Position numbers and translations under genes: made by a program. A stretch of DNA of 64,000 nt from Mobula birostris (Eukaryota). The DNA lies in assembly GCF_030028105.1 (NCBI RefSeq), contig NC_092383.1, positions 28,659,796 to 28,723,795 on the forward strand, in the 5' to 3' direction. The notes beneath the pieces are model-generated. The model did no database searches. It saw only the letters and a program-made list of their open reading frames with translations, and was not told the DNA's origin. Below, piece by piece: positions 1 to 64,000 of the stretch. The stretch's first letter is position 1. Each line of letters starts with the position of its first letter.

Positions 1-2442
1 ACTTTCAACCACTGGACCTACCAAGGGTAATTGCCTTTACCTGTCTTCTAAGCTTGTGAGCCTCACCTGAAGTCCCCTACCCAACCCTCTGGAAGTTAAT
101 AGGATGAGAGGTGATCTCAGTGAGACTTCTCTAGTTAAAATTCTACACCTTTAATGCTCTCTTGGTCTATTTAAATCAAAGAAAATTGCAAATAAGTAGA
201 AACTCTGTGTCCTTGGAGTTTTTTTTTACAATGGATAGTTAATTAATGTTTGGTAGTTATTAACAAGTTCTTTATATCTCATTCAAATGTTAGAATATAC
301 AATGGAATAATTCAGATCAACTTGTTCAGATTAAATTTACCAAATTACTCAGCAAAATTTCTGGCTTAGTGTAAATGTTTTGAGGAATTCATCACTTTCA
401 CTTCTGTGTTTAATTTACTGTACGTGTGCCCAACTCCAATTACTCTCATGCTTGGAGAAGTCTGGTTTGCAATTGTTTTACATAAAGCCTTTGAATTCCA
501 TATACTTTCCTAAGTGAGTGAAAAACTATGCTTCACTAATTGAAAACAGCAAGCACTTTACATAGGCTGCAACATGAAATACAAGAAGACTAATGCCATG
601 GCAACAGACAATACCTCCTGTCAGTAGTTAATTATGTTACATTTAGGCATTTACACCAGCTCAATTTAGCTTGATTTTTCTTCACTTGGAGTACATTACA
701 CTCAATCAGCCAGTTACCTAAGGATTACAGTTATCAGTTTATGTGGTTTATTTGGAGATTAACATTTGACAGAATATTTCATTTAGTGCAGTAAGATTAT
801 GACAAATATATCAGAGTAGTAATAGCTATAAGTTTAGGATGTGATTTCCAATTATTTTCTAACACAATTATATTATTTAATGTTGCTATTTTACACATAT
901 ATGTCTTACTCAAATTCTCATTTTAAAGTGGTGGGGGTCCCAGTCTTGCTGGCGAAGGAGTGCAAGGAAAGAAGAAACTCTTGAATACCCTCTACACAAG
1001 CCCCACTGCATTCCTTGATAAATCATGTGGCTGGATCAATGCTGAAAAATATCAGTAGCATCCCAGTCACATATTAAATGAATTTAGCAGGCTAGGGAAA
1101 TCCAACAATACCAGGCTGCTAATACAGGATTATATGGCTCTGACAAGGTCTTGCACCAATATTGCTCTCATAGGTCTGTAATTACAAATCCATCTGATAA
1201 TTGTGAATGTGCCATATGGCCATGTCAGTGTGCTGTACTCTACCTTCTAAATTCATTCTACTCATCCTCTTTTATACTGTATTTCATCAGTTGCCATCTT
1301 TAAGCAGGACAGGCCTTGAAGATACCACTCACAATAGAAAGATACCTGAGCCAAACAGTGACTTCCCCAATAAATCTAATGTAATTAGCCAGGAGCCAAG
1401 TTTTGGAATTTGCTGTTGAAATTGAACGTCGACTATAGGAAGCTGAACAGTTGTCTGTAGATATTGACATGTAAACTTCTCTGTAGATATTGACATCTAA
1501 ACAAATCAAGGTTTCCAGAGCTGATTGAGGCCTAGTGATCCTTTCTATCCTTCTTAAAGGATAAAATGGTATTTTAAAAGCAATGTAAGTTAAAGTCATT
1601 CACAAATGTCTGCACCTATAATTAATTTCCTTTAGTGAAATATGGTAGTTGAAATACCACAAATCTATGGCAACAGCAAATGGCTTTCAAGTATACTGTA
1701 TATAAGTAAGTTTTAAACAAATCATGCAAATATCTTGTAACTTCAATGAAGTTCTATTTAATGCCTTCAAATATTAACAATGACAACCACATCAAAGCAA
1801 ATAAAGCCAGCAAAAATCATACTTTCTCTTCTTTGAAATATTTTTCAAGATCCATAGGGATCATGATGATGGTTCCATGTGACTGCTGAACCAGCTTGGG
1901 TTGGTAATCAACACAGCGATGGACCCTATGCACAAAGTGTGTCCTGTACGTCTCTGCTACGTTGAGTTTCATCATTTCATATTAATATCCATAATTAGGT
2001 ACCGTACTTATGAATAAAGAAAATGTGCTTCTGAAAAGAAAAGACTGATTTTATTCCTTTCTTCCTCTTGTGCTTCTCTACAAATGTATTAAATACGTGC
2101 AAACTTCAATCACTGAACATGCCAATGAGTTCCACATTCTCATCATCCTCTGAGTAAAGAATACACCTTAGTTCTTTATCATGGTTATTACATTTTTGGA
2201 CACTTTAGAGTGTGAAAACATCTTATCATCTATCATATTGGGTCCCTTCATAATTAAGGATTCTGATCCATCCATCTCCCTTCATTGGTGAGTGTGACAT
2301 GTTCAAACCCATTTTACTCTCAAAGTCTTCATTTGAATGGCTTTAGTTTCCACTTAAAGTTGGTTGTGTCCTATTGCTCCATGACATATTGTTTTATCTA
2401 AATTGTCCAGTTATCCTAGAACTTTTTCTCAACACTTTCCTT

Positions 2443-2700
2443 GGGCTGCACGGTAGTGTAGCAGTTAGCACAATGCTTTACAGTACAAGCAACCCAGGTT
2501 CATTTCCTGTCACTGCCTGTAAGGAGTTTTTACATTCTTCCCGTGGGTTTCCTCCTACAGTCCAATGATGTACCGGTTAGTGGGTTAATTGGTCATGTTG
2601 AATTGTATCATGATTAGGCTAGGATTAAATGGGGGATTGCTCGGCGGCATGGTTCAAAGGGCTGGAAGGGCCAATTCTGGGCTGTATCTCAATAAAAATA
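2443..2700 (+). mobile_element. tRNA-derived V-SINE/HE1-like SINE
   Basis: tRNA-like head with A-box-like GGTAGTGTAGCAGTTAG and B-box-like GGTTCATTTCC; V-domain-like core (GTGGGTTTCCTCC...GGTTAATTGGTC); LINE-derived 3' end GAAGGGCC...CTGTATCTC and A-rich tail. Confidence 0.75.
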
Positions 2701-5700
2701 ATTTTTAAAAAAATAAATATTTTGTAGTATTTAAAAATAATATCCTGTAGTATTTCACTGACAGTCCAGTTCTGTGAGCTGCCATGTTTCAGTTATCCCT
2801 GCTCCATCTGGTTCTTTTTGAGAGATTAAAACGTGACGTATCTCATGGAAAATGTTGATAGATTTTATACATCACCTGGTGTATTTTGCTTTCAGAGTCC
2901 CAGAGGCCGTGAAAATACCAGTGTCTGAGTGAATCTGAGTGATAACAAATCAACTGATGGAACAAGTTCTATACCCTGATCAAAACCAGATTGTGAACTG
3001 AAAGCAAATGCACTACTCTCTACTAAATTAACAAAACCTCTACACTATGGGGTGTCCAGACCTTTGCTCTTCAATGGCTCTATTGATGTGCACAGACATC
3101 TTAAGCACCAGATCTGGATGGATAATGTGTGCCACATCACTGACACTGTCTATTGTGAGGTTTCAGGTCACTGCATGTTACTTTCCATCCATTGAAAACC
3201 TATCAAGATTTGTCTCAGGATGTAGGATGTAAAAGGAAAAACTTCTATTATAGATGCAAATAAGAAAGGGTGTCTACTCTCAGTGCATACTCTGAAAATT
3301 ACCTCATTAAAGTCATGCCCCATGTCCCAATAACATGCATTTATCTCAACCAGCTCACAGTAGTAAACTTTGAAGATCTGACTTGGATCTATCCAGCAAA
3401 AGGATTAACTATAACTGCTTCCAGGCCCATGGTTTGCAGCAAACAATATATGTAAATAAAAGCAGAGATATACTGGGTTATTTAGGCTTTACTGACTAAA
3501 TTACCATAGGCCACAGACAGTCCTGGATTCAATTGGAAACTCTCCAATTTGGCTACTGTTTTAAATTGCATTGAAATCAGTATAATGGATAGCCAATACA
3601 ATTGTATCATTTTGCAATTACTCTCCCAACACTCCCAACCACTATCCATCATCCACTTTCTCTTGAGTTCAAAAATGATCTTCAAAGGTCTGTTTCAGTT
3701 TGTTTTTCCCTCTCTGTCTTTGACAGTCTTTAGGAGATCTTTACACCTACTTTTATGGCCCCACAATATTATTCACTTGATCATCAACATCTGCTTGCAG
3801 TTTTGAGAAAATGTAGTGCACTAACTTTGCTTCGATTTACTGCATCACAATTCATCCAGTTGACTTCATTCCCCAGTATACAGCTGGAGGTAATACTCTG
3901 CTGTTTTTACTTTCTTCCTGGTGGTTCCTATAACATCATTGCAAAGTCAAGGAGTGCTTGCTTTTTGAATTTTAGTTGGAAAGCCTGGGCAACTTTCCAG
4001 CTGCCTCGAGCCAGAAACGGCTTCAGATTCCCTTGCCTCCTCAGTAGTCCACCATCTGCAAAATCCTGGGTGCAACAGCCACATCCCAAACTAATAGCCC
4101 TCATCAGTTATCCATCTTTGCTCTTAATTAAACGTAGCAGAAAATGTTACTAGTACAGGCGTATACTCATAGGAATTCTCACAGAGAATATCTTTCCAAA
4201 AGCTCTGCATAGTTAAAATAAGCCTTTCAGTGCAGTCATTCTCAACTCCCAGTTGTTGCTGTGACCCCACTCACATTGAAGCTTAGGCACTAAAGTGCAG
4301 AAGACCATTGAGCTGATCAAGTCAACCACAGCTCTCTGTAGAGCAATCCAGTCAATCCCATACACAATTCTTTATCCTCAACCCTGTAAGGTAATTTCTC
4401 ACAAGCGTCTATCCTCTTCCCCCTTGTATAGCCTGATTGCTTTTGTGTCAGCTCATTTGCAGGCAGAGAAAATCAGATTATAACTATCCTTTACCTAAAA
4501 AAAACACCTCTTCTTCACATCCTTTGGTTTCTTGTGATTTGCTTTTTGAATTATTTTTGTTCCCAGATCATTTCTGAACTGTATTCGATCGATTGCAAGA
4601 ATGGGGCAAATGTGCACACAGCCAGTTGATTGCACAGTGAATCAATTGGGCCTCTACATGTGGAATGCTTCTTTCTTTTTGCATGGCCTTCTGGGAGCGC
4701 ATATTTTAGACTTAGCAGGTCCAGTTTATTAGCTCCACAATGTAAGTTGCACCATGTAGACTGTGGCAAACGTGATTCAGTTAAAATATTTAATGCTGCT
4801 ACTCCATTGTTATTCTTGCTCTGCACGTGCATAACTTCAATATCCATGAACAGGAATAACTTCTTTCTATGTAATCTCAATATCTATTTCTATTAAATCT
4901 CTGCTCAACTATCTTTACTCTGAGGAGAATGACACCATCTTCTCTAGTCAAAGATTACAGTTAAAATCCCTCAGCCCTGAACTCTTTTCTGCACACTGCA
5001 CATGACCTTCGCATACTTCCTAACGTGTGCTGACCAGAACCCAAAACTCCAGTTATGACTTAACCAGAGTTTCACAAAGTTTCCAAATAACATTTCTGTT
5101 TTTGTCCCTCCTCAAAAAGGCAATAATGAATCAAATAGTTGTTCAGGGCAAACTTGTAGTTTTCAGATTATTACTACTTTTGATTAATTTCCTGTGTTCA
5201 TAAAATACTCTAGTTTATTAACTGAAATTAAATTCCCTAACCATCGTGGTGAGATTCAAATCAAGTTCCTATAGTTATTCTAAGCCTTGGGAACTTCTGC
5301 ATCATTGGAGTGCTAGGTGACTCTGGTAGTACAAATTGTGTTCACAGCTGTTCCACAGCACAAAGAGATGTAGAAATAGACGCAAGGCAACTTGGACTAG
5401 TTTGTACGAGCAACTTCATCCCAAATTAAGCAGATTTTAATTTGCATTAAGAAGGGTGAACCCTCAAATAGAAACATAGAAACGAAAATAGGTGCAGGAG
5501 TAGGCTATTCGGCCCTTTGAGCCTACACCGCCATTCAGTATGATCATGGCCGATCATCCAACTCAGAACCCTGTACCTGCCTTCCCTCCATGCCCCCTGA
5601 TCCCTTTAGCCACAAGGGCCATATCTAACTCCCTCTTAAATATAGCCAGTGAACTGGCCTCAACTGTTTCCTGTGGCAGAGAATTCCACAGATTCACCAC

Positions 5701-6291
5701 TCTCTGTGTGAAGAAGTTTTTCCTAATCTTGGTCCTAAAAGACTTCCCCTTTATCCTGAAACTGTGACCCCTTGTTCTGGACTTCCCCAGTATTGGGAAC
5801 AATCTTCCTGCATCTAGCCTGTCCAATCCCTTTAGGATTTTATGCATTTCAATAAGATCTCCCCTCAATCTTCTAAATTCCAACGAGTATAAGCCTAGTC
5901 GATCCAGTCTTTCATCATATGAAAGTCCTGCCATCCCAGGAATCAATCTGGTGAAACTTCTTTGTACTCCCTCTATGGCAAGAATGTCTCTCCTCAGATT
6001 AGGGGACCAAAACTGCACACAGTACTCCAGGTGTGGTCTAACCAAGGCCTTGTAGAACTGCAGTAGTACCTCCCTGCTCCTGTACTCGAATTCTCTCGCT
6101 ATGAATGCCAGCATACCATTTGCCTTTTTCACCGCCTGCTGTACCTGCATGCCCACTTTTAATGACTGGTGTATAATGACACACAGGTCTTGTTGCATCT
6201 CCCCTTTTCATAATCGGCCACCATTCAGATAATACACATAAAAGTTGCTGGTGAACGCAGCAGGCCAGGCAGCATCTCTAGGAAGAGGTGC

Positions 6292-6327
6292 AGTCGACAT
6301 TTCAGGCCAAGACCCTTCGTCAGGACT
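6292..6327 (-). ncRNA. Minimal hammerhead ribozyme (left-arm copy)
   Basis: Minus strand AGUC-CUGACGA-AGGGUCUUGGCCU-GAAAU-GUC-GACU; one C>U change in stem III relative to the right arm. Confidence 0.75.
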
Positions 6328-6623
6328 AACTGAAGGAAGAGTGAGTAAGGGATTTGAAAGTTGGAGGGGGAGGGGGAGATCCAAAATAATAGGAGAAGAC
6401 AGGAGGGGGAGGGATGGAGCCAAGAGCTGGACAGGTGATAGGCAAAAGGGATACGAGAGGATCATGGAACAGGAGGTCCGGGAAGAAAGACGGGGGGGGG
6501 GGGTAGACCCAGAGGATGGGCAAGGGGTATATTCAGAGGGACAGAGGGAGAAAAAGGAGAGTGACAGAAAGAATGTGTGTATAAAAATAAGTAACAGATG
6601 GGGTACGAGGGGGAGGTGGGGCA

Positions 6624-7173
6624 TTAGCGGAAGTTAGAGAAGTCGATGTTCATGCCATCAGGTTGGAGGCTACCCAGACGGAATATAAGGTGTTGTTCCT
6701 CCAACCTGAGTGTGGCTTCATCTTTACAGTAGAGGAGGCTGTGGATAGACATGTCAGAATGGGAATGGAATGTGGAATTAAAATGTGTGGCCACTGGGAG
6801 ATCCTGCTTTCTCTGGCGGACAGAGCGTAGGTGTTCAGCAAAGTGGTCTCCCAGTCTGCGTCGGGTCTTGCCAATATATAAAAGGCCACATCGGGAGCAC
6901 CGGACGCAGTATATCACCCCAGCCGACTCACAGGTGAAGTGTTGCCTCACCTGGAAGGACTGTTTGGGGCCCTGAATGGTGGTAAGGGAGGAAGTGTAAG
7001 GGCATGTGTAGCACTTGTTCCGCTTACACGGATAAGTGCCAGGAGGGAGATCAGTGGAGAGGGATGGGGGGGGACGAATGGACAAGGGAGTTGCATAGGG
7101 AGCGATCCCTGCGGAATGCAGAGAGTGGGGGGAAGGAAAGATGTGCTTAGTGGTGGGATCCCGTTGGAGGTGG
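6624..7173 (-). pseudogene. GIY-YIG endonuclease C-terminal fragment of PLE (left arm)
   Basis: Translated ORF contains the CxxxxCxxC linker, GVIY...YIG motif and EEQHLIFRLGSLQPDGMN C-terminus; no RT or start. Confidence 0.88.
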
Positions 7174-7175
7174 CC

Positions 7176-7532
7176 ACCATTCAGGGCCCCAAACGGTCCT
7201 TCCAGGTGAGGCAACACTTGACCTGTGAGTCGGCTGGGGTGATATACTGCGTCCGGTGCTCCCGATGTGGCCTTTTATATATTGGCGAGACCCGACGCAG
7301 ACTGGGAGACCGCTTTGCTGAACACCTATGCTCTGTCCGCCAGAGAAAGCAGGATCTCTCAGTGGCCACACATTTTAATTCCACATCCCATTCCCATTCT
7401 GACATGTCTATCCACGGCCTCCTCTACTGTAAAGATGAAGCCACACTCAGATTGGAGGAACAACACCTTATATTCCGTCTGGGTAGCCTCCAACCTGATG
7501 GCATGAACATCGACTTCTCTAACTTCCGCTAA
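7176..7532 (+). pseudogene. GIY-YIG endonuclease C-terminal fragment of PLE (right arm)
   Basis: TIQGPKRSFQVRQHLTCESAGVIYCVRCSRCGLLYIGETRRRLGDRFAEHL...NFR*, near-identical to the left arm. Confidence 0.88.
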
Positions 7533-7825
7533 TGCCCCACTTCCCCCTCGTACCCCATCTGTTACTTATTTTTATACACACATTCTTTCTCTCTCTCTCT
7601 CCTTTTTCTCCCTCTGTCCCTCTGAATATACCCCTTGCCCATCCTCTGGGTCCCCCCCCTTGCCTTTCTTCCCGGACCTCCTGTCCCTTGATCCTCTCTT
7701 ATCCCTTTTGCCTATCACCTGTCCAGCTCTTGGCTCCATCCCTCCCCCTCCTGTCTTCTCCTATCATTTTGGATCTCCCCCTCCCCGTCCAACTTTCAAA
7801 TCCCTTACTCACTCTTCCTTCAGTT

Positions 7826-7860
7826 AGTCCTGATGAAGGTCTCGGCCTGAAACGTCGACT
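7826..7860 (+). ncRNA. Minimal type I hammerhead ribozyme in PLE 3' repeat
   Basis: AGUC-CUGAUGA-AGGUCUCGGCCU-GAAAC-GUC-GACU: intact core boxes, stem II AGG/CCU, palindromic ACGU stem III, stem I AGUC/GACU. Predicted cleavage after C7856. Confidence 0.85.
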
Positions 7861-8337
7861 GCACCTCTTCCTAGAGATGCTGCCTGGCCTGCTGCGTTCA
7901 CCAGTAACTTTTATGTGTGTTGCTTGAATTTCCAGCATCTGCAGAATTCCTGTTGTTTACCATTCAGATAATAATCTGTTTTCCTGTTTTTGCCACCAAA
8001 GTGGATAACCTCACACTTATCCACATTAAATTGCATCTGCCATGAATTTGCCCACTCACCTAACCTATCCAAGTCACCCTGCATCCTCTTAGCATCCTCC
8101 TCACAGCTAACACTGCCGCCCAGCTTCGTGTCATCCACAAACTTGGAGATGCTGCATTTAATTCCCTTATCTAAGTCATTAATACATATTGTAAACAACT
8201 GGGGTCCCAGCACTGAGCCTTGCGGTACCCCACTAGTCACCGCCTGCCGTTCTGAATCCAAATCCAAAGATTTCATCTTGTCTTTGGATTCCTATCTGTA
8301 ATCTGTTCAAGCACGTCTCCCTCAGTACACCATTGTC

Positions 8338-8823
8338 AGAACCAGACTCAGATTTAATATTATCGGCATATGCCGTGAAATTTGTTGTGTTTGTAACAGC
8401 AGTACAATGCAATACATAATAATGAAAAAAATGAATTACAGAGAGTATATATGTGTTAAATAGTTAAATTAAATACGTAGCACAAAAATAGAAGTAAACA
8501 GGTAGTGAGGTACCTGGATTCAATGGATTCAATATCCATTCAGAAATTAGATGACAGGGGGGACGAAGCTGTTCCTGAATTATTGAATGTGTGCCTTCAA
8601 ACTCCTGTATCCACTCCCTGACATTAGCATTGACAGTAAGGCATGACCTGGGTGATGAGGGCTCTTAATGATGGATGCCACCTTTTGAAGTCATTGCTCC
8701 TTGAAGATGATCTAAACACTACAGATGCTATTGCCTTTGACGGAGCTGACTAAGTTTACAACTCTCTGCAGCTTATTTCAATCCAATGCAGTAGCCACCC
8801 CCCCCCCATACCACACAGTTATG
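8338..8823 (-). mobile_element. Rex1/Babar-type LINE 3' fragment
   Basis: Short-repeat tail at the left end and GAAGCTGTTCCTGAA...CTCCTGTA..CCTGA block shared with the other Rex-like copies in the window. Confidence 0.6.
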
Positions 8824-9094
8824 GTATCAACTGTACCATACAGAATAAACACTAACCAATCTGTCCAAGTCTTTTGCTATGAAGTTCTAGAGAAAGTTTT
8901 GAACAATGCTTCACAGCTGTTAATGATAACATGAGGTTTGTTATATATGATATTCTTTCTGAGAAAGAGAATTTATGGAGCAGCATCTCATCAGATAAAT
9001 CCAGGATTTCATTAGAAGATGACAAAATCATTCAATTTGCAAAATGACTCCAAAGTAATTCAATTTTTGCCATATTGTCATCATTGAATTTCTT

Positions 9095-9502
9095 TCTTTT
9101 GCCCGTGACGTCACATGTGTTTAGAGCAGAAGTGGAGGTCCTCCATCTCTGACGCCATTAATGGAGTCCTTCATCGTGTCAGTAGCTTCCACTCAGTTTA
9201 CTGTCAGTCATGCAAGTCCAGGTTGGAAACTCAGGAACACTTTCTCACTCAGATGTAGAAGGTTTCTTCATTGCTGTTTCCGTAACATTTCTTTTGAACA
9301 GTCAGGGTTGTTAGCCCTGAGCTGAACCCTCGAACCTGGAGGATTCCACTCTTAGTCTGCCCTTCTACCCTTTGAGCTGCTTGGCATGGGTGACCTTACC
9401 AAGAACCAAAGCTAAAGCCCTGACTCCAGCCAGCATAGCTCTTCATGTCATTGAGGCATGCAAGCCTCCAAACCATGACAATGTTGTAGTCCTCTTGGAG
9501 GC
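9095..9502 (-). mobile_element. Short non-autonomous RTE-derived element (RTE-like 5' end fused to 3' end)
   Basis: Minus strand starts GCCTCCAAGAGGACTACAACATTGTCATGGTTTGGAGGCTTGCATGCCTCAATGAC..AGAGCTATG, resembling RTE/BovB 5' ends, and ends CAGAGATGGAGGACC...CTAAAC, resembling RTE 3' ends. No ORF. Confidence 0.55.
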
Positions 9503-10981
9503 ATTATTGAATGCTCAAAAGCACCTGTTCCATTTTAAGACGAAACATGGAGACATCAAATCAGATTCAATCATAAAATGAACAGCCCATCGAGACTGCA
9601 CTAACTATCTATGCAAACCTTATGCTAATGCTGTTTATTATCATTATATTCTCATCTACTTTCTTTAGAATTTATCAACACTGATATATTTGGGCAAATT
9701 TACAGTAACCAATTAAACCACCAATCTATACATCTCTGGGCTGTGGGAAGAAACCAGTCTGGATTGTGAACAAGTTATCCAAGTGTTTGCCGACTTACAT
9801 TACTAAATTTTTTTCTTTTTACATATTATTTTTCATGATCTGGGCATTACCAGCATGGCTAAACTCCAATATTCCAGCATGATTGGGAACTGGTGCTGGA
9901 CAGACAAATTCTCCAGACTATTGGATGTCATTTCTAGCAATACCTCAAAACCATTTTTAATTTACTTTTTTTCAGATACTGCATAATATGCATTGTAATA
10001 AATTTTCCAGTAAAACAGTTCAAAGGGAGTTCAGGAACTAGGGAGTAGAAAGGGAGAGAAGGAACCAGGGGCACTGTGAAAGGAAGTGTGAGAACGTGGT
10101 ACCGGAGAATAGAAAGTGGGCACAGGAATAGTTCAGGATGGTGGCAGGGAGGGGTTAGATCAATTTTAAAGTGGTTTACAATGTCAGCACAACGTTGTGG
10201 GCTGAAGGACCTGTACTGTGCTTTAATGTTCTATGTTCTATGTAGGCATCACCTGATGAGCTAAATGATGAACCATCAGGATACCCAAACAGTCAGGTTA
10301 TTGCAGTGTTCCTGCTTTGCTTCTTCTTTAATGCCCTTGAAAATGTGGTGGTGAGCCACCATCTTGAACCATTACCATCCTGAAAGCAGAAAGAGAGATC
10401 AATGGTTCATGGGAAGCAGGGTTACTGCTTTAGCCTTCAGGATTACTGGGGTTTCTCAAATCAGCATAAGATCCATTACATTTAATTTTTTCCATAATTA
10501 GAGGTTATTGTCTTTATTACCACGACACTAAGTCTGAACCCAGTCCTTAATGTTGCTGCAACAAACATTTCATGTAAAGCAGTACATTGCTAGATCACCA
10601 ACAAGTTCTATCAACTCAATTAAAAGGAGATGATGGGAAAGAGATAATGAAGGGTTAAAATCTGCTATAACATACCCTAATGTGCTCAATAATGAGATTG
10701 AATTACACTTGCATTAGTCGTTAAACTCCTTTGCATATCTAAAGGATGATTATTGAGTAACTGCCAATACAAATACAAGTGAGGGACACAGCTGCACTGT
10801 CAAATGTGAAGTAGGTCCACATGTACCTAAAATGCTTTTGAATTAGTTTCAGTTCACATGTCTATTTTAATACTCTAGGTATTAGACTAATGGCTTTTCT
10901 TCCTTCTGATTGACCATATTTTACTTGCTACAAAGACTGTAGTTTTCTTTCTTTAAAGCAACAGCTCTTAGCCAGCATGGC

Positions 10982-11262
10982 TGAGATTTTACATGGAGGT
11001 CCCGTCTGCCACTCAAATTGATATAACTGATCCCACGGCAGTATTTTGAAGAAAAAATGAAGAGTTCTTCCAGTGCCCTGACTAATTGTTGTCATTCAAC
11101 CAACAAAGATTATCTGGTTATTATCATGTTGTTATTTGTGTGAATTTGCTGTGTTCAAAATGGCTGCTGTGTTTCCAACATTACGACAATGAATATATTT
11201 TATTTAATGCCCACAAAGGTTTTTGAGACGTCTTGACTCCATGACGTGCATTGGAAATGTGT
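10982..11262 (+). mobile_element. DeuSINE (SacSINE1/AmnSINE-like) fragment with Deu domain
   Basis: GAGGTCCCGTCTGCC...GATCCCACGGCA.TATTTTGAAGAA...GATTATCTGGTTATTATCA..TTG...TTGCTGTG..CAAAATGGCTGC matches my recollection of the Deu-domain consensus. Confidence 0.7.
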
Positions 11263-12631
11263 GTTTTTCCTTCTCAAGCAAAATGTATTGAATTCACACA
11301 GAATGATTCTGTCAGCACATGATCTGGAACACAGATTTTGCAAAGGATGGGGCAAAAGAGAAAGTGTCAGTTTGTTTAGCATTAGACAGCTAGGAATTTC
11401 CTTTGAGCAAGTAACAGACTATTGGAGCAAGGAATGTTGTGCAATGGATGAATGTGTATGTGAAATTATACATTGATTTTAATTAACTGAGAATTATAGC
11501 ATTTCTCAGCCTTACAATACACAATCCCATCCCTGAAATTGGAAATAAGCCTTGGCCACAGCTCTGGCTGAGTGAAATACACATTGCAGAATATACAAAT
11601 GTTTATATTAACTTGAGAACAGTCCTGTAAACCATTGGGCAGACACTTATAAAGCTGAAAATGGATATAGATCCAGTGCAGAGATACACTGCCAAACTTA
11701 TTTGACTGCCAGCTGCTGGAAGGGCAGCTGTCTACTAAATGGAAGCTTGTTGTGTGGTAATAAAAAAAAGTCAAACAAGATCTGTTGGAAATCTGACACC
11801 AAGAAAGTCAAGCCACGCATGACAGATCAAGGAAGAGGGAAACTGGCTGACTTCTCAAGGAGGTAAAAGGATTGCAGCCAAAACTTTTCATTTACAGATT
11901 CTGCCTGATCAGTTTGTTCAGGTGGGGCTGAGTGAAACAGGCTATGTTAAATGCCTACTGTATATCTAACACATATATATTCATGTAAGGTATCACTGGA
12001 GAGTGAAATAAACCAGTTGTGCACAGTAAACCAGCAATTCTTTGTGTCTTCTTGCCTTTATACACACTGAAAAACTTAGCTTTGAACTGAGGGACGCAAG
12101 CAGTAGTGCATATATTCATAAATCTTTTGATGCAAAGGATACAAAGGTTATGGGATCATTTCAGTTTTAAACGCTTGGAAATTGCGGAGAACTACAAAAT
12201 TGGAATTGGAAGTCAGGTGAATTGTTAGAGAGATATTGTCCTGAGGGAGAATGTGACTCGCCCCTACATCTTGCCATCCCTTTGGACTTTATGACAAATT
12301 GGTCGATGATATTTAACTAGTGACTGAATGAAACCAAAATTATTAAATATGCAGAACCTCATATATGAGCTTGCATGTAAAATTGCAACACCTGTAGAGA
12401 TGGTATCAAAGAAAGCTTAAAGATGTGTCCAGCCCAAGGCCTATTGTCTTCAACCAGTCCCACATATGTTGAAGAATCAAATGGAAGAACACTTAGATAT
12501 GTTGGAAAGTAAAAGAGAAGCAAGCCAAAATGAGAAAGCAAAATGGAAATATCTAACTGTTTAAAATGGGTTACATGATGATTACAAGCTAACTCTGAAC
12601 CACACAGTTAATAACAAACAGTATCTATTAT

Positions 12632-12881
12632 AAACACCAGAAAGTCTGCAGGTGCTGGAAACCCAAAAAGCAACACACACAAAATGCTGGAGGAAGTCAG
12701 CAGGTCAGGCAGCATCTGTGGAAGTGAATAAACAGTTGATGTTTTGGGTCGAGACCATTCTTCAGGATTGTCGACATTTCAGGCTGAGAGAACGGTTTCA
12801 GCCCAAAACGTCGACTGTTTTTTTCATTTCCATAGATGCTGCCTGACCTACTGAGTTCCTCCAGCATTTTCTGTATGTTGC
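12632..12881. mobile_element. Palindromic 250-bp non-autonomous PLE derivative (two 3' ends back-to-back)
   Basis: Arms CAAAATGCTGGAGGAAGTCAGCAGGTCAGGCAGCATCT / AGATGCTGCCTGACCTACTGAGTTCCTCCAGCATTTT, hammerhead remnants in the centre, and a degenerate 15-bp TSD (12617-12631 vs 12882-12896, 12/15 identical). Confidence 0.8.
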
Positions 12882-12920
12882 AGCAGTATTTATTGTCTTT
12901 TTCATTGGTCGCATATGCAT

Positions 12921-13170
12921 AGTTAGCAGGAGCTAAAGTTTTCACCAGATAAATTTGTCTCATACCAGCAATATTCAACAGTCAATGTGTACAAGGAGTT
13001 CTACTCCTACACAAAACATCACCAACGATCATTCAAGCTAAGTAATATATACAGTTAAAAGGAGTTAAAGTTTTCCCAGAGAAATCTGTCACATACCAGC
13101 AATATTCAGTAATCAATGCATACGAGGGTCTTTACTCCTACACAAGATATCAACTAAGATCTTTCAAGTT
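12921..13170 (+). repeat. Diverged tandem duplication, period ~132 bp
   Basis: AGGAG(C/T)TAAAGTTTTC..CAGA.AAAT.TGTC.CATACCAGCAATATTCA...TACTCCTACACAA occurs starting at 12921 and at 13053. Confidence 0.8.
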
Positions 13171-14951
13171 ATCATGGTCAAAATAAAACAATATATGGAT
13201 CTCTGTTTAGGTAATCAAGATGAAGTTCTAATAGCCACTGGTACTAAATTATTTAGGCTGGCTACAAAAACATGATGTAAAGCTCAAAGGAAGCATGAAT
13301 AAATTTGTTTATCTTGGGTAAGACATCACTGAATCACAACTAGTCAAAGAAAAGGGGAAAGAAAATGAGAGGAGACCTGCAGACATTGCAGAACATAGGT
13401 CATTCTTAGCAGAAGAACTATAATAGATTTTTGTCAAACCTTGCAACAATACTGATGATATTTCAACCATTACTGAACAAAGACAACAAATGGAATTGGC
13501 CAAGAACAACAAACACCATTTGGCCTATGAAATGAGTCTGGGAAAAGAAATATTCATATTGAAACTGCCATGTGGAGATTCAAATTATGGATTGGGTCTA
13601 TATATATATATATATATACAGTCACGTAACAAATGATGGCCAACAAAGATTAATGCATTTGTTTCATATACATTGAGAACACATCAGTGTAATGTTCTAG
13701 TTGAAAAGGAGAAATTAGAAAATATATTTAGACTGATAAATTTTATTCAGTTTCTGTTCCACAGGGTTTTTATATTGGTCACAAGTTATAAGCATGTGTT
13801 CACACTTCTTCCTGTTGAAAGCAAGACCTACAATGGGTGTGTCAAGAATGGAAAAGGCATTCTCTTTTCTCAATCTGTTATGTGATGAACATAAAAGCTC
13901 AGAATGAAATGGCATTACATATGTGTTGTCAAGGTCGCCATACAGGAATTCAAACATAAGGAGTGAAAGCAAGATCATCACATTGAAAACAGCAGATGAT
14001 GATTTCATAGTTACAACAATGCAGACTAGTAAGGCTGCAGGAAAATACACCCTAACAGAAGTACACACAATCATACTGAATAAGGCAGAACTCTAAATGG
14101 AAATTCAAATTTGTTCTATTATTGATATTATACTGTATGTTGTCAACATAACAAAGATATACTAAATGGGAACACTGAGCTTCCATACTAAGTATAGTAA
14201 GAGGACAAATTTAAGAAAAACTTCCAGTTATTTGTTCCATTCTGGTGAGATTTGAGAGAAATTGCCAGAAATTTTGCTTGCTTATTGATAAGGATGTTGA
14301 AATTGTTATGTATAAATGCCAAGGTTTCAGAGCCAAGTTAGTGAAGACACATTTGAGGAAATGCTGATAATGGCCAAATCGGCTTTTTAGATTGTGAAAG
14401 TGACTAATAATCTAATCATACAAGTTCATGTTCAAGTTCACTGTCATGGGCATGCATACCCACGGTATAAAAACCATGAAAATATGCCTTCTGCAGCAGC
14501 GCATGGTACATTACAAACATAACAAACAAAAATTACATCATCTTAAATTAACATAAATTATACATAACTTAAATGACAAAATAAATGAAAAGCAGCATAC
14601 TGATATTCATCCAAATTGAGGGAAATGTAGTCCAAGGAAGTATTAGGATGGAGTTGGGGTTACTATTCATAGGTACTCATAATGAATCAATAGGAATCAT
14701 GTTGAGTCTGGTATAAAGTGTACAAGCATCTCAGAACAGTGGTATTGAGATCTTTGTACACCTTCCATAGCTAACCAGGCAAAATAGTCTTTGAATATTA
14801 TAAAGTTTTGAAATTTTGAAACATTAAACTAATTCAAAGGAAGATGTGGGAGTCCGTGAATATGGGTCTGACTTTGTGTTTACTTTTAGCGAGGTGTGCA
14901 CATATCGCATGGTACCATGATGCAGTGTGCAATTAACCTATGTTACATATC

Positions 14952-15375
14952 CGAAAAGTTCGAAAGTTCGAAGTTAAATTTATTTTCAGAGTACATACAT
15001 GTCACCACATACAACCTTGAGATTCATTTTCCAGAGGGCACACTCAGCAAATTTATAGAATAGTAACTATAAACAGGAGCAATGAAAGAGCAAGTAGAGC
15101 ACAGAAAAGAACAGCATGTGGAAATGCAAATAAAAATGACTAGGAATAAAAAACAAGAGATTGAAATAACAAGATCATTGGTTGTGGAAATGTCTCAACA
15201 GATGAGTGTAGTTATCCTCTTTTGTTCAGGAGCCTGATAGTTAAGAGGTACCAAGTATTCCTGACCCTGGTGGTGTGAGTTCTGAGATACTTGTACTTCC
15301 TACCTGACAGCTGCAGTGAGAAAAGAGCATGACCTGGATGATAAGGATCTTTGATGAAGGATGCTGTTTCCTTAG
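14952..15375 (-). mobile_element. Rex1/Babar-type LINE 3' fragment
   Basis: (AAAGTTCG)n tail, GTACATACATGTCACCACATACAACCTTGAGATTCATTTTC block, CCTGACAG..GCAGTGAGAAAAGAGCATG coding remnant. Confidence 0.65.
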
Positions 15376-16356
15376 CAGACGCAGAGATTCACAGACCTAA
15401 GAATCCGGCCATCCAGCCTTGAGTTCTGGATTTGCTATTCCGGTTTCAGTCTGGACTTCTCATTGATCTTCAGGCTTCAATCTTCAGTATTGACCCAGGT
15501 CATGCTAATGATGATGAATGAGGACCTTGGATGAAGACCTGAAGTCCAGGCCTTGAACTTGAGTCTCACCAATCTTAGAGTCTCAGAATTTAGATTAAAA
15601 GATTTCAACAATTACATTAGAAGTGATGATTAGATTGCAGAGACCAGCTTGCAATGAATTGCCACTCTCCAGCATCATTGATCTCCTATTAATGTTAATT
15701 AATGTTACAGAAAACAAATCACTTGCCAGCATTTTGACTGAGAGTTGCTGCTTTAGATGTGGCAACCGTGGTTGATGTAAAGTTGAAGTGTCAGATAACA
15801 AGTATATCCAACTCCCGGCTGTGATCATTACTGTAGGCTCTAGACTCAAGATCCCACCAGCTAGCAATCAGCATGATCTGTCCATGACCTGTAACATCTA
15901 ACAATCATCAACCAACGTGCATTGCTCCTTCTAATTCTCACATCTAGATCAACCATTTAAAAAAGATCATAGATATTACAGTAACAGCTGGTAAGTATAA
16001 ATTTTCCAGTGTACCTTGTCTACCCATCTGGGAAGCATGAAGCTGCAAGTAATATCATAATCAATATCATGCTAACAGTTTGAAAGTGTTAACACTGGTC
16101 TTTATGTATTCTTACATACATAATCAGATATTGGTTTTTAAATCTTGAGCTGATGTTCATAACAGTGCCCCATTTCACAGCAGGTTATACTCATACTGAG
16201 TTACTCAAGCATAGTATAAACACATTGAGTTTAGTTCACCTGAATCTTAAGCAGAGAGTAGAATAGAGGCTGAGGAGAAAAAGATAACTTTTTGACTGTA
16301 GTCATGGGAAAAATAAATTCAAAGAATTTGTTGTCGGGGTGATACTTTGTGGAAAT

Positions 16357-16665
16357 GTTCAAAATTCAAAGTTCTAAGTAAAGTTTTTACCAAAGTACTA
16401 CTGCATATGTCACAATATACTACCCTGAGGTTCATTTTCCTGCAGGCATTCACATTCAAACAAAGAAATACAATAGAATCAATGAAAAACTACACACAAA
16501 GACTGACAAACAACCAATGTGCAAAAAAGACAATCTGTCCAAATTCAAAAATAATAAAGAAATAAACAAATATATAAACACACAAGCAAACAAGCAAACT
16601 AATATATAAATAATACCGAAAACATGAGTTGTAGACTCCTTGAAAGTGAGTCCATAGTTTGTAGA
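16357..16665 (-). mobile_element. Rex1/Babar-type LINE 3' UTR fragment
   Basis: (TTCAAAG)n-like tail and the same 3' UTR block as at 14.95 and 58.6 kb. Confidence 0.6.
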
Positions 16666-17326
16666 CCAACACAAGAGAAAATCTGCAGATGTTGCAAATC
16701 CAAAGCACACATAGTTATTGTTGCATCTACCAAGCCACAATCTCAAGACTTCACTCCTTGAAGTCTTACATCATTGCTTCTTTATTACCTTACATTGGTC
16801 ATGATCATCTCTAATAAATATTTCCCTCATTTGTAATTTTTGAGTTTACATCTTTTTGCAACTACTTGAGCTTTTAGTAAGGATGCAGGATAAATGCAAG
16901 TTGAAGTCTGTAAGTACCAGTTACACACTGAAGCTGAAATTAGAAATTCAAAGCAGTGAGATGTTTATGTAAAACATTAGTCTAGATAGTACACAACAAA
17001 AGTGCATGGTAAAATCAAAATCATGCTGCAGAAATCAATAATTATGACTACATTAATTTAATCATCTGTATGTCTGGTAAGCATCTTTACATACAGAATA
17101 TTCTGTCATGACAGAATATGTCACTTTGGTAGTTAGGAGTGTACCCTTCAGGGTCCTACCTGTTACATTCAGTTTTACATTCCACAGGACTTCACCATTT
17201 AATATTTCCAGGAGAGACCTCTATTACTGCAATTTACTGAAGGCTTTTAAAGAGTTGATATATTCCTACTTGTAAAAAAGGCATCTTAAAATCAACATAT
17301 TTTATGTCACAGAAGATGATTGCAGT

Positions 17327-17565
17327 TGTAGTGTATTCAATATTTCAGCAGTATTTGAGTAATATTGTAAATATATTTTTTTGATTAAGCATTCTTTGCT
17401 TACATAATCCATTAAAGATTATATGTAAGAAGTACGTGAATGACATACGTCATTATTGCGCCACGTCATATGTGAATGCCTCACTAAAGAAAAACTAAGT
17501 AGGACAAAGAATTTCACCTCCTGTGTTTTTCTTTCAATCAGTTTTTTGAGTTACAAAACATAACA
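17327..17565 (+). repeat. 5' LTR of Mag-like Gypsy
   Basis: TG...CA termini, homologous to 23588-23810, 45238-45614 and 57633-57872; followed by PBS. Confidence 0.88.
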
Positions 17566-18223
17566 GTGGTGACAAGGAAGTTTTAAAATGAATCCATGAT
17601 GTCTAACTCTTGTTGAAGGGCAGCACATTTTTCTTTGGAAGCCGAGGGTGGGGGGGAAGAGAGATGCTCAAGTTAAAAAAAAAAGCAATAAATGGACGAA
17701 ATTAACTAGCAACAAATATGACCACAGGTTCAGAAACAGGAAGTACCAGGTGATAACCATAACAAAAAAAATTGCAGAAAAAGCTAGCTACATAGGAAAG
17801 AAAGATGCATTCAACTGCACATCAGATAATTGGAATATGCATTCTGAACAAAGAGAGCAATATTTTAAAGCAAATGAAATGGCCAATAAAAAGTGACTGC
17901 CAATGCTGCTGAGTATAATAGGTGGAAAAGCATACAGTTTGCTTAGAAGCTTGATTACTCCAACCAAACCAGATGAAATGAGTTTCGCTGATATCATGAA
18001 TGTTATGCGGGAACATCTAGAACTGAGACTACTGTTGGCTGCAGAATGTTTTAACTTTATAAGTAGAATCAAAAGGAGGGGAGTCCATTTCGGCTTATGC
18101 GGCTGAGTTGAAGAAATTGTCTGAGTATTGCAATTGAGTGATGGGTTTAATAGTGTACTAAGAGATTGCATAATTTGTGGAATTTTACAAGAAAGCATTC
18201 AAAAATGGCTCCAAATGGCTCCA

Positions 18224-21200
18224 AGACCATAAGGCCATAAGACATAGGAACACAGTTAGGCCATTCATTTACTCCACCATTTGATCACGGCTGATCCATT
18301 TCCCTCTTAAACCCCATTCTCCTGCTTTCTCACCATAACCCTTCATGGCCTGACTAATGAAGAATCTATAAGCCTCCTCTTTAAATATACCCAATGACTT
18401 GGCTTCCACAGACATCTGTGGAAATGAATTCCACAGATTCACCAACCTCTGGCTAAAGAGGTTCCTCCTCATTTCTGTTCTAAATGGACATCCTTCAATT
18501 CTGAGGTTGTGCCCTCTAGTGTCAGAGACCCCCACTATAGGAAACATCCTCTCCACATGCTCTTTATTCAGGCCTTCTAACATCCTATAGGTTTCAATGA
18601 GATCACCCCTCATTCTTCAAAAATTTCAGCGAGTACAGGCCCAGACCCTTCAGACATTCCTCCCATGATAAGACTTTCATTCCCAGAATCACTTTTGTGA
18701 AGCTTCTTTGAATCCTCTCCAATGTCAGCACATTATTTTTTAGATAAGTGGCCCAAAACTGATCACAATACTAGTAAACACTCAACAGCGCCTTATAAAG
18801 CCTCAGCATTATATCATTGTTTCAAAATAAAAACTAACATTGCATTTGTTTTCCTCACCACCAACTCAACCTGCAAGTTAACCTTTAGGGAATTCTCCAT
18901 GAGGTTTCACAAGTCCCTTTGTAACTTGGATTTTGAAACATTTTTCTGCATTTAGAAAATAGTCTATGCTTTTATTCCTTTTGCCATAGTACATTACCAT
19001 ACACTTCCTGACACCGTATTGTATCTGCCATGTATCTACACATTTTCCTAATCTGTCCTTCTGCAGACTCCCAGCTTCCTCAACACTACTTGCCCCATAA
19101 ACTATCTTCATACTTCCTGCAAACTTGGCCACAAAGCCATCAATTCCATCATCCAAATCATTGGAATACAATGTAAAAAGAAGCTGTCACAATACTGATC
19201 CCATAGAACACCACAAGTCACTGGCACCCAATCAGTAAAGGCTTCCTTTATTCCCACTCTTTGTCTCCTGCAAATCAGCCAATGCTCTATACATGCCAAT
19301 ATCTTACCCATAATATGATGGGCTTGTAGCTTGCTAAGCAGACTTATGTGTGACACCTTGTCAAAAGCCTTCTGAAAAATCCAAGTACACAACATCCACC
19401 AATTCTCCTTCTCTGTTCTGCTTGATAGTTCCTCAAAAAAATTTCCCTTAAGGAAAACATGCTGAGTTTGCCCTATTTTATCATGTGCTTCCAAGTACTT
19501 AGAAAGTTCATCCTTAACAATCGACTCCAACATCTTCCCAGCCGCTGAGGTCAGGCTACTTGGCCTATAACTTCCTTTCTTCTGCCTTCCTCCCTTCTTA
19601 AAGAGTAGAGTGATATTTGCAATTTTCCAGTCCTCTGGAACCATGTCAGAATCTGCTGATTCTTTGAACGATCATTGCTGATGCCTCCACAAACTCTTCA
19701 GCTACCTCTTGCAGAACCCTGGGGTGTAGTCCATTTCATCCAGGTGACCTATCTACCTTCAGAACTTTCAGTTTCCCAAGCACCTTCTCTCTAGTAATAT
19801 CAGCTGTGCTCTCTTCTGCCCTGTAACATTCTTCAACTTCTAGCATTCTGCTGGTGTCTTCCACAGTGAAGGGCAATGCAAAATACTTATTTAGTTCATC
19901 CACCATTGCTTGACCCCCATTACATTTCTCCAGCATCTTTTTTTTTCAGTGATTTAATATCTTCTTTTGACTCACATTTAATCTTTTTATATCTGAAAAA
20001 TTTTTTTGGTATCCTCTTTGATAATATCGGCTAGCCTACCTTCTTATCTGATCTTTTTTATGACTGATTTTGTGCCCTCTGTTGGTTTTGAAAAGCTTCC
20101 TCATCCTTAAATTCCAACTATTTTTTGCTCTATTATACGCACTTTATTTTGCTTTTCTGTTGGATTTGACTTTCTTTGTCAGCTCCAATTGTGTCATTCT
20201 GCCTTTAGAATGCGTCTTCTTCTTTAGGATGTATCTATCCTTCATCTTCCAAAATGCTTCCAGAAACTCCAGCCATTGCTATTCAGCCACCTGCTCTGCT
20301 TGTGTCCTCTTCCAATCAAATTTAGCCAGCTCCTCTCTCATGCCTCTGTAATTCCCTTCACTCCACTGTAATACTGACTTTGGCTTCTCTCTCTCAAATT
20401 GTAGTGTGAATTCTATCATATTATGATCACTCTCCTAAGGGTTCCTTTACCTTAAGCTCCCTCATCAAATCCGATTCTTCCACAATACCCAATCCAGAAC
20501 TGCCTTTCCCCTAGCAGGCTCATCCACAAACTGCTCTTTCGTAACCTACCTGCATATTGAAATCCCCCATGACTACCATAACATCGTCCTTTTGACATGC
20601 CTTTTCTAACTCCTACTGTAATTTGTAGTCCACATCCTGGCTATTGTTAGGAGGCCTATATATAACTCCTATCAGGGTTTTTCACATTTGTAGTTCCTTA
20701 ACACTACTGACAAGGATTCTATAACTTCTGATCCTATGTCACCTCTTTCTAAGGATTTCATTTCATTTTTTACCAATAGATCCACACCACCCCAACTCCC
20801 TTACCAACCTGTACTTTCAAAACAATGTGTAGCCTTGAACGTTAAGCTCACAACTATAATAATCCTTCAGCCTTGACTCAGTGATGTCCATAACGTCATA
20901 CCTGCTAATCTGTATCTGCACAACAAGATCATTGACCTTATTCCGAATACTGTGTATATTCAAATATAAAACTTACAGTCCTGTATCTTTCACTGTTTGG
21001 CCCCCCGTTACACTGCAACTCATCCCATTGACTGCAATCTTGCCCTATCATCTGCCTGTCGGTCTTGACAGTGTCACTGCACATTGCCTCTGCCTTTATA
21101 CCAATTGCCTCGTCCTCAGCCCTGCAACACAGTTTCCCATTCTCCTGCCAAATTATCTTAAATCCTCCTCAACAATTCTATCAAACCTGCCCACAAGGAT

Positions 21201-22140
21201 ATTGGTGACCTTCTTATTCTGGTGTAACCCCTCCCATTTGTACAGGTCATAACTTCCTCAGACGAGATCCTAATGATCCCATAAATATGAACCACTTCCC
21301 CCTGCACCAGTTCCTCAACCACATATCCATCTGCCATATCATCCTATAGTACTCTCACTGGCCTGCAACACAAGCTGCATCCAGAGTTTACTACCGTGGA
21401 GATCATGCTTTTCAGCTTTCTAACCAGATCCCTAAATTCTCTCTTCAGGACCTCCTCCCTTTTTCTAGCTATGTTATTGGTGCCAATATGTACCACAACT
21501 TCTGACTGTTCAACCTCCTCTTTTAGAATGCTGTGGACATGTTCCGACATGTCTTTGACCCTGGCACCTGCAAGGCAACATACCATCCACAGAAAATCAT
21601 GTCTGCTCTTTTAATTATGGAATCCCCTATCACTACTGCAGTCCACTTTACCCCTTCCCTGCTGAGCCACAGTACCAGAGATTCCATTGCTGCATCTTCC
21701 CACAGTGGGTCACATCCCGCTTCCCACTACAGTATCCACAACTTTGTACTTCTTATTGAAGGGGGTGGCCACAGAGCTATTCTGTGCTGGCTTCCCATTT
21801 CCTTTCCCTCTCCTGACAGTCACCCAGGCACCTGTCTCCTGCAACTTAGGGGTAACTACCTCCTTGTAGCTCCTATGTACCATCTCCTCGGTTTCCCATA
21901 TGAGCCAAAGATCAGCTCTAGTTCTTTAACAAAATTTCTGAGGAGCTTCAGCTCAGTGCACCTCGTGCATTTGTGGTTATCTGGGAGACTGGCGGTCTCC
22001 TGAATTCACACATCTCACACAAAGAACACCACACAGCCTCAAGAGCCATTCTTACTGCTCTAACTATATATTAACAGCTGAAGAAACTTACCAGATATGT
22101 ACCTCACCCAAGCCTGTCCTCACCAAAGCCTCAAGAGCCA
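18224..22140 (-). mobile_element. Near full-length degenerate CR1 LINE, antisense within Gypsy gag
   Basis: (CCATAAGA)n-type tail at 18224; RT fragments (VPEDWKIANIT, QKAFDKV, RGDLIETY); ORF1 esterase fragment MVCCLAGARVKD..VVVHIGTNN (21344-21586). Many stops, frameshifts and deletions. Confidence 0.9.
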
Positions 22141-23587
22141 AAACAAAATGTGTTACCATTGTGAAAGGATGTCACATATCTATCTGCCATATCAATGCAG
22201 CTTTAAAGGCAAAACTTGCAGAAAATTCAGCAAAATAGGACATATACAATGAGCAGGTTGGACAGACAAAAATAAATGGACTGCATGAGGAAGAAGTAAG
22301 ATAAAAAGTCAAGCTACATTTTCCAAAAGAGTACTATCTGCATGCTGTTGATGAAAAATCTGATGATGATGAGAGTGACACAGGACTAAGTAGCCTTGAG
22401 ATTTACATGTGGAAACAAAGACACAAGCAATATGGCTTATATTAAAAGTGAACAGCAAATTAATTAAAATGGAATTGGACACCGGCTCAGCTGTTTCTGT
22501 CATTCCAAAAAATGAGTTTGAATGGCATTTCAAAGATACTGAACTGAAGCCTGCGGATATCCAACTTAGAACACTTACTGGAGAAAAGATAACTCCTGTG
22601 GCATTGACATTCATAATAACTAACAAGCCACATTGGGCTTGTATATGATAAAAGTAAGAGGGCTAGAATTGTGTAGTCATGATTGGCTGAGACAACTACA
22701 ACTTAATTGGAGATCCATCTACCATCTGCATACCACATCCCCTGTAATAGAGTCAACTGAAAGCAAATTAAGAAAGATACTGGATGATGTCACAGCTATG
22801 TTCAAGGATGGCATTGAAAAAATTCAAACATATCAATGGTAAAATAGTGTTAAATGAAAATGCTACTCTCAAGTTTTACGAAGTCTGCCCGGTTCCTTAT
22901 ACCATCTATGATAAAGCTAGCTGGCACTGTGAGCAATGTCTGCAGAACACACTACACTGAGACTGAATCAGTGACTCGCCAATTTCTTCTTGCATATCGC
23001 AATGCAGCACACTCCACAACCAACAACGCACCAGCTGTGGCATTCCTGGGTCATTTCGCTTTTGCTCATGCTTTCATGCTTGGATCTCCTCAAACCTAAT
23101 CTCAAAAGGAGTATGCAGGAGAAACAGGTAGACAAACTGCGGGTTCCTCAAATGAGCAGGTTCGATATTTCACTCCAGGAGAAGCACTCGAGGAGGGACT
23201 ATAGAGATGATCAAACGTGGGTACTTGGGAAGATTAAAGACAGAACTGAATCATTGTCGAACACAGTGGAGATTGTGTCTGTTGTCATCTGGAGATAACA
23301 CATCGATCAGTTGAGGAGAGCGAAATCGATCGTTAGAGAAGAAAGGTGTCCAGATCTGCCAATATCACTTCCTGCAGTCCCAGGGTCAACTCCTACAACC
23401 ACCATGGAGGAGGTCCCAGAACCTGAGGTTGCTTCACATCCACAAGAGCAACAAGTCTTACCTGCCAAGCAGAAGAAACCCTCCCCCTCCCCCTGCACAC
23501 CATTGTTGGAAAGGTGTTATCCCACAAGAGTAAGAAATATAGATGCATTCTATATTGAGTTAGGGTTTATAGCTAATCAGAGAAGTA

Positions 23588-23810
23588 TGTAGTGTATTCA
23601 ATATTTCAGTAATATTCAAGTAGTATTGTAAATAGATTTTTTGATTAAGGTTTGTTGTTTGCATAATTCATTACAAGTTATATATAGGAAGTAGTTGTAT
23701 GGCATATGTCATTACAATACCACACCTCACTACAGAAAAATCAAGTAGAAAAAGCAGCCCGCCTCCTGGGTTTGTCTTTCGTTTAGCTTCTTGAATTACA
23801 AAACTTAACA
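23588..23810 (+). repeat. 3' LTR of Mag-like Gypsy
   Basis: TGTAGTGTATTCAATATTTCAG...TTACAAAACTTAACA, homologous to the 5' LTR but visibly diverged. Confidence 0.85.
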
Positions 23811-24539
23811 CAAGTCCACTTAAGACATTTAATAAAACATATTGAAAATTCTTTCTTTAAGGTGGCATAGGAATTTAAATGAAGGGGCAGCAATGGATGT
23901 AGCAATCATACAAATAATTCATTGTAAGTAAGATCCATCAGTAAGAGTCCCTGGAGGCATCACCATCCTTAGGAGTGCCACATCCTCAAATTTTATTGAC
24001 AGCATATCATTCAGTTATCAGTATGGATTATGGATTATTCCTCAGTTTTGCCATGATTGTAGTAAGATTAACCAGAAGTTGGAGTCTCTTAAACCAGTAC
24101 TGTGGGAGCAAAGGGCAGGTGGGGGTGGAAGGGAAGTCTTTAAAATGACGAGGTGTTTGACTGAAGATATTTCTGTATCTGAGAGGACATAATTGCAAAG
24201 AAAAAAATGGACTTGTCTAACATTAAAATAGAAAAAAGATTCCTCTGGATTTAAATAACTAATAAATGATTTACCCTGTTTTCCCACTGAAGAGTCATTA
24301 AGCTGATGAACTGGGAAGATAGAGGAGATGTAGGGAAAACATTTCAACCTTTAAGGAGATCTAAATTTGTTACGTTTTACCCTCACAGATTACACTAATC
24401 TCCCTCCATTTATCAGAAAATCGATGTATATATAATATATAAGATGCCTTTTAGTTTTACATGAGATGCAGGCCTCTCATCGTCTGAGTTGACATTCTCC
24501 TCCCTCCACCCCACCTCCTTCTGGTTTTACTGTGTGGTA

Positions 24540-25095
24540 GGAAGCATTGTAAAGTCAAAGTTAAACAGCACTGAAGTATCTGACTGGTTGCATCATAGTC
24601 TGACATGGCAATGCATATGAACAACAAAAATAAGAAGCTTCAGAGTGTGGTGGCCTCAGCCCAACACATCATTCACTTATCACTTCTCACCATCAGTAGA
24701 ATTTACAGGAGTCATATCCTCACAAAGGCAACGTTCATTTTCAAAGACCCCCACTGAATGGGCCATGCCATCTTCTTGCAGCTATCGTTGGACAGGAGGT
24801 ACAAAATCTGGAAGTCCCACATCACCAGGTTCAAGAACAGCTACTTCCTTTAAAATATTTAGTTTTGCAACCAACTGTCACAACCCTAATCACTAACACC
24901 ATGACCACGTTAACCACTTTGCTCTAATTGTGTACTGTTTTTGTGGTATATTTATATGGTATATTTTTAATATATGTTTTTCATGTGAATGTTGATTATA
25001 TGACACTATATGCCTGTGATGCTGCTGCAAGTCAGTGTTTTATTGCACCCAAGCTTATGCTTGTGCATATGACAATAGTCCCATTTTCACTTTGA
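24540..25095 (+). mobile_element. Rex1/Babar-type LINE 3' fragment
   Basis: CTGACTGGTTGCATCA...CAAAGACCCCCAC...CACCAGGTTCAAGAACAGCTACTTCC coding remnant followed by 3' UTR. Confidence 0.6.
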
Positions 25096-25470
25096 ACATG
25101 AAACTCAACTTGTCCATGTTGAACAAAATATCTATCGGAACTGGAACATTAGCCTAAACTTGGCTCATATCCCTCTATCTTTTCTATCCACGTACCTGTC
25201 AAAATGTCTGTTAAACTTTGGAATTGTAGCTTCCTCTGGCAGTTCACACCACCCCTAGATAGAAACATTGAAGGTGATGATATGCACTTTTCAGCTGCAA
25301 GCTCTAAGAAGGAGACATTTGATTAGTCATGGAATCCACTAAATGCTTTCTTTTCAAGCATACACAATGTGAAAGTTTTGGAAGTTTCAGTTGAGACTCT
25401 TTTAATCAGAGTTTTCAAGATATTAATGATTAGTATAGCTTACTTTCTTAAAATATTGCTCCTTGTTACT

Positions 25471-28325
25471 CTTTTGTGTTTATCACAATAAAAATGTTTA
25501 TTGAGTTGTCGAGCTTATCATCTGTCACCACGGAGCGAATGCTTGCCACATTGGTGTTAGGTATGGGTTTAGAAATTGATGACAAGATTGAAGAGCTATG
25601 ATGTTGGATAGAGCGCCTTATAACCCAAGGAATAAGATGAGGGACTGCGCAGTATGCCATCCCCAGCACCCCCGGGCCAGACTCATGAAGGTGGGACCCA
25701 GAGGGAGGACCAGGGAGAATCGTGCCTTCCTGGGGTGCCCCGACAGATCAAGTTTACCCAAGCTCCCCAACCCGTGGGATGTAGCGGAGCACATCACCCA
25801 CCTCCCTCACCACCCGCACTGAGAAACCCAAGGCACCGCAGCCGTGGGCGGATGGGCGTGCCACTGGACCAAGAGGAAGACCAACAGGCCTCGGAAATTA
25901 ATGCCACACCCTGAAACTCTCCAGAGACAATGGCACCAGCCACCTGGAGCCTTACCTAGTGTGTCAAACTTGCCACATGGCACAAAGGATGGAGCCCGTC
26001 TAGATGGCGGTGCACCTTGCCTTGGCACTGGAGGGGGATGCCCTATAAGCTGTTCTTGACCTAATGCCAGCTGAGCAGCGTGACAACAGAGCCCTCATGG
26101 CGGTGCTGGAGCAGCGCTTCGAGCAGAAGCCCGTGGAGGAAGCAATGAGGGAAGAATTGTGCAGCAAACAGCACCGTGTTGGAGAAAGCCTGGGAGCGTT
26201 TGCAGCAGATCTCTACCACCGTGCTCGGCCTGGCCACCCCAGTTCCCTCCCGCGGCCTGGAAAAAGCTGGCCCTCCATGCCTTTGTAAAGGTGCTAACGC
26301 CGCAGGACGTTCAGCAGCACGTTCGCCTGGCATCACCATCATTGCTGTCTGAGGTGCTGGCAGAGACAGACAGGGCAGAAGCAATTTTAGCCCCCAAGGC
26401 ACTCCAGCATCACTGTACAGGCCACAAGCCAGGGCTCGTGTCACCAAGGCGGCATAGGACGCTGACGAGGAAGAGTCATGTGACAGGTCCAACCAGCGCT
26501 GCACCGGCCCTGCTGCATGCCAAGGACTAATCTCAGCTACTGGTGTGGCAAGGCAGGTATTTTGGCCCGTGGCTGCCCTACACCAGCACCGCACCACTGC
26601 CCAGTGAAGCCATTGGGAAATCGCGAGTTGGCGCCACCACCCAAGATCTCCAGCAATTCCCTCCATTGTTGCCTCTTATTTGGGTGAAGAGCAAGGATTA
26701 TACACGCACTGCGTGGTGGAGGGCATCAGATGCCGTGCTTTGGTGGATATGAGGTCAACCATCACCATCATCCATCTGGGTATCATCCCCAACATGGAAC
26801 AGCCATCCCCGCCTGGGTGGACAACGACGGCGGTCCAGTTGGCTACCGTCACTGGCGACTGTACGGCCATGAGAGGGAAGAGGTGGCTGAGCATCTCAGA
26901 GGGGCACAAGGTGTGCCCAGCCAACATCTGGGAGTCCTGCATCATCGGCCTGGACCTGCTGTCCCAATGGTGGGTCCATGTGGATGTGCCAGGCGCAATA
27001 TTCTACCTCAGTGCTGAAGCCACTGCTTTCAAGCAGGGCAGCTCCAGGAAGAGGACCCAGTAGGGACAACAACAGTCACCATTGGTTTCATAGCAGCCCG
27101 CGGCAGCTGAACACAACTCAGCGGGAAGCAGAGGCGAGCGGCAGTGGCAGTTTTTCAGGTGGCAGGCAGACCTCCCCACCACTGACCAGCAGCTGCGGAA
27201 CGAGAAGGTGAGCGATCCTGTGCTGGCCCAACTGGGGGAATGGCTGAGGGTGAAACGGCAGTCAGAGTGGGTGGGGTCTCCACTCTGGATCCAGAGACCA
27301 AAGCACTATACTCTCAGCGGGGAACGCTGAGGGTGTGTGTTGGGTTGCTGTTCCGGCGCTGGCAACTGGCCAACGGCGACAGTCGTCTTCTGCAGCTAGT
27401 GGTCCCCCAGGGACTCCATGCCACGGTGCTGTGGTTGGTGCATGAGCTGGTGGGGGCCGAGATTTCGGAGTCCCAAAGACATTAGGCAAGTCGTGCGAGC
27501 ACATCTACTGGTCTGGGTACAGCTGGAACATGCTCTGCTGTGCTTGCACATCTCAGAAGAGGCCGGCCCACCAGTCTAGGGTAGCAATGCAGCAGTACAT
27601 GGTGGGAGGGGGCCAGTATGGACCCACTACCCCTCGCAGAAGAAAGGACAACCTCCAAGCTGGGAAGCCACCGGAAGGGGCTGGAAGTGTGCCTGACCAC
27701 TTCTCCAATGTTGTATATTGGGTGCAGTTGCCTGAGCGGCAGAAGGCATTTGTGGTGCACCGGGACAAGCTGCACCACTTAACCAGCGAGGCTGAAAGAA
27801 GGAGATGACCCTCCAGTTGCCCTGCCTCTTGCCTCACCAAACAGTGCTTCCCCTGGGGGATAGATCCAGAAAACTCCCCAGCACCCCAGGCAGCAGGGTA
27901 GACCACCATTGGGAATTTTGGACTTTGTTATGGGCTCTGGGGTTGGCTGACCCCTTGGTGGGGCAATATAACACTCTGGGGGGGGGGATGGTGGAGGGGG
28001 GCGTGGTCGACAGCCCACCCCACATTTCTAATGAGCAGCGCTATTTATTGTACTTGTGGTTAAAATGCTTTAGAGGGATTATGGTGGGAAGTTCAAGTTC
28101 ATTTTTGGTTACAGCTTGGGTTATACAGATATTCACTTGTGTATTTGTGGGTCACCCTGATTGTAACCGGGGCGCGTGATGGCCACCTTCCATGTCTGTA
28201 TGTGTTTGAGGGAGTTCTCTCCCTGGATCATAGTGCCTGGTCTGCTTTTGTGTTTATCACAATAAAAACAACTGTTGAGTTAACAAGCTTATTCATCTGT
28301 CATCATAGATTGAATGCTCGCCACA
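25471..28325 (+). mobile_element. GC-rich Gypsy-type LTR element lacking RT/RNase H and integrase core
   Basis: 5' LTR remnant 25471-25550 matches the end of the 3' LTR (~27989-28325, ...GAATGCT(T/C)GCCACA); PBS TTGGTGTTAGG; poly-G PPT ~27977-27988; gag-like (VLEQRF..GESLGAFAADL), protease (CRALVDMRSTITII), integrase Zn-finger and C-terminal (VVHRDKL) remnants. Confidence 0.8.
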
Positions 28326-28454
28326 ATACATTTCTTAATGCACTACGGCCAAATTGGTCACAATATTACAGACAAGGTCTACTCAGCAATTCGTAAAGTT
28401 TGCCTTTGTTTTCTAATGGGATCAATGTACTGACCAACTCTCCCCAGCCTCTAC

Positions 28455-28850
28455 CCACGAAGACCGAGGGGGGCACAAATTTGACTGGGTATCAGTGAAA
28501 GTCATGGTGCAGGAAAACACATGGCATGCAAGAGAGTTCCTAGAAGCGTGGTTTTCCACAAACAATTCTGTAAGCAGACATGTGGACCTCAATTCTATTT
28601 ACAAATCAATGCAGGCAAAATTCCAGACAACAACGTACAGAGTTACCACACAACCAATCAGAGACGGGACCTCTCCCTGCAACACAATTGAGTTTCCATA
28701 ATGATGACCAGTCAGTTGATTGATAAATATATAAAGGTCAAGCATTCGGAGGACGTACCACAAATGAACAATGCCCTGATGATGTCTCCTCATATGGTGA
28801 CGAAACGTTTGCCCATAGATTGCCAATATCAGAGAACAACTCAACCCAAT
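28455..28850 (+). mobile_element. 3' fragment of a second Penelope-like family (Penelope/Poseidon-type GIY-YIG end)
   Basis: Reading HKFDW...HAREFLEAWFSTNNSVSRHVDLNSIY, typical of a PLE endonuclease C-terminus, followed by a hammerhead core. Confidence 0.7.
28772..28813 (+). ncRNA. Hammerhead ribozyme core (degenerate stem I)
   Basis: CUGAUGA (28776-28782), stem II GUC...GAC, GAAAC-GUU; the flanking stem I pairing is poor. Confidence 0.6.
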
Positions 28851-28998
28851 CATGGGAAAGGCTTTGGGAGTAAATCCCGAGGAAAAATCTGGAACTATGG
28901 TGATGAAATGTTTGCCCATAGATTGCCAATATCAGAGAACAACTCAACCCAATCATGGGAAAGGCTTTGGGAGTAAATCCCGAGGAAAAATCTGGAAC
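28793..28998 (+). repeat. Tandem duplication, 2 x 103 bp
   Basis: 28793-28895 and 28896-28998 are identical by eye except for two CG>TG changes. Confidence 0.95.
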
Positions 28999-29603
28999 TG
29001 GAGTTCTTAAGTTCAGTTTAATACTGACTGGTAGATCATACAATGCCACTGGCGCCAAACTATATTGGTCTCTGACATTCCTTTGGACTCATCAGCTGTA
29101 TGGGGAGGGAGAGTCTGCTGCATAGGCAACAGCTTGCTCTGTACTACCCAGGCTTGCATACCAGTTTGCATTTGTAGACAGCTAGGACAACTAGTTGCCC
29201 CCAACCAAAGGAGGGCCTCAAAGCTCAGACTACATTTGGAGTATTGTGAACAGTTCTGAAACTCATGTCTAAGAAAGGATGTGCTGGTGTTGGAGAGGGT
29301 CCAGAGGAGATTCATGAGGATGATCCTGGGAATGTGTTACATACCCCGTGGGTATCTTGTGACTGTCTTATGAGCATGATGTGATGGTCTTGTGGAAGTC
29401 ACATAACGTAATTTTCCCGCCAGTTTGAGGTCACATGATTCCCTCAATTCCATAGATTTCATGCCAGCTTCCTTAGTAAATACAGACACAAAAAAACTAT
29501 TTAAGATCTCCCCCATTTCCTTTGGTTCCACACAAAGCCGACCACTCTGATCTTCAAGAGGACTAACTTTATCCCTTACAATCCTTTTGCTCTTAATATA
29601 CTT

Positions 29604-30794
29604 TTAAAAGCTCTTTGGATTATCCTTCACTTTGACTGCCAAGGCAACCTCATGTCTTCTTTTAGCCCTCCTGATTTCTTTCTTAAGTATTTTCTTGCAC
29701 TTCTTATACTCCTCAAGCACTTGATTTACCCACTGTTTCCTATACATTTCATACAACTCCCTCTTCTTCTTTATCAGAGTTGCAATATCCCTTGAGAACC
29801 AAGGTTCCTTATTCCTATTCAATTTGCCTTTATTCCTGACAGGAACATACAAACTCTGCACTCTCAAAATTTCCCCTTTCAAGGCTTCCCACCTACCAAT
29901 CACATCTTTGCCAGAGAACAACCTGTCCCATTCCACGCTTTTTAGATCCTTTCTCATTTCTTCAAATTTGGCCTTCTTCCAGTTCAGAACCTCAACCCTA
30001 GGACCAGATCTATCCTTGTCCATGATCAAATTGAAACTAATGGTGTTATGATCACTGGAACCAAAGTGCTCCCCTACACAGACTTCTGTCACTTGCCCTA
30101 ATTCGTTGCCCAACAGGAGATCCAATATTGCATCCCCTCTAGTCGGTCCCTCTATATATTGATTTAGAAAACTTTCCTGAACACATTTTACAAACTCTAA
30201 ACCATCTAGACCCCTAACAGTATGGGAGTCCCAATCAATGTATGGAAAATTAAAATCACTTACCACCACAACTTTATGTTTCCTGCAGTTGCCTGCTATC
30301 TCTCTGCAGATTTGCTCTTCCAAGTCTCGTTGACTATTGGGTGGTCTGTAATACAATCCCACTAATGTGGCCATACCTTTCCTGTTTCTCAGCTCCACCC
30401 ATAAGGACTCAGTAGACAAGCCCTCTAATCTGTCCTGCCTGAGCACTGCTGTAATATTTTCCCTAACAAGCAATGCTACTTCCCCACCTTTCATTCCCCT
30501 GCCTCGATCACATCTGAAACATCTGAACCCTGGAATATTAAGCTGCCAGTCCTGCCCCCCCTGTAGCCAAGTTTCACTAATTGCTACAACATCATAATTC
30601 CACGTGTCAATCCACGCCCTCAACTCATCCGCCTTCCCCGCAATACTCCTAGCATTGAAATATATACAGCTCAGAAGATTTTTACCACCACTCACAACCT
30701 TTCTATCAGCGGATTTGCTTAAACTTTCAACATCATTTATTTTCACCCCAGCCACACTGTCAGCTCTGGCACTCTGGTTCCCATCTCCCTGCAA
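29604..30794 (-). pseudogene. CR1 ORF2 apurinic-like endonuclease domain, truncated
   Basis: YFNARS, VAISETWL, YYRPPN, DFNFP, ILDLLL, SSDHN motifs. Confidence 0.92.
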
Positions 30795-30796
30795 AT

Positions 30797-31759
30797 CTAG
30801 TTTAAAGCCTCCCCAATAGCATTAACAAACCTCCCTGAAAGGATATTGGTCCCCCTGTGGTTCAAGTGTAACCCGTCTCTCTTGTACAGGTCCCACCAGC
30901 CCCAGAAGAGGTCCCGATGATCCTGAAATCTGAAACCCTGCCCCCTACACCAGTTCCTCAGCCAATTGTTCCTCCTCCAGAGCATCCTATTCCTACCCTC
31001 ACTGGCACCTAGCACAGGTAACAATCCTGAGATTACCACCCTTGAGGTCCTGCTTTACAACTTCCTACCAAGCTCTCTATACTCACTGTCCAGGACCTCT
31101 TCACTCTTCCTTGCTATGTCATTGGTACCGATGTGCACCACGACATCTGGCTGGTCACCCTCCCACTTCAGAATGTCATGCAATCGATCAGAGACATCCT
31201 TGACCCTGGCACCTGGGAGGCAACAAACCATCCTGGATTCTCTGTCACGACCACAGAACCTTCTATCTGCACCTCTAACTATCGAGTCCCCTATCACTAC
31301 CGCTCTCCTCTTTTTCCACCCTCCCTTCTGCACTGCAGAGCCAGACTCAGTGCCAGAGGTCCGGCTACTGCAGCTAGTCCCAGGTAAGGCATCCCCCCCA
31401 ACAGTATCCAATGCGGTATATTTGTTGTTGAGGGGAATGGCCACAGGGGAACCCTGTTCTGCCTGCCCTTTCCTCTTCCCTCGCCTGACAGTGACCCAAT
31501 TTCCTGTCCTCTTCTCCTTTGGCGTAACTACCTCCCTGTAGCTACGATCTATAATCTCCTCATTCTCCCGAATGATCCGCAGGTCATCCAGCTCTTGCTC
31601 CAGTTCCCTAACGCGGTTTGTCAGGAGCTGCAGCTGGATGCACTTCTTGCAGGTGTCATTGTCAGGGACACCGGAGGGCTCCCTGACTTCCCACATCCTG
31701 CAAGAGGAGCATTCCAACATCCTGCCTGGCATTCTCACTACACTAAACAATCTGAACAA
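30797..31759 (-). pseudogene. CR1 ORF1 (Zn finger/leucine zipper + SGNH esterase) with one nonsense codon
   Basis: CSSC..CKKC, LxxxVxELEQEL, VIGDSIVR, VVHIGTND, DGLHLN; ORFs 31055-31759 and 30797-31039 are in frame across a single TAA. Confidence 0.9.
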
Positions 31760-31894
31760 AAAACTTACCGGAACCTACCCTGGCCTCTGCCTGTTCTTGC
31801 CGAAGCCTGTTGAGCCAAAGCCGTCCCACTCTGACTCAGTCCACTCTGACGATGGCCGCTACAATGATGGCCGCTGTATATGGTGGTCTGCTTT

Positions 31895-32817
31895 CTGCCG
31901 GTTACAAACTCAACAATTCTGGAAAATATTGATGAGAAATTAGTTCATTTACAACCAGAGCAGAGGCAGCAGATGAAGCAACTAATTTTTAAATATCGGG
32001 ATTTATTTCCCGATGTTCCTAAAAGAACCACAGCTTCACATGATGTAGATATTGAAGATGCCAAACCCATAAAACAACAACTGTATCGGATGAACAGGGA
32101 AAAATGTGAATTTGCTGAACAAGAAATTAAGTATATGTTAGAGAATAATATTATTAGACCTTCTAATTCGAATTGGAGTTTGCCGTGTGTTATGGTGCCT
32201 AAGCCAGATAGTAGTATTCGGTTCTGTACAGATTACAGGAGGATGAATGCTCTGACAAAAACTGATGCATATCCGATCCCTAGAGTGGATGATTGTGTGG
32301 ATAAAATGGGAAAAGCAAAGTTCCTTACAAAGATTGATTTGTTAAAGGGTATTGGTGTGTTCCGTTGACGGATAGCGGTAGAGAGATTTCTGCATTCGTA
32401 ACCCCTTCTGGGTTATATGAATATAATGTTCTTCCATTTAGGATGAAGAATGCACCAGGTACTTTCCAGTGGATGATTAGTACTGTGATTCATGGGTTAA
32501 AAGATACAGATGACTATATTGATGATTTAATTACAGGAAATGATACTTGGAAAGTACATATTACTGCGGTGGAGAAACTATTTGAAAGACTTTCAAAAGC
32601 TAACTTAACTATTAACTTAGCTAAAAATGAATTTGGTCATGCCACTGTTACCTACCTTGGTTATGTTGTAGGTCCGGGCTCGCTTAAGGAAAATGATGAA
32701 AAAGTAAATCAAACTCCAATTCAGCAACAAAGTTTGATGTTACAGGAGTATAATAATTTGATAACTCATATTAAAGATAAAGATAATGTGATTGCTGACT
32801 GTCTATCTAGATGCTAA
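31895..32817 (+). pseudogene. Gypsy pol RT and RNase H end (frameshifted, internally deleted)
   Basis: RFCTDYRRMN, DAYPIPRVDD, KIDLLKG, LPFRMKNAPGTFQ, YIDDL, YLGYVVG, HIKDKDNVIADCLSR*. Confidence 0.9.
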
Positions 32818-33012
32818 ATGTACAATGTAAAATTTTTATGGAGTGCTATTTTAATATTTGTAGCACTCCTCCTGTATATTAGTTTGCAAGGTGCTGTATG
32901 ATAATACTGTGTATATTGTGTATGTTATGGATTTTATACATTTGTACTTTTTGTGTGAATCGTTGTAAAATTTTGCTCATAAAAGACCAAAATTTTCTTT
33001 TTTGGAGGGAGG

Positions 33013-33841
33013 TGTTACATACCTCGTGAGTATCTTGTGACTGTCTTATGAGCATGATGTAATGGTCTTGTGGAGGTCACATGATATAATTTTCCCACCA
33101 GTGTGAGGTCACATGATGATCTGTTCTCAACAGGTATATAAAGGGAAACCCTGCTATAACACAGTTAGTTTTCAGTTTAGTTTTGTGTTAGTTCCTCAGT
33201 TACTCTGTTATGCTGGGTATTTGTCTCATGACGCAGTTTTGTTTTAAAACAGAGTTTTCCTTGCTATTTTAAGGTGCAAAGATTGGTGCTGGCAGTTTCG
33301 CCAATTGCTGCCAGGCTTGAATATTGTATCTATAATTTTTACTTTTCAGTCCAGGATTGGAGTGTGAAGAAAGAAGTGAATAAAGTTGGAGTCATTCAGC
33401 GATTTTATAAAGGATCAACCTTATTGAGTCTTCAATCAGAAATAGTGACATGCATCTGAGGTAATTCCTGCAAGAGCAGGGAAATTTGTGCAGTATTCAC
33501 TCGCCAGAAGAAGGTCAGTTCCTTTAAGCCGTTTTATTTCCTTCGTCATGAATCCTTTGGAGAATCAACAGTAACGTCACGTCTTCGAAGAAATCTGATT
33601 CCAGACCAGTCGCTCCTTATTGACTGTGTAAATCACTTGAACTTTTGAATTTATCACTTCAAGAACTGTGTTGGAATTTACCACTTTAAGAACTGTTCCA
33701 GAGCTGCCGTATAGCAGTTAACTTCCGGTTAAGTTAGTCATTTAAATATTTTTCCGTTATTGTTGAGCAGAGTTTAACAAATGTTTGTTTGTTTATAAAA
33801 CTTGACTCAATTGATAATTCATTGTTGCCGGTCATGTGAAA
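33013..33841 (+). repeat. 3' LTR (~830 bp) of Gmr1-like element
   Basis: The first ~105 bp match 29335-29439; TATA-like TATATAA near 33136; preceded by PPT and followed by TSD. Confidence 0.85.
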
Positions 33842-33952
33842 AATGAAATAGTTAAAATATGAAGAGTGTTTGATAGCTCTGGACATAACACACTGGAGTT
33901 TTGGAGAATAAGGAGGGATCTCATTGAAACCTACAAAATATTGAAAGACCCA

Positions 33953-34476
33953 CAGTTTTGTCCAAACGTCTGAGGCACACATATATATAGCTAAGGTATC
34001 TTGTAGTTTCGCACAGTACCAAATGGGTCAAGGTGACACGCGTGGTTTAAATATGGCAGGAGCAAAGAATGTTGGAAATGGCAAGTAGAGTGCCACGGCA
34101 GCGATGTGGGACAAGTGGCAGAGGAGTGCCAGGGCTGTGGGTTGCATGGGTCAGACATGCCCAGCCCTGAGACACAAGACAAGGTCATTTGATTCCAAAA
34201 AATTAGTTTATTGATCAATGCAGGAGGTCTTTCTGGTGCTTTCTTCTCCTCTTCCCCCTTCCCCTTTCTTCAACCATGATTCTTCTCTCCCTGCCCCCTC
34301 CCTTCTCCCAGTCCACAATAGAGATTTATATCAGACTCAGGTTTATCATCACTCACATATGTCATGAAATGTGTTTTTTTTGTGACAGCAGTACAGTGCA
34401 ATACATAATAGCACTGTGCAAAATTCTTAGCCACCCAACTATATATATATGTGCCTAAGACTTTTGCACAGTACTG
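33953..34476. mobile_element. Tc1/mariner-type MITE with self-palindromic ~67-bp termini
   Basis: Right end ...GTGCCTAAGACTTTTGCACAGTACTG|TA; left end is a degenerate inverted copy. Inserted at a TA of the host CR1 (left copy reads CA). Confidence 0.65.
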
Positions 34477-36151
34477 TAGATAGAGTGGACATGCACAGGA
34501 TATTTTTAATACTGTAAGTGTCTTGGACCAAAGGACACAACCCCACAGAATAGAAGAATGTCCCTTTAGAACCAAGATGAAGAGGAATTTCTTTAGTCAA
34601 CGGATGGTGAGTTTATGGAATGCATTGCCACTATTGGCTGCGAAAACCAAATCATTGGAAATATTTAAAGCAGAGGTTGATAGGTTCTTGATTAATAACT
34701 GTTGCAGAGGGGAGAAGGCAGAAGAATGGGATTGACAGGAAAAATAAATCAGCCATAGTGGAATGGTGGAGCAGACTCAATGGGCCAAATGGCTTAATTC
34801 TCCTCCTATGTCTTAAGGTCTTATTAAAAGTAAAAAGCTCATTTCCCTTACTTACTCTCAATCCAATGCAGTTCCCCTCAGTAGACAAAATTGAAAGTAT
34901 CACAAGATATGTTTGACTCAGAAACATCTACTCTTCTTTATGTAATCCCATCAACATATCTTTTCTTTGCTTTCTCTACTGGGAACTTTCAGTGCAGAAA
35001 TTGTTTGCAGTGTTTTCCATATTATAAATGTGACAAGATATAGCTCACTGGTTGTTGCCATTTAGGACATTCGGAGTTTTAAAAGAAATAGAAAAGCAAC
35101 TCTTTCTTTACCTTTTACAAATACTGCTATAAAATTCATGTGATATTTTGCTTCTTGCTCTTGTAATAAAGCCAACAAGTGACTCAATTTAAAATAAAGC
35201 CCTTTCCATCAAATAGTAATTAGACATAAGCTAACTTTAGCCAGGACAAAGAATTGGAGAACACTCAGAAAGTTGGAGGAGAAGGGAAATTTTCAAGAAT
35301 GCTTCTTTCTACTGTCACTGCCAGAATTGTCAGCGTTCTCTCCTCATGTTCAAACATTGCCATCCTGTTTGGCAGACTGTGAATAGATCCAATCTCTTGC
35401 TGCTTGTGTATAGTCCAAAGTCATTTAGTAATGGCATTTGATGAAGTTCGCTGGCCAAAAATACATTCTCTGAGGTACTGTAAAGACATGGGTGAACTGA
35501 CAGTAATGTCCAAGATCTTAACTGGAACAGCTCAACACATTGAAGCCAATATCCAGTCTGTGCCATTAACACAAAACCTGCCAGAGTTTGAATTTAGAAC
35601 AAGAGCAGAAATTCACTTTGCCAGATGGAATCAGAATTTTGAAAACCGTCCTCATATGGAGAAATTCTGTTGAATAAGCAGTACCAGAGAATTAAAGCCT
35701 TGTACATTGGCAGGCCACGACAAAAGGAAATATAACAAGAGAATTACTTTTGTTTTAAAGGGAAATGCTACAGGCAGTCGGAGTCCAGCAAAATTTTACA
35801 AATTGTATTTCCTATTTGAGGGAGGAGTGTTCATCAGGACTGCTCCCGGCCTACTTAAACTACTGTCAGGCAGGATATCTCATTGCTCAAGGGCAGGGAA
35901 TTTTTACATCCTAATCTCTTTGTATCTCTGTATTGTAGTTCAGCCATAATATTTTTGTGTCTAAAGTGGGTTGAATCTTTTGTAGCATTGAAAATCTTCA
36001 TCATGGTGGTAATCATGTTGATTAGGTTCTGCTTTTCACCTTGGCAAACAAGCAGATGAGATCATATCTTATCCTTTCTGTGCAAGCACTAAAGTCAAAT
36101 ATTAAAAAAAAAATGCTTCCTGATGCCGTGCCTTTTAGCCAGACATGCATT

Positions 36152-36229
36152 GGTTGTCATTTGCTTGTGTTTGCATATTGGTAGCATATAGTTCTGCCGC
36201 CAATAATCAAACACAGGCAAATGGCAACC
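36152..36229. other. 78-nt near-perfect inverted repeat/hairpin in unique DNA
   Basis: GGTTGTCATTTGCTTGTGTTTG..TATTGGTAGCA [TATAGTTC] TGCCGCCAATA..CAAACACAGGCAAATGGCAACC. Confidence 0.85.
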
Positions 36230-37614
36230 TACTTTGACCAATGATTACACACCTTATCTGCAGAAATATGTGGATTGCCAGTCCACATTTCCCGTGACAG
36301 AGATTTAAGTTGATTAATAAAGCATATAGGTAGCTTTAAGGTCTGTACTTGAAATGAGTTCAAATGATTAAGTAGGCTGGTTAGTGAATTAAACCATTGC
36401 AATAGAATTTAAATTAGTTGCAGTTGTGCATTGGCTGATCTCAGCAGCATAGGTTAAGTTTCTACAGCTCAGGAGTTCACCAGTAATGTTAGTGTCTCAC
36501 ATTTAATCTTGCTTATGTGTGCCTCCTGAAGAGTTTTGTTTCAGAGGGTGAAGAGGCAAGTTGGGCACAAAATCCTTTCAGAAGATAGTCCCATTTGAGT
36601 TCTCAGTTTTGATAGAATATTCTCCATCATTTGGCTTTTGTTTTAATTGCTCATAGGAACTAGGCATCATTGCCAGTTCTGGCATTTATTGACTGTGTCT
36701 AATTGATCTTTGAACTGACTTGGCTACTTAATCACATTCTAAATCACAACCAGGCCAGACTAGATAAGTAAGGTAGGTTTCCTTCTCTGAATGGTATTAA
36801 TGAGACAGATATTTCATGGTTACCATTGCTACTATTAAATTATATAAAGTTTTAACAAATACATTTATTTTTCATCAATGTGGCTGCTCTAGTGGAATTC
36901 AACCTTCACTTTGGGCTAATGGTCTCATTGCTAGTCCAGTAACTTAACTCCACATCCAGTACATTTTTTTTAATTGGGTGCTGCAATTCAAGTTACAAAG
37001 TCATAGAATCACAGTCATTGAGCATGGAAACATTGACCTAAAGAATCAGGCTGACCATCAAATTCCCATTAGCAATATAATGCTATATTAACCCCATTTC
37101 ATTCTTCCCATCAGCTCCCTCTGAAAATTATCATTCACCTACACATAAGGAGTGGGAAATTAACAAACTAACTGACATGCCTGTCAGATACTGGAGTATC
37201 TTGGGAATACCAACACATCCCCAGGGAAAGCTCATGGACAGCACTGATGATCAGGATTGAAACCACATCACTGGAGCAGTGAAGCAGCAGCTCTACTGGC
37301 TGCACCACTCTGCCACCTAATCATATTCTTCTTGACTTTTTGAGAGGATTACAATGGGTGGTACTGAATGATTTGCAGTGGCCAGCGTTTTATTGTGCAA
37401 ATGAAAAAAATATATAATTCATGTTCTCCAACATAATTAATAGAAATATTATTGGTAATGTAATATTTACTTTAATAGCATACTAGATCAAAGTTTTATC
37501 TCACAGTTCATGGATATATTGTCAATAATATTGATACAGCCATAATTTTCAATGTGCAGACTATCATAGCCAATGGAACCACTCCTTCATCATCATGTAC
37601 GTGACAAATTCCAG

Positions 37615-38020
37615 ATGTCAAGTCAAGTCAAATTTACTGTCATTTGACTATACACATGTGTATCTTCATACCAGACGTTTCTCCAAACCAGGGTGTAAAC
37701 CATGGGAGTATACATAACACATAATAACTTATGAAAGTAAGGATGAAATCTACAGATGGATTACACATAAATAAAGTAATGTGCATACATTAAATATTGT
37801 AAGGTACAGAACAGATTAACCAGTGACATGTTGAATGTGAGAGTTCAGAAGCCTCATGGCTTGAAGCAAGAAACTTCTTCCTATCCTAGCCATTCTTGTT
37901 TTTATACATTGGAGTCTCTTGCCTGATGATAGAAAGTCAAAGAGGATGCTGGATGGATGGGCGGGATTCTTGATAATGCAAAAAGCCCTGCGTACGTAGC
38001 GCTCCTGATAAATGTCCTTT
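37615..38020 (-). mobile_element. Rex1/Babar LINE 3' fragment
   Basis: ORF 37816-38058(-) RAFCIIKNPAHPSSILFDFLSSGKRL...SF..QAMRLLN; (GTCAA)n tail. Confidence 0.75.
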
Positions 38021-40813
38021 GTAGGGACTTCTGGTCTGATGTTTTGAGCTAAGAACAAAGTAAAGCAATCTGTGATCTTTTAATTGCATTGCTGTGGCAC
38101 TTAGCAGCCATTTATTGCATGCTCAAGTCACTAGAATGGGTCACAGTTGCTGTTAACACGCACCTCAGTGAAAGAGCAATGAATGACATTTTAATGTTAA
38201 AAACTGTCATGGGGAATTTTAAGCAGATGTTTTAAAAAGTAACCTATGAATATAAAGACTGAAGGATGGCAGATCTGTAAACAGTGCTTCTTTTGACTCA
38301 CTATTGATTTAGCCGATAACATACAGCATAACCAGTTTGAAAATGTAGAAGTCAATTTGTGAGGCATTTTAAAATCCTGTCTAGCAGGGTCAGTGAGAAA
38401 TGTTTGGTAAATTTTTCTTGCAACCTTTAAATTATTGGATTCAAAGAGACCAAAAGCAAGTATTCACATCCCAATGTCAAGTGGAAACTCCAGCTACTTT
38501 TTAGAATAAGATGGTTATTTCCATTCACTGATTCAAGGTTGCAAAAGTACTTCACATTTCATGGTATCTTGTCTAAAGCCATGACTGAATTGTAGTTCAT
38601 TGACCATGAATATCTTCTTAGCCTTCACATTCCATTAAATCAAACTACTTGACCAAGGATTTTGTCCTCTGCCCTAACCTTTCTTAAGTGCTTTAGGTCA
38701 TTCATGAACTGGTAACAATCCTGTGATGCACCTTGGCATGCTTTGCTATTTAAAAATCATTCTACAAATCGACATCAATATTTTGACATAATTTCAACTC
38801 GTTCCCACTGACTGCTGCTGCACACCATACAAGTATTGATAACTGAGTAAACTTCAACACTTAAGTGGCTATTTGTATCATTATTGCATTCAAGTGATTG
38901 AGGAGCAGAATTCCTGATGCTCAAGTTTTTTTATAAAAAAGGCAGAAAATCGACAAAGTTAATAAGCAGCAAATATCAGTTTGCATACCTGAAATTAAGA
39001 AATTGCTCAAGCATTGTCAGTTAAGTGATGGCTAAATGGTGCACTGAAAGATCATTTAGGTTGTGGAATCTTACAAGAAAACATTCAAAAATGGCTCCTA
39101 CCTAAAGCACAAGTCATATTTAAAAGAACTGTTGAAATCATTGTATCAATGGGTTCATAAACAATGAGTACCAAGTGATAATAATAGTAAGTACAAAAAA
39201 AGCAGAAATGGCTGGCTACATTGGAAAGATAGATGCGAACAATTACACAACAGATAACTGAATGATGTATGCTGAATGTATTGCGCAGTATTTCAAAGCA
39301 ACTGAAAGAGCCTATGAAAATGAATGCCAGTGTTGATGAGTACAGTGAGCGGAAAAGCGTACAGTTTGTCTAAAAGTTTAATTGTTCCAACCAAGCCAGC
39401 TGAAATGAGCTTTGCTGTTATCATGAACCTAATGCTAGAACATTTAGAACTGGAACCATTGCTGATTGCATAACGGTTTAAGTTTCATAAGTTGAATCAA
39501 AAGGACAGGGAGTGCATTTTAGTTTACATAGCTGAAATGAAGAAATTGTTCAAGCATTATCAATTAAGTGATGGCTAAATGATGCACTGAGAGATCATTT
39601 AGGTTGTGGAATCTTACAAGAAAACATTCAAAATGGCTCCTAACTGAAGCATAACTCACATTTAAAAGAACAGTGAAAATTGCTGTACCAATAAAAACAG
39701 TAGCAAGTAGACAGGAATGAAAGTGAGGGTGATCAAAATTGCAATGTGTGAACAGAAATGGCTATCTGGAGAAGACAACTTTCAGAATTGTATTCCACAT
39801 CCATACTTTGATAATAAAATGAACCTTTGAAACTTTTACACAACTTATGTTACCAGGACTCACTTACATCAGACCAATGCAGGTTTAAGGGTGAAACTTG
39901 CAGAAAATGCAGCAGTGTAGGACACATACAAAGACCATGTCAAGCAGAGAAAAATAAATGGACTGCACAGAGAAGTGATAAAGATAATAAGTCAAAATGC
40001 AGTTTCAAAATGAACACTATTTTGCATGCTGTTGATGAAAAATATAATAGTAACATGAATTAAAAAGGACTCAGTAGCCTTGAGATTTACAAGGTGAAAA
40101 CTAACAAGAGACAAGCAACATGGCTTACGCCAAAAGTGAATGACAAATTAATTAAAATTGAATTGGACACTGGCTCAGCTGTTTCAGTCGTTTCACTGAT
40201 ACTGAACTGAAGCCAGCAGATATCTAATTAAGATCATATTCCAGAGAAAAGATAACTCCTATGGGAATGATATTTGTAACAGTGAAATACAACAATCAAC
40301 AAGCCACATTGGGCTTGTAGGTGGTTTAAAAACAGGATGGCCAACGTTGTGGGGGTGGGATTGGCTGAGTCAACTACAGCTTAATTGGAGATGAATCCAT
40401 CATTTGCATGCCATATCCCCTGCAATAGAGTCACCTGAAAATGAACTAAGAAAGGTACTGGATTAATGCCATTGAAAAACTCAAAAATATCAAGGGTAAA
40501 ATAGTGTTAAATGAAAATGCCACACCCAAGTTTTGCAAAGCACTTCTGGTTTGCAGAGAGCTAGGTCACGTGGAGGCTGAAGGAATTCTTTCAAAATTTG
40601 AATGGGCAAAGCCAATAGTCCCAGTAACCAAGATGGATGGGTGTGTCACGACATGTGGTGATTTTAAGGTCACCATCAATCCAATACTGAATGTAGATCA
40701 ATACCCTTTTCCCAGGATGGAGGATATCTTTGCAAATCGTTCATGAGGGAAACAGTTCAGCAAAGGGGCCTTAGCTGATGTCTACATGCAGATGGAGATG
40801 GAAGAAGAGTCCG

Positions 40814-41605
40814 AAGTGTGAGGTGGTTCATTTTGGTAGGTCAAATATGATGACAGAATATAGTATTAATGGTAAGACTCTTGGCAGTGTGGAGGATCAG
40901 AGGGATCTTGGGGTCCAGGTCCATAGGACACTCAAAACTGCTGCGCAGATTGACTACGTGGTTAAGAAGGGATATGGTGCATTGGCCTTCATCAGTTGTG
41001 GAATTGAGTTTCGGAGCCAAGAGGTAATGTTGCTGCTATATAGGACTCTGATTAGACCCCACTTGGAGTACTGTGCTCAGTTCTGGTTACCTCACCATAG
41101 GAAGGATGTGGAAACCGTAGAAAGGGTGCAGAGGAGATTTACAAGGATGTTGCCTGGATTGGGGAGCATGCCTTATGAGAATAGGTTGAGTGAACTAGGT
41201 CTTTTTTTTCTTGGAGTGACGGAGGATGAGAGGTGAACTGATAGAGGTGTATAAGATGATGAGAGGCATTGATTATGTGGATAGTCAGAGGCTTTTTCCC
41301 AGGGCTGAAATGGCTAGCACGAGAAGGCACAGTTTAAGGTGCTTGGAAGAAGGTACTGAGGAGATGTCGGGGGTAAGTTTTTACGTAGAGAGTGGTGAGT
41401 GCATGGAATGGGCTGCCAGTGGTGATGGTAGTGGAGGCGAATACGATAGGGGCTTTTAAGAGACTCATGAACAGGTATATGGAGCTCAGAAAAATAGAGG
41501 GTTATGGGTAACCCTCAGTATTTTCTCAGGTAAGAACATGTTTGGCATAGCTTTGTGGGCTGAAGGGCCTGTATTGTGCTGTAGGTTTTCTATATTTTTA
41601 TGTTT
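40814..41605 (+). mobile_element. CR1 3' fragment inserted in Gypsy RT
   Basis: KCEVVHFG..RDLGV..RPHLEYCAQFW; TTTCTAT-type tail; Gypsy RT resumes afterwards. Confidence 0.88.
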
Positions 41606-42386
41606 ATCACCATAAATGCTCATAAAGGGTTTTATTGCTATAATAGGCTTATTTTTGGACTAGCATCTGCAGCTGCAATCTGGCAGAAAGCTATGAACTA
41701 GATGCTGCAAGGCTGCCCAGACATTCAGTGTTGTCTGGATGACATTATTATTACCAGTGAGGATGACAAAGGACATCCCCAAATTTTCAAGACAGTGTTA
41801 AAATGTTCAGAAGATCATGGGCTCAGAGCACAAGATAAGTATGAATTCATTAAACCAAGCATCACTTACTGTGGTCACACCATTGACCCGCAGGTATTCC
41901 ACAAACACGCTGAGAAAATTCACGCAGTCATGGATGCCACAAGGACAAAGACCATGTCACAGTTGTGGTCCTTTGTAGGATTTGTCCATTACTATAATAG
42001 GTTCCTGCTAAGCCTGGCTATGGTGCTAGATCCCTTGAAATCATCACTATAAATTGGGAAGAAATGGCAATGGACAAAGCAGTGAGAGATAGCTAAATGA
42101 TTAAGGAAATGGTGTCGACAGACACTGTACTCATACATAATGATCCATAGTTTCCAGTGATGCTTACCTGCATTGCGTCTCCTTATGGTATAGGTGCAGC
42201 CATGTCACGTTATGAGTAATAGAAATGAAGACCTCATAGTCCTTGCATCACATTCCCTTACTGGTGCAGAGAAAAATTATGCACAGGGTGATAGGACATC
42301 TAATCATGGTGATGAATTGTCCCATTTACCCTTGGGAGAGGAAATATGTGAAAATAATTACAAAAAAGAACACTCCTCTTAATGTG

Positions 42387-42682
42387 TTGAAGATAAAGAG
42401 GAAACCTTTTAGGACCGAGATGAGGAAAAACTTCTTCACACAGAGAGTGGTGAATCTGTGGAATTCTCTGCCACAGGAAACAGTTAAGGCCAGTTCATTG
42501 GCTGTATTTAAGAGGGAGTTAGATATGGCCCTTGTGGCTAAAGGGATCAGGGGTATGGAGAGAAGGCAGGTACAGGGTTCTGAGTTGGATGATCAGCCAT
42601 GATCATACTGAATGGCGGTGCAGGCTCGAAGGGCCGAATGGCCTACTCCTGCACCTATTTTCTATGTTTCTATGTTTTATGT
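42387..42682 (+). mobile_element. Short CR1 3' fragment, closely similar to the 5.5 and 49 kb copies
   Basis: FRTEMRKNFFTQRVVNLWNSLPQE, 3' UTR and (TTCTATGT)n tail. Confidence 0.9.
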
Positions 42683-42822
42683 ATTATTCCTAATATAAAT
42701 CGAAAGTCTCACTATTATTGCAGAGATATTCCAAATAGAAACCAGAGTAGACCCCACACTGTCTCGTCTACATGGCAACTGAAAATGGCTGGAATGTGCA
42801 GAATAAATTCCAGATCCCCCAT

Positions 42823-43676
42823 TTCAAAGGTTCAAAGGTTAATTTAATATCAGTGAATGTATATAGCATACAACCTGTAATTTGTACTGTTCACAGATAT
42901 TCATGAAACTAGAAACCCTATAGAATGAATGATAGAAAAATCAAAGCCATGTAGAGCCCTTTCCACCACTCCTTGGACAAGTAGCAGCAAAAGCATCAGT
43001 TGCCCTTCCACCTCACTCACACCAGCAGAAACACCATCTCCTCCAACCCCGACCATGCAAGCAACAGCAAGGAGCCCCCCAAAGAGACTTTAATCCAGAG
43101 TCCATCAAAATTACAGCCCACAGCCCAGCATTTCAGTATCTTAGCCAGGCTCTTCTCTCCAATGAAGGAGAGAGAGAGGTCGCTCCTGTAACAACGAGAG
43201 TGGAGACCAGCAACTTGCTGTTCCGATGTTACAATCTTCTACATCACTTCTCCAAGCCCCTGTCTTAGGGACCTACAGGCTATCACTCTCCATCAAAAGG
43301 GAGCACAAGGGAAAGGGATCGCTCAAGTACTGGGGCCTTCTGAGAGCAGCTAGCGATTAGCAAACACGTCGCCTGCTGTCTCAGTGTTTCAATGTCTTGC
43401 GAAACTTCAGTTGACAATACTGGTGAGGAACAGTGTCATCCACAAGGGCATATTTCCTCCAGGCTATTCCTGGTGATAGCGAAGCCCTATGCCGCACAGC
43501 CAGTATGAAAGCCTATCACTTGCAAAGCACTGTGGATCACGGATTCTCATAAAACCCCAACCACCTTGGAAAGAAAAGGAAGACATGAAAGAAGAAGCTG
43601 TTTCATGGACAAACTGGCAGAAGTTGCCTGGGTCTACGAAAACAGCTCACGCCATATTTTCACACTCCACCCTTTG
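42823..43676 (-). mobile_element. Non-coding Rex-tailed retroelement inserted in Gypsy pol
   Basis: (TCAAAGGT)n tail and Rex-like 3' UTR at left; AATATGGCG 5'-like motif on the minus strand near 43655; Gypsy sequence resumes on the right. Confidence 0.5.
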
Positions 43677-44946
43677 TAATTTTTACCAGTGCCTGGATGA
43701 GTTTGCCCTTGGGCGGACTGGGGGGGTGGGGCGGGTTGCTTTTAATGGGGATTGAGAGTTGTTGTACCATCCAAGCTGAGAGCTGAAGTGCTGGAGGAAC
43801 TACATGGTGGTCAGCTAGGCCAGGTCAGAATGAGAGCATTGGCTTGAAGCTTTGTCTGGTGGCCTGAGGTAGAGCAACAGATCAAGTAGCTTGCCATGCA
43901 CTGTTCAGGAAGGCCAACACATCCAGAAGATGCCAAGAACAATGCCCCTCCATTCTTGGAAATACTCTGCATTGCCCTGGCAGAGGATACATGTGGAGCT
44001 TGCCAGACCATTCATGGGCACAACTTTCTTGGTAGTAGGGGATGCATCTACAAAGTTGCCAGAAGTACTCTCAATAGTCCCCACTGCAGCATCACACACT
44101 GTTGATGTGTTGAGAAGCTTCTTCTCGAGGATTGGTTTGCAGAACACTTAGTCAATGACAATGGACCACAGTTTGTGGCAGAACAGTTTCAGCCATTCCT
44201 GAAAATGAATGGTGTAAGATGTATTACATCAGCACCGTACCACCCAGCGACAAGTGGCTTGGCAGGAAGTATTGTTCAGGCTAACTGCGAACATTGTCAG
44301 CAGAACACTCTGCACTAACATTGCATCAGAAGCTCATTAATTTCCTCCTTGCATATCACAATGCAGCAGACTTCACAAACAACTACTCACCAGCCATGCT
44401 GTTCCTGGGTCTCTTGGATCTCCTGCAACCCAATCTCAAAAGGAGTATGAAGGACAAACAGCTGAGTCAAATTGAGGGCTTCTCAATAAAGGAGGTTCAA
44501 TGTTTCACTCCTGGACAAGCAGTCCTGGTGAGGCACAGCAGAGATGATCAGAAATGAATACTTGGAAAGATAAAGGATAAAACTGGACCACTCTCTAACA
44601 CAATGGATATTACACCTGATGTCTTCTGGAGATATCTCATCGATCAGTTGAGGAGAGCAGAGTCAATTGTCAGGGAAGAAAGGTGTGCAGAGCTGTCAGA
44701 ACCACTTTCTGCAGGCCCTGAGTGAAGTCCCACAACCATAACAAAGGAGGTCCCAGGACCTAATATTATTTCAAAGCCATAAGTCTCACCCGCCAAGCAG
44801 AGTGACACCCCTACCCTTGTGAGGAACTCTGTTATCCCACAAGATAAGAAATCCTCCACAGTGATTAAATCTTCAGGCCTGAATGGGACAAATTAAAATT
44901 TACTATGCTTTGTGTATCTATATATAGTATAAGTATTATATCATAT

Positions 44947-45188
44947 GACCCGGCTGGTGACGTAGTGGCGTCAGACGAAAGGTTCCGAGTTCAAATCCAG
45001 CTGGCTTCCCTGCACGCTTTCCATCTGTGCTGGGTTGTGAACTGGTGATCTCTTTGGAAACTCACCCAGAAGAAGGCAATGGTGAACCACCGCTGTAACT
45101 TGCCTCATACGCGGTTCCCCACTACGTCAGAGAGGCGTGGAGGGAAATCGTCCACTAACCGGAGAAACACCGGTGGCAACATACCTAC
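44947..45188 (+). mobile_element. tRNA-headed SINE with RTE-like body
   Basis: A-box-like TGGTGACGTAGTGG, B-box GAGTTCAAATCC, AGAAGAAGGCAATGGTGAACCAC RTE-type motif; perfect 12-bp TSD ATTATATCATAT (44935-44946 / 45189-45200). Confidence 0.8.
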
Positions 45189-45443
45189 ATTATATCATAT
45201 ACTGTATAGATAGAGTCTATCGTAAAGCAGTGAGGAGCGTAGTGTATTCAAGATTTATGTAATATATGAGTAATATTGTAAATACATTGTTTGAATTGTT
45301 TGATTATTATTTGTTAGTTTACATAATTCATTATGGATTATAGTTATAAAGAACATGAATGGCATATGGCATTATGCCAACATGTCATATTTGAGGGCTT
45401 CACTAAAGAAAAGCTAAGTAGACAGAACCCCCAGCTCCTGTGT

Positions 45444-45560
45444 CCACTATCTCTTCTTTCAGATAGTCCTGACAAAGGGTCTCGGCCCAAAATGTTGACT
45501 GTACCTCTTCCTATAGATGCTGCCTGGTCTGTTGCGTTCACCAGCAATTTTTATGTGTAT
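45444..45560 (+). mobile_element. 117-bp PLE 3' fragment with mutated hammerhead, inside the Gypsy 3' LTR
   Basis: Homologous to ~7805-7918; perfect 15-bp TSD CCCCAGCTCCTGTGT (45429-45443 / 45561-45575). Confidence 0.88.
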
Positions 45561-45654
45561 CCCCAGCTCCTGTGTTTTTCTTTCATTTAGTGTCTGGAGT
45601 TACAAGATATAGCTTGTACTGCAGATGTCTCAGGTCCAATTTCCATGATAAAAT

Positions 45655-45970
45655 CATAGAGCTTTCCAACTTGGAAAGAGGCCATTCCATACTAATCATT
45701 GACTACCCACTTATATGATACCTGCACTAACTCAGTGTTATTCTCTGCACAGTCACATCTACTCTTCCTAGATTCTACTACTCAACCACGCACTTGGGGT
45801 AATTTACAGAGACCCATTAGCCTGCCAGTTTTGGGATGTGGGATAAAACCAGAGTACCCCAAGGAAACTCACACAATTGCAATCTTCACCCAGGCAGTGC
45901 GCAAGTCAGGACTGAATGTTGGTTCCTGGAACTATGAGGAAACATCCCCATAAGTTCTGCCTTTGTGCCA
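45655..45970 (-). mobile_element. Degenerate V-SINE-like copy (similar copies ~9.6, 37.0-37.3 and 46.7-46.95 kb)
   Basis: GGGGTAATTTACAG..CCCATTAGCCT..TTTGGGATGTGGGA.AAAACCAGAGTACCC reverse V-domain motif. Confidence 0.55.
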
Positions 45971-47287
45971 TCCCATTTGCTTGTGAGGCATCATCATGAC
46001 CTGGAGTTATAGTGTTGCTCACCAGAAGCAGACCTGGAACACTCCAGGTTTTCTAGACTTGTTATTGAAGCCAAAAATAAATGGGCGTTGTTACTCTTAC
46101 AACAAGAGATTGACTTCAAATATGTTCAGTGCCATCGAACATAAAATGTTTCAACGTTTTTTTCAGACTGAGTAACAGAAGTAGAAGAGGAATCAGAAAA
46201 AAGAAATAACATTGCAAACATTACCAATCACAGAAAATTGCCAGGAAAATAGAATTCAACTGTTTTGAAAGGAGGATAACAATTCCTGAAGCATAAAGTT
46301 GGAGTTTGTGGAAGTTCCATGTTTCTATCTTACAGCTGACATAGAAGTAGTGCAATAACTATAATTATGTACTCAATTAATTAATCCACACAATTGGTTA
46401 AGGAGTACTGCAATGTATCACATTGATGGCTCCTTTGTGTTTGTGAATCAGGCACTGACTGATTATGTGTTTCTGTTCTGCTGGACCGTGGTCACATATT
46501 GGAGAGGTTTTTCTTCTCCATTTGAGCATCAAGTATCCTCCCACGTCTTCTAAGGGCTTGTGTGATTTGGAAAAGAATTGCTACTGAGCTTCACTGAAGA
46601 ATATAATTGGATATGTTCCTTTTCCGCTAGGTGTTTTCGTAAAGCCTTTTCAGCTTCACTTCAAGTGCATGCCAACAGTCAACCACCTAATTACACTAGA
46701 GCTTCACCATCCACATATTATTCTTACATTATTTCCATCAGCTCTTCCCAAGTTCTACCAGTCACCTGCACACTGGAGGCAACTTACATTGACCAATTAA
46801 TCTGTCTCTGACATGTGGGAAGAAACTGAAGCACACATAGGAAACCCATACAGTCACAGAGAGAAAATGCAAACTTTACATAGACAGCAATGGAGGTCAG
46901 GATTGAACATGAGTCACCAAAGATGTGGGACAACAGATCTGCGAATTGCAACTTTGTGCAGACTCTTTTGTTTGTGAGGCCCATTCACAAATGTCCTAGG
47001 GTGTTGCTCACCATAGGCAGACCTGATTCATTTCTATGGTTTATTGATGTCTTGTAGCAGACCTTGCATCACCGAGATTTCCCACCGGTCTGTTGCTGCG
47101 CACCAGTGTATGGGCTGTCTCAGCACAGATGTCCAACTGCGCTCACATAATGGCTTTGAAATCCAATGAGGTCCTAAACCATGGGCTCAAAAACTGTTCA
47201 AGTTCTCAGTGTGATAGCGTTATCAATTGGGATCAACGTACTGCTTCATCCAACGTGGCTCAAGGATGCCGTCTATCAAAAGCCCAG

Positions 47288-49501
47288 TTTGAAGGTATGA
47301 GACGTGAATTAGCTAAGATAGACTGGCAAATGACATTTAAAGGGTTGACAGTGGAAATGCAATGGCAAGCATTTAAGGATCGCATGGATGAACTACAACA
47401 ATTGTTCATCCAAGTTTGGCAAAAGAATAAATCAAGGAAGGTGGTGCACCTGTGGCTGACAAGGGAAATTAGGGATAGTATCAATTCCAAAGAAGAAGCA
47501 CACAAATTAGCCAGAAAAAGTGGCTCACCTGAGGACTAGGAGAAATTCAGAGTCCAGCGGAGGAGGACAAAGGGCTTAAGTAGGAAGGAGAAAAAAGATT
47601 ATGAGAGAAAACTGGCAGGGAACATAAAAACTGACTGTAAAAGCTTTTATAGATATGTGAAAAGAAAAAGATTGTTTAAGACAAATGTAGGTCCCCTACA
47701 GACAAAAACAGGTGAATTGATTATGGGGAGCAAGGACATGGCAGACCAATTGAATAACTACTTTGGTTCTGTCTTCACTAAGGAGGACATAAATAATCTT
47801 CCGGAAATAGTAGGGGACAGAGGGTCCAGTGAGATGGAGGAACTGAGCGAAATACATGTTAGTAGGGAAGTGGTGTTAGATAAATTGAAGGGATTAAAGG
47901 CAGATAAATCCCCAGGGCCAGATGGTCTGCATCCCAGAGTGCTTAAGGAAGTAAATAGCCCAAGAAATAGTGGATGCATTAGTGATAATTTTTCAAAACA
48001 CTTTAGATTCTGGACTAGTTCCTGAGGATTGGAGGGTGGCTAATGTAATCCCACTTTTTAAAAAAGGAGAGAGAAAGAAACCGGGGAATTATAGACCGGT
48101 TAGCATAACATCAGTGGTGGGGAAAATGCTAGAGTTAGTTATCAAAGATGTGATAACAGCACATTTGGAAAGCAGTGAAATCATCGGACAAAGTCAGCAT
48201 GGATTTGTGAAAGAATATCATGCCTGACGAATCTCATGGAATTTTTTGAGGATGTAACCAGTAGAGTGGATAGGGGAGAACCAGTGGATGTGGTATATTT
48301 GGATTTTCAAAAGGCTTTTGACAAGGTCCCACACAGGAGATTAGTGTGCAAACTTAAAGCACACAGTATTGGGGGTAAGGTATTGATGTGGATAGAGAAT
48401 TGGTTGGCAGACAGGAAACAAAGAGTGGGAATAAACGGGACCTTTTCAGAACGGCAGGCAGTGACTAGTGGGATACCGCAAGGCTCAGTGCTGGGACCCC
48501 AGTTGTTTACAATATATATTAATGACGTAGACGAGGGAATTAAATGCAGCATCTCCAAGTTTGCGGATGACACAAAGCTGGGCGGCAGTGTTAGCTGTGA
48601 GGAGGATGCTAAGAGGATGCAGGATGACTTGGATAGGTTAGGTGAGTGGGCAAATTCATGGCAGATGCAATTTAATGTAGATAAATGTGAGGTTATCCAC
48701 TTAGGTGGCAAAAACAGGAAAACAGATTATTATCCGAATGGTGGCCGATTAGGAAAAAGGGAGGTGCAACGAGACCTGTGTGTCATTATACACCAGTCAT
48801 TTAAAGTGGGCATGCAGGTACAGCAGGCGGTGAAAAAGGCGAATGGTATGCTGGCATTCATAGCAAGAGGATTCGAGTACAGGAGCAGGGAGGTACTATT
48901 GCAGTTGTACAAGGCCTTGATGAGACCACACCTGGAGTATTGTGTGCAGTTTTGGTCCCTTAATCCGAGGAAAGACATCCTTGCCATAGAGGGAGTACAA
49001 AGAAGGTTCACCAGATTGATTCCTGGGATGGCAGGACTTTCATATGTTGAAGTACTGGATCAACTAGGCTTATACTCGTTGGAATTTAGAAGATTGAGGG
49101 GGGATCTTATTGAAACGTATAAAATCCTAAAGGGATTGGACAGGCTAGATGCAGGACGATTGTTCCCAATATTGGGGAAGTCCAGAACGAGGGGTCACAG
49201 TCTGAGGATAAAGGGAAAGCCTTCTAGGACCGAGATTAGGAAAAACTTCTTCACACAGAGAGTGGTGAATCTGTGGAATTCTCTGAAACAGGAAACAGTT
49301 GAGGCCAGTTCATTGGCTATATTTAAGAGGAAGTTAGATATGGCCCTTGTGGCTAAAAGGATCAGGGGGTATGGAGGGAAGGCCGGTACAGGGTTCTGAG
49401 TTGGATGATCAGCCATGATCATACTGAATGGCGGTGCAGGCTCGAGGGGCCGAATGGCCTACTCCTGCACCTATTTTCTATGTTTCTATGTTTCTATGTT
49501 T
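47288..49501 (+). mobile_element. 5'-truncated young CR1 LINE
   Basis: ORF2 fragments 47290-48227, RT ORF 48236-49399, 3' UTR and (TTCTATGT)n tail. Confidence 0.95.
48236..49399 (+). pseudogene. CR1 ORF2 reverse transcriptase C-terminal 387 aa
   Basis: YLDFQKAFDKV, GIPQGSVLGPQLF, FADDTKL, RPHLEYCVQFW; upstream frameshifts. Confidence 0.93.
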
Positions 49502-50257
49502 CCAGCACATCAGACTTAGCCCAGGGCAGCCTCTTTAACATTCAGCAACACTTGAAACACACCACATCAACGTACCGACAGAACAACTAAAATTATTAAA
49601 AGGAAATACAGCAAATAACAAAAGCAAATATTTTGGATGGGGTCAATGTGTACCCTACATGTAACCCAATGTAGACTTGGTAAAGTTTTCAGTTGCGAAT
49701 CCTATTCAAAATCCCATTGCCATGTCAGATTCAGGAATTTCACTTGAGCAGCCTGGAGGACAGCCACCCTGAGCTTGGTCCACACCTGCACTCGAAACTG
49801 AGACTGGCATTTAGGCTGATTCTGCCTCATTACATTAAGTTCCAGTCCAGTGCCAGATTAGATGTTAATCCATCAAAGTGCCTGTTAAGTTTTGGGAGTA
49901 GATCTTCTGTTGATCAGACATGGCTGGCCACCTGCCGTGGGAGTTGTTGCTTCATCTAGTGTGGCCCCTAACAATGAAGTCTACCAAGAGCCCAGTTACT
50001 GCACATCAAATTGGTCCAGGGAAGCACAGAGCAAGTTGTTAAGCAGTGTTGCTGTCAATATGGCTTTGACAGTCCTGAGGCACACAACACCCACCCAGCC
50101 ACCTCTCCCTCCTTCATCCCACCAGCTGTTAAATGTTACTGATACAAACAAAAATAATGTTAAATAAAATTATTAATGTAAGTCAAATTAGAAAGGAAAA
50201 GGTTTACAAAAAACAGTTGACTTACACTGAAACCTAATTTAATTAAAGAGCTTTAGT

Positions 50258-50698
50258 TAACAACACACACAAATAAGCCAGTAAATATGGATGAGAAGAA
50301 GCAGTCAAAATTTCGGGCCAAGACCCTTTATCAGGACTGGAAAGTAGAGGGACTGAAGCAAGAATAAGAAGGTGGAATGAATGAATGAAGTACAAGCTGG
50401 CAGGTGGTGGGGGAAGGTAGGTGGGTGGGAGAGGGGCTATTAAGTAAGAAGTTGGGAGGTTAGTGGAAGAGGTAAAGGGCTGCAGAAGAAGAAGGAATCT
50501 GATAGGAGAGAGCAGTAGTCTATGGAAGAAAGGAAAGGAGGAGGGAAAACAGAAGGAGGTGATGGGCAGAAAACGAGAACAGAATGGGGAATGGAACAAG
50601 AGATAAAGAGAGGAGGGAGAGAGATTACTGTAAGTTTTAAAAACTGATGTTCATGACTTCAGGTTGGAGGCTAACCAGGTGGAATATAAGTTGTTCCT
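50258..50698 (-). mobile_element. Old PLE 3' fragment with degenerate hammerhead (50302-50339)
   Basis: Homologous to 6235-6700 (GATGTTCATG..TCAGGTTGGAGGCTA.CCAG); minus strand CAGTCCTGATAAAGGGTCTTGGCCCGAAATTTTGACTG. Confidence 0.75.
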
Positions 50699-51785
50699 AC
50701 TCTACTCACCCTGCTCTGTTCTACTCTCTACTTATGACTTGTAAGTTTTGGAAATGAATCACAGGCCCAAGACTGCAGGGGTTCCTCTGGGGCTGAATTT
50801 GCTGCAGATGTTTCATTAATGACTTTCCTTCCCTTATGAGGCCAGAGGTAGTTTGTTTGCTGATGATTACTCAATAGGAGATAAGAGGGCCAAGGATTTT
50901 TAGAAGAATGATACCAGGATTTAAGGGCTTGAGCTACAGTGAGAGGTGAGGCAGTGTAGATGTTTATTCCCCGGAAAGCAGAAAACTAAGGGGACCTTAA
51001 AAACATGAGGGGCATAGTTAGGGTAAATGTTGTTGTTGGGCCCTTGGCTCCCAGTGCAACATAGGCCATCAATGTTTCTGTAATCCATTGTTTCTACTGT
51101 ACAGGGGACAGGCCCATACAACTTCACTAGAGCCCTGTTGACTTATCTATTTCCATCTCTCACAATGGGGATATAGGGTTGGGCTTTGTGAGGTGTAGGG
51201 TGAATATACACAGTCTTTTTACCCAGGGAAAGGGCACCAAAAACTAAAGAGTTAAGATGAGAAGGCAAGGATTTAAAATGTACTGGAGGGGCAACTTCTT
51301 CGTGCAGAGGGTGGTGCATACTGTATATAGAAAAGGCTGCCAGAGAAAACAGTTGAGGCAGGGACAATAATGACATTTGATAAGTGTATGGATAGGAAGG
51401 TTTAGAAGGTTATGGCCCAAAACATGGGCAAGTGGACATGGATAAGTTGTGTTACTCTATGACACTATGACTATATCAGTGACTTCAGTCTGAAACATTA
51501 ATCCCGTTTCTCTTTCCACAGACACTTGTAACTCCTCAGAAAACAAAGAAATCCATGCTTGTATTCAGCAAGACTCAGACAACCTTTACATATGGTCTAG
51601 TAAGTCACAAATGACATCTATAACATGCAAGTGCTATACCAATATTCTCTGCGGTAACAGGATAGCTAGTCATCTATCCTTGAAATTCATCAGCAATATC
51701 ATTACTGTCTTTGAGGACAGGGAGCCACCATTGATTGGGAGTTCACGTGGATTGCCTATTTAAATATTGAATAAGTATTTAATTT

Positions 51786-54700
51786 GGGGGAAGCAACAGT
51801 GGCCGTGCCTCCAGCACAGAGTCCGGCTCTGTAGCTCAGAAGGGTAGGGAAAGGAAGAGGAGGGTAGTAGTAATAGGGGACTCAATAGTTAGGGGGTGAG
51901 ATAGACAATTCTGTGGATGCAGTCCGGAGACCCGGATGGTAGTTTGCCTCCCTGGTGCCAGAGTCCGGGATCTCTCTGATCGTGTCCAAGAGATCCTGAA
52001 GTGGGAGGGTGAGGAGCCAGAGGTCGTGGTACATATAGGTACCAATGACATAGGTAGGAAAAGGGGAGAGGTCCTGAAAGAAGAATATAGGGAGTCAGGA
52101 AGGGAATTGAGAAGAAGGACCGCAAAAGTAGTAATCTTGGAATTACTGCCTGTGCCACGCGACAGTGAGAGTAGGAATGGAATGAGGTGGAGGATAAATG
52201 CGTGGCTGAGGGATTGGAGCAGGGAGTAGGGATTCAAGTTTTTGGATCATTGGGACCTCTTTTGGTGCAGGCCTGACCTGTACAAAAAGGACGGGTTACA
52301 CCTGAATCCTAGAGGGACCAATATCCTCGCAGGGAGATTTGCGAGGGCTACTGAGGTGACTTTAAACTAGAATGGTTGGGGGGTGGGAATCAAATTAAAG
52401 AGACTAGGAGAGAGGAGGTTAGATCACAAATAGAGAATGCTAGTAGACAGTGTGTGAGGGAGGATAGGCAGGGGAAAGAGATCAGGAACACTCAGACCAA
52501 AGATGTAGGAGACAAGGAAAAAAAAGATAACAAAGTTGTTTGCTCCATTAAGGATAAACAGAAAGTAGGAGGTGGAAGGTTTCTTAAATGCATCTATTTT
52601 AATGCTAGGAGCATTGTAAGAAAGGTGGATGAGCTTAGAGCATGGATTGATATCTGGAAATATGATGTTGTAGCTATTAGTGAAACATGGTTGCAGGAGA
52701 GGTGTGATTGGCAACTAAATATTCCAGGATTTTGTTGCTTCAGATGTGATAGAACAGGAGGGGCAAGAGGGGAAGGTGTTGCATTGCTTGTCAGAGGAAA
52801 TATAACAGCGGTGCTCTGGCAGGATAGATTAGAGGACTCATCTAGGGAGGCTATTTGGGTGGAATTGAGGAACAGGAAAGACGTTCTGATGCTTATAGGG
52901 GTGTATTATAGACCACCTAATGGGGACCAAGAACTGGAGGAGCAAATTTGTAAGGAGATAGCAGATATTTGTAGTAAGCACAAGTTTGTGATTGTGGGAG
53001 ACTTTATTTTTCCACACATAGACTGGGAAGCCTATTCTGTAAAAGGGCTGGATGGTTTGGAGTTTGTCAAGTGTGTGCAAGATAGTTTTTTGCAGCAATA
53101 CATAGAAGTACCAACTAGAGAAGGGGCAGTGTTGGATCTCCTGTTAGGGAATGAGATAGGGCAGGTGACAGAGGTATGTGTTGGGGAGCACTTCGGGTCC
53201 AGTGATCACAATACCATTAGTTTCAATATAATTATGGAGAAAGATAGGAGTGGACCTAGGGTTGAGATTTTTGATTGGAGAAAGGTTAACTTTGAGTAGA
53301 TGCGAAAGGATTTAGGAGGAGTGGATTGGGACAATTTGTTTTATGGGAAAGATGCAATAGAGAAATGGAGGTCATTTAAAGGTGAAATTTTGAGGGTACA
53401 GGATCTTTATGTTCCTGTTAGGTTGAAAGGGAAGGTTAAAAGTTTGAGAGAGCCATGGTTTCAAGGGATATTGGAAACTTGGTTTGGAAAAAGAGAGGGA
53501 TCTTCAATAAATATAGGCAGCTTGGAGATAATGAGGTGCTCAAGGAATATAAAGAATGTAAAAAGAATCTCGAGAAAGAAATTAGAAAAACTAAAAGAAG
53601 GTATGAGGCTGCTTTGGCAAGTGAGGTGAAAATAAATCCTAAGGGTTTCTACAGTTATGTTAATAGCAAAAGGATAGTGAGGGATAAAATTCGTCCCTTA
53701 GAGAATCAGAGCGGACAGTTATGTGCGGAGCCAAAAGAGATGGGGGAGATTTTGAACAATTTCTTTTCTTCGGTATTCACTAAGGAGAAGGATATTGAAT
53801 TGTGTAAAGTAAAGGAAACTAGAAGGGTAGTTATGGAAAGTATGATGATTAAAGACGAGGAAGTACTGGTGCTTTTAAGGAATATAAAAGTGGATAAGTC
53901 TCTGGGTCCGGACAAGATATTCCCTAGGATCTTGAGGAAAGTTAGTGTGGAAATAGCAGGGGCTCTGACAGAAATATTTCAAATGTCATTAGAAACGGGG
54001 AAGGTGCCGGAGGATTGGCGTATTGCTCATGTGGTTCCATTGTTTAAAAAGTGTTCTAAGAGTAAACGTAGCAATTATTGGCCTGTGAGTTTGACGTCAG
54101 TGGTGGGTAAATTGGTGGAAAGCATTCTTAGAGATGGTATATATAATTATCTGGATAGACAGGGTCTGATTAGGAACAGTCAACATGGATTTGTGCGTGG
54201 AAGGTCATGTTTGACAAATCTTATTGAATTTTTTGATGAGGTTACTAAGAAAGTTGATGAGGGGAAAGCCATGGATGTTGGCTGTATGGATTTCAGTAAG
54301 GCCTTTGACAAGGTTTTACATAGAAGGTTAGTTGGGAAGGTTCAATTGTTAGGCAGTAATATCGAAGTAGTAAAATGGATTCAGCAGTGGCTAGATGGGA
54401 GAAGCCAGAGGGTAGCGGTGGATAACTGTGTGTCAGGTTGGAGGACGGTGTGTAGCGGTATGCCACAGGGATCTGTACAGGGTCCAATATTGTTTGTCAT
54501 ATACATTAATAGTCTGGATGATGGGGCGGTAAATTGAATTAGTAAGTATGCAGGTGATATTAAGATAGGTGGCGTTGTGGATAATGAAGTAGGTTTTCAA
54601 AGCTTGCAGAGAGATTTAGGCCAGTTAGAAGAGTGGCCTGAAAGATGGCAGATGGAGTTTAATGCTGAAAAATGTGAGGTGCTACATTTTGGTAGGACTA

Positions 54701-55475
54701 ATCAAAATAGGACATACATGGTAAATGGTAGGGCTTTGAAGAATGCTGTAGAACAGACGGATCTAGGAATAATGGTGCATAGTTCCCTGAAGGTGGAATC
54801 TCATGTGGATAGGTGGTGAAGAAAGCTTTTGGTATGCTGGCCTTTATAAGTCAGAGCATTGAGTATAGGAGTTGGGATGTAATGTTGAAATTGTATAAGG
54901 CATTGGTAAGGCCAAATTTGGAGTATTGTGTACAGTTCTGGTCACTGAATTATAGGAAAGATGTCAATAAAATTGAGAGAGTACAGAGGAGGTTTACTAA
55001 AATGTTACCTGGGTTTCATCCCCTAAGTTACGGAGAAAGGTTGAACAAGTTAGGTCTTTATTCTTTGGAGCATAGAAGGTTGAGGGGAGACTTGATAGAG
55101 GTGCTTAAAATTGTGAGGGGGATTGATAGAGTTGACGTGGATAGGCTTTTTCCATTGAGAATGGGGGAGATTCAAACAAGAGGACATGAATTGAGAGTTA
55201 AAGAGCAAAAGTTTAGGGGTAACATGAGGGGGAACTTCTTTACTCAGAGAGTGGTAGCTGTGTGGAACGAGCTTCCGGCAGAAGTTCAGGCAGGTTCGAT
55301 GTTGTCGTCTAAAGTTAAATTGGATAGCTGTATGGACAGGAAAGGAATGGAGGGTTATGGGCTGAGTGCAGGTCGGTGGGACTAGGTGAGAGTAAGAGTT
55401 CAGCACGGACTAGAAGGGCCAAGATGGCCTGTTTCCGTGTTGTAATTGTTATATAGTTATATGGTTATATGGTTA
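51786..55475 (+). mobile_element. Near full-length CR1 (ORF1 esterase, APE, RT, 3' UTR), inserted in an older LINE remnant (~51535-51770 / 55476-56060)
   Basis: ORFs 51936-52229 (VVHIGTND), 52376-53299 (APE), 53455-54537 and 54813-55385 (RT); (TTATATGG)n tail; several stops and frameshifts. Confidence 0.95.
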
Positions 55476-57632
55476 AGTCAGAGGCTGGGTATACTACAGC
55501 AGGTGACACACCTCCTCATCCCAATATCCTTGATATAAAAACTGAAGGCAATGTAGTGGAATATTCACCACTTGTTTGGATGATGCGCCGCTCCAACAAC
55601 TCTCAAACAGATGAGTACCATGCAGGATAAAGCTGTCCACTTGGCTGGTTCCCAGTCATCACGCTTAACATTTATGCCTCTGCCTCCAGCTCCTCATGGT
55701 TGTAGAGAGCAGCATCAACAAAATGAATTGCAAGGTTAGTTCAATTAAAGCTGTAACTTCTGCCACACAGAACAAGGGCAAAAAGAGCATGTTGCTTCAT
55801 CTCATTTCAAGTTGCTGCATTTCCTGACCAAGCCACTACTCATTCTGTCGTTGAAATATTATCACTGTTCCTTTACAGTCATTGGGACAAAAAGCTAAAA
55901 CTCCCCTCAGAAGAGCGGAACAGGAGAACCTTCCCTCAAACATTCACAGTGATTCACGAGGTGTCTCAACACCATTAACTTCTCAATTTCAATTACAGAT
56001 TGGCAAATGCTGGCTTTGCTAGCAATGTTCACATCTTGGAAAGTAATTTGAAAATGTATCCTGTTCAAAGATTGTTTCTTTCTTATCAATCCATTTTTTT
56101 CTCATTCCTGTTCACTGTACGCTGGTTCGATAGAAAACGAAATGGACCGGTGTTTTATTGTGTAACAAGAGAATTTGTAGGCTGTGTGTTACAAATTCAG
56201 TGGCCAGCTTGTGATGTATAAAAATCTATACAAGCTGTTACATAGATCACACTGTGTCACGTTCCCTGGAGAATTTTTTTTTGTAATGATCAGCACAGAA
56301 AACATGCCTACCCTAGAGGAACAAAGTATGTCATTTAATGAAAAGCTGTCTGTTAATAATGGAGTTCTGTTGGATTGAAACAGAATCCAGCCTTGGGAAA
56401 AGATGGTGGCACTTGTGTCTTAAGTTAAGTGTTTTTGTCCTGCTATCTCTATTTGTCTGAGAAAGGGCAGTTAAAATAAACTCAATACTTTTAATCTAGC
56501 AATGCTTTCTGTTGTGCTTTGTCTCTCCAAGGTTCCATTTAGAAAATGATGAATTGAAAACTTAGAACACTGAGACCTCTCTTGTATTCAAGCAAAGTCA
56601 TCTATAGTGTATATAAGACTAATGTTTTGAATACCGAAACCAGTACCTGTTTCACATCTTTATTTCAAAGAGAAGTGTTCTAGCACACATCATGGCATTA
56701 GTTAGATATGCAAGGAATAATTGTTTTTATTTCCAGGGATTTACAGAAATAAAGCATAGGCATACAGTCCAAATCATTTAAAATTCTTCAGCGCTCACAA
56801 TTTGGTAGCAATTCTGTTTAGTGTCTACAATAAATTCAAATACCAGCTAATTTTCTTCTTGTGAACAATATAACAATTATAATACACACAGTATTTCATA
56901 CCATCAGGATATTCAAAACTGCAGTCAGCACATTTGAAAACTTGTTATAATACAGGAAATACAGAAGCCAATATGTTCATAGTAAGATCCTAATAAGCAA
57001 AATGAACTAAAATTACGAAGTATTAAGTGCTACTGAAAGGTGGTGAATATTTGGAGTTCTCTACCTCAAAGGAGTGGGGGACGCAATCCTTAATTGTATT
57101 CAAGGTAGAACATGAGAAATAGGGGCAGGAATAGACTACTGAGTGTCACCCCTCCCCACCCAATGCAAGCCTAACCTGTTGTTAACTAAGATTATGGCTA
57201 ATCATTAACAGTGACACCATTGTCCATCACTATCTCCATGTTCCTTGATTTTCCCACACATCCTGAGATCTGTTATGAATGAACAGATTGACTAAGTCTC
57301 CGTAGCCCCAAGAGGATAAGGAATTCCAAAGGTTCATCAACTCTTGAGGAAAGAAAATTCTTCTCATGTCAGTCCTAAATAGCTCAATCCCATTTGGAAA
57401 CTTGCTATCAAAAAGAGATGGATATTTGAAAAGTAAGCGGATTAAAAGATATGAGATCAGTGCAGGAAAATAGTGCTGAAAGTAAACATTGACTACAATC
57501 TTAGTACTAGGAGACAAATGGCATGCTCTTGTTTCTGTTTGTCGCATTGTTAGTTAAGAAACCAAAGTGGAATATGTACTGTATGAATGATTTTTTTTAG
57601 CTGGAAGACATAAATGTTGTAATGGGACAAGC

Positions 57633-57872
57633 TGTTATCTTTTGTAACTCCAGAAATTAATTCAAAGACAAACATGGGAGCTGGAATAAAGTGTCCATTT
57701 AGTTTCTCTTTAATGAGGTACTCACATATGATATGGTGGCATGATGAAGTATGCCATTTATGTAGTTCGTACAGGTACAGGTAATGTATTATGTAAACAA
57801 ACAAAGAATGCTTAATCAAACAATATATTTACAATATTACTCAAATATTACTGAAATATTAAATACACTGCA
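57633..57872 (-). repeat. Solo LTR of the Mag-like Gypsy family
   Basis: Reverse complement homologous to 17327-17565; perfect 5-bp TSD CAAGC (57628-57632 / 57873-57877). Confidence 0.9.
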
Positions 57873-58618
57873 CAAGCTGTCAATTAAATAGCAAAGTTAT
57901 TGAATAAATTTCATTATGGCTCTGTTCCATTCTCATTACAGTGAATCTACATTAATATGGCAAACAATATTTTGGATGTGGCTGACTGGCAGATTTTCCA
58001 GATTATTGGATTTTTTTTTGTTAATAATACCACAATACAATTCCAAGACGTTACATGTTAGTATAAGAATTTTTTCTGATGAAGCTGGTAGTTTTAAAGA
58101 GAATATGGGAAATGGGCCCCCAGAGAGCTTGTATGGACCACAGGAAGCAGAATGCAGTAAGTTCAAGGGAGCATGAGAAACAGGGCCTGTGTACTTAAAG
58201 AGGTTGCAGGAAATGTAACTAAAATGAGTTTAAAAGAAGTGTGCAAAACGGAATCCTGGTGAGCTTGAAGGAAGCACAGGAAACAGGGCTGTGTGAGTTT
58301 AAAGGCAGTGAAGGACAAGGAGTCCCAGTGAATTTCACATGGTCCTGGTTTGTTTGAAGAGAGTGCTGGAAAGATCACCTGGTAAGATCACCATTGAAAA
58401 TCCTAGAAACATCATTCCAGGGCAGGAGCCATATGAAAAGAACAAATCTCTTCAGGAGTACGTCAAAATTTGAAGTAGTGAGTGAGAAAGAGAGACATTG
58501 TTGCAGAGTAGAAACCACTTGAAAAGAACAAGTCTCATTAGGTGTGAGAAATAATTTGAAGTGGCAAGTGAGAGAAAGACATTAGGGTGGGAGCCTTTAG
58601 AAAAGAAGTTTCATCAAG

Positions 58619-59481
58619 AATTCAAAGTTCAAACTAAAGTTACTAGCGAAGTACATATTTGCCAACATATACAACTCAGAGATTCATTTTCTTCCAGGCA
58701 TACTCAAAAAATTCATAATAGAATAATAACCATGATAGAATCAATGACAGACTGCTCCAGCTAGAGTCTTCAACCAATGTGCAAAAGACGGCACATTACG
58801 CAAATACAAAAAGAAAGAAATAATAATAATAATAAATAAATATGCAATAAATATTGAGAACACGAGATAAAGAGTCCTTGAAAGTGAATCCACAAGTTGT
58901 GGGAACATGAGGCAAGTGAAGTAAAGTGAAGTTATCCTTTTTGGTTCAAGAGCCTGATGGTTGAACAGTAATAACTGTTCCTGAACCTGCTGGTGTGAAT
59001 ACTAAGGCTCCTGTACCTTTATCCTGAAGGCAGCAGTGAGAAGAAAGACCATGGCCTGGATGATGGATACTGCTTTCCTGCAACAGTGCTCTATGTTCTA
59101 GGCCCAGGACTGGTCCTCTGAAATGATAACACCGAGGAATTTGAAGTTGCTGTCCCTTTCCACCTCTGATCCTCAGATGAGGACTGGTTCATAGACCTCT
59201 GGTTTCCTCCTTTTGCAGTAAAGAATCAATTCCTTGTTCTTGCTGGCAATAAGTAAGAGGTTTTAGTTATGACACCACTCAACCAGATTTTCAACCTCTC
59301 TTGTATATGCTGATTCATCACCACCTTTGATTCAGCCTATGGCAGTGAATATCCACAAACTTGAATATGGCATTGGAGATGTGCTTAGCCACACAGTGAT
59401 AAGTGAGTAGAACAAGGGATTAATCACACAGCCTGCAAGTTAGGAAATTGAGGAATCAATTGCACAAGGAGGTATTGAGGC
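58619..59481 (-). mobile_element. Rex1/Babar-type LINE 3' portion with RT remnants
   Basis: (TTCAAAG)n tail and 3' UTR shared with the 14.95 and 16.36 kb copies, followed by degenerate RT-like sequence. Confidence 0.65.
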
Positions 59482-59899
59482 ATTCATCCACAAACCATCT
59501 TATTCTTACCCTCAATGACGCGTGGCACAGGCAGCAATCCAGAGATTACTACCCTGGAGATCCTGCTTTTCAGCATTCTACCTCACTCCCTATATTCTCT
59601 CTTCAGGATCTCCTCCTTTTTCCTACCTATGTTGAAGGTACCAATATTTACCATGACTTCAGGCTGCTCTCCCTCCCCATTTAGAATGCTGTGAACCCGA
59701 TGCACAACATCCCTGAACCTGGCACCTGGAAGGCAACATACCATCCAGGTGTCTCCTTCTTGAGTAGGTGTTTCATAATAAACCAGATTTAATTAGGGAG
59801 CTAAATGTAAAGGCACACTTAGGAGACAGAGATTATAATATGATGGAATTCACATTGCAGTTTGAGAAGGTTAAGATAAATTCAGATTTATCAGTACCT

Positions 59900-62800
59900 G
59901 AACCCAAAGGGGTCCAATATCCTAGCAGGCAGGTTTAATAGAGCCGTTAGGGAGGGTTTAAACTAATTTGGCAGGGGGATGGGAACCGGAGTGATAGGGC
60001 TGCAGAAACGTGCAACAAAGATGATAGAAGGGACAGGTAGGAGATGAGGTATAATCACAGCCAGTGGGATGAGTTAAAGGGCAATAGAGGCATACTGCAG
60101 TTAAAACAGAAAGCAACAAGTACTGGACTGAAAGTGTTGTATTTGAATGCACGCAGCCTAAGAAATAAAATGGACGATCTTGAAATTCAGCTATAGATTG
60201 GCAGGTATGATGTTGTGGCCATCTCTGAAACTTGGCTAAAGGATGGCTGCCATTGGGAGCTGAACGTTCAAGGATATACAGTGTATCAGGAAGATAGGTT
60301 AGTAGGCAGAGGGGGTAGTGTGGCCCTGTGTATAAGAAATAATATTAAATCATGAGAAAGGGATAACATAGGATTGCAAGGTGTCTCCATGGGTTGAGTT
60401 AAGAAATGGCAAGGGTAAAAGGACTCTAATGGCAGTCGTATACAGGCCTCCAAACAGCAGCCGGGATGTGGGTTACAAATTACAGCAGGAGATAGAAAAG
60501 GCGTGACAGAAGGGCAATGTCGTGATAATCATTAGAAATTTTAACATGAAAGGAGATTGGGAAAACCAGGCCAGTACTGGACCTCAAGAGAGAGGATTTG
60601 TAGAATGTCGAAGGGATGGCTTTTTAAAACAGCTTGTTGTTGAGTCCACTAGGGGATCTGTGCTGGATTGGGTGTTCAGCAATGATTTGCAGGTGATAAT
60701 AGAGCTTAAGGTTAAGGAGCCATTAGGGAACAGTGATCACAATATGATCGCGTTCACTTTGAAATTTGAGAAGGAGAAACTAAATTCCAATGTGCTGGTA
60801 TTTCAGTGGAATAAAGGAAATTACAACGGCATGAGAGGGGAACTGGCCAAGGTTGACTGGAAAGGCACACTAGCAGGAAGGACAGCAGAGCAACAATGGC
60901 TGGAACTTCTGCAAAAAATGAGGGAAGTGCAAGACAAATATGTTCCAAATAAGAAGAAATTTCTGAATGGAAGAAGAACACTACTGTGGCTGACAAGTGA
61001 AGTCAGAGCCAAAGTAAAAGCAAGAGAGAGTGCATACAAGGAATCCAAAGCTAGTGGGAAGACAGAGGTTTGGGAAGCTTTTAAAAACTTGCAGAAGGAA
61101 ACCAAGAAGGTCATTAGGAAGGAAAAGATGAATTATGAAAAGAAGCTGGTGACTAGTATCAAAGAAGATACTAGAAGTTTTTTTAAGTATATAAAGGGTA
61201 AAAGAGAGTGAGGGCAGATATATAACCAATAAAAATGATGCTGGAGATATTGTAATAAGAGATGCAGAGATGGCAGAGGAACTGAATTTGTATTTTGCAT
61301 CAGTCTTCACAGTGGCAGACACCTGCAGTATACCAGACATTCAAGAGTGTCAGGGAAGTGAAGTATGTGCAGTGAAAATTATGACTGAGAAGGTGCTCAA
61401 GAAACTTAATGGTCTGAGAGTGGATAAATCTCCTGGACCTGATGGAATGTACCTCGGGTTCTGAAGGAAGTAGCTGGAGAGATTGCAGAGGCATTAACAA
61501 TGATCTTTCAAGAATCGATAGATTCTGGCATTGTACCAGATGACTGGAAAATTGCAAATGTTACTCCAGTATTTAAGAATGGTGGGAGGCAGTAGAAAGG
61601 AAACTATAAACCTGTTAGCCTGATATCAGTAGTTGGGAAGTTGTTGGAATCAATTGTTAGGGCTGAGATTACGGAGTACCTGGAGGCACATGACAAGATA
61701 GGCCAAAGCCAGCATGGTTTCCTGAAACGAAAATCCAGCTCGACTAACCTAATGCAGTTTTTTGAGGAAATTACAAGCAGAGTAGACAAAGGAGATGCAG
61801 TAGATATGGTGTATTTGGATTTTCAAAAGGCCTTTGGCAAGGTGCCGCACATGAGGCTGCTTAGCAAGATAAGAGCCCATGGAATTACAGGGGAGTTACT
61901 AACATGGGTGGAGCATTGGTTGATTGGCAGGAAACAGAGAGTAGGAATAAAGGGATCCTATTCTGGCTGGCTGCCGGTTACCAGTGGAGTTCCACAGGGT
62001 CAGTGTTGGGACTGCTGCTTTTTACGATGTATGTCAATGACTTGGACTATGGGATTAATGGATTTGTGGCTAAATTTGCCGATGATACAAAGATAGGTGG
62101 TGGAGTGGGTAGTGTTGAGGAAACAGAGAGCCTGCAGAGAGACTTCGATAGTTTAGGGGAATGAGCAAAGAAGTGGCAAATGAAATACAATGTTGGAAAT
62201 TGTCTGGTCATGTACTTTGGTGGAAGAAATAAACCGGTAGAATATTATTCAGATGGGGTGAGAATTCAAAATGCAGAGATGCAAAGGGATTTGGGAGTCC
62301 TTGTGCAGGATACTCTAAAGGTTAACCTCCAGATTGAGTTGGTGGTGAAGAAGGCAAATGCAATGTTGGCATTCATTTCTAGAGGAGTAGAATATAAGAG
62401 CAGGGATGTGATGTTGAGACTCTATAAGGCACTTGTGAGACCACACTTGGAGTATTGTGTGCAGTTTTGGGCTCCTTATTTTACATAGATCATAGAACAT
62501 AGAATAGTACAGCACAGTACAGGGCCTTCGGCCCATAATGTTGTGCTGACCCTCAAACCCTGCCTTCCATATAAGCCCCCACCTTAGATTCCTCCATATA
62601 CCTGTCTAGTAGTCTCTTAAACTTCACTAGTGTATCTGCCTCCACCACTGACTCAGGCAGTGCATTCCATGCACCGACCACTCTCTGAGTAAAAAACCTT
62701 CCTCTAATATCCCCCTTGAACTTCCCACCCCTTACATTAAAGCCATGTCCTCTTGTATTGAGCAGTGGTGTCCTGGGGAAGAGGCGCTGGCTATCCACTC

Positions 62801-63951
62801 TATCTATTCCTCTTATTATCTTGTACACTTCTATCATGTCTCCTCTCATCCTCCTTCTCTCCAAAGAGTAAAGCCCTAGCTCCCTTAATCTCTGATCATA
62901 ATGCATACTTTCTAAACCTGGCAGCATCCTGGTAAATCTCCTTTGTACCCTTTCCAATGCTTCCACATCCTTCCTATAGTAAGGTGACCAGAACTGGACA
63001 CAATACTCCAAGTGTGGCCTAACCAGAGTTTTATAGAGCTGCATCATTACATCACGACTCTTAAACTCTACCCCTCGACTTATGAAAGCTAACACCCCAT
63101 AAGCTTTCTTAACTACCCTATCCACCTGTGAGGCAAATTTCAGGGATCTGTGGACATGTGTCCCGAGATCCCTCTGCTCCTCCACACTACCAAGTATCCT
63201 GCCATTTACTCCGTACTCTGCCTTGGAGTTTGTCCTTCAAAAGTGTACAACCTCACACTTCTCCGTGTTGAACTCCATCTGCCACTTCTCAGCCCACTTC
63301 TGCATCCTATCAATGTCTCTCTGCAATCTTTGACAATCCTCTACACTATCTACAACACCACCAACCTTTGTGTCATCTGCAAACTTGCCAACCCACCCTT
63401 CTACCCCCACATCCAGGTCGTTAATAAAAAGGATATACTGACATTGGAGAGGGTTCAGAGAAGATTCACGAGAATGATTCCAGGAATGAAAGGGTTGCCA
63501 TACGAGAAAGGTCTGGCTGCTCTTGGGCTGTATTCCCTGGTGTTCAGGAGAATGAGGGGTGATCTCATAGAAACATTCCAAATGTTAAAAGGCCTGAACA
63601 GATTAGATACGGCAAAGTTATTTCCCATGGTAGGGGAGTCTAGGACAAGAGGGCACAACTTCAGGATTGAAGGACGTCCATTTAGAACAGAGATGCAGAG
63701 AAATTACTTTAGTCAGAGGGTGATAAATCTGTGGAATTTCTTGCCATGAGGGGCTGTGAAGGCCAAGTCATTGGGTGCATTTAAGGCAGAGATAGATAGG
63801 TTCTTGATTAGCCAGGGCATCAAAGGGTATGGCAAGAAGGTAGGGGATTGGAGATGACTGGAAGAATTGGATCAGCCCATGAGTTAATGGTCAAGCAGAC
63901 TTGATGGGCCAAATGGCCTACTTCTGCTCCTATATCTTATGGTCTTATGAT
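59900..63951 (+). mobile_element. Degenerate CR1 (ORF1 end, APE, RT, 3' UTR) split by an antisense CR1
   Basis: APE (LGNSDHN), RT (YLDFQKAF, KFADDTK, RPHLEYCVQFW) to ~62483; resumes KDILTLERVQRRF at ~63428; (TCTTATGG)n tail. Confidence 0.92.
62484..63427 (-). mobile_element. 5'-truncated CR1 nested antisense in CR1
   Basis: (CATAGAA)n tail at left; ORF 62553-63185(-) plus FINDLD..KFADDTKVGG upstream. Confidence 0.92.
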
Positions 63952-64000
63952 CTTACTACAGTAGAACAAAAGCAATTAATGAGGCATGAAAGAGGAACTG

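Follow-up and report, generated by a model that had tools for sequence, protein, structure and literature searches.

We found that positions 6220–7973 of the window (the whole stretch of 64,000 nucleotides analysed) hold a head-to-head pair of Penelope-like element (PLE) copies, which is an ordinary PLE insertion unit inside one 15-bp target-site duplication (TSD) with one informative joint. The unit was likely made in one concerted event, with reverse transcription primed from both cut strands of the target. The unit, its joint and its host LINE comprise the following features.

5468–6234, minus strand: 3′ part of the host LINE, 93.5% identical to the paralog at 48728–49497, with an open frame at 5563–6207
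6216–6228, plus strand: target 13-mer repeated at the joint, with only 2 occurrences in the window
6220–6234, plus strand: TSD at the left copy, ACCATTCAGATAATA, identical to 7959–7973 and single in the empty paralog
6235–7174, minus strand: left PLE copy, 940 nt, 5′-truncated, without a tail, holding the RT-EN linker with CX4CxxC, GIY-YIG, the 3′ region and a minimal hammerhead
6292–6327, minus strand: minimal type-I hammerhead in the left copy, with an intact core, a G-U pair closing helix II and U at position 15.2 (by eye)
6983–7173, minus strand: unpaired upstream part of the left copy, aligning with the linker of ray PLE proteins
7172–7184, plus strand: central joint, identical to target 6216–6228, made of 3 nt of left-copy end and 11 nt of right-copy start with 1 in common
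7174–7958, plus strand: right PLE copy, 785 nt, 5′-truncated, tailed, holding a GIY-YIG frame, the 3′ region and a minimal hammerhead
7826–7860, plus strand: minimal hammerhead of the right copy, one G missing from helix II (by eye)
7918–7958, plus strand: one-sided tail of 40–41 nt, on the right copy only
7959–7973, plus strand: TSD at the right copy, ACCATTCAGATAATA, identical to 6220–6234
7959–8256, minus strand: 5′-truncated upstream part of the host LINE with its RT domain, 95.6% identical to the paralog at 48445–48742 (RVT_1, E 2e-13)

A self-comparison of the window showed that 6235–6982 is the reverse complement of 7174–7917 (95.7% over 750 columns). This upholds the inverted repeat of the original prediction, with the end of the right arm moved from 7918 to 7917; base 7918 pairs with 6234, the last base of the TSD. 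In a global alignment, the arms differed by 24 substitutions over 742 aligned bases (18 transitions, 9 CpG-type) and by 3 gaps. The 3′ ends of both copies face outward, and one perfect 15-bp TSD encloses the whole unit as had been proposed, with an exact match between 6220–6234 and 7959–7973. The "spacer" of about 190 bp once placed between the arms (6983–7173, 191 nt) is upstream sequence of the left copy, and the unit consists of a minus-strand copy of 940 nt (6235–7174) and a plus-strand copy of 785 nt (7174–7958) with 1 base in common. The layout of 6220–7973 is typical for PLEs and no oddity: the one in print, a truncated copy with an adjoining inverted truncated copy, a one-sided tail of 30–40 nt and a single TSD, is matched here, including the inverted 5′-truncated copy that adjoins the other within one TSD in EN+ PLEs.

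On its minus strand, 6983–7173 encodes the linker that precedes the endonuclease. It contains a CX4CxxC motif and aligns with ray proteins assigned to Mobula hypostoma and Hypanus sabinus (11 matches among 334 candidates). A CX2-5CxxC motif in the RT-EN linker defines the Neptune or Nematis clade (PMC8557442), and the CX4CxxC of the left copy has this form. Contigs from 4 of 24 runs were compared with 6983–8800, a stretch that begins to the right of the left junction. None of the 24 was listed as an RNA run, which carries no information on expression. In all 4 runs, family contigs (14, 19, 6 and 7 among the matches listed) joined 6985 to 7174 on opposite strands, a link that is the normal continuity of the PLE family. 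Immediately to either side of 7174, the family contigs departed from the reference, indicating that the left copy ends and the right copy starts at this base. The family is very abundant in the run contigs, with at least 418,561 pieces, 930 joints and 4,725 loose ends.

Each arm had been described as holding the C-terminus of a GIY-YIG domain; the domain is present, but each arm holds the whole of it rather than the C-terminus alone. The Pfam score for GIY-YIG, the C-terminal endonuclease of EN+ PLEs, lay above the cut-off of 22.6 bits on the right (26.1) and below it on the left (20.5). The endonuclease of the left copy is interrupted by a stop at 6624–6626, and the open GIY-YIG frame of the right copy runs from 7176 to 7532. 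In EN+ PLEs the RT lies upstream in the same ORF, and both copies here are truncated downstream of it. Close ray homologues (66–85% identity) carry an upstream YIDD-type motif, which we take to be that of the RT, and Pfam named an RT domain in 0 of the 4 scanned. The unit is a decaying relic without an RT.

The nesting of the PLE unit within a LINE, also part of the original prediction, was borne out, as both flanks match one paralog and RVT_1 was found. RVT_1 matches were obtained for 2 of the 3 pieces scanned (paralog ORF, E 4e-23; right flank, E 2e-13), with none for the left flank, and the host is, to judge from these matches, a non-LTR retroelement. We assume that it is of CR1 type from its C-terminal motifs and tail repeat. 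The LINE reading frame resumes across the PLE insert. The paralogous LINE at 48445–49495 carries the TSD 15-mer once, with one A/G difference, and so stands in for the empty site. The host and its paralog differ at 59 of 1,048 positions (5.6%), and the arms differ significantly less (3.2%, interval 2.1–4.8%; Fisher p 0.02); lower divergence is what nesting requires.

Three further observations concern LINE sequence in the window. A 624-nt contig of organism D matches only 148 letters, at 8259–8406, and runs off the reference to the left, a hint that this organism lacks the host LINE at the orthologous site. An organism B contig over 8229–8552 has 28 letters on the LINE side, the threshold for bridging being 31. 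An old inverted pair of LINE fragments lies at 62067–63390 (66% over 416 nt).

When the 24 substitutions between the arms were polarised by CpG, 9 fell to the right arm, 6 to the left arm and 9 to neither (binomial p 0.61). The mutation load on the arms thus showed no detectable difference (6 vs 9) in a test that is weak and biased, because the variant table holds right-arm letters only and at least 207 further rows lie outside the count. Among the rows listed, the right arm carried 7 letters against the family majority where the left arm had the majority letter. At the polymorphic sites 7275, 7511 and 7862, both arms have the same letter, the rarer one in run X1, which fits arms that share one subfamily. 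X1 may derive from the same source as the window.

The tail is confined to the right copy. Contigs leaving the reference at 7958 into diverse sequence numbered 202 in run X1 and 253 in run X5, and this marks 7958 as a family end point. EN+ PLE units have a tail of 30–40 bp on one end; here it measures 40–41 nt and stands on the right only. Both primings had been thought to start from the RNA 3′ end, and the two copy ends point rather to two sites 40–41 nt apart, the known tail signature. Reading 6229–6234 as a mutated tail of the left copy was rejected, since 3 of the 6 nt would have to have changed, each to exactly the target letter. Set in register against the tail RNA, the top-strand end forms 8 Watson-Crick and 3 wobble pairs over 12 positions. 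Among the 127,976 12-mers of the window, 619 reach 8 Watson-Crick pairs to the tail and 25 of these also reach 11 paired positions; the energy of the tail-binding duplex was equalled by 64% of 5,000 random 15-mers, and the PLE copy at 45451 showed no comparable target-tail pairing. Noticed post hoc and energetically unremarkable, this pairing carries little weight. Elsewhere in the window, a 41-nt stretch (16671–16711) matches the tail alone (78%), with no adjoining hammerhead region detected, and is possibly a solo tail insertion.

The central joint was probably set on the target, since its 13 nt are identical to target sequence, for which the chance over 30 registers is about 5e-7. For the 11-mer by itself, a random truncation point gives a chance of about 2.5e-5. 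Of 20,000 random 45-mers, 1.2% had an 11-mer in common with the element somewhere, so some targets appear to offer such a match, and the truncation here seems to have fallen exactly on one. The two cDNAs had been supposed to be simply end-joined at their 5′ truncations; the joint instead copies 13 nt of the target.

A single event could have proceeded as follows. The GIY-YIG endonuclease would nick both strands 15 nt apart. The bottom-strand end would prime at the start site at the end of the tail and yield the right copy, and the top-strand end would prime at the family's second start site, 40–41 nt upstream, and yield the left copy. Because both copies span the same RNA segment, the templates would be a pair of RNAs, two units within a tandem transcript, or a single RNA copied twice. 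The first cDNA would stop at the 11-nt target match and anneal there, and the second would end on a 3-nt match left of the bottom nick, the target 13-mer being re-copied into the joint.

A single event is the most likely origin given the one perfect TSD, the empty paralog, the low arm divergence, the letters shared by the arms, the recurring ends and the data on the lizard PLE protein PAc. The layout also fits dual priming, in which two RNA templates are used at two nicks in one event. The proposal that both strands were primed in one event fits the one TSD, arms of similar age and the in vitro data. The two starts at the RNA 3′ end do not hold, and the cDNAs do not look simply end-joined. Against a single event stand a nested second insertion, indistinguishable from it by sequence, the priming of PAc without homology, and the palindrome at the joint; weighing both sides, we still regard one event as having a good probability.

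The rival that survives best is a pair of insertions, which we consider improbable. The left copy would have come first, with a TSD of 16–19 bp (start 6216–6219, end 6234), and the right copy would then have entered the right-hand TSD with a 9-bp duplication (7176–7184 and 7959–7967) and a 5′ end joined by microhomology. Each base of the locus follows from this account, the 13-nt repeat among them, and a previously cut site could be preferred; TSDs of 15–17 bp are known in this PLE family, and microhomology joining of the 5′ end has been described for a PLE (PMC3846280). However, it needs a second strike within a few bases, head-to-head and with a canonical one-sided tail, to produce a layout that is common for single PLE events (cf. 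the second case at 12631–12881), and the mutation loads of the two arms show no detectable difference (6 vs 9).

A palindrome formed beforehand, by self-priming or fold-back at the joint or by inheritance from a source copy, and then integrated whole is less probable again. The joint does contain a perfect 10-bp palindrome (7169–7178), the sole one of that size among the 1,705 positions of the unit, and palindromes, the feature that gave rise to the self-priming proposal, have been reported at inverted PLE junctions (PMC3846280). The target 13-mer itself begins with a self-complementary 4-mer, so with a joint set on the target the palindrome needs only 3 more chance pairs (about 1 in 64), whereas with a joint set by the palindrome the 13-mer goes unexplained, its identity to the target being left as a coincidence of about 5e-7. 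In addition, the mirrored part amounts to 5 bp only, beyond which the arms differ by 191 nt, and the family contigs part from the reference both left and right of 7174, which means that the joint is no widespread inherited form.

A mirrored read or chimera, as an artefact of assembly or library, is very improbable. The matches listed included no read or contig across the locus, and complex PLE units are known to trouble assemblies (PMC8557442), but the arms show 24 base differences and 3 gaps with private changes on both, the flanks are unmirrored, the reading frame of the LINE is taken up again, the TSD copies match exactly and the one-sided tail stops at a family end point. Twin priming of the L1 type was rejected, as both arms cover the same 744-nt segment in full overlap.

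Each arm had been credited with a hammerhead. Minimal hammerheads are characterised by the core, an extra base before helix II and a short helix III (PMC4209133), and by eye all of these are present in both arms. However, helix II is damaged in both, an Rfam scan of the whole window at the gathering score gave 0 matches, hammerheads included, and free folding did not clearly return the ribozyme fold. Compared with the right-copy hammerhead, family contigs have an additional G behind 7837. The base that closes helix II (6304 and 7848) is T on the sense strand of either arm, where the copy at 45451 has C; the T is either a shared source variant or the result of parallel CpG decay.

Folding of the unit gave 729 and 725 inter-arm pairs for the two strands, with perfect helices of up to 166 and 124 bp, and read-through of 6220–7973 is predicted to yield a long hairpin. 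The expected double-stranded read-through product thus agrees with the folding, but the sense hammerhead at its distal end would not be free: around the sense hammerhead, 36 of 38 and 37 of 39 positions pair outside the motif in the two hairpin folds. Ribozyme cleavage from a read-through transcript would be unlikely on these folds, because the hammerhead positions are paired with the other arm and so sequestered. An active distal hammerhead in the read-through hairpin was rejected, as the motif is paired up in the fold.

Two other PLE-type units in the window are flanked by TSDs.

12631–12881: older PLE-type mini head-to-head unit, arms 85% alike over 93 nt, 13-bp TSD with 2 mismatches
45451–45558, plus strand: short tail-less PLE 3′ end of 108 nt, TSD of 15 bp perfect or 17 bp with one mismatch

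In the mini unit, the minus copy ends in a tail of about 39 nt and the plus copy has none; a short extra piece of hammerhead region lies at the centre. The copy at 45451–45558 starts just before the hammerhead, stops at the very base where the tail-less arm of the main unit also stops, and has about 7 unexplained bases on its 5′ side. Among the TSD-flanked PLE-type units examined in the 64 kb, 2 of 3 are head-to-head. A decayed minus-strand PLE fragment with the endonuclease end and hammerhead region lies at 50301–50695. Two tandem duplications were also seen, one of about 104 nt (28793–28999, 98%) and one of about 130 nt (12913–13171, 79%), the latter just right of the mini unit. Searches for further PLE copies with flanks gave 0 exact matches in metagenome contigs and 0 in viral contigs, and a protein-led metagenome scan for PLE copies confirmed 0 of 123 pattern matches.

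The locus alone adds little, because its layout, its tail and the dsRNA consequence are already in print. The origin of PLE inverted units is unsettled, with self-priming proposed in a 2013 paper and two-strand priming, its later steps left open, in a 2024 paper. We tentatively suggest, as a doubtful generalisation, that dual priming from the two start sites bounding the tail generally produces PLE head-to-head units where they land, and that the target can splint the ends of the two cDNAs. If this were true, the locus would be a rare fossil of the joining step, and the splint model would replace the published self-priming account and predict a genome-wide excess of target homology at PLE inversion joints. 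With a very abundant and fairly young PLE family in ray genomes, comparing joints with targets statistically would be cheap, and the locus indicates which features to count. In a mainly open-access literature, none of the papers we found extended dual or twin priming to PLE inverted units, and none described a joint splinted by the target.

Among published systems, the typical Penelope structure is described as an ORF with pLTRs next to an inverted pLTR, with a single TSD and a tail carried by one of the inverted pLTRs; head-to-head is given as the most frequent PLE arrangement, with self-priming proposed for an antisense template (PMC3846280). EN+ PLE units with an inverted truncated copy, a tail and one TSD also appear in the legend to Fig. 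2 of PMC8557442. The unit at 6220–7973 resembles canonical EN+ PLE units in its truncated copy inverted head-to-head, its flanking inverted repeats, its 30–40-bp type of tail at one end, its single TSD and the minimal hammerhead motif in the terminal repeat. In contrast to them, both of its copies are heavily truncated, a direct (tandem) pLTR is absent, the inverted part is long, at about 745 bp, and 13 nt of the target recur at the joint.

Inverted-repeat Penelope copies of Drosophila yield siRNA (PMC3681739); they are likewise rearranged with long inverted repeats, and they are a source of dsRNA, whereas here the hairpin is predicted only. For L1, "dual priming" with priming at both nicks, two RNAs and outward 3′ ends has been no more than postulated, and it could not be distinguished there from twin priming (PMC2837659); both ends of an L1 break have been seen carrying cDNA (bioRxiv 10.1101/2024.12.14.628481). 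Twin and dual priming of L1 share with the PLE unit the priming at both nicks, cDNAs that meet internally and one TSD, but twin priming uses two different parts of one RNA and so leaves no long duplicated arm, unlike the unit here.

The lizard PLE protein PAc (Poseidon of Anolis) cleaves and extends both strands in vitro, and two adjacent RT start sites bound the tail; it primes without homology (PMC11167929). The main text of that paper does not derive inverted units from the two-strand activity. The cutting and extension of both strands and the two start sites flanking the tail are what the single-event reading of 6220–7973 has in common with PAc, which differs in belonging to the Poseidon clade and in preferring AT-rich sites, whereas the family studied here has a linker of Neptune/Nematis type.
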